Source of the DNA: a virus
Taxonomy: Duplodnaviria > Caudoviricetes
Virus record (IMG/VR): IMGVR_UViG_3300020044_007772
Span: 1-26,070 of that record
DNA: 26,070 bases
Reading direction: 5' to 3' (one strand)
The position numbers were made by a program, and so were the translations under genes. Positions 1-26,070 of the stretch are shown piece by piece; within the stretch, counting starts at the first letter, position 1; every line of letters begins with the position of its first letter. The notes beneath the pieces were generated by a model. That model did no database searches. It was not told where the DNA came from and saw nothing but the letters and a program-made list of their open reading frames with translations.

Positions 1-1
1 C

Positions 2-2200
2 TCATAGTCTAGCCCTTCTCTTTGTTTTTGCAGACGCCCACATATCGTTAAGCGTTGCCGTGTTGGTCCTGCCCACAATCAATGGGCGCTCACTCGCCAT
101 GACCTTAGGGGCCACTTCGCCCCGCCATGCAATAGCCAGCATTCTAAACGCATCCGCGGGATGCGAACAGTTATGAACTATTGCACCGTTAGACAGCGAA
201 AATTCCTCTGCGTCCGGTACGGTTAGGCACCAAACATCAGATTTTTTATTTAGATTTTTGACGCTCTCGATAACGAGCAGTTGCCTGTTTGTCAGCGCCT
301 CTGTCACGGTACGCTTTAACTTTGCAAGCTGACGAACAATATTTTTGAGCGTGTCCAGATTTACGAACCAATGCTTCAAATTGGTTTTTGCATTCAAGGC
401 ATTCTTTTGGCTCGCGCTTCCACTTTGTCCAACTTTTAGACCGCTCTGCATGGCGCTTATGCCATAATCTTCCGGCGTCTGACTTGTGCCACTCAGCGGC
501 TGAAGTTCTTGCTTCAGCAGTGAATGTTCTTTTCGGCTGTCCAGCAAGAGTTTCGCGAAGATGTATTGCGGCTGGCAAACACTCAAGGTTTCCCAGTCGG
601 TTGTTGTTTTTGTCGCCGTCCCTGTGGTGGATGTGGCAGCCATCTGGAATAATCCCAAATGCTGATTTCCAAACATCCCGGTGCAGGTATTTGCCGCCGC
701 GCTTAAAGTATTTATCGCTTTCCCAAATGCGGTAGAGGCCGCCGTCAAAATATTGCGTGATGGGGTCAAGGAAGACTGGATCACTGTACCCGGCGTCAGG
801 GACGCGGCGGATGTCCACCCTGATTCCGTTTTGAATGTGTGATCCGGCGTACATTTCACCGAAAGACCGTCTTTGAACGCCACTTCCACAAGAAGGGCAT
901 TTTTCCGCGTCACACGCGGGTTGATGTATTGCTTCCAGCCACATGATGTCAGAACTTCCCCGCTATAAGGCAGGTCCATTATCCGATGCGTTCCGTAACG
1001 TGTCAATACCTTTGTGTCGCCCGTAAAGCACCAGTTGTGCTTCGGTGCCGCCCGGAATGCCTTCTTGTCTTCGTCATATTCGCGCTCATACTGGCGCAAT
1101 GCCTCAATGCCTTCGCGGCACTTCAGTTCGTCAAACCATACTTTAGGCAGCGTCATACGCACAGCCTGGATGCCATCTTGTACGCCAAGGTCAGGCACAA
1201 CATTGATGTTGGCTAGACCAAGAAATTCCGCCAACTGTTCAATAACAGACTTACCTTGAGCAGCCAAAGTCTTAGCCCTGGCATCATGCGGCAAATAATG
1301 CTTGCCATAATGGTACGGCTTGTTTGTAACAACGTTTGCAATGTCTTCAATACTTGCGCCGGAAACCGCATAATAGTCGATAACGTGTATCTCATTGCGA
1401 GCCACCTGATACCACCAAATTGCCGTGTCATCCCTAAAGCCCAAGTCCCATGCCGTGTACGTCGGCAGGGCAGGATCATACGGAACTTCGCTAATGCGTC
1501 CTTGGTCCTGCGCCTCGCGCATCTCGACGCCATAGAACGCGCCAAGGATCGCAGCCTCAAAGCTGCATTCGTATTCCTGCATATACTGGTCAGGAGAAAC
1601 CTGAGCCTTGACAGCCTCAAGCTCCGTAAGGGGCAAAATCCCGCTGTCAGTTGCCGTCAGCCTGAGAAGAAACCAGTCCTTCGGACTTAGCTTGGCAGTC
1701 TGGTAAATGTCCCAAAACTGGTTCTTACCCTTCGGAGTGCCGCCAAAAACCGCCCAGCCCTGCTTGTCAGATAACGTAGGGCGAATGACATGACCCCATA
1801 CAGAAGGTCGAAAATCGCCATACTCATCCATAAAAATGCCGTCGAAACCCAAACCACGCATAGCATCGGCATTATCAGCGCCAAACAGACGAATGCGTGC
1901 CCCGGTGAGTAAATCGATCTGCAATTCCGCTTCATTCGCAGCCTTCGTTATCGGTTTGCAAAAACGCTTCAAATAATCCCAGGCCACGCTCTTGGCCTGA
2001 CTGCGGTACGGAGCAATATACCCAAATAACGGATTGGGCGTCTTACACGTCACTGCCGCCCGGATAATGTCATTAACAGCCGCTACCGTCTTGCCCGCAC
2101 GGCGATGGGCAACAAGACATGCCCAACGCTGCGTCCGGTTGTGAAACGGCATGAACGCATCACGAGGCAAATATTCAAGTTTTACTTCTTTTCTTGCCAC
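2..2200 (-). CDS. terL: Terminase large subunit precursor (732 aa, contains an intein; ~445 aa after splicing)
   Basis: Walker A-like HRRAGKT, Walker B IFMDEY, GTPKGKN motif, nuclease motif AWDLG. The C-terminal nuclease motif HNW-CSHPADAFR is rebuilt when residues 391-677 are removed. Directly downstream of TerS. Confidence 0.96.
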   Translation of the reverse strand: MARKEVKLEYLPRDAFMPFHNRTQRWACLVAHRRAGKTVAAVNDIIRAAVTCKTPNPLFGYIAPYRSQAKSVAWDYLKRFCKPITKAANEAELQIDLLTGARIRLFGADNADAMRGLGFDGIFMDEYGDFRPSVWGHVIRPTLSDKQGWAVFGGTPKGKNQFWDIYQTAKLSPKDWFLLRLTATDSGILPLTELEAVKAQVSPDQYMQEYECSFEAAILGAFYGVEMREAQDQGRISEVPYDPALPTYTAWDLGFRDDTAIWWYQVARNEIHVIDYYAVSGASIEDIANVVTNKPYHYGKHYLPHDARAKTLAAQGKSVIEQLAEFLGLANINVVPDLGVQDGIQAVRMTLPKVWFDELKCREGIEALRQYEREYDEDKKAFRAAPKHNWCFTGDTKVLTRYGTHRIMDLPYSGEVLTSCGWKQYINPRVTRKNALLVEVAFKDGLSVKCTPDHTFKTESGWTSAASLTPGTVIQSSLTPSRNILTAASTAFGKAINTLSAAANTCTGMFGNQHLGLFQMAATSTTGTATKTTTDWETLSVCQPQYIFAKLLLDSRKEHSLLKQELQPLSGTSQTPEDYGISAMQSGLKVGQSGSASQKNALNAKTNLKHWFVNLDTLKNIVRQLAKLKRTVTEALTNRQLLVIESVKNLNKKSDVWCLTVPDAEEFSLSNGAIVHNCSHPADAFRMLAIAWRGEVAPKVMASERPLIVGRTNTATLNDMWASAKTKRRARL
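170..1030 (-). mobile_element. Intein in TerL (287 aa, class 1 type, Cys1...His-Asn/Cys+1)
   Basis: Block A CFTGDTKVLT, block B VKCTPDHTF (TxxH), block F DVWCLTVPDAEEFSL, block G NGAIVHN followed by extein Cys. Inserted just before the conserved SHxxDA nuclease motif. The in-frame middle shows no LAGLIDADG or HNH motif. Confidence 0.95.
246..854 (-). CDS. HNH homing endonuclease with C-terminal zinc finger, nested out of frame within the intein (start uncertain: ATG 944, ATG 854 or GTG 818)
   Basis: LHRDVW...IPDGCHIHHRDGDKNNNRLGNLECL is an HNH_3-type motif; CLEC...KYCSSAC is a zinc finger. It has its own TAA at 246-248 and lies in the -1/+2 frame relative to terL. Confidence 0.88.
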   Translation of the reverse strand: MYAGSHIQNGIRVDIRRVPDAGYSDPVFLDPITQYFDGGLYRIWESDKYFKRGGKYLHRDVWKSAFGIIPDGCHIHHRDGDKNNNRLGNLECLPAAIHLRETLAGQPKRTFTAEARTSAAEWHKSDAGRLWHKRHAERSKSWTKWKREPKECLECKNQFEALVRKSGHAQKYCSSACKVKAYRDRGADKQATARYRERQKSK

Positions 2201-2484
2201 GAAATAACCAGCTCCACAGGGCCTTCATCCGGGCCAGTTACTTCATTACGAGCCAGCTTAGGCACATGGTACTCAATCAAGTCGGAAAAGCAGTTAAACG
2301 CCGCCCTGGGGCCGTCCTGGGTGTAAACTTCCTCAAGCCAGTCGTTTAGACGGCTAGCATTGCCATCAATGAAGCTCGCAATCATCTCGCGGGCCTTCAT
2401 AGTGGACTTGTCCTTCGAGCCCTTAGGGCGACCCTTGCCACGGCTGGCAGTGTTTCCCTTGGCAAATTTGTTACTTGCGGTCAT
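2182..2484 (-). CDS. terS: Terminase small subunit
   Basis: N-terminal KGRPKGSKDK motif and C-terminal EVTGPDEGPV motif typical of small terminases; overlaps the terL start. Confidence 0.8.
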   Translation of the reverse strand: MTASNKFAKGNTASRGKGRPKGSKDKSTMKAREMIASFIDGNASRLNDWLEEVYTQDGPRAAFNCFSDLIEYHVPKLARNEVTGPDEGPVELVISWQEKK

Positions 2485-2651
2485 GTATCGTCCCGATTCA
2501 TGTTTTTCATAGCCTTAGCCAGTTTTGGCCCTTTGTCAGCGCGGTTGTATTCCTTGGCAACCTTCATGGGGACGCCCGCTTTCTTAGCAAATTTGGGGTC
2601 ATGAGCCGCAGCAGCCATAAAACGACGCTGTTTGTCTGATGTTGAAGGCAT
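2481..2651 (-). CDS. Conserved small basic phage protein (56 aa, MPSTSDKQRRFMAAAAHDPKFAKKAGVP...); not in the ORF track
   Basis: Translated by hand. Its stop overlaps the terS start (ATGA at 2481-2484). Resembles the MPSxSxKQxxFM...FAKK small proteins seen near phage head/packaging genes. Confidence 0.8.
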   Translation of the reverse strand: MPSTSDKQRRFMAAAAHDPKFAKKAGVPMKVAKEYNRADKGPKLAKAMKNMNRDDT

Positions 2652-3050
2652 ATAGCACCAGATTTAGGTGAATCCGAGCAGAATATGGGCGGATTTGGCC
2701 GCGCGGTCAATCTATGGCCCAGCGCAAGGCTTCGTTTTGGGATTTCCCAAAAAATTCCGTGCGGCAAAGGCAACAAGGGCTAGGGGTGGCCCATTTGTGG
2801 GGGGGGCCTATAAATATATCGACCCCACCCCGTCGAAGATGTTTTTGAGAATCAAACTCAAGTTGCCACCGTCGGCATGAGAATGCGAATGAGCCGCACG
2901 CGCAGCATGGCCGGGGCTGGGGTGCGACTAAGGCGCGGTCGCATGGGGCGGGGGTGGGATGAACGCGGGCCGTGCGTGGGGGCATAGCGCCCTGCGCCCT
3001 GGTGCTAGGCCCTACCCCATGCCATGCCTAACAGCCAGCCAGCCAGCAAC

Positions 3051-3200
3051 CTGGACAGCCAGGGTACTACGTACCCCCTGGCTGGTTTGTCCGGCAGGAT
3101 TTTGGTGCTGGACAAAGCCGGACAAAGCCGGACAACCATAGCTATTTAAAAGAACATTGCATGAACTCACCTGGACAAATGCCCTGGACATGGCGTGTCC
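3051..3200. repeat. Cluster of GGACA motifs, including tandem GGACAAAGCC x2.6 and inverted copies; candidate origin/iteron array
   Basis: GGACAAAGCC-GGACAAAGCC-GGACAA at 3110-3135; CTGGACA at ~3051, ~3171 and ~3184; inverted TTTGTCCGG at ~3086 and TGTCCA at ~3196; palindrome GGGTAC-TAC-GTACCC at 3062-3076. Confidence 0.6.
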
Positions 3201-3417
3201 AACGCGGCCAAAACAGCCTTGGGCGGCCCTAGCAATATCAATGGGTTGGCGCGGGTTGACAGAATGACGCATGCAGGCATGTAACATTTCACAGGGCACG
3301 GGCCATGCATAGGCGGGCTCTAACATTTCACGATAATCAATTAAGCCCCCCGCTACCGCATGCGACAGCCTGCCGCATGATATTCCGCCATTTCCCGATA
3401 GATAGGCATTCAATGGG

Positions 3418-3448
3418 TATTGCGCCACGCGCAACGATAGGGCATATT
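3418..3448 (+). promoter_or_regulatory. Candidate early promoter TTGCGC-N17-CATATT overlapped by palindrome TTGCGC-CAC-GCGCAA
   Basis: Lies directly upstream of the RBS (AAGGA) of the first early gene. The same TATTGCGC...GCATATT elements recur on the minus strand at 9253-9282. Confidence 0.55.
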
Positions 3449-3482
3449 CATCTTGTTGAACCGCCAAGCAAGGAACCGCCAA

Positions 3483-3686
3483 ATGATTACAGTGACACAA
3501 TATGAGAAAGACCAATGGTCCCGTATGGCCCATGCCGCATATGCGGATATGCGTAATGCCATCGGCACGAAATACAGTGTCGCCGCTTCCATCCCTAACG
3601 GCGCGCAAATCCCCGTTGCCAAGTATGACGCGCTGCAAAATGGTTGGCGCGCTTGGTTCGTGTTTAGCGACTGGAGCAAAGCATAA
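3483..3686 (+). CDS. Hypothetical early protein (67 aa)
   Basis: AAGGA RBS upstream of ATG 3483; TAATG overlap with the next gene. Confidence 0.75.
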   Translation: MITVTQYEKDQWSRMAHAAYADMRNAIGTKYSVAASIPNGAQIPVAKYDALQNGWRAWFVFSDWSKA

Positions 3687-4267
3687 TGCTAAACCGCGAA
3701 GAATGGCTCTATAACGCCACTCAGGCCTTGCGCGCCCATTTCACGGCGCAGGGCTACACAATCCCCGCCAATGTACGGTCAACATGCGGCTGGCCTAGCA
3801 AAAGCGCTACCGCCCGCAAGAAGCGCCGCATTGGCGAGTGCTGGTCCGATGACGCCAGCGATGGCAAACAGTTTGAAATCTTTATATCCCCCGCTTTGGC
3901 GGACCCGCTTTCCGTCACCGAAACGCTGGCCCATGAACTTTGCCATGCCACCGTGGGGCTCAAGGCGGGGCATGGGGCGGCATTTAAACGCTGCGCCACC
4001 GCCATAGGCTTAACCGGCAAGATGACTAGCACCGAGCCCGGCCCGGCCTTCCGGGCATGGTTTGAGGCTCAGTCTTTCGCCCCCTATCCGCACGAAACCC
4101 TAAACGCCAGCAACGCCGCCAAGAAGCAGGCAACCCGCCTTATCAAGTGCGAATGCCCGGAATGTTTGGCCGAAGGTGCGCCCTACATCGTGCGGGCAAG
4201 CCAATCCACCTTGGACCGGGGCGCACCCTATTGCCCGATCCATAACGTCCCCATGATGCAAGCCTAA
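3686..4267 (+). CDS. SprT-like zinc metalloprotease domain protein
   Basis: TLAHELCH (HExxH), then GHGAAFK, and C-terminal CECPEC...CPIH cysteine cluster. Confidence 0.8.
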   Translation: MLNREEWLYNATQALRAHFTAQGYTIPANVRSTCGWPSKSATARKKRRIGECWSDDASDGKQFEIFISPALADPLSVTETLAHELCHATVGLKAGHGAAFKRCATAIGLTGKMTSTEPGPAFRAWFEAQSFAPYPHETLNASNAAKKQATRLIKCECPECLAEGAPYIVRASQSTLDRGAPYCPIHNVPMMQA

Positions 4268-4273
4268 GCCCTA

Positions 4274-4296
4274 GGGGCGGCCTAACCCGCCGCCCC
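4274..4296 (+). other. GC-rich intergenic hairpin (8-bp stem, no U-tract)
   Basis: GGGGCGGC-CTAACCC-GCCGCCCC immediately after the SprT-like stop codon. Confidence 0.5.
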
Positions 4297-4320
4297 GCCC
4301 TAACCCAAAGGAGAATTATC

Positions 4321-4545
4321 ATGCGTTACAATGCACAACAGCGCCGCGCTTATGGTGAAGGCCTTCGCGCCGGTAAAGCCCGCCTGGACACTATCGCTTG
4401 CCCGTACAAGGCGAATAGCGATAGCGGAATATCTTGGTTCAGCGGTTATTCGGCTGGCAAAGGTAGCAAGCCAGCCTATATGCCGGATTATTCCGACATG
4501 GCGTATGAAAACCAATGCGCCGCCGCTTGCGGGCCGGGCCTATAG
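4321..4545 (+). CDS. Hypothetical protein (74 aa)
   Basis: Strong AAGGAG RBS; in the early gene run. Confidence 0.75.
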   Translation: MRYNAQQRRAYGEGLRAGKARLDTIACPYKANSDSGISWFSGYSAGKGSKPAYMPDYSDMAYENQCAAACGPGL

Positions 4546-4556
4546 CCCGCGCCCTA

Positions 4557-4585
4557 TTGACCCCGCCCTAAACCTTGCGCTACAA
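4557..4585 (+). promoter_or_regulatory. Candidate RpoD-type promoter TTGACC-N16-GCTACAA
   Basis: Matches the alphaproteobacterial TTGAC...GCTANA housekeeping promoter pattern; intergenic and upstream of an RBS. Confidence 0.6.
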
Positions 4586-4620
4586 ACAACCCGCCAAGCC
4601 ACAACAAAGGAAGCCAAGCC

Positions 4621-4989
4621 ATGATTTACAAGCAACACGAAGCCGCCTTTAAAAACGTATCCGCTTACGTCATTGCAGACGCAACCGGCAAACGCGTCGC
4701 CACCATCGCATTTAAGTTCGCAGCCTCCGGCCTTCGCACCACCTGTTACATGCACTGGTTAGGCTCTCCCATGGTTAAGGGCGTTGCTAACGGGGGCGGC
4801 TATGACAAAGCCAGCGCAGCCGCATGGGCAGCTTCGCAGACGATCAAGACCGGCGACGCGGCCAATGCGCCACCGGACGGCGAAAAAATGAACGCCTTTA
4901 TCGCGTTTGTTTCCGCCATAAAAGACGAAGGACGCCACTGGGATCAAGATTTGAAGGCCGCCGGGTTTAACGTGCTGCAGGCGGTATGA
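4621..4989 (+). CDS. Hypothetical protein (122 aa, GxAxGGGYDKxSAA motif)
   Basis: AAGGA RBS; ATGA overlap with the next gene. Confidence 0.8.
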   Translation: MIYKQHEAAFKNVSAYVIADATGKRVATIAFKFAASGLRTTCYMHWLGSPMVKGVANGGGYDKASAAAWAASQTIKTGDAANAPPDGEKMNAFIAFVSAIKDEGRHWDQDLKAAGFNVLQAV

Positions 4990-5180
4990 TTATGACCACG
5001 CAACACACCCCCGGCTTTGTAAGCCCCCATGACAGTGACCGCCTTATCGCCGCCGCGCCGTATTTGCTAACTGCCGGGCAGCATGTTCTTCGGGTAGGCT
5101 GGAACGGCACCTATGCCGAACAGGAAGCTGCGCTGCAATCACTGCGCGCCGCAATCGCCAAAGCAACAGGTGCAGCATAA
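4986..5180 (+). CDS. Hypothetical protein (HTPG...RLIAAAP...AAIAKA type)
   Basis: Motif pattern common in small phage early proteins; coupled to both neighbours. Confidence 0.75.
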   Translation: MIMTTQHTPGFVSPHDSDRLIAAAPYLLTAGQHVLRVGWNGTYAEQEAALQSLRAAIAKATGAA

Positions 5181-5368
5181 TGAGAACGCATTTCCTCAGA
5201 TGGGAAGGCGGCCAAGGAATCGCGGGCACATATTGCAACCGGAGAGGAAGAAAAATAGAGGACCGGCCCGATACTTACAAAGCAATTGTAGATAACCCCG
5301 ACACGTTAATTGTCATAACTGACAAGATTGAGGAAGTGGACTGCCTAACCTGTGTAAAACGTGCCTAG
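5180..5368 (+). CDS. Hypothetical protein (62 aa; H...C...CxxC, possibly metal-binding)
   Basis: TAATG overlap with the upstream gene; ends in VDCLTC. Confidence 0.65.
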   Translation: MRTHFLRWEGGQGIAGTYCNRRGRKIEDRPDTYKAIVDNPDTLIVITDKIEEVDCLTCVKRA

Positions 5369-5431
5369 CCTAGCTTGAAACCGCACCGCACCAAGCCATC
5401 CCGGCAAGGGCGGACCATAAAGGAAAACACA

Positions 5432-5851
5432 ATGCAAAATCAGATGATCGACGGCTTCCCGGTTGTTGACGCCAAGGCGTCGCTCAAGCTGGAAGTTACG
5501 CGCGCCGATTGTAACGCGGCCACTCGCAAAAACCCCGGCTGTTGTGCAGTCGCGAAGGCGTGTGGGCGTGAGCTGAAGATCCGGGGCGTGCGCGTCCACC
5601 TCTCTCGCCTTTACTTGCTTGCTGGTAAGGCTTGGACGCGCTACATCGTTCATAGTTCGCTGCGCCAAGAAATAATCGCCTTTGACCGTGGCGGCAAGTT
5701 CCAGCCGGGCGTTTACACATTCCAAGCGCCAAACCCTAGCAAGCGGTTGGGCGGCCCCGGCGGCGGCAAGCGCAAAAACCGTGGAACAGGCAAGCCGAAA
5801 ACCGTTCGCTCTTATACCTCTGTCAAAGGCGTTCGCGCTTCTGCATACTAA
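5432..5851 (+). CDS. Hypothetical basic protein (139 aa)
   Basis: AAGGA RBS before ATG 5432; protein-like sequence. Confidence 0.8.
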   Translation: MQNQMIDGFPVVDAKASLKLEVTRADCNAATRKNPGCCAVAKACGRELKIRGVRVHLSRLYLLAGKAWTRYIVHSSLRQEIIAFDRGGKFQPGVYTFQAPNPSKRLGGPGGGKRKNRGTGKPKTVRSYTSVKGVRASAY

Positions 5852-5908
5852 CCGCGCCGGGGGGCGTTTAACCGCGCTCCCCATACTGCCACCAGAAAGG
5901 AACCCGCC

Positions 5909-6055
5909 ATGACCGTATACATTCCACCGCCGCTCGTCCCGCATTGGCTCATACGCTTGGCCCAAGCCACGCTAGGGGCCGCTTGCCTCTTGGGCTTGCT
6001 CGCGTCTATCTGGATCGCGCTCTACATATGCAGCGCCATTGCGGGGTCGCTGTGA
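5909..6055 (+). CDS. Small membrane protein (48 aa); not in the ORF track
   Basis: GAAAGGA RBS; MTVYIPPPLVPHWLIRLAQATLGAACLLGLLASIWIALYICSAIAGSL has a hydrophobic helix; TGATG overlap with the next gene. Confidence 0.7.
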   Translation: MTVYIPPPLVPHWLIRLAQATLGAACLLGLLASIWIALYICSAIAGSL

Positions 6056-6303
6056 TGTTTATTCTCACATACCCCGGCGGTAACGCTGCATGGTTCGCGG
6101 ACCTTGCCACCGTGCTGGAACACCTAGAATATGACGCATACAGCCTCAAGGATTGCGGGGCGTACAGGCTCAACCCCGACAAGACCTGGAGCGACGCCAC
6201 CAAGCGTATCGAGGCCGCCTTGGCCGAGCATGAAGAAGAAATGGCTTGGGACCGCGACCATGAGGCGTTCATTTCCAGCCCTGAACGAACCGGGCGGCTG
6301 TGA
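6055..6303 (+). CDS. Hypothetical protein (82 aa)
   Basis: TGATG coupling at both ends; 3' part of track ORF 5944..6303. Confidence 0.7.
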   Translation: MFILTYPGGNAAWFADLATVLEHLEYDAYSLKDCGAYRLNPDKTWSDATKRIEAALAEHEEEMAWDRDHEAFISSPERTGRL

Positions 6304-6470
6304 TGGACAAGCTCAAGCCAATACCCCACGCCACCCGCTGCCGATGCGGTACTATGTTACCGCAAGGATCAACTGCCCGCTGGGACAGGGCAAATCGCCT
6401 GTATTACGATTGCCACCTTTGCCGTCCCCGCCCGCAACCCAAGCCCGAAAGGCTCGACCATGAATCGTGA
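6303..6470 (+). CDS. Small Cys-containing (zinc-ribbon-like) protein (55 aa); not in the ORF track
   Basis: MDKLKPIPHATRCRCG...YYDCHLCRPR...; starts in a TGATG overlap. Confidence 0.6.
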   Translation: MDKLKPIPHATRCRCGTMLPQGSTARWDRANRLYYDCHLCRPRPQPKPERLDHES

Positions 6471-6546
6471 AGGATGTTTAATTGTCATTGTCTCTGCCGT
6501 TTCGTTTTGGGCGGCTGTTGTCGGTCTAATCTTGCTGTTCACATAG
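6460..6546 (+). CDS. Single-helix membrane microprotein (28 aa); not in the ORF track
   Basis: GAAAGG RBS; MNREGCLIVIVSAVSFWAAVVGLILLFT fills the gap before the next RBS. Confidence 0.55.
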   Translation: MNREGCLIVIVSAVSFWAAVVGLILLFT

Positions 6547-6555
6547 GAAGAAACC

Positions 6556-6744
6556 ATGCCACACCACGACAAAGAGGCCCGCGCCGTGCTGGCTGACATT
6601 TTAGATAGCTGCGAAACTGTCGAGCATTATCTTGATGTCATTTGGCGGCAACGTGCGCGCGAAGAGCGCGTCTCGTCTAACGGCTGGCCGTATAAACCAA
6701 GCAGCGGAATTGAGCAGTCAAGCAAGCTGCGGAAGGTCAAATGA
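6556..6744 (+). CDS. Hypothetical protein (62 aa)
   Basis: AGGA RBS; ATGA overlap with the next gene. Confidence 0.7.
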   Translation: MPHHDKEARAVLADILDSCETVEHYLDVIWRQRAREERVSSNGWPYKPSSGIEQSSKLRKVK

Positions 6745-6998
6745 AAGCCGCCGACTTCCTAGCCCAAACCCAAGCTATAATCCGCGAACGCGGCGAGCAA
6801 TATGGCGACGCACGAACGAACATGGCTGACACAGCGCGCCGCTGGTCCGGCGTCCTGGGCGTACCAGTGACGCCCGCTCAGGTGGCCGTGATGATGATTG
6901 AGCTGAAATTGAGCCGGATGAAAGCTGGCATAAAGCTGGACAGTGTGACAGACATTGCCGGGTATGCCGCCATACTCGCAGAACTAATAACAGACTAA
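6741..6998 (+). CDS. DUF6378-like small helical protein (nucleotide-metabolism-associated family)
   Basis: ERGEQYGD...QVAVMMIELKLSR...DSVTDIAGYA motif. Confidence 0.7.
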   Translation: MKAADFLAQTQAIIRERGEQYGDARTNMADTARRWSGVLGVPVTPAQVAVMMIELKLSRMKAGIKLDSVTDIAGYAAILAELITD

Positions 6999-7000
6999 AC

Positions 7001-7074
7001 GCACCCGCCTTGCTCCCTTGGGGGCGGTGTGCGGCTCCCCCGGTGTGTGGCTTGGCGGTTTCCGCCGGGGGGGC
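7001..7074. terminator. GC-rich hairpins between convergent genes; candidate terminator region
   Basis: GCACCCGCC...GGCGGTGTGC, CCCCCGG...CCGGGGG and GGCGG-TTT-CCGCC stems; no clear U-tract. Confidence 0.45.
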
Positions 7075-7075
7075 A

Positions 7076-8983
7076 CTAATCGGCCAGCATCCATGTGCCT
7101 GGGATGCCTTCGCGGATCCGCAGGGCGGCTTTTAATTCCTTCAGCGAACGCCGGATGCCGCGCGAGGCGTTATCGCGGCTCCCGCCGCTAATCCCAACAG
7201 CAGCCTGGCGCAGCTTTTCTTCCAGTACCTGCCCGCCATTAGCTTCCTTGAGCATTTGCAAAATCAAGACATCGTACTTACTGCCCATAGCGTTTGATCG
7301 AACCGAGGCCACGGCGTCGTGATACACGGCCACAAGGCTGGAAATCTCCTCGTTCTCCTCGTCCTTGCCAATGACCCGGCGCTCAAGATCAAAATACAGG
7401 CCCTTAACCTTGTCGCCGTCCTTCTGCTTGGTGACTTCCAAGCGGGCGTTCAGGGCCTCAGGGTCAGACCTGAAGCAGCCCAGCAGGAAGTCCACGTTGG
7501 CCGTGATGGCGCTCGACCCACGGGGCCGCTCGCTGGCGCTATGGCCGCTGTGGTGGATGACCAGGACGGTGGCCCCGAAAGGCTCGCGGATCTCGCTGTT
7601 TATCATGCGGAGATAGCTGGCGATGTCGCTAGAACTGTTCTCATCCCCGGCGAACGTCTGGGACAGGGTATCGATAACGATCAGCTTGGGGATTTCCGGC
7701 AGGGCAATGATAGAGGCGCGCAGCGCGGCCACTTCGTCTTTGGCTGACAGCAGGATCGGGATGGTGCAGACGCGGAAATTGCTAGGCGGCTCAACGCCCC
7801 CCTGCCAAGCCATGATGCGCTTGTATATGCCCGCCCCGCCTTCGGCGGCCATATATCCCACCGGCCCCGTTTCGGTCTTACGGCCCGTCCAGGGCAGCCC
7901 ATTGGCGACTGACAGGCACAGGTCTAGGGCAAGGAACGATTTAAACGTGCCAGACGCGCCAAACAGCATCCCCATGCTATCGGCAGGGATCAGGTTTTTG
8001 ACTAACCATTTGATATTCTTAGTGCTTTCGCCAAGCTCTGGGATGGTCTTCCAGTATGCGGCGACGTTAAGCGGCTCCTCTGGCTTTGGCGTGTACTTTT
8101 CCGCCCCTTGAACCATGCGAACAAGCTCATCGCCAAACCTATCGCGCCAACGGTCAAGGTCTGGGCCTTCTTGCTCTGGCTTAGACGCCAACATGATGGA
8201 GCGCAGGACATTGACGGTAGCGCCTACCTTCAGGCCGCTGGCGACCAAGCTGGCCGATAGCTTCATGAGCGGGTCGTGATATGATCGCTCGTCAAGGTTG
8301 GGGTTGATGATCGCCTTGAACAGATCAACGGCGTCGCCTGTGCCTTCTGGCTTGGGCTTCGGGGCAGACAGGCCGCGTTTAATCGCGTCAAGGTCTAGGC
8401 CGAATGTGGCGACGGCATCGGCTAGGCTGTAAACTTCGTCCAGGTTGCAGAACAGCAGCCGGGTTGACCACAGGCCGGTTTCCCGCTTTTTGGTATTGGT
8501 GCCTACCGGCAGACGGGCATACCGCACGGGGTTGTTGCCAGACGGATCGGCGGCAATCAGACCATCTGCCGCCATAGCGTGCAGCACGGCGTCAATGAGG
8601 GGCTGGTTCTTGGTATCTTCGTCCTCTGCGTCGAGCAGGATACCGATCTGGAACTTGCCGGGGCTAGTCTCCAAGGCGTAGCTAGAGGCCCCGTTTAAAG
8701 CCTTCAGGTCCGCATCGTCGGCCAGCAGGACGGCTAGGCGGCCAAAGTTATCCTTTGACCGGCGCTTCTGCCCGCCCTTTGGCAGCATAACGGAGACACA
8801 GAAATAGTTATTATCTTCACCACGCTTATTGATGACGACCTTTTGTGATTCCGTCCCTGCCCAGGAAGTGCCCGCCCATACACTAGGGGGCGCGTTACTG
8901 GGGTCGCTGGCAAAGGAAGTCGTCCAACCATAGTCGTCCCGCAATCTGCCATAGATGGCAGACAGGAACTCTGAATTGCGCAT
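7076..8983 (-). CDS. Primase-helicase (RepB-like primase domain plus AAA_25/RecA-family helicase)
   Basis: N-terminal LLADD...LETSPGKFQ...RYARLP; C-terminal Walker A GASGTFKS, Walker B IVIDTLS, and IHHSG...RGSSA. Confidence 0.88.
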   Translation of the reverse strand: MRNSEFLSAIYGRLRDDYGWTTSFASDPSNAPPSVWAGTSWAGTESQKVVINKRGEDNNYFCVSVMLPKGGQKRRSKDNFGRLAVLLADDADLKALNGASSYALETSPGKFQIGILLDAEDEDTKNQPLIDAVLHAMAADGLIAADPSGNNPVRYARLPVGTNTKKRETGLWSTRLLFCNLDEVYSLADAVATFGLDLDAIKRGLSAPKPKPEGTGDAVDLFKAIINPNLDERSYHDPLMKLSASLVASGLKVGATVNVLRSIMLASKPEQEGPDLDRWRDRFGDELVRMVQGAEKYTPKPEEPLNVAAYWKTIPELGESTKNIKWLVKNLIPADSMGMLFGASGTFKSFLALDLCLSVANGLPWTGRKTETGPVGYMAAEGGAGIYKRIMAWQGGVEPPSNFRVCTIPILLSAKDEVAALRASIIALPEIPKLIVIDTLSQTFAGDENSSSDIASYLRMINSEIREPFGATVLVIHHSGHSASERPRGSSAITANVDFLLGCFRSDPEALNARLEVTKQKDGDKVKGLYFDLERRVIGKDEENEEISSLVAVYHDAVASVRSNAMGSKYDVLILQMLKEANGGQVLEEKLRQAAVGISGGSRDNASRGIRRSLKELKAALRIREGIPGTWMLAD

Positions 8984-8995
8984 GGTAGCCTCTGT

Positions 8996-9223
8996 TTAAA
9001 CGCCGAAAAGGTCTTTAAGGCTGAGCTTGATCTTGCGCTTCTTGGCGTTGGCTATCAGGGCTTTCCAATGGGTCTGGGGGATTTTACCGGCTGTGCCTTC
9101 TGGGATTAACCAACGGCTGACTGAGCTTGGGGCGACGCTGAGGATTTTTGCTGTGGCTGTAACGCCGCCGAGGCGGCGAACGATAGAGTAGGCTGGTTCG
9201 CACCGACCTTTAATGTGTGACAT
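8996..9223 (-). CDS. Cro-like helix-turn-helix regulator
   Basis: IVRRLGGVTATAKILSVAPSSVSRW...GKIP is the pattern of Cro-like HTH proteins; first gene of a divergent unit. Confidence 0.8.
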   Translation of the reverse strand: MSHIKGRCEPAYSIVRRLGGVTATAKILSVAPSSVSRWLIPEGTAGKIPQTHWKALIANAKKRKIKLSLKDLFGV

Positions 9224-9359
9224 AAAAAATCCCTTTAGGTAGTGATTCGCTTAATATGCACGGCTGTGAATCGTGCGCAATAGACATTTTGTAAAATAAA
9301 CATATTGTAGTTTCCGCAAAAGGGGTGCTACGCATAGCGCGACTGATTTGGAGACCGCC
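9224..9359. promoter_or_regulatory. Divergent promoter region: leftward TTGCGC-N16-CATATT (9280-9253), rightward TTGTAG-N16-GCTACG (9305-9332); two GANTC sites
   Basis: AT-rich spacer between divergent operons; GATTC at 9244-9248 and GAATC at 9268-9272. Confidence 0.6.
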
Positions 9360-9752
9360 ATGACATCAAACACAGAAGCAGAACTGCAGCATCTGGCCGA
9401 GCGTTGGCTTGTCGCCAAGGACGCGGAGCGGGAAGCTAATGCAGAACGCTTGCGAATAGAAGACAAGATTTTGGCCCTGTTCCCCGCCAAGGAGGAAGGC
9501 TCGTCTAGCCGGACGCTGGCGAACGGCTATAAGCTCAAAACTATAGGCAAGCTGTCATATAAGGCTGACCTGGAGAAGCTGGCAAAGCTGACCGCAGACT
9601 GGGAAATCAAGCCTATCAAGCTGGAACCCAAGCTAGATGAGGCAATCCTGAAGCTGCTCAAGGCCAACCAGCCCGCTCTATGGAAGTACATAGCCGAAGC
9701 CGTCACAACCAAGCCCCTGAAAACCAGCGTAACCATTGAGGAAACAGAATAA
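9360..9752 (+). CDS. Conserved phage protein upstream of the Sak4-like gene (coiled-coil N-terminus)
   Basis: GGAG RBS; WLVAKDAEREAN...RLRIED; TAATG overlap with the next gene. Confidence 0.75.
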   Translation: MTSNTEAELQHLAERWLVAKDAEREANAERLRIEDKILALFPAKEEGSSSRTLANGYKLKTIGKLSYKADLEKLAKLTADWEIKPIKLEPKLDEAILKLLKANQPALWKYIAEAVTTKPLKTSVTIEETE

Positions 9753-10480
9753 TGGCATTTGACCTGAAGAGTATCCGTAAAAACGACGCAATGGCCGCGC
9801 CGCGCATCATGGTGTACGGCGTGGAAGGTATCGGCAAGTCAACATTTGGTGCCGGTGCGCCTAACCCGATCTATATCTTGACTGAGGACGGCCTAGGCTC
9901 GCTCAAGGTCGATCACTTCCCGCTGGCAACATCGTTCCAAGATGTGATGGACGCCATCTCCACGCTGTACAAAGAAAACAACGCCTTCGAGACTGTTATC
10001 ATTGACAGCTTGGACTGGCTTGAAGCTATCATCCAGCGCGAGATCGAGCAGAAGTACGACGCCAAGGACTTGGCCTACGGTAAGGGAAGCCTTATCGCTG
10101 CCGAGAAGTGGCGTGAAATCCTCGACGGCCTCAATGCCCTGCGTAATGACAAAGGCATGGCGGTCATCTTGATCGCGCACACAACGATTAAACGCTTTGA
10201 CAGCCCTGAAGTCGAACCTTATGACCGCTACCAGCCCAAGTTACAGGAACGCAGCAACGCTGTGGTTCGTGAGTGGGCTGATGCTGTCCTGTTCGCCAAC
10301 TATAAGACCATCGTGAAGAAGGACGATGTGGGCTTTAACCAGACCAACAATCGCGGCATCTCGACGGGCGAGCGGTTGTTATTTACGAGCGAGCGCCCCG
10401 CTTACATGGCGAAAAATCGCTACAACATGCCTGAAAGCATCCCGTTGTCGTGGGACGCATTTGCCGAAGCCATCAGCTAA
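9752..10480 (+). CDS. Sak4-like (AAA_24) ATPase / single-strand annealing protein
   Basis: YGVEGIGKS Walker A, VIIDSLDWLE Walker B, ILIAH, EWADAVLFA and AKNR motifs. Confidence 0.88.
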   Translation: MAFDLKSIRKNDAMAAPRIMVYGVEGIGKSTFGAGAPNPIYILTEDGLGSLKVDHFPLATSFQDVMDAISTLYKENNAFETVIIDSLDWLEAIIQREIEQKYDAKDLAYGKGSLIAAEKWREILDGLNALRNDKGMAVILIAHTTIKRFDSPEVEPYDRYQPKLQERSNAVVREWADAVLFANYKTIVKKDDVGFNQTNNRGISTGERLLFTSERPAYMAKNRYNMPESIPLSWDAFAEAIS

Positions 10481-10497
10481 CCCAAAGGAACAAACCC

Positions 10498-10947
10498 ATG
10501 CCTGTATTTGACTTTGACGTTTCTACCTACGAAGCCCCCAAGCGCACCAGCTTTGAACCGCTGCCGCCCGGTGACTACAATGCCATGATTACTGACAGCC
10601 AGATGAAGGCCACCAAGGCCGGAACCGGCGAGTACCTGGAACTTACCATGCAGATCATCGACGGCGCTCACTCTGGTCGCCGCATCTGGGAACGCCTGAA
10701 TGTGGTGAACGCCAGCAAGGTGGCCGAGGAGATTGCCCGTTCGCAGTTGAACGGCATCAAGGCGGCTTGCAATATTGAGAAGCTGGAAAGCAGCGAGCAG
10801 TTGCATGACATCCCGTTCGTGATCTCGCTGGACATTGACCGCCGTGAGCCGACCCGTAACAAGGTCATGGGCTATACGTCAGTCGCCAAGGCCCCCCGCC
10901 AGACCGTTGCCGTGACTTCCGGAAAGAAGCCCTGGGAGCGTAAGTGA
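10498..10947 (+). CDS. DUF669-like single-stranded DNA-binding protein
   Basis: FEPLPPGDY...G.YLEL...GRRIWERLN motif and a PW-containing tail; typical partner of Sak4. Confidence 0.82.
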   Translation: MPVFDFDVSTYEAPKRTSFEPLPPGDYNAMITDSQMKATKAGTGEYLELTMQIIDGAHSGRRIWERLNVVNASKVAEEIARSQLNGIKAACNIEKLESSEQLHDIPFVISLDIDRREPTRNKVMGYTSVAKAPRQTVAVTSGKKPWERK

Positions 10948-11960
10948 TGCCCCCCTTGCCCGAATCCATGCACACCACGGCTCGCAAGATTTACGAGTGG
11001 TACGAGAGTAAAAAAGAAGACCACCGCGAGCATCTTGGCGCGTCATTGATCGGGCATCACTGTGACCGTTATCTCTGGCTTACATTCCGTTGGGCTGCGT
11101 CCCCCCAGTTTGGGGGGCGCGTCCTTCGGTTGTTCAATACCGGCAAGCGCGAGGAGGCGCGTGTCTATGAAGAACTACGATCCATCGGCGTGGAACTACA
11201 CACCGACGAAGACGGCAAGCAAATTAGCTGCCGCGATGATACCGGCCACTTTGGCGGTAGCCTTGACGGTGTTGGCCTTGGCTTTCCTGAAGGGCCGAAG
11301 ACTTGGGCTGTACTAGAGATCAAGACCGCCAACGATAAGGCATTCACCGCCCTGAAGGCCAAGGGCGTCCAAGCCGAGAAGCCACAGCACTACGCCCAGA
11401 TGCAGACCTACATGGGCATGATGAAGCTGGACCGCGCCATGTATATCTGCGTGAACAAGAACACGGATGACATGCATACCGAATGGGTGCATTTCAACAA
11501 AGAGACATACAGGGATTTGCTGGCACGGGCAGAGCGTACAATCAGTCGTACCACGCCCGCCGACAAGATCAGCCAGGACCCGACGCACTGGCTGTGCAAG
11601 ATGTGCGATATGTACAAGCTGTGCCACCAGCAGGAGCCAGCCGAGGCCAACTGTCGGACCTGCTGCCATTCCACGCCCAAGGAAGACGGCAAGTGGCATT
11701 GCCATGAGTATGACAAGGAACTGTCAGCCGATGCCCAGCGCAAGGGCTGTGATAGCCACCTATTCATCCCGGCCCTGGTGCATGGGACGCCTGTCGATGG
11801 CGGCGTGAACTTTGTCGAGTACTTGCTGGAAGGCGAGACATTCAAGAACGGCCCCGCCCATGTGAGCAGCCGTGAAGTGGTTAAACGCGGGCGCAAGAAA
11901 TCAGAGACCAAGCAAGATGTGACAGGGCTTGACGGCTTTAACGACGACATTCCGTTTTGA
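10947..11960 (+). CDS. Cas4-like PD-(D/E)xK exonuclease
   Basis: HLGASLIGHHC, GSLDG...LEIKT, QMQTYM, and C-terminal CKMC...C and CRTC cysteine clusters. Confidence 0.85.
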   Translation: MPPLPESMHTTARKIYEWYESKKEDHREHLGASLIGHHCDRYLWLTFRWAASPQFGGRVLRLFNTGKREEARVYEELRSIGVELHTDEDGKQISCRDDTGHFGGSLDGVGLGFPEGPKTWAVLEIKTANDKAFTALKAKGVQAEKPQHYAQMQTYMGMMKLDRAMYICVNKNTDDMHTEWVHFNKETYRDLLARAERTISRTTPADKISQDPTHWLCKMCDMYKLCHQQEPAEANCRTCCHSTPKEDGKWHCHEYDKELSADAQRKGCDSHLFIPALVHGTPVDGGVNFVEYLLEGETFKNGPAHVSSREVVKRGRKKSETKQDVTGLDGFNDDIPF

Positions 11961-11970
11961 GGAATTAACC

Positions 11971-12192
11971 ATGTTTGACAGACGTTTAGACCCGAAAAAA
12001 GATACAAAACTTCAGAATATCATTCTGGAAATTCAGCATCGTGATGATGACCGGGTATATATCCGACACAATGCCAAGTCTGTTGAGTTGATACAGTATA
12101 GCGCGGAGCGCGGCATGAGCCGCAAGGCTATGGAAAAGATTTGGTCCCTCCGGCTGTTGAACCTGGTGCTGGGACATGAGGAGCCAAAATGA
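11971..12192 (+). CDS. Hypothetical protein (73 aa)
   Basis: GAGGA RBS; ATGA overlap with the next gene. Confidence 0.7.
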   Translation: MFDRRLDPKKDTKLQNIILEIQHRDDDRVYIRHNAKSVELIQYSAERGMSRKAMEKIWSLRLLNLVLGHEEPK

Positions 12193-12431
12193 CTGAGGAC
12201 AATGTTGTTTCCATCGGCGGGGCAACCAAGCTGGACTTACCGCCCGACAAGGTTCTTCAAGCCGCGACAGGCATTGGGATGGAGGCAGCAATTGTGGTCG
12301 GTATGGATGCAGAGGGAGAGTTCTACTTCGCCAGCTCGTTATCGAATTGCATGGAAGTTTCGTTCCTGCTGGACGCTGGCAGAGACTTTTTGATGAGCGA
12401 ATGGTGGAAGCGCCAGCGCGGTGAAAGCTGA
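12189..12431 (+). CDS. Hypothetical protein (80 aa)
   Basis: Coupled start; NVVSIGG.T.LDLPPDKVL motif. Confidence 0.75.
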   Translation: MTEDNVVSIGGATKLDLPPDKVLQAATGIGMEAAIVVGMDAEGEFYFASSLSNCMEVSFLLDAGRDFLMSEWWKRQRGES

Positions 12432-12443
12432 AACGGAGCCCAA

Positions 12444-12689
12444 ATGACCGACATGATTGAACGCGTGGCGCAGGCCATCCTTGCCAAAGACCCTGAGGGG
12501 ATGTTCTCGATCCACTACGCGCGGGTTTACGCCAAGGCCGCCATTGCCGCCATGCGGGAGCCTACTGAAAAAATGATTGACGCAGGTTCTAAAGAACAAC
12601 GAAATATATTGTCAAAGCCAATCGAAGGCATCTGGACATCCATGATCGACGCCGCGCTGGAATGTTCTACGAAACAGACTGAGAAATAA
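12444..12689 (+). CDS. Hypothetical protein (MIERVA...AAIAAMREPT...MIDAAL type)
   Basis: GGAG RBS; motif pattern frequent in alphaproteobacterial phages. Confidence 0.75.
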   Translation: MTDMIERVAQAILAKDPEGMFSIHYARVYAKAAIAAMREPTEKMIDAGSKEQRNILSKPIEGIWTSMIDAALECSTKQTEK

Positions 12690-12701
12690 AGGAGCATCGC
12701 G

Positions 12702-13016
12702 GTGCCGTCTCATAAGCGCGTAGCCAAGGCTATGGACCCGACTAAGGCGATGAACAGCGCCATTGCGATGGACTGTGGCAAGGAAATGGTCGCCTATCTT
12801 GAGGTGATGTACCCCGATGTTTTCGAGAAGATGAACAGCGGGTGTAAACTCTCGATCCGCAATCACATTCACAATGACATCATCGCGGCGCTGGAAATCC
12901 AAGGCACGGCGAACCATCTGGAACGCCTCAAAGAGCGGGCCGACTTCCGGCGCAAATGGGTTGCCGCATACCGCAACATTCGCCGCAATCGTCCGAAGAA
13001 ACTAGAAGCCAAATAA
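12702..13016 (+). CDS. Hypothetical protein (104 aa)
   Basis: AAGGAG RBS before a GTG start. Confidence 0.75.
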   Translation: MPSHKRVAKAMDPTKAMNSAIAMDCGKEMVAYLEVMYPDVFEKMNSGCKLSIRNHIHNDIIAALEIQGTANHLERLKERADFRRKWVAAYRNIRRNRPKKLEAK

Positions 13017-13029
13017 GGAGCCCAAAGCC

Positions 13030-13311
13030 ATGCCCCGAATTGCCCTTGTCTGGACGGCAGACAGCAGCTTTCCGCAGATCATCGCTGAGGGCGATGTTGA
13101 AGTTTTTAGTGTGGACGAACTTTACCCCAATGACCGGGTTTACCGGATGGGGCCCGGCGTCAAGCGCGTCTCCAGCATCGAGTTCGATGTCTTGGTGGCC
13201 GGGCCCGTCCATGAGGCTGGCGATAAGCCGATTGTCGAGCAGGCCATCCGCGCCAAGCTGGCTGCTGGCCCCAGTGGCAAGCCAAACCTTTCAATCGTCA
13301 ACCCGGAATAG
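13030..13311 (+). CDS. Hypothetical protein (93 aa)
   Basis: TAAGGAG RBS. Confidence 0.75.
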   Translation: MPRIALVWTADSSFPQIIAEGDVEVFSVDELYPNDRVYRMGPGVKRVSSIEFDVLVAGPVHEAGDKPIVEQAIRAKLAAGPSGKPNLSIVNPE

Positions 13312-13324
13312 TGGATCCATCACC

Positions 13325-13504
13325 ATGCCTAACATTGTTATCTGGCTTTTCGGTTTCATCACAGGCGGCAGCATCGTCGCGCTGCTTTTCGCCATTCGGA
13401 AATTGGAGGGTAAATTGACCAAGCATGGGCGTGGTAACTCAGGGGTAGAGAGACATGGAGAGAGCGGGCTTTCGACCGCATTCCATCGGTGTCAGAGGCT
13501 TTGA
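13325..13504 (+). CDS. Possible small membrane protein (59 aa)
   Basis: MPNIVIWLFGFITGGSIVALLFAIRK has a hydrophobic N-terminus; weak RBS. Confidence 0.45.
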   Translation: MPNIVIWLFGFITGGSIVALLFAIRKLEGKLTKHGRGNSGVERHGESGLSTAFHRCQRL

Positions 13505-13511
13505 AAGAACA

Positions 13512-13982
13512 ATGATTATCCTAGGCATAGATCCAGGCTTATCCGGAGCAATGGTGTTCTTGAATACGGCAGACAATACCATTGCCGTAGAAGACATGCC
13601 GACAGTCGAGGTCAAGCGCAACAACAAGCTAAAGCGCGAAGTCAGCCCTCAGCTGGTCGCGGCCATGATTATCAAACGCCATGTGGACGCTGCCTTTCTG
13701 GAAAAGGTCAATGCCATGGCCGGGCAGGGCGTCAGCAGTGTATTCAGCTTTGGCCGCTCTGCTGGGATTATGGAAGGCGTATTGGCGGCGTTTGATATTC
13801 CGACCACGCTCGTCACGCCCCAGGCGTGGCAGAAGGCCATGAATGTCAGGGACGGCAAGGATGGCAGCCGGGAGCGGGCTATGCAGCTATTCCCCGCCAG
13901 CGCCGAGCTATTTCAGCGCAAGAAGGACGATGGGCGGTCTGATGCGGCCCTTATAGCCAAATACGGGGCGCAAACGACATGA
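13512..13982 (+). CDS. ruvC: RuvC-like Holliday junction resolvase
   Basis: ILGIDPG, FLEKV, FSFG, VTPQAWQK and DGRSDAALIA RNase H-fold motifs. Confidence 0.88.
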   Translation: MIILGIDPGLSGAMVFLNTADNTIAVEDMPTVEVKRNNKLKREVSPQLVAAMIIKRHVDAAFLEKVNAMAGQGVSSVFSFGRSAGIMEGVLAAFDIPTTLVTPQAWQKAMNVRDGKDGSRERAMQLFPASAELFQRKKDDGRSDAALIAKYGAQTT

Positions 13983-14134
13983 AATCCATCCGGGTGACAA
14001 TAGATTTTGACGTTGAATACGACGACACTCAGCCTGGTGCGTTTGAGCAGGCTATGAGCATCGTCGATGAATTGCTCAATATTGAGATTGATCTAGACGC
14101 GGTAAAGGTTGTCCAAAGCAGGAGTTATTCCTAA
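13979..14134 (+). CDS. Small acidic hypothetical protein (51 aa); not in the ORF track
   Basis: ATGA overlap with ruvC and TAATG overlap with gcrA; MKSIRVTIDFDVEYDD... Confidence 0.7.
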   Translation: MKSIRVTIDFDVEYDDTQPGAFEQAMSIVDELLNIEIDLDAVKVVQSRSYS

Positions 14135-14556
14135 TGTGGACAAAAGATGTCATTGCCAAGTTGGTAAAGCTGGCCGCGCAAGGGCTTAGTTATACCGAAA
14201 TCGGCAAGGCCCTGGGGATCACCAAGAACGCGGCCATCGGCAAGGCCCGCCGCTTGCGCATTTCCAAGCGCCCTTCAGAGTCTGTCATTAAGCAGCGCAA
14301 GCCCACGCCTAAACCTAAGCAAAAGCCCGCCCCCAAGCCGCCTACGCCGCTAGAAAAGGAAACCATGCTGACGGGCATGAAATTCGTCAGCATGATGGAC
14401 TTGAAAGACAACCATTGCCGTTATCCCATTGACAAAGATGGCAAAACGGTTTTCTGTGGTTTGCCCAAATTTAAGAAGTCGTTCTGCCAGGAGCATGGCG
14501 CTAAGTGCTATATGCCACCTAAGCCATTGCCTCCCCATTCCGGGCGAAGGACTTAG
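14134..14556 (+). CDS. gcrA: GcrA-like cell-cycle transcriptional regulator
   Basis: N-terminal HTH WT...GLSYTEIGKALGITKNAAIGKARRL, Pro/Lys linker, C-terminal L...CRYPI...FCG...FCQEH. Confidence 0.88.
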   Translation: MWTKDVIAKLVKLAAQGLSYTEIGKALGITKNAAIGKARRLRISKRPSESVIKQRKPTPKPKQKPAPKPPTPLEKETMLTGMKFVSMMDLKDNHCRYPIDKDGKTVFCGLPKFKKSFCQEHGAKCYMPPKPLPPHSGRRT

Positions 14557-15049
14557 CCTCCATCTCGACTTCAGCCACCCGCTTGCCCCAGCCTTTGCCA
14601 AACGTGGCCCAGGTCGGCAAAGATTGTAGGAATTCTAATCTACGCTGACTGTAATCTTCGATAAACTCGACCGGATCGGCCCCGCAGATAGCCGCCAAGG
14701 TCTTCGGGCCAAGGCTGCCATCGACCTTCTGATGCAGGACGTACTGGGCCAGCTTGACCGCCCTGCTAGGCCCGGAATTGACCGCGCAATCGAACAGGCA
14801 ATAGTCCACCCCATGCGGCAGGGTATCGCCGTGGATGGCGTCCCAATAGCGGGCTTTATAGACAGGCTGGACGGCATCCTGCGTCAGGGCGCGCATATCC
14901 GCCTCCGACGCTGACTTGCCCGTGTGGGCGTCCCAGACGGCCTTGGTAACGCCCAGATTGGTCATCCCGCCCGGGTCTTTGGGATGGTTCACAAAGCCGC
15001 CTTCGTGCCGGAGCAGGAGGCGCATGGCAAATTCAAAGGTCGATTTCAT
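14519..15049 (-). CDS. Endolysin, glycoside hydrolase family 108 with peptidoglycan-binding C-terminus
   Basis: HEGGFVNHPKDPGGMTNLGVT, FDCAVNSG, DGSLGPKTL and FGKGWGKR motifs. Confidence 0.92.
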   Translation of the reverse strand: MKSTFEFAMRLLLRHEGGFVNHPKDPGGMTNLGVTKAVWDAHTGKSASEADMRALTQDAVQPVYKARYWDAIHGDTLPHGVDYCLFDCAVNSGPSRAVKLAQYVLHQKVDGSLGPKTLAAICGADPVEFIEDYSQRRLEFLQSLPTWATFGKGWGKRVAEVEMEAKSFARNGEAMA

Positions 15050-15303
15050 TTACCCTTCTGCTCCAACAGCATAACGCGAACGTGTAAGTCGTTGATTTCG
15101 CGCTTTAATTCTTCTTTCAGGTTAGCGCGACGTTCAGCGGAAAGCGGGGAGTCCGTGGGGACGCCTTCCTTGGTGATAAGGGCTGGCATAGCCGCTTCAA
15201 CCTTAACCAGCCGCTCGTTGGCCGACGACACTTGCCCCAGCAGCCAAGCCAGCGCCGCGACGATGATCGGGATTACCGCTTTGAGAACGTCTGACCAACC
15301 CAT
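15046..15303 (-). CDS. Membrane-anchored coiled-coil protein of the lysis cassette
   Basis: N-terminal hydrophobic helix; between holin and endolysin; ATGA overlap. Confidence 0.7.
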   Translation of the reverse strand: MGWSDVLKAVIPIIVAALAWLLGQVSSANERLVKVEAAMPALITKEGVPTDSPLSAERRANLKEELKREINDLHVRVMLLEQKGK

Positions 15304-15310
15304 GCCCCAC

Positions 15311-15721
15311 CTATTTCTTGTTCAGGGCTTCAGCAACGGACGGCACAATCTTCTCGACTGACCGGCCAATAACATACCCACCCAGGCCAAGCTGCACGAT
15401 ATCCCACAATTTGAGATACTCAGCTTCCTGCAAGTTAGGCGCAGCAAAGCCAAACCACCGGGCCGTAATCAGGGCCACAAAGACCAGCATGGTGATCGGA
15501 CGCCAGCTAGAGGCCAGAAACCCGCCCGCAGCCTCAGTCTTGATGATGTCAGCCGCGCCCTTGGCAAGGTCGGTCTGGGCAGCCATGACCGCAAGATCGC
15601 CAGCCTGGTACAGGCGCATCAGTTCCAGCTTGGCCGCGTCCTTCTGGGCAGGATCAGGCCAAACGCGGTCAATAACCTTGCCGCCTATATCAAGGGCAGC
15701 CGAGACTGGATCAAAAGCCAT
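15311..15721 (-). CDS. Holin (GTA/3TM holin-like)
   Basis: KVIDRVWPDP...SSWRP, followed by hydrophobic segments and LGGYVIGRSVEK. Confidence 0.85.
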   Translation of the reverse strand: MAFDPVSAALDIGGKVIDRVWPDPAQKDAAKLELMRLYQAGDLAVMAAQTDLAKGAADIIKTEAAGGFLASSWRPITMLVFVALITARWFGFAAPNLQEAEYLKLWDIVQLGLGGYVIGRSVEKIVPSVAEALNKK

Positions 15722-15728
15722 GTGTCAC

Positions 15729-16082
15729 CTACTTCAGGTTAACGAGCTTGTAATGGGTGGTCGAATAGGTCTGCATCAGGTCGTCGATCAGGTTCTCGAT
15801 CATGGTATTCTTCTTGGCAATCTTGTCCCGATTGGTCTGAATCCAGCCCAGTTCCGTACGAACAGTGTTCACAATACGGTCCTTGGGCATCATCATAATC
15901 CGCACTTCGCCAATCAGGCCATAATAGCCCTGGTAAGCCTCTACGATGCTGTCAATCTTGTCGATCAGGTCATCGTAGAACTTACCTAAAGCCTTATGCT
16001 CGCTATAGGATTTGGTCGAAAAGTGCGCCAGATGGGCCGCGTTCCGCATGGCAAAAACGTGGCTAACGAGTTCCTCAATCAT
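15729..16082 (-). CDS. Ferritin/Dps-like four-helix protein (DUF5856-like)
   Basis: HLAHFSTKSYSEHKALGKFYD...DSIVEAYQG...YKL motif. Confidence 0.75.
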   Translation of the reverse strand: MIEELVSHVFAMRNAAHLAHFSTKSYSEHKALGKFYDDLIDKIDSIVEAYQGYYGLIGEVRIMMMPKDRIVNTVRTELGWIQTNRDKIAKKNTMIENLIDDLMQTYSTTHYKLVNLK

Positions 16083-16261
16083 GATTTTGTCACTCCATGC
16101 CCGGCGAGCAGCATCATCATGCCGAGAGCCGCCACGCCAATAAACCAGTAAATCTTCTGAGCAACAGATTTTCCGATCTGCTCATAGACCTTCTCAATAG
16201 CCCGATCTGCCGCGCGTTCGGCAATGGCGTTCATTTCCGCGTCGCTCAAGGGTTCGCTCAT
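16079..16261 (-). CDS. Small membrane protein (60 aa)
   Basis: IAERAADRAIEKVYEQIGKSV followed by a C-terminal transmembrane segment; ATGA overlaps at both ends. Confidence 0.75.
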   Translation of the reverse strand: MSEPLSDAEMNAIAERAADRAIEKVYEQIGKSVAQKIYWFIGVAALGMMMLLAGHGVTKS

Positions 16262-16404
16262 TCGGATGGTGCTTTCTCAGGAGAAAGCTGCGGCTGAACC
16301 TGCTTGCGGATTTCGTTGATGATGCCTTCAACCTGCACAAACGGGGCGTTGCCTAGCGCGGACATGATGACGTTGATCTGTTCAAGAGTAAGGTCGAGAG
16401 TCAT
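16258..16404 (-). CDS. Small conserved tail-associated protein (48 aa); not in the ORF track
   Basis: MTLDLTLEQINVIMSALGNAPFVQVEGIINEIRKQ...; TAATG and ATGA overlaps with both neighbours. Confidence 0.8.
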   Translation of the reverse strand: MTLDLTLEQINVIMSALGNAPFVQVEGIINEIRKQVQPQLSPEKAPSE

Positions 16405-16709
16405 TATTTGCTCCAAGGAAGGGGAAGTGTAACGGCGTCGATCTGGCTGTCCAGATAAGCCTCAACGCCAGCCTGCGGCGTCACGGCCCAAACCCAACCA
16501 AGCACCTGATCCTGTGTAAGATCGGCATAGGGGGTGTATGGCCCGCCCGCCGTGTAGGCCACAGACGTAGTGCCCGGCAGGCCAGCCGTGTTGCCCTGAT
16601 CGTCCGCAGCCGTGCAGAGCCAGTTGACCTGAAACACAACGTCCGTCTGGCCTTCTGCCTTCGGGTAGGCGGGCATACTGGCGATAGTCCATGTGTATGT
16701 GTTGGTCAT
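16404..16709 (-). CDS. Conserved protein downstream of the tail fibre (possible fibre assembly factor)
   Basis: YTWTI...GQTDVVFQVNW...YTPYADLTQDQVLGWV...LPW pattern; coupled to the fibre gene. Confidence 0.75.
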   Translation of the reverse strand: MTNTYTWTIASMPAYPKAEGQTDVVFQVNWLCTAADDQGNTAGLPGTTSVAYTAGGPYTPYADLTQDQVLGWVWAVTPQAGVEAYLDSQIDAVTLPLPWSK

Positions 16710-17845
16710 TAGTTGAGCCTTTCTTCGAGAGCGGCCACGCGGGCCTTGAGGGCTTCGTTTTCGGCGTAAATGGCTTGCTGCCCTGCGACCAGAAGCGGAA
16801 CTATGTCCGTGTAAGACATGCCCTCATCGTTGCTTGCTACAGCCCACGGAAAAACGGCCCTCGCGTCCTCAACAAAGAGGAACGGCCTCAAGGGCGCGTC
16901 TGGGGCGTCCTCTTTGTACCGGCCCAACTCTGCCCGCAGTCCATTGATGCGGGAAATGGGGTCTGTGATTGGTTCAAAGTCGCATTTCAGGCTGCGCAAA
17001 GAGTTTGCTATCCAAGACGTTCCATTAGCCGCGATGTAAACGCCAGCGGTGCCCGGAATGACGTAGAAGAAAGCCGCCGCAGTCGAGATTTGATTGCCAT
17101 TATAATTTGTCGTGCCGTTTGTTGTCGCAGCGAAGCCGGTAGTGGTCGTTAGTGTCCCCGTGAACGTCGGGCTAGCACTCAGCACCATGCTGCCCGTGCC
17201 GGTCACGCTGTTGGAGAGCGTCACGCCGCCGTAGGTGAGAGCCTTACCAACAGTGACGCTTGCAGTTCCAACAACCAGAGTGCTAGACGACGCGCCTTGC
17301 GCGACTGTAAATGGATACAGCGTTCCGTCATTGACGCCAAACATATCGCCGCTGTTGGCGTAGATGCGCCCAGTGCCCGAAGAGGAGCCGGTGCGCGAAA
17401 GGATGATGCAATTATTCGCGCTTGGCGATGTTGCGGTTTGCTCTTGAATTGTCGGGCTAGTCGACAGCACCATATTGCCGGTGCCGGTGACTGCGTTGCT
17501 GAGAGTGACGCCGCCGTAGGTAATAGCCGCGTCAAACGTAGCCGCCCCAACGTGCCTGCTCGTCGTGCCCACCCACAGGGCCTTCTGCATCGAAATGCCG
17601 CCCGCCGTGATGATCGAGCCCGTCGTGGCCGACGTGGCGTCCGTGGTCAGCGTGGATGACACGCCCTGCGCGAACAGGATGCGCGCCGTGGTCGTGGTCT
17701 GCCCGTCCTTCGTGATCGCCGTGGACAGGCCCGTCGCCAGGTCCGCCGTGAGCGCGTTAAACGCCGTGGATGAGATGACCGTGCCAGTGACCACTGGTTG
17801 CCCAGCCGAATTTATGGAAAAAGTTCCACTGCCGTTGTAGCTCAC
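16709..17845 (-). CDS. Tail fibre protein with C-terminal intramolecular chaperone (peptidase S74-like)
   Basis: GTG start with AAGGA RBS; G/T/S-rich shaft; SLRSLK cleavage-like motif; C-terminal YTDIVPLLV...coiled coil. Confidence 0.82.
   Translation of the reverse strand: MSYNGSGTFSINSAGQPVVTGTVISSTAFNALTADLATGLSTAITKDGQTTTTARILFAQGVSSTLTTDATSATTGSIITAGGISMQKALWVGTTSRHVGAATFDAAITYGGVTLSNAVTGTGNMVLSTSPTIQEQTATSPSANNCIILSRTGSSSGTGRIYANSGDMFGVNDGTLYPFTVAQGASSSTLVVGTASVTVGKALTYGGVTLSNSVTGTGSMVLSASPTFTGTLTTTTGFAATTNGTTNYNGNQISTAAAFFYVIPGTAGVYIAANGTSWIANSLRSLKCDFEPITDPISRINGLRAELGRYKEDAPDAPLRPFLFVEDARAVFPWAVASNDEGMSYTDIVPLLVAGQQAIYAENEALKARVAALEERLN
17166..17527 (-). repeat. Two copies of a ~26-aa/77-bp repeat in the tail fibre (17166-17242, 17451-17527)
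   Basis: AITYGGVTLSNAVTGTGNMVLSTSPT versus ALTYGGVTLSNSVTGTGSMVLSASPT. Confidence 0.85.
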
Positions 17846-18498
17846 TTGACTTTCCTTTTCCGTTGTAGTATGGACGGGGCTTCAATCAAGGAGCCCCAAA
17901 TATGTGGTTTAAACACGGTGAATCTTATACCCCTGTTTATCGCGTATGGCTTCAGATGCGAGCCAGATGTAACAACCCCAATGCCGAACATTATGACAGA
18001 TATGGCGGGCGCGGCATCAAGGTTTGTACGCGCTGGGATGATTTTATGGCGTTCAAAGAGGACATGGGCAAGCGACCAAAGGGCTTTACCATTGAGCGCA
18101 TCGACAATTCTAAGGGCTACGGACCTGATAACTGCAAATGGGCTTCTCGAAAGGAGCAGTCCAATAACAGAGACTGCAATGTTCGCATAACCTACAAAGG
18201 TATCACCAAGACCGTCATGCAATGGGCCGAAGAAACCGGGCTTCATCGCAATACTATTAACGGACGCCTTGCCTTGGGCTGGAAGCCCCGCAAAATCTTC
18301 TCCGAGTACAAACAGACCAACCTTACCGGCCTTGCCATTGGCGGCCTTGCAAACGCCATTAGGCAGCAAGCTAGGACGCACTGCAAACACGGGCATGAAT
18401 TTACGCCCGACAATACCGGCAGCCAGACTTCCGCCAAGGGTACGCCGTCCCGCTATTGCAAGGCTTGTAGGCGCAAACGGTGATGCGGGGCGGGTCAT
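17842..18498 (-). CDS. Putative bridging ORF (218 aa) antisense to the HNH gene
   Basis: Starts in an ATGA overlap with the upstream stop (18495-18498) and ends in a GTGA overlap with the fibre start (17842-17845). No recognisable domain; codon-aligned with the HNH gene. Confidence 0.4.
   Translation of the reverse strand: MTRPASPFAPTSLAIAGRRTLGGSLAAGIVGRKFMPVFAVRPSLLPNGVCKAANGKAGKVGLFVLGEDFAGLPAQGKASVNSIAMKPGFFGPLHDGLGDTFVGYANIAVSVIGLLLSRSPFAVIRSVALRIVDALNGKALWSLAHVLFERHKIIPARTNLDAAPAISVIMFGIGVVTSGSHLKPYAINRGIRFTVFKPHIWGSLIEAPSILQRKRKVK
17876..17897 (+). promoter_or_regulatory. Hairpin sequestering the HNH ribosome-binding site
   Basis: GGGGCTTC-AATCAA-GGAGCCCC: 8-bp stem (one G-U pair) whose 3' arm contains GGAG, ending 4 nt before ATG 17902. 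Confidence 0.7.
17902..18483 (+). CDS. Free-standing HNH-family endonuclease, antisense to the late operon
   Basis: W..MRARC.NPN...Y..YGGRGIKVC.RW..F..F..DMG.RP...TIERIDN..GY.P.NC.WA...Q.NN motif; HTH-like segment; C-terminal THCKHGHEFTPDNT...CKAC zinc finger; AAGGAG RBS. Confidence 0.9.
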   Translation: MWFKHGESYTPVYRVWLQMRARCNNPNAEHYDRYGGRGIKVCTRWDDFMAFKEDMGKRPKGFTIERIDNSKGYGPDNCKWASRKEQSNNRDCNVRITYKGITKTVMQWAEETGLHRNTINGRLALGWKPRKIFSEYKQTNLTGLAIGGLANAIRQQARTHCKHGHEFTPDNTGSQTSAKGTPSRYCKACRRKR

Positions 18499-20222
18499 GG
18501 GATGTCTTCGTAGTTGGGGCGCGCAGCCAATGCCGCCGCAAGGGCTCTAGCAATGTCTTCCTTAGACCTTGGTGTGGCTGCGCCCAAGGCCCGCTGGTAT
18601 GGCTTAGACAAAGAAAAGCTACGCGCTAATGGCGCTCCCGCAGTCTGTGCCGCTGTGAGAGCTAGGCCAAATTCAGGACTGCCGGTTCCGAAACCTACAG
18701 CCGCACCAGGGAGCGAGCGAGCAGCAAGGGATGTTAAATCACCAAGCCTGTATGCTGGCATTTTTTCAGGAGCGCCTGTAACTCTTGGAAATGCCAGTCC
18801 AGCTTCTCCGGCAGTTTGAAGACCGCCAGTTAATTTAGCGTCTCCTTTGTCAATGACACGACCTAGCCTTCTGGCGTCAACATTGCCAGTTGCCGGGTTG
18901 AGCGCCTCTTCGACAAAGTAAGACTGGGCAATCTTTGTTCTTGCTTCAGGCCAGAGAATAGCCAAGTCTTTCGGTATATTGGCTGTTGCTGGCGCGTTCT
19001 TAATGCGCCTAGAAAGCATGTTTTCAATAGCCTCTGACGCGGCTCTCTGTGCCTTACCTAGATCGTTCAATTCAGGCTTGTCAGACATAATGTTTTTGGC
19101 TGATTTCTGCCTAAGGACTTTGGTTAATTCTACTGCAGACGTAGAATCGTAAGCGTTGGAAAAAGGTTTAAACGTCAATGATTTTACAAGATTGCTTACT
19201 TCATCATTTTTAACGATATTTTTAAAGTTTTTAGAAAGAGCATTTATAGTTGTTTTTATAGCCGCAATATCTGAGTTGAATATATCGTCAACCGCAGTCC
19301 CTGGAACATTTTTTACGGCTTGATAAATAGAGCCTGCTTTTGCCCGAACATCATTAAGAGATTGCCTAGTAACAATTTCGTCGCTAATTCCTAATTCTTT
19401 TTTGATTAAGTTATTGGTTGCGGATTGGTTTCTAATGTTTGCCGATCGTTCAATTTGCTCCTCGCCGCCAACTTTTGACAGAACATTTGCCATCATGGAC
19501 GGCTTATTTGACGCCATACTAGGCGGGATAGTATAGCCGCCTTCCATTGCCCGCTGCGTTTGCGGCAGTGCCGCGCCGCCGCGAACCATAAATGGAACGC
19601 CACCAACGGCCATGCCGGTAAGATTAGCCGCCAATGGCGGCATACCGGCTTCAGTGCCTGTCTGGGTTGCAGCACCGGCCATGCCACCAGCAAAAGCTTG
19701 CCTTGTTGGCTGCTTTGCCATGACATCAGCAACGTTGCGAGAAACTGGGTTTGCCATCCTAGGGCCAAGTGTCCCTAAAGCCCGTGGCAGAGAACCGCCG
19801 CCCGTAGCTCCGGCAGCGCCCATTTCGACAATACGCTCAATTTGCGTATCTGGCCGTTCTACGCCTGCTACATCAAGACCGCGATTAACAACGTCTCCAA
19901 AAGTTGTGTATCGCGGCGCTCCGAACCGTGGGCCAATAGCGTTATAAGCGGCTCCGCCAAGTTCCTCTATCGTAGTTGCCAAAGCGCCAGCGGCGGCCCC
20001 AGGAATCGCGCCGACACCAGCAAAGGGCGCGCCCGCAGCAGCGCCTAAAGCCGTTCCAGCCGCAATAGGGGCCATGCCGCGTGTAATTGCTCCGACAAGA
20101 CCACCGCCTGTTACTTTTGGTGGTCTGCTCTCCTTAGCCATGACCTTTTCGATCACTGCGTCTGGCGTTCCGTCTGGAAATTCTATTTCCCCGCCATCTG
20201 GTGCTTTAATTATAATTGCCAT
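18495..20222 (-). CDS. Internal virion / DNA ejection protein (575 aa; start moved to ATG 20222)
   Basis: N-terminal IKAPDGGEIEFPDGTPD motif; Gly/Ala-rich hydrophobic segments; third large ORF of a podovirus-type ejection cluster. Confidence 0.7.
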   Translation of the reverse strand: MAIIIKAPDGGEIEFPDGTPDAVIEKVMAKESRPPKVTGGGLVGAITRGMAPIAAGTALGAAAGAPFAGVGAIPGAAAGALATTIEELGGAAYNAIGPRFGAPRYTTFGDVVNRGLDVAGVERPDTQIERIVEMGAAGATGGGSLPRALGTLGPRMANPVSRNVADVMAKQPTRQAFAGGMAGAATQTGTEAGMPPLAANLTGMAVGGVPFMVRGGAALPQTQRAMEGGYTIPPSMASNKPSMMANVLSKVGGEEQIERSANIRNQSATNNLIKKELGISDEIVTRQSLNDVRAKAGSIYQAVKNVPGTAVDDIFNSDIAAIKTTINALSKNFKNIVKNDEVSNLVKSLTFKPFSNAYDSTSAVELTKVLRQKSAKNIMSDKPELNDLGKAQRAASEAIENMLSRRIKNAPATANIPKDLAILWPEARTKIAQSYFVEEALNPATGNVDARRLGRVIDKGDAKLTGGLQTAGEAGLAFPRVTGAPEKMPAYRLGDLTSLAARSLPGAAVGFGTGSPEFGLALTAAQTAGAPLARSFSLSKPYQRALGAATPRSKEDIARALAAALAARPNYEDIP

Positions 20223-20223
20223 G

Positions 20224-21654
20224 CTAATACACCACTTTCCCGGTTGCCGGGTCGTACCTTCCACGCCTAGTTGTTCCAGATGATGTACTGGGGGCGGCAC
20301 CGGGCTTTCCAACGGGTTTGCCGTTGTTATCTACAATTTTGTAAATTTCTTCGTCTAATCTTTTTAGATTTCGGTCAAGCTGATCGTCAGTGGTGCTTTG
20401 TTCTAAGTCACCGACAACCGCTTGAAGTAATTTGTTCTCAAAGTCGGATACCGGGCCAAGCGCCGCCCCAGTTGGAGAAGCTGCCCGCATTTTCTGCAAT
20501 TTATCAAAGCCAACATTAGCTTTAATTGTTGTCAACAATCCTGACAAAACTCTACTTTGCGTTCCCGGTATGCCCTTAGTGGCGGAGCCAATAATTCCAG
20601 TAACAGGCATTTCAGATTTTTTCATAATAGAACGAGCGTTAGCTATATCGCTTCTAACTATAGATGAAGCGGTGCTTGCGTTAGAGGCTGCCTCGCGAGA
20701 TGAAGCTTCTGTAGTTTCTTTTTCCACATACGCCTTGCCGCCCTGAAACGGGATGGCAATGGGCGCGCCGCGCGCGTCAAGTACGATACTATTATTTGGG
20801 CCGCGCTGCCAAACAAGTCCTTCTCCTGGTTCTCCGTAATTAACGCCAGTTGGGCCGACGTTTACATTGGTTGTTGGCCGCTTACCTTCTGACTGCGCCG
20901 CCAGCCATACTGGGAAGGGCCTTTTTTCCCCGCCCAATACAGCAAACTTATAATTTGTTATATCCGTAGTTTCATCCGCGTCCGCCGCAGGCACAGCAAA
21001 CCTTTGCCCGTAAGTCGGAGAATTGGGATTACTGTCAATCATGCCATTTGCACCGGCGGCGACCATCTTAGGCTGGTCGCGCTCTCTCTCAGCCTCAATC
21101 CGAGCCCGCGCGCCAGTTGCCATCCTTGCCATGTATGGGTTGCCAGACAGTTCATATTCATCAAGCATACGATTTTGTTCTTCGTATGAACGCGGAGTGG
21201 CGGGCAAATTGTAATTAATGTCGCCCATCTTGAGAGCGGCAATAAGCGGGTTTTGCTTAGGCGCGGCTTCTGGGAATTCAGAATTTACGTTAGGCGTATA
21301 GTCTGGTTGAACACCCTTAAGATTAAATTCCTGCCCCGGCAGCGTGGCCGTTTCACCAGGCTTTTCATACAAAGCAGAGCGAGCGTCCAACGCCTCTGCG
21401 CGAGACGCCTTATCCAGCGCCGCAGCATCGCGTTCCGCCTTGCCCGACAGGTACGCCCCGCCAAAGCTGGTCAGGGCCTTGGCAAGAGCGCCGTAGGGCG
21501 AGACGGGGGCGGTAATGCCGCCAGCCGTGGAGACGGGCATTTCCTGCTGGGACATTTCAATGAGCATGTCGGCCAGCTTCTTCTGGCGGGCAAGCTCTGC
21601 CGCGCGGGAAGTGTAATCGCCTTCAAGCGGAGAAGACAAACTTATGTTTACCAT
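20224..21654 (-). CDS. Internal virion / DNA ejection protein (476 aa)
   Basis: Position in the cluster; C-terminal IKANVGFDKLQKMR..SPTGAALGPVS..E...LQ motif seen in such proteins. Confidence 0.7.
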   Translation of the reverse strand: MVNISLSSPLEGDYTSRAAELARQKKLADMLIEMSQQEMPVSTAGGITAPVSPYGALAKALTSFGGAYLSGKAERDAAALDKASRAEALDARSALYEKPGETATLPGQEFNLKGVQPDYTPNVNSEFPEAAPKQNPLIAALKMGDINYNLPATPRSYEEQNRMLDEYELSGNPYMARMATGARARIEAERERDQPKMVAAGANGMIDSNPNSPTYGQRFAVPAADADETTDITNYKFAVLGGEKRPFPVWLAAQSEGKRPTTNVNVGPTGVNYGEPGEGLVWQRGPNNSIVLDARGAPIAIPFQGGKAYVEKETTEASSREAASNASTASSIVRSDIANARSIMKKSEMPVTGIIGSATKGIPGTQSRVLSGLLTTIKANVGFDKLQKMRAASPTGAALGPVSDFENKLLQAVVGDLEQSTTDDQLDRNLKRLDEEIYKIVDNNGKPVGKPGAAPSTSSGTTRRGRYDPATGKVVY

Positions 21655-21669
21655 TACAATGCTCCGTAA

Positions 21670-23229
21670 TTAACCAAACAATTTAGTTCCAAGCGAACCG
21701 CCCAGAGCCCCACCAGCAATGCTACCTAAGCCTCCCATCAGGCCGCCATATCCCTGCATCTGGGCATTATACGCCGCCGTGTCGTAATTGCCCTGATTGG
21801 TCGCGGCCTGGAATATGGGCGCAGCCCCGATCTGCCCGCCGCCCGTGTACTGCTGGAACTGGGGCGTCTGGATTTGGGCACCGCCAAGCAACGCCGCAAT
21901 CTGGTTAAGGGGCTGGTTATACTGGGCCAGCTGCTGCTGGTACGCCTGCAAAGCCGCCTGATTGCCAAACTGCTTGGCCGCAAGGTTCTGATTGAACGCC
22001 TGGGCAGCGGCCTGATTATACAGGCCAGCCGAAGTAGCGGACTGACCGTAATTTTGGGACATTGCCTGATTGGCAAGTTGCTGGGCATTAAGGCGCTGGG
22101 CATAGTTCTGGGCGATAGCCTGATTGGCAGACTCATTGCCCTGCAGTCCCTGCCCAAAATTCTGGGCAATGGCTTGGTTTGCCAGCTGCTGTGCACCGAG
22201 CCCCTGACCGTAGTTCTGGGCAATAGCCTGATTAGCCATTTGCTGCGCTTGAGCAGTTTGCCCAAAGCCCTGTCCCAGAGCCTGATTGTATAGATTGGCC
22301 GCGCCAAGAGCCTGTCCATAACCCTGCTGGTTAGCACTCAAATCAAGGCCGATGCCCTGCAGAGCGGCTTGGCTGACAAGATCGTTCTGCTGCTGCTGCT
22401 GCTCCCGCATGGCGTTATTCCAGGCTTCAGAACCCGGCGTAATACCCTGATTGGCAAGCTGCTGCCTCAAAGCGGAAGACTGCTGGGCAATCTGGGGCTG
22501 CAAGCGGTTCAAGATGGCCTGCTGGCCTGTCATACCGGCATTGACCGGCATGGCCGCAACGCCGGACAGGTTTAAATTGGTCTGAAGATTGCCGTACGGG
22601 GAAGCATTGACGCCTTGGGCCTGCCCGTAAGCCCCGGCGTTGATGCCACCGGCCTGACCATAATCAGCCGCGTTTGTGCCGCGAGCCATACCGTACTGCT
22701 CAGGATTAACGCCGCCCGCAAAACCATACATGCCCATAGCAGGGCCATAGTTCATGGGGGCCTGCTCGCCCAGCGATGTCTCGATGCCGGGACCGGTATA
22801 TTGGAAAGGCTGGCCCATGATATTCTGGGCGGTGCCGATGGCCTGCTCGCCCAAGCCGGAGAGCTTCTGGGTAATGCGCTGCTGGGCCTCAAGCGCAGCC
22901 TGGGACTCAGGCGTCAGGGTTTGGGTGACGGTAGGCTGAAGATCACCAGCGCGGGTAAACTGCGAAATATCAGGGGCAGCGCCGGAAATGTCATTGCCGT
23001 ATTCGTCAACCTGACCTTGGGTATTGCGCCAATTCTGCATGGCCTGTTCGTAGCTCTGCTGATCGACAACAGGCGACGACCCATAGGTAACGGTCTGCTT
23101 GCCGTATGGGCTGATAATATTGGGGTTATTTAAGATAGCAGTTTTCTGCGCGGCCTCGACGTTTGCCGCCGCCTGCTGAGTCGCAGATTGCTGGTAATTC
23201 GGTGCCGGGGGCGGTGACGGTTTACCCAT
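21670..23229 (-). CDS. DNA ejection / pilot protein, Gln/Ala/Gly-rich (519 aa)
   Basis: MGKPSPPPAPNY N-terminus, helical repeats and Gly-rich hydrophobic C-terminus; follows the GNAT gene. Confidence 0.72.
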   Translation of the reverse strand: MGKPSPPPAPNYQQSATQQAAANVEAAQKTAILNNPNIISPYGKQTVTYGSSPVVDQQSYEQAMQNWRNTQGQVDEYGNDISGAAPDISQFTRAGDLQPTVTQTLTPESQAALEAQQRITQKLSGLGEQAIGTAQNIMGQPFQYTGPGIETSLGEQAPMNYGPAMGMYGFAGGVNPEQYGMARGTNAADYGQAGGINAGAYGQAQGVNASPYGNLQTNLNLSGVAAMPVNAGMTGQQAILNRLQPQIAQQSSALRQQLANQGITPGSEAWNNAMREQQQQQNDLVSQAALQGIGLDLSANQQGYGQALGAANLYNQALGQGFGQTAQAQQMANQAIAQNYGQGLGAQQLANQAIAQNFGQGLQGNESANQAIAQNYAQRLNAQQLANQAMSQNYGQSATSAGLYNQAAAQAFNQNLAAKQFGNQAALQAYQQQLAQYNQPLNQIAALLGGAQIQTPQFQQYTGGGQIGAAPIFQAATNQGNYDTAAYNAQMQGYGGLMGGLGSIAGGALGGSLGTKLFG

Positions 23230-23635
23230 ATTGCTCTCCTAAATACTTACAATCGGCCTTCTTCAGCGTGTACAGGATGATGTCGCCGTCAGGTGCCGCG
23301 TCAGTAATTCTAGCCTCTTCTAAAAATCCAACTTTTTTCACAAAGGAATTAATCTTTTCGTTTCCGCTACTTATCGGGGCTATCGCCTTTTCAATGCCGC
23401 AAGTAATGAAACCGTATCTAAAGATTGCTCCCAAAAATGACCTTGTAATCCGCCCTTTAATAGCCAAGTGAACTACAAGAGATTTACCGTTCCAATTCTC
23501 ATAAATAACACCGGCTTTGATGCCGGTATCATCTTCCAATCCTATGGCAGTGCTGGTGTCCGGGCTAAAAGCACCGTTCATCTGCAATGCAACCCAGCGG
23601 CCTACTTCTGTGCCGCTAACTATACGCCCGCCCAT
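23222..23635 (-). CDS. GNAT-fold acetyltransferase-like virion morphogenesis protein (start moved to ATG 23635)
   Basis: AGVIYENWN...AIFRYGF...N......KKVGFLEE motif; between nozzle and ejection genes as in P22-like gene orders. Confidence 0.72.
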   Translation of the reverse strand: MGGRIVSGTEVGRWVALQMNGAFSPDTSTAIGLEDDTGIKAGVIYENWNGKSLVVHLAIKGRITRSFLGAIFRYGFITCGIEKAIAPISSGNEKINSFVKKVGFLEEARITDAAPDGDIILYTLKKADCKYLGEQYG

Positions 23636-25176
23636 CCGGTTTGATATACCACATCTGTAGAAGCCCATTGAATCTGCAAGCCGCTGCTGGCCGTCTTCAT
23701 CTGAAGGCCGCCGCAGTAGCCGATGCCTGTAATGCCAAGCCATGTATTTTGGACAGCCAAATCAGCGCCCCAAATGGCAGTGTCCCAAGTGCTAGTAGCC
23801 GCATCCCAGACGCCATAAGCCGAGCCGGTAAACGTCACCGGGGCAGTCGTGTCAGATGTGTCAAAGTCAATGTTCATGCCGACGCTAATAACCGGATCGC
23901 CATTAGTGAAAAGGCTGGGGCGAGCGCGAGTGAAATACTTTTTTACGCCACGAGACCCAAAGTAATTGAACGCCTGGAGCGTCTGTGTCGTGATATTGCT
24001 GGTGTAATCAGTATAATTATCGTCCCAAGCCTTACCGACGTAGCCATCAGAACCAAAGTACGGGTCGTCTTGGTATATTTCCCAGCAATAAGCAGCCCAG
24101 CCAATGAACTGCGCCCATGACTTTGTAATGGTGTTCATGACGTACTGCTGCTGTTGACCGTCAGCCACAGGCACGTTGATCCAAACGGCGTTGTTCTTGG
24201 CAGTATAAACGACTTGCCAGCCGACAGAGGCATGGTTGCCGCCATACTGAATTGTAGCCGCTGTAATCGCGCCCTGTATCTTGTCAGAAAGAGCCACGCG
24301 GGGGTCTAGGCGGCTGGATTGCAGGGACGCGGCCAGTGGCATAAGGCCGTCATACGTCAAAATGAGCAGATCGCCGCCCCACTTGAGCATGGGCCGGGTG
24401 CCTACAGGAGAACCCAGCTTCCAAACGCCAATAAGCGACCATGTGGCCGCGCTGGCTGGGTCGGTACCGCGATAAACGATAGTTTCGCCAATGCTGGTAA
24501 TGAACGCCAGATTGTCATCAACGCCATAGCCAGCGTCGAGCGTCCATGTATCAAGATCAACCAGATGCCCGCCGTACTTGGCGATAGAACTCATATCAAG
24601 GTATTGAGCCGCGCCCGCGATGGAGCTAGTGGGCAAGTACCATGCTTTGAGGGTGTATTGCTCAATGAACCAAATGCGGTTCTTAAACAGCGTAATATTT
24701 GAAAGATCGGCTGACGTTACGCCTGTAATGGCAGGATTAGTCCAAGTCGAACCGTCGTAGAGCAGGGCGGAATCTTCGCCATTGACAGCCATAAGAAAGC
24801 TGCCGCCAGCGGTAGTTATGTTGATATATTCCCAAATGCCGTTGGTCAGGCCCGTAACGACTGGAGCGCCAACAGCGCCGCCCGCCGTAACGTCGTAAAT
24901 CTTACCGGCGCTGGTGACGGCAAACATTTCAGTGTTGTTGCCGTCGTTATAGACCATAAGGGTCTGGACCTTGCCGTCTAGTCCCGTGGCATGTTTGGTG
25001 TAGCCGCCCCGCATGGTCAAACTGCTGACTGTCGGAAACATGTTAATGAGCGTTACGGCGTCCGTAGGCTCCATATTGGCAATGCTGTCACGCGCGTTCC
25101 AACCGCCCACCGGGGCGGGCAGCGACTGCACTTGAGCCGCTGTACCTTGGACCATTGCGCGTGGGCTAATTGCCAT
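23620..25176 (-). CDS. Tail nozzle / packaged-DNA stabilisation protein (P22 gp10 / tubular protein B-like)
   Basis: LPAPVGGWNARD N-terminus, beta-rich 518-aa sequence, downstream of the adaptor. Confidence 0.75.
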   Translation of the reverse strand: MAISPRAMVQGTAAQVQSLPAPVGGWNARDSIANMEPTDAVTLINMFPTVSSLTMRGGYTKHATGLDGKVQTLMVYNDGNNTEMFAVTSAGKIYDVTAGGAVGAPVVTGLTNGIWEYINITTAGGSFLMAVNGEDSALLYDGSTWTNPAITGVTSADLSNITLFKNRIWFIEQYTLKAWYLPTSSIAGAAQYLDMSSIAKYGGHLVDLDTWTLDAGYGVDDNLAFITSIGETIVYRGTDPASAATWSLIGVWKLGSPVGTRPMLKWGGDLLILTYDGLMPLAASLQSSRLDPRVALSDKIQGAITAATIQYGGNHASVGWQVVYTAKNNAVWINVPVADGQQQQYVMNTITKSWAQFIGWAAYCWEIYQDDPYFGSDGYVGKAWDDNYTDYTSNITTQTLQAFNYFGSRGVKKYFTRARPSLFTNGDPVISVGMNIDFDTSDTTAPVTFTGSAYGVWDAATSTWDTAIWGADLAVQNTWLGITGIGYCGGLQMKTASSGLQIQWASTDVVYQTGWAGV

Positions 25177-26059
25177 AGCCAGTATCCGGGATATTGTCCC
25201 AACCGATCAGGACTGTGCCAGGGCGAGGCGCAAACGAAAGATTTGCCGCCGAAGTGTCCTGAGCCACGGAAGTCTCGAATTCCTGCAGATAGTCCCTGTA
25301 AAGCGCCGTCGTATCAAAGCCCTTGGCCTGAAAATACTTTAGCTTGGTCGAGAGGACCATCAATCGGTCAGGGTAAATGCAAGTGTCGTTGTCAGCCGTA
25401 AAGCTGTTCTGGACGACGCCCGTTGCCGAACGCGCCCAGCCCTTGCTGCGGTATTCAAAGCCAAGGAATTCCTGATTAGAATAACCAGGCCAAATCTGGA
25501 AATAACTGCCGTATAGACGCCAGCGGATGCGCGGGCCTGTGCTGATAAAGCCGCTCAGAAGCCATTCCCACTGCTGGGCGCTTTCGGGGCCGAGCATTTC
25601 CCAATGCTTTGACTTATCCCACTGAGTGCGTGGGACAATGCTGTCGTAATCAGCCGGAAGGTCATATTTGACCTTCTGAAAATAGACAGTTCCTGCCGTG
25701 ACGTTGCTGGTCGAATACTGAGAAACCGTGACCTGCGTGGCAGAGTCAACGCTGCTGATAAACGTGGCGTTAGGGAAGCCGGTTCCCACCACCATGTAGC
25801 TTGTATCAAGCCCAGCGGTGGAGGGAATCCCGGTAATGGTAAGAGAGGATGTCGTGTAGGTGCCGGTAGTGGTTACATATTCCGTGAAAAAACTATGGGG
25901 CATAGTTAATTCACGCCAGTCGGCCTTACGCAGCAATTCGTATCCAGAGGCGTTCATCAACGCTAGGATTTGCGTAACGTCTTGGTTTGTATTTCCCGCT
26001 ACCGTTGTCGGTGTTGGAACGCCTAGTTCATTGGTGACCTGTTGCACCAACTGAAGCAT
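25166..26059 (-). CDS. Head-tail adaptor / tubular protein A-like (true start may lie a few codons beyond the window)
   Basis: LQLVQQVTNELG...YDLPADYD...FEYRSKGW...SFTADNDT motifs; frame is open to the window edge. Confidence 0.72.
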   Translation of the reverse strand: MLQLVQQVTNELGVPTPTTVAGNTNQDVTQILALMNASGYELLRKADWRELTMPHSFFTEYVTTTGTYTTSSLTITGIPSTAGLDTSYMVVGTGFPNATFISSVDSATQVTVSQYSTSNVTAGTVYFQKVKYDLPADYDSIVPRTQWDKSKHWEMLGPESAQQWEWLLSGFISTGPRIRWRLYGSYFQIWPGYSNQEFLGFEYRSKGWARSATGVVQNSFTADNDTCIYPDRLMVLSTKLKYFQAKGFDTTALYRDYLQEFETSVAQDTSAANLSFAPRPGTVLIGWDNIPDTGYGN

Positions 26060-26070
26060 CGTCGTACTGG

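What the first reader, a model, noticed from the sequence alone, without database searches (positions are those of the whole stretch)
170..1030. TerL intein whose homing endonuclease is encoded in an overlapping, out-of-frame gene
Seen: the intein has intact splicing blocks A, B, F and G, but its in-frame middle (~170 aa) is Thr/Ser/Ala-rich with no nuclease motif. The same DNA read in the -1/+2 frame on the same strand encodes a complete HNH endonuclease with a zinc finger and its own stop (246-248), entirely inside the intein. Both frames are free of stops for at least 600 nt. Known: mobile inteins normally carry a LAGLIDADG or HNH domain in frame between blocks B and F, at about this position. 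Inference: this is an intein architecture in which the nuclease is a separately translated nested gene and the intein frame is kept open only as a spliced-out linker. That would uncouple nuclease dose from terminase expression, and standard annotation would miss it. I cannot confirm from the sequence that it is undescribed.
Basis: partly seen in the sequence, partly recalled or inferred. Interest (0 to 1): 0.92.

Follow-up and report, generated by a model that had tools for sequence, protein, structure and literature searches.

The report
Intein hides a self-regulated nuclease gene
A phage DNA-packaging gene carries a self-splicing protein insert (intein) whose DNA also encodes, one base out of step, a complete DNA-cutting enzyme that likely spreads the insert; this layout is already in print, but here the insert's splicing codons also hold a predicted promoter, start signal and copies of the enzyme's likely target site, which would let the enzyme switch off its own gene.

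Summary
Observation confirmed. A 287-aa class 1 intein (1030-170) in phage terL holds a 232-aa I-HmuI-like HNH gene (944-246) in the -1 frame. Of 160 related loci, 151 are complete with both frames open, none has the HNH in frame, and selection in the middle follows the HNH frame. 77 of 79 close terL alleles are empty, and invaded alleles are not one clade. The architecture is not new: it is in print (2015, 2025, 2026), and this scan noted it before on other genomes, some notes with an own promoter. Not found in print by my searches: the first 264 bases are multiply coded. Synonymous sites are frozen into a sigma70-type promoter (1006-978), a start at 944 and a 60-residue HNH extension overprinted on splicing block B. 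The promoter spacer holds two inverted copies of the terL active-site codons (D-A-F-R) lying just past the insertion site; in distant relatives the copy tracks each locus's own terL. This predicts the nuclease's binding site and I-TevI-like autorepression. A ribosome-site hairpin has partial support. Nothing is shown at the bench. New variant of a known kind.

The parts
2..2200 (-). terL, large terminase precursor (732 aa) with the intein
   Evidence: Terminase_6N, 6C; phrog_2
170..1030 (-). class 1 intein, 287 aa, inserted at HNW|CSH, five residues before the conserved Asp of the D-A-F-R motif
978..1006 (-). predicted sigma70 promoter TTGACA-17-GATAAT, written in intein codons 9-18
   Evidence: 11 of 12 matches, best of 21 sites in the window; at most 3 mismatches in 85 of 95 relatives against 23.7 expected
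985..999 (+). copy of the terL target codons (reads D-A-F-R) in the promoter spacer; predicted operator half-site
   Evidence: top-scoring site of the window's intein, first 8 bases identical to 154-147; family score 7.0 against -3.5 in the synonymous null
990..1004 (-). second, inverted target-like copy overlapping the -35 hexamer; with the first it forms a dyad
953..976 (-). predicted RNA hairpin over the ribosome-binding site; the predicted transcription start (about 972-970) falls in its 5' arm
   Evidence: family covariation; weak in the window and not found by RNAalifold
955..961 (-). purine-rich Shine-Dalgarno region (GGGGAAG here, GGAGAGG in most relatives)
   Evidence: match of 4 or more bases in 78 of 95 relatives; only 3 in the window
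246..944 (-). nested HNH endonuclease gene, -1 frame, 232 aa, ATG 944, TAA 248-246
767..944 (-). doubly coded stretch: HNH residues 1-60 over intein codons 29-88, with CxxC at 899-888 and splicing block B (C-T-P-D-H) at 853-839
   Evidence: C16 and C19 invariant in 116 of 116 proteins; Leu47 CTT 90 of 90, Pro62 CCG 89 of 89, Thr61 ACG 94 of 95
558..692 (-). HNH_3 catalytic core (H106/H107, N119, H128)
324..401 (-). C-terminal four-cysteine zinc finger (C182, C185, C203, C207)
   Evidence: invariant in 116 of 116
140..154 (-). terL codons D-A-F-R-M in the C-extein; predicted binding site of the nuclease, present in empty and invaded alleles

Best explanation
This is a terL intein whose DNA also carries a complete HNH nuclease gene in the -1 frame, which is likely transcribed from its own promoter inside the intein's first codons, likely drives homing into empty terL alleles, and is predicted to repress itself by binding copies of its target site in that promoter. 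Step 1 (shown in sequence, splicing inferred): the terL mRNA gives the 732-aa precursor; the intein would excise with its unstructured linker. Step 2 (conservation shown, activity inferred): host sigma70 polymerase would start near 972-970 and ribosomes at ATG 944, giving the 232-aa nuclease independently of terL. Step 3 (partly supported): on the long terL mRNA a hairpin would hide the ribosome site, while the short transcript lacks its 5' arm. Step 4 (inferred): the nuclease would bind the conserved D-A-F-R codons and cut upstream of them, so an intein inserted 1 to 5 codons before the Asp would protect the allele; repair would copy the intein. Step 5 (inferred): the nuclease would also bind the inverted target copies in the promoter spacer without cutting and block transcription, as T4 I-TevI does. 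Odds: nested, separately expressed homing nuclease about 0.9; own promoter about 0.85; operator autorepression about 0.6; hairpin switch about 0.5.
For: Both frames open in 151 of 160 loci, 7 more open up to a contig end, none with the HNH in frame. Middle region: amino-acid identity 0.61 in the HNH frame against 0.31 in the host frame; pN/pS 0.30/0.78 against 0.42/0.36. Model closest to I-HmuI (Z 7.0, rmsd 2.6, 77 residues). Mobility: 77 of 79 close alleles empty; invaded alleles as one clade rejected, p-AU 7e-5; 8 changes on the full tree, at least 7 forced; median identity extein 34%, HNH 54% in 77 loci. Cassette, in 95 loci under 90% identity, observed against synonymous recoding: promoter 85 vs 23.7, ATG at 944 79 vs 12.7, CxxC 94 vs 6.7, no stop downstream 95 vs 15.2, no stop upstream only 10 vs 36.5. 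Third positions change 4-20 times on the tree in the promoter and 0-16 in the overlap, against 28-47 at free neighbours. Controls: 0 of 59 more distant inteins have the promoter at this place, 2 of 40 have ACG-CCG in block B. Operator: one of the two copies is the best target-like site of about 1,650 in 63 of 95 inteins (54 with a matrix from 34 empty alleles); in 17 distant loci the copy matches the locus's own terL better than others' (134.9 vs 117.4 +/- 3.6; P=0.016 after dropping the four best). Hairpin: 16 double-change cells against 2.0 shuffled. Precedent for steps 3 and 5: T4 I-TevI (PMC2988022).
Against: No transcript, peptide, splicing or cleavage data. The 95 loci are related, so the clade's operator is in part one ancestral event. 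The plus-strand copy shares bases with the -35 hexamer; in distant inteins part of the copy may reflect intein fold and the -10 hexamer. Only 8 of 19 distant loci beat all their control windows, and only 6 of 20 show a promoter score of 9 or more (2.3 expected). The target site itself is inferred, not mapped. Hairpin: RNAalifold finds no consensus structure on the same alignment, the signal rests mostly on one pair, and in the window the ribosome site is not more open in the short transcript (0.45 long, about 0.30 short). The window's own Shine-Dalgarno match is weak. ATG/GTG at 854 is also kept in 95 of 95, so a second start is not excluded. The I-HmuI match is below strict significance (Foldseek E 0.018).
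Confidence: 0.72

Rival explanations
1. The nested gene and promoter are real, but the frozen spacer is a site for another dimeric regulator (phage or host), or a relic of where a free-standing HNH gene first inserted, and there is no autorepression.
For: The spacer is a dyad, as sites for dimeric regulators are. 11 of 19 distant loci do not beat their control windows. In the free-standing genes of PAE1 and Shemara the upstream motif fits the family matrix, not clearly their own terL.
Against: A relic would drift, yet third positions that match the target's invariant bases change only 5-20 times on the tree against 28-47 at free sites. A foreign regulator would not track each locus's own terL codons (DEWRY/DEWCY in L029, DAISY/DAISY in L039).
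Confidence: 0.2
2. The HNH is made from the terL mRNA, by a -1 frameshift out of the intein frame or by internal initiation at 854 or 818, without its own promoter.
For: ATG/GTG at 854 is kept in 95 of 95 and NTG at 818 in 93 of 95. One database protein (P0122) switches from terL into the HNH frame.
Against: No strict slippery heptamer in the window, and any in only 16 of 95 loci. Shine-Dalgarno match of 4 or more in 78 of 95 at 944 but 5 at 854 and 30 at 818; loci that lost ATG 944 gained a start 2 to 5 codons later, still before the CxxC. P0122 is a single record that loses the intein's C-terminal end.
Confidence: 0.05
3. The HNH is a packaging cofactor of the terminase rather than a homing nuclease, as suggested for brucellaphages.
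For: It is always tied to terL; PMC4422536 raises this reading.
Against: 77 of 79 close terL alleles lack it; patchy distribution; mini-inteins without HNH occupy the same site; fold closest to the homing nuclease I-HmuI.
Confidence: 0.02
4. Two assembly indels, or decay, moved an ordinary in-frame HNH out of frame.
For: In-frame HNH inteins exist.
Against: Gap-free contigs from three other studies; 151 of 160 loci with the same layout and none in frame; the HNH has its own stop inside the intein.
Confidence: 0.01

Closest known systems
Brucellaphage (Tb/Pr) terL intein with out-of-frame HNH gene (PMC4422536; passages read)
   Same: Intein in terL; HNH gene of similar size (687 nt) out of frame within it.
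   Different: Mentioned in passing; no promoter in the text; read partly as a packaging cofactor. No brucellaphage record appeared in my phage search, so kinship with this family was not tested.
Actinobacteriophage inteins with a frame-3 endonuclease VII-like gene (bioRxiv 10.1101/2025.01.02.630785; passages and sections 8, 15, 28 read)
   Same: Same strand, same frame offset, unstructured host-frame linker, missed by annotation, proposed origin from free-standing nucleases.
   Different: Other nuclease family; their second frames typically lie outside the splicing domain, here it covers block B; 'promoter', 'Shine-Dalgarno' and 'start codon' do not occur in the main text. Supplements not seen.
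Cyanobacterial dnaX intein with +2 LAGLIDADG (bioRxiv 10.64898/2026.09.14.751524; whole main text read)
   Same: Overlapping nuclease frame, frame-dependent selection, patchy distribution, coexisting alleles.
   Different: LAGLIDADG, cellular gene; a Shine-Dalgarno motif is noted, 'promoter' does not occur.
T4 intron endonuclease I-TevI (review PMC2988022; passages read)
   Same: Works like it: own promoter inside the mobile element, operator resembling the homing site, hairpin hiding the ribosome site on long transcripts.
   Different: I-TevI is a GIY-YIG enzyme in a group I intron with a T4 late promoter in non-coding DNA. Here the signals are sigma70-type and written into splicing codons. 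Not a member.
I-HmuI-type HNH homing endonucleases (PDB 1u3e)
   Same: Best structural match over residues 53-137; HNH_3 core.
   Different: C-terminal four-cysteine finger and an N-terminal CxxC extension outside the match; host element is an intein.
Fractured genes (split intein with a free-standing nuclease between; PMC2677866, passages and section 14 read) and the ShiLan out-of-frame HNH (PMC11855218, parts 1-4 of 6 read)
   Same: The same HNH family occurs between split-intein halves in a Staphylococcus borealis prophage (L038/L144). 5' hairpins were described for fractured-gene nucleases. ShiLan is a hidden frame-3 HNH.
   Different: The window's intein is contiguous. ShiLan has no splicing domain and no ribosome site was found for it.

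Membership tests
Class 1 intein | Cys/Ser at position 1, block B T-x-x-H, block F Asp, terminal His-Asn, Cys/Ser/Thr at +1 (motifs recalled) | tested here: met
   C1, T61, H64, H286, N287 invariant and D265 nearly invariant in 25 aligned inteins; +1 is Cys
Class 1 intein | In-frame insertion absent from related alleles | tested here: met
   77 of 79 close alleles read HNW-CSH or HDW-TSH without it
Class 1 intein | HINT fold | tested here: met
   Model ends pLDDT over 90; top Foldseek hits are inteins, E 8e-6
Class 1 intein | Protein splicing | not testable with these tools
   needs expression
Canonical intein with in-frame nuclease | Nuclease domain in the intein's own frame | tested here: not met
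   No nuclease family in frame; none in frame among 160 loci
Non-canonical intein with out-of-frame nuclease | Intact nuclease ORF in another frame inside an unbroken intein | tested here: met
Non-canonical intein with out-of-frame nuclease | Signs of horizontal spread | tested here: met
Endonuclease VII-like frame-3 subtype (Gosselin) | Endonuclease VII-like domain | tested here: inconclusive
   Pfam gives HNH_3, not endonuclease VII; fold lists are led by I-HmuI; their sequences were not compared
I-HmuI-type HNH homing endonuclease | HNH_3 beta-beta-alpha core with catalytic His/Asn/His | tested here: met
   54.3 bits; H106, H107, N119, H128 invariant in 116; Z 7.0 to 1u3e
I-HmuI-type HNH homing endonuclease | Site-specific nicking or cutting near the insertion site | not testable with these tools
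   needs a cleavage assay
I-TevI-type autorepression circuit (works like, not member) | Own promoter inside the element | tested here: met
   by conservation only
I-TevI-type autorepression circuit (works like, not member) | Operator resembling the homing site overlaps the promoter | tested here: met
   resemblance to the inferred target; binding not tested
I-TevI-type autorepression circuit (works like, not member) | Hairpin hides the ribosome site on long transcripts only | tested here: inconclusive
   for; against: and the window's own values
Fractured gene (split intein) | Intein halves on two genes | tested here: not met
   one open frame 2200..2; met by relative L038

The most novel reading that the evidence does not exclude
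A widespread family of terminase inteins carries a complete self-repressing gene circuit written into its splicing codons: promoter, an operator that copies the homing target, a hairpin-gated ribosome site and a new 60-residue nuclease domain overprinted on catalytic block B. The operator lets one read each nuclease's target from the DNA, and the same HNH family is caught free-standing, between split-intein halves and nested, without ever moving into frame.
Probability: 0.55. Interest if true: 0.78.

Novelty: new variant of a known kind. Interest (0 to 1): 0.6.

Why it matters
The papers that described out-of-frame intein nucleases left open how they are expressed (PMC11855218 section 4.3; bioRxiv 10.1101/2025.01.02.630785 section 15). 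This family gives a base-level, testable answer: a promoter at 1006-978, a start at 944 and a predicted operator. A canonical in-frame nuclease appears only when its host protein is made; a nested gene with its own host-type promoter could act earlier than a late packaging gene (inference), and would need its own brake, which the operator would supply. The target copy predicts the recognition site of an uncharacterised nuclease family and would explain why the intein sits at several neighbouring positions (1, 2, 4 or 5 residues before the Asp in 30, 21, 13 and 30 of 95 loci). The layout looks stable rather than a step towards an in-frame intein. It is also a natural case of catalytic splicing residues that are coded twice.

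Tried and rejected
Assembly indels: rejected. Programmed frameshift: no conserved slippery site. Starts at 854 or 818 as the main start: weak ribosome sites and a conserved CxxC upstream. RNA structure as the cause of the frozen codons: only -3.5 kcal/mol consensus over the first 180 bases; the spacer dyad shows no covariation beyond independence, so it is read as a DNA site. In-frame or fused forms: the longer-protein search gave 2 records, both single contigs with a frame change and neither an in-frame intein; that search is weak evidence of absence. Expression: no RNA holder listed. Solved-structure sequence search with the HNH alignment gave nothing under E 0.018; the N-terminal extension was barely tested by the fold searches, so no claim is made on its fold. 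The category column miscalled five nested loci as mini-inteins; only its promoter and block B columns are used. Literature searches for the promoter or operator in an intein: searches returned no paper; some searches returned the papers cited and none that, in the listing or passages seen, reports it. The library lacks most subscription journals and bioRxiv supplements were not seen.
Full report
1. Observation. The window is a 26,070-base virus record, about 73% complete, with tailed-phage genes. TerL runs 2200..2 on the minus strand. Residues 391-677 (1030..170) are a 287-aa intein, HNW|CFTGDT...IVHN|CSH, scoring 42.5 bits on Intein_splicing. The -1 frame is open from 962 to TAA 248-246 and encodes, from ATG 944, a 232-aa protein with an HNH_3 core (54.3 bits) and a four-cysteine finger. 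The intein model has confident ends that match solved inteins and an unstructured middle. The HNH model (mean pLDDT 86) is closest to I-HmuI (Foldseek E 0.018; Z 7.0, rmsd 2.6 over 77 residues) and to phage HNH homing endonucleases. Contigs from three other studies cross the intein with no gap, and contigs in two of those runs skip a net 861 bases at the same place; at 85% likeness these may come from related phages.

2. Conservation of both frames. The first searches gave 32 loci with both intein ends and the HNH; all keep both frames. In 22 non-redundant sequences all 27 gaps against the window are multiples of three. In codons 89-250 identity is 0.61 in the HNH frame and 0.31 in the host frame, and variation falls on the HNH third position (0.60 against 0.28 and 0.34). 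A profile search returned 160 loci, with overlap between the two collections. 136 passed an automatic test and 24 were read by eye: 151 are complete with both frames open, 7 are cut by contig ends and open as far as seen, L278 is broken at the intein start, and L314 has lost the catalytic core by an in-frame deletion. None has the HNH in frame. L143, from a genome search, is also broken. Synonymous recoding of the HNH leaves the host frame open in 327 of 3800 trials.

3. Mobility. Of 80 loci nearest to the N-extein, 79 reach the site (L137 does not and was left out): 77 are empty and 2 invaded. On a tree of 35 empty and 15 invaded exteins the label changes 8 times, at least 7 forced. With four long branches and some other rows left out (25 rows), one clade of invaded alleles is rejected, p-AU 7e-5. 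L008 sits among HDW-TSH empty alleles but has Cys at +1, as co-conversion would give (inference). In 77 loci median identity is 34% for exteins, 54% for the HNH and 64% for single-coded splicing parts; 4 of 11 strong HNH splits conflict with a strong extein split and 4 are shared. The intein sits 1, 2, 3, 4 or 5 residues before the conserved Asp in 30, 21, 1, 13 and 30 of 95 loci.

4. The expression cassette. TTGACA-17-GATAAT at 1006-978 matches 11 of 12 and is the best of 21 such sites in the window. I tested 95 loci under 90% identity (97 after dereplication, 2 left out for a 3-base gap) against recoding that keeps the intein protein. Observed against expected: -35 within one mismatch 83 vs 20.2; -10 within one mismatch 66 vs 18.2; ATG at the 944 position 79 vs 12.7; a start within 8 codons with no later stop 93 vs 9.5; CxxC 94 vs 6.7; no stop after it 95 vs 15.2; no stop before it 10 vs 36.5. 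Synonymous sites in the single-coded C-terminal block are scrambled, whereas Leu47 is CTT in 90 of 90, Pro62 CCG in 89 of 89 and Thr61 ACG in 94 of 95. On the HNH tree, third positions change 4-20 times in the promoter and 0-16 in the overlap, against 28-47 at free neighbours. C16 and C19 are invariant in 116 proteins, chosen as the best hits and trimmed by four long ones. A Shine-Dalgarno match of 4 or more bases precedes 944 in 78 of 95, 854 in 5 and 818 in 30; of 16 loci without ATG at 944, 15 have another start before the CxxC. The window's own match is only 3 bases. Among inteins found by the splicing domain alone, the 22 closest have ACG-CCG in 22 and the promoter in 18; the 59 others have the promoter at this place in none and ACG-CCG in 2 of the 40 with Thr-Pro. 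So the HNH gene starts at 944 and its first 60 residues are overprinted on splicing codons 29-88.

5. The operator. The 17-base spacer is also frozen, which a promoter does not need. It reads as two inverted copies of the terL codons D-A-F-R that follow the insertion site. In the window, 985-999 on the plus strand (GATGCGTTCCGTAAC) is the best target-like site in the intein and shares its first 8 bases with the C-extein at 154-147; that 8-mer occurs 3 times in the window. The copy's frozen third positions fall on the target's invariant bases, and it scores 7.0 against -3.5 +/- 0.5 in the null (true targets 12.5). One of the two copies ranks first of about 1,650 sites in 63 of 95 inteins, or 54 with a matrix from 34 empty alleles. 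The stronger test is in distant relatives with different terminases. The motif before the HNH start follows the locus's own terL: DEWRY/DEWCY (L029), DAISY/DAISY (L039), DALQY/DALQY (L034), DALRY/DALRY (L061), DATRY/DTSRY in non-coding DNA of the split form L038. In 19 loci own-target score is 147.9 against 130.6 +/- 3.7 (0 of 20,000 permutations); 8 of 19 beat all ten control windows and 11 do not; L153 was left out because its Asp lies before the intein. With one locus per related pair (17) the result holds under GC-binned permutation (P 6e-5) and after dropping the four best (P 0.016). T4 I-TevI represses its promoter through an operator that resembles its homing site (PMC2988022, passages). 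I infer the same logic here; binding is untested.

6. The hairpin. Bases 976-969 can pair with 961-953 over the ribosome site, and the predicted start of transcription falls in the 5' arm. In 61 aligned sequences 87.9% of cells pair and 16 show double changes against 2.0 shuffled; C at the outer 3' position arises about 12 times on the tree and faces G in 16 of 17 loci. Mean accessibility rises from 0.25 to 0.43-0.50 in the short transcript. Against: RNAalifold predicts no structure on that alignment, one pair carries most of the signal, and the window goes the other way (0.45 to about 0.30) with a hairpin no better than shuffles.

7. The wider family. Of 17 distinct weaker hits (28-56% identity in the best segment), 14 are nested in the -1 frame of other terL inteins, one is free-standing after an empty terL (L036), one lies between split-intein halves (L038, a Staphylococcus borealis record) and one is a fragment. 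Of 22 phage records hit, 8 regions were opened: TJE1, LS06-2018-MD07, phiCDHM19 and Highwayman carry the nested gene under a plain terL annotation; PAE1, Poludnitsa, Shemara and BP10 carry free-standing kin beside the terminase genes. In 20 distant nested loci the presumed HNH start is at intein base 249-288, after block B; 6 have a promoter score of 9 or more (2.3 expected; 0 of 81 control windows), phiCDHM19 12 of 12. Mini-inteins without HNH occupy the same site (MW202478, L340, L344). The N-terminal extension therefore looks particular to the window's clade (inference; no rooted tree was made).

8. What is known. PMC4422536 (passages) states that an intein-encoded HNH gene lies out of frame in brucellaphage terL. 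bioRxiv 10.1101/2025.01.02.630785 (passages; sections 8, 15, 28) describes frame-3 and antisense nucleases in inteins. bioRxiv 10.64898/2026.09.14.751524 (whole main text) describes the +2 nuclease of the dnaX intein with frame-dependent selection. PMC11855218 (parts 1-4 of 6) describes a hidden HNH without intein and asks how it is translated. PMC2677866 (passages, section 14) describes fractured genes and their 5' hairpins. 'Promoter' does not occur in the main text of the first three. Earlier notes of this scan report the nested layout on seven other genomes, several with an own promoter; the lines shown mention no operator or hairpin. They pointed me to the 2015 paper, which I then checked. 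Supplements were not seen.

9. Verdict. What my searches did not find in print is the operator that copies the target, the overprint on block B and the hairpin. New variant of a known kind; interest 0.6.

Noticed in passing
L066:3171-3260: Close terL allele (90%) empty at this site but with a different intein four residues downstream (CSHP|CLVAG).
   Followed up: no
L038:1341-3694 (= L144): Split terL intein in a Staphylococcus borealis record with the same HNH family between the halves; extended -10, AAGGAG and a target-like motif lie in the non-coding gap.
   Followed up: partly
L152:2030-2075 (phage phiCDHM19): Perfect TTGACA-17-TATAAT plus AAGGAG and GTG written into intein codons ahead of an unannotated nested HNH.
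   Followed up: partly
L149:2468-3040 (phage Poludnitsa): Unannotated free-standing HNH between terL and portal, overlapping the terL end.
   Followed up: partly
L005:3001-3531, L314:631-1113: In-frame deletions in the HNH (25 residues; whole catalytic core) with both frames kept: possible early decay towards a mini-intein.
   Followed up: no
L061:1-4173: terL with at least three inteins, two in-frame large ones and one with the nested HNH.
   Followed up: no
L359, L389 (1201 onwards), L392: Inteins of about 315-356 residues with long antisense (300 codons) or +1 (276 codons) open frames: possible further non-canonical nucleases.
   Followed up: no
one search hit list: Most HNH homologues lie on contigs of about 800-1,100 bases, close to the intein's length, as expected if invaded and empty alleles split the assembly graph.
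   Followed up: no
window 899-885: The invariant N-terminal CPxCG recalls a zinc-hook dimerisation motif (recalled); the clade that has it also has a two-copy, inverted operator.
   Followed up: no
window 10944-11960: Cas4-domain exonuclease (phrog_1990) next to Sak4-like and SSB genes; ordinary phage recombination module, no intein.
   Followed up: no

Follow-up and report, generated by a model that had tools for sequence, protein, structure and literature searches.

Untranslated stretches of bacterial operons invite Rho termination and decay, and antisense ORFs occur in insertion sequences such as IS5. In T4-type phages, segD is a free-standing homing endonuclease gene that is located antisense between genes 23 and 24 (PMC2988022). 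The seg and mob genes of these phages resemble the insert described here in being optional endonuclease genes between conserved virion genes with no intron, and segD also lies backward in the late region. The longest opposite frame over the 223-codon segD covers 79 codons. In the sections of that paper dealing with segD, terminators flank the gene and a promoter for it has not been identified, whereas at the present locus the opposite frame is kept open and a promoter-like site is conserved.

The window analyzed here is a 26,070-nt (26-kb) piece of the genome of an uncultured tailed phage, with an overall GC of about 0.55. Its minus strand carries tail, virion, holin, and endolysin genes from 26059 to 14519 (Pfam/PHROGs), and plus-strand replication and recombination genes run convergently toward these late genes. 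The final plus-strand gene (14134-14556) encodes a GcrA-like regulator (PF07750, E 2e-18) and has a 38-nt tail-to-tail overlap with the 3' end of the endolysin gene; the presence of this GcrA homologue suggests an alphaproteobacterial host. No RNA polymerase was found among the 29 window proteins scanned (26 kb of genome). The terminase large subunit gene (2-2200, minus strand), which is cut by the window edge, encodes an intein-like domain (PF14890, residues 432-677). The nuclease gene lies antisense between co-oriented operon genes, as a noncontiguous operon requires (Table 1). Because neither flanking protein matched Pfam or PHROGs, the labels "ejection" and "tail fibre" are presumed from position and architecture. 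The neighbor 5' of the presumed ejection gene matched phrog_2534 (E 3e-5). A tblastn search of the fibre N-terminus against 50,697 records returned one weak phage match, annotated as a collagen-repeat protein, and no cultured relative of the fibre gene. Within the presumed ejection gene, GC falls to 0.38 at 19001-19500, which suggests a swapped-in segment.

Table 1. Features at the insert junction and in the adjoining late operon.
Feature	Position	Strand	Remarks
Upstream operon gene, presumed ejection protein	18495..20312	-	ORF as listed; true start probably ATG near 20222
First six bridge codons, MTRPAS	18481..18498	-	Sixth codon is the reverse complement of the nuclease stop; ATGA overlap with upstream stop
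HNH-like endonuclease gene, family A	17902..18483	+	193 aa; no TTA/CTA/TCA; phrog_3377 "HNH endonuclease", E 2e-53
Bridge ORF	17842..18498	-	218 codons; codon-aligned antisense to endonuclease gene; openness conserved, residues not
Endonuclease RBS	17888..17893	+	AAGGAG; from sequence
Predicted sigma-70-type nuclease promoter	17846..17874	+	TTGACT-17 nt-TATGGA; consensus match only; head-on to operon
Degenerate 17-nt copy (82%) of fibre codons 2-7	17852..17868		Between -35 and -10; direct repeat of 17824-17840
Fibre RBS	17850..17857	-	Purine-rich, AAGGAAAG; from sequence; inside bridge
Downstream operon gene, presumed tail fibre	16709..17845	-	GTG start; conserved N-terminus MSYNGSG
Genes 3' of fibre, including holin and endolysin	14519..16709	-	Pfam/PHROGs; polarity would harm them

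An earlier note on this DNA had described a long stop-free minus-strand ORF spanning the insert, codon-aligned with the nuclease gene and joined to both neighbors by exact 4-nt overlaps, and all of this was confirmed from the sequence. This bridge ORF shares ATGA with the upstream gene, its ATG (18496-98) running into that gene's TGA, and GTGA with the fibre gene, whose GTG meets the bridge TGA (17842-44); it is in codon register with the plus-strand gene (offset 60). The remaining two minus-strand frames contain 9 and 15 stops over the same stretch. The bridge protein matched no Pfam or PHROG family. The nuclease gene contains seven Leu and eight Ser codons, none of which is TTA, CTA, or TCA; the probability of this absence is 0.10 on window codon usage and 0.076 on GC3-matched relatives. 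With antisense open runs of up to 187 codons over other genes of the window as well, the window locus alone proves little. The earlier caveat that a codon-aligned frame of this kind may arise by chance thus holds for the single locus, but chance is excluded across the relatives. Contigs from four public sequencing runs cover the insert, which is therefore no assembly artefact, and among the 29 variants listed in the nuclease gene from these runs, none creates TTA, CTA, or TCA. A joint in run X2 that bypasses the insert was left out of account, as one of its sides spans only 24 letters.

The designation of the insert as an HNH gene is borne out by its PHROG match, but Arg66, at the end of the first beta strand, stands where HNH enzymes have the catalytic His, so that family A is not canonical HNH. 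This Arg was present in 14/14 family A site genes (those at the fibre junction) and in 78/96 others, and Arg66, Tyr73, and Asn77 were invariant in 69 aligned relatives. The predicted parts of the protein include a beta-beta-alpha-metal domain, a helix-turn-helix-like middle, and a C-terminal Cys/His motif. The structure model (pLDDT 92) best matched PacI (3m7k), with a middling Z of 6.2 and an rmsd of 4.2 over 78 residues; a Foldseek match to I-HmuI was likewise weak (E 0.55), with nothing at E 0.001, and profiles of families A and B searched against the sequences of solved structures returned nothing useful. PacI is placed in group 20 of the His-Me finger nucleases, with a Tyr replacing the His (PMC5714182). 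Family A is like PacI in lacking the His, and its invariant Tyr73 may stand in for that residue; the C-terminal domains differ. As far as the model indicates, family A is probably of the PacI type in its mode of action, with DNA-binding parts appended. A search with the nuclease gave 1,000 matches. The window gene belongs to a very common phage family, "YGGRGI", which PHROGs labels as HNH; with its Arg for the catalytic His, invariant Tyr, and PacI-resembling model, it may be a large family of Tyr-dependent nucleases. The endonuclease ORF lies outside any intron or intein. A group I or group II intron with an antisense endonuclease was rejected, given that no Rfam match at gathering score was found in the window and that the insert has too little non-coding sequence, with only about 70 nt outside the gene.

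Nuclease and fibre N-terminus queries, together with one DNA pattern and two alignments, gave about 600 loci. A backward endonuclease gene was located just upstream of the fibre gene in 13 of 80 fibre loci, comprising six of family A, to which the window gene belongs, and seven of family B (Pfam HNH_3), which is unrelated to family A, retains the catalytic His, and passes HNH_3. The rest were insert-free, and the insert is thus optional, with empty alleles among related phages. Dereplication at 95% identity left 35 distinct inserts at the junction (34 plus a longer one, L233), and the codon-aligned opposite frame was open over at least 90% of the gene in 30 of these, with open bridge lengths kept at 190-300 codons. 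The five unbridged inserts were L004, L009, L382, L565, and L233; three of them have long upstream gaps, L565 has no such gap, and no operon-strand promoter or terminator accounting for the five was found. Six junction inserts fetched from metagenomes after the pattern was seen all contained zero stops. Family A site genes were spread over branches of 0.5-1.4 changes per column in a quick tree that included 25 of the non-site family A genes. They may nevertheless share one origin, and the independent origins shown are therefore two or three, not thirty. In L101, about 25 nt ahead of a family B insert (2350-2380) match the 3' flank of family A inserts of the L090 type, which suggests that one element took the place of the other there. 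At the same junction in the clade with MARNG-type fibres (L528, L539, L590, L550, L555, L585, L588, and L592, upstream of 2501), other cargo is often found: backward ORFs that are short and hydrophobic, hairpins resembling terminators, or a co-oriented ferritin-like gene.

Nucleases lying backward away from this junction had an opposite frame at least 90% open in 7 of 16 cases, vs. 7 of 83 co-oriented ones (P 0.001, GC3 not matched). In GC-rich loci the orientation of non-site genes could not be trusted to automatic calling, and the 16 are those kept as truly backward after re-reading by eye, which is subjective. A second backward endonuclease of a third type (HNH_3 plus AP2) was identified in the lysis cassette of L002 (1315-1881). 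Its aligned opposite frame spans 157 codons, and two stops lie near the end away from the overlap of that frame with the next gene. Backward endonucleases with long open opposite frames were also observed at other operon sites in unrelated phages (L415:2360-3160, L327:2231-2878, L407:1946-2887, L395:2345-2956, and L301:2189-3061), and the one in L415 has a 4-nt overlap with its upstream gene. The earlier note had held that common stops in the antisense frame of homologous inserts would speak against bridging; such stops are uncommon at the junction, where 30/35 are open, and more frequent at other sites, where only 7/16 are. Together with the unbridged segD of T4, this indicates that bridging is common, not obligatory.

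The avoidance of TTA, CTA, and TCA that the earlier note had proposed for homologous antisense inserts was found in two unrelated nuclease families. Codon rates were compared between 26 site and 180 non-site genes, and they are somewhat flattering because L382, L565, L233, and the metagenome loci are not yet included as site genes. In family A, TTA made up 2/35 of TTR codons at the site vs. 177/295 elsewhere, CTA 2/114 vs. 85/494 of CTN, and TCA 4/94 vs. 168/581 of TCN; the corresponding values for family B were 1/55 vs. 149/277, 1/59 vs. 92/521, and 6/78 vs. 126/467. After dereplication at 95%, five such codons were observed where 39.7 were expected in 11 family A site genes, and eight where 56.9 were expected in 12 family B site genes, whereas co-oriented relatives showed 210 vs. 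145 and 175 vs. 128. With one gene per 70% cluster, three site genes added, and the expectation drawn from flanking genes, the counts were 8 vs. 32.7 (P 3e-7) and 2 vs. 23.0 (P 3e-8). The aligned antisense frame of site genes contained 0.3 stops per 100 codons, vs. 4-6.5 in the other two antisense frames. Frames at least 90% open were found in 24/26 site genes vs. 29/180 others, and at GC3 under 0.5 in 13/13 vs. 2/82. In 11 disjoint site pairs, third-position differences in TCN and CTN codons involved A in 1/22 cases, vs. 126/272 in other fourfold boxes (P 6e-5); A was involved in 6/7 such TCN/CTN differences in four non-site pairs. Because homologous antisense inserts avoid these codons, the opposite frame has almost certainly been selected to stay open, as read from the codons.

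It is scarcely credible that these frames are a product of chance, or of a codon or tRNA preference of the nucleases unrelated to the opposite strand, although the window locus is itself compatible with chance and some non-site relatives (the 29/180 above) are open as well. The depletion is limited to the three stop-complement codons and is also seen in low-GC members (GC3 0.26-0.4), where GC3-matched rates gave 4 observed vs. 42.8 expected, with 3 vs. 19.0 and 3 vs. 18.5 in the further comparisons. Other A-ending codons are mildly lower in family A (ACA 0.18 vs. 0.29) and equal or higher in family B, flanking genes use TTA, CTA, and TCA normally, and family B tolerates TCA precisely where a relay frame covers the stop. 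A functional bridge protein, such as a nuclease inhibitor or a new virion protein, is likewise very improbable. The conserved length and the coupled start would fit one, and Tha of S. aureus phages has an inhibitor encoded by a small antisense overlapping gene, according to the part of PMC11087260 concerned with that pair. However, nuclease third codon positions are bridge first positions in this alignment, and they diverge as freely as in non-site pairs. Between the window and L001, dN was 0.096, dS 1.21, and omega 0.08, with 79 third-position differences, and the bridge was 55% identical where the nuclease was 85%. Over the site pairs, bridge identity was 43-63% where nuclease identity was 74-85%; omega of the nuclease was 0.07-0.30 in the other site pairs where computable, overlapping the 0.06-0.19 of non-site pairs, and dS was mostly above 1 in distant site pairs, so that synonymous sites are near saturation. 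The two unrelated families also have unrelated bridge sequences, with no Pfam or PHROG match. Purifying selection on the antisense protein sequence was not detected, whereas stops were purged from the antisense frame. As synonymous sites are near saturation and the bridge protein drifts, it is openness, not the product, that is under selection on this sequence evidence; the frame stayed open while its residues were rewritten.

The MTRPAS at the window junction is likely a decayed old fibre start. At the same place L001 has LSYNGS and L444 has MSRNGS, each in the bridge frame with its sixth codon doubling as the nuclease stop, and family B inserts retain ATGAGTTAC out of frame. The element, we infer, entered the fibre gene a few codons past its start codon, which would leave the old start in front and supply a new RBS and start behind. 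At the downstream end, fibre starts reading xTG-AGY were found at 80/114 junctions, and since such a start itself provides TGA, the GTGA overlap comes automatically; all 31 of the 89 insert-free junctions with a 4-nt overlap have it. The bridge end is set by the first stop beyond the nuclease start and lies between 27 nt inside the fibre gene and 37 nt short of its start (-27 to +37) in relatives. The view that the exact 4-nt overlaps are the real signal, and that both would be kept in homologous inserts, therefore did not survive for the downstream GTGA, which is automatic and not conserved; the upstream overlap is likely inherited from the old fibre start, and what stood is that an upstream start is kept in frame. 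In the junction table, the fibre start of L005 was set by hand, L090 reads -11, and the chains listed for L001 and L444 are artificial, owing to the upstream-gene calls. In L082-L085, L087, L088, and L094, just upstream of 3001, an insert-free junction with a 37-nt gap keeps a MTRPAS-type start that opens an 11-12 codon mini-frame ending by the fibre RBS; these junctions are either the pre-insertion allele or deletion scars.

An in-frame ATG exactly -4, -1, or 0 of the upstream stop was present in 12 of the 17 open family A loci with the upstream gene in view, and these starts persist despite nuclease-stop spacings of 2, 6, 11, 14, 15, and 47 nt. Two more open family A loci use the retained old fibre start with its RBS, and L194 has an open bridge with no start near the upstream stop. 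Entry into the bridge does look to be under selection. Stops within the first 45 nt were found in seven loci (L113, L120, L124, L364, L369, L371, and L353), all of which have a relay frame of 14-25 codons that runs from the old start, covers the stops, and ends on or beside the bridge ATG; in five of the seven the relay frame overlaps the bridge start as ATGA, and L364 does so too by reading of the locus. Six of the seven loci are related, the ATG goes back to a conserved His codon, and the chain test is lenient, as an 8-codon window contains a start codon 40% of the time; the relay frames are therefore supporting, not decisive.

The -35 box of the predicted nuclease promoter abuts the fibre start codon in the window and most relatives, and 12 of the 14 filled loci examined have their best sigma-70-like match on the nuclease strand beginning 5-10 nt away from the fibre start. 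Nuclease-strand promoter scores were 8-11 of 12 matches in filled loci and 6-9 in 26 insert-free loci, and the predicted promoter of L090 reads TTGACA-16-TATAAC. Scanning 13500-21000 for promoters and terminators turned up no more of them than shuffled sequence allows; the scan missed the predicted nuclease promoter, whose -10 box is without the last T. The 17-nt copy between the two boxes is possibly a duplication relic or, speculatively, an autorepression operator, as it recalls the I-TevI operator mentioned in the account of PMC2988022.

The reading we prefer, and hold to be likely from the arrangement of these loci, is that bridge translation protects the late transcript through the head-on gene, to the benefit of fibre and lysis gene expression. 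On leaving the upstream gene, ribosomes would translate straight over the 650-nt insert, and where stops survive near the beginning of the bridge, a short frame from the old start would hand over via an ATGA overlap. The endonuclease element would carry its own head-on promoter, and the translated bridge would shield the host RNA polymerase, which is assumed to transcribe the late operon, from Rho, help it win head-on collisions, and protect the message, keeping the late transcript intact to the fibre and lysis genes; the bridge peptide would be junk. In E. coli, long transcripts rose 6.5-fold once the removal of a stop let an ORF run antisense across a convergent gene, in the experiments at issue here (10.1101/2020.09.23.310730). 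With 169 C and 169 G, the insert is not rich in C on its operon strand and is thus no obvious Rho substrate. This lack of a C-over-G skew counts against transcript protection, as do the five unbridged inserts, the limited openness at other sites, and the missing nearby start in L194.

Strict translational coupling, in which the bridge hands ribosomes to the fibre start for re-initiation and does not protect transcription, is unlikely. It would account for the entry being kept in frame or relayed, for all 30 open bridges finishing within about 40 nt of the fibre start, for the 35 of 89 insert-free junctions that overlap by 4 or 1 nt, and for the second insert in L002 finishing in an ATGA overlap on the next gene. 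The bridge end, however, varies with the first stop past the nuclease start, 54 of the 89 insert-free junctions have no overlap, and the fibre gene has its own purine-rich site, as the earlier note had recognized at the window locus (17850..17857), in nearly all loci. That the bridge mainly silences the nuclease late in infection, with a ribosome-coupled late polymerase overrunning the head-on promoter and gene, is improbable. Such a role would suit a promoter-like site that adjoins the fibre start in most filled loci, the repression of the convergent gene in the same E. coli construct by about 6-fold (protein) and 38-fold (RNA) within the data considered (10.1101/2020.09.23.310730), and the way antisense nesting turns genes off in S. 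aureus phages, in the part of the work on that switch (PMC11087260). Silencing is compatible with transcript protection and not exclusive of it, lost fibre and lysis expression is the more direct cost, and unbridged inserts have promoter matches just as good.

Transcript protection by the bridge is part of a wider picture that we consider probable: selfish genes are made harmless by backward insertion plus a translated, product-less opposite frame, with relay mini-frames where needed, an arrangement that would have had at least two, and probably three, separate origins in these phages, each in a different nuclease family, and whose signature is the absence of TTA, CTA, and TCA. If this is true, it is a further route beside RNA splicing, protein splicing, and ribosome bypass, in which the host operon is read through the parasite, and the absence of the three codons would mark genome-wide which backward genes lie inside translated operons. 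It would also explain backward mobile genes sitting in phage late operons without an intron. The window locus adds the convergence of two unrelated families on one site, members with low GC, relay frames, an origin for the overlaps, and a test that speaks directly against selection on the protein. A reading frame would here be selected for being translated, and not for its protein, over 200 codons and with near-saturated synonymous change. To the question of whether long prokaryotic antisense ORFs are noise or genes, a testable answer would be that some are neither; such bridge "hypothetical proteins" would then be a warning to annotation, as they are not products, and the arrangement may offer a design rule, taken from nature, for placing antisense cargo in engineered operons without polarity.

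A search of the main texts of openly available papers returned no description of selected, product-less bridging frames. In the noncontiguous operon tha/ith of S. aureus phage 80alpha, an antisense gene is nested in an operon as it is here, with its own promoter there and a predicted one here; in the passages of that paper on tha/ith, the pair shows RNA-level mutual repression and a functional small protein, whereas the stop-free, product-less frame of the window goes unmentioned in them (PMC11087260). Bacterial antisense overlapping genes and shadow ORFs resemble the bridge in being long codon-aligned antisense ORFs over a gene, and in the portion of the literature on them at hand they are argued to be protein-functional or GC artefacts (PMC7457138); the openness of the bridge, in contrast, is selected without residue selection and is also seen at low GC. 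The engineered stop-less "interfering ORF", an antisense ORF through a convergent gene, raises polymerase processivity through ribosome coupling in the experiments described (O'Connor, Bordoy, Chatterjee, 10.1101/2020.09.23.310730). That construct is synthetic and was made in E. coli, whereas the arrangement in the window is natural and appears to be maintained by selection.
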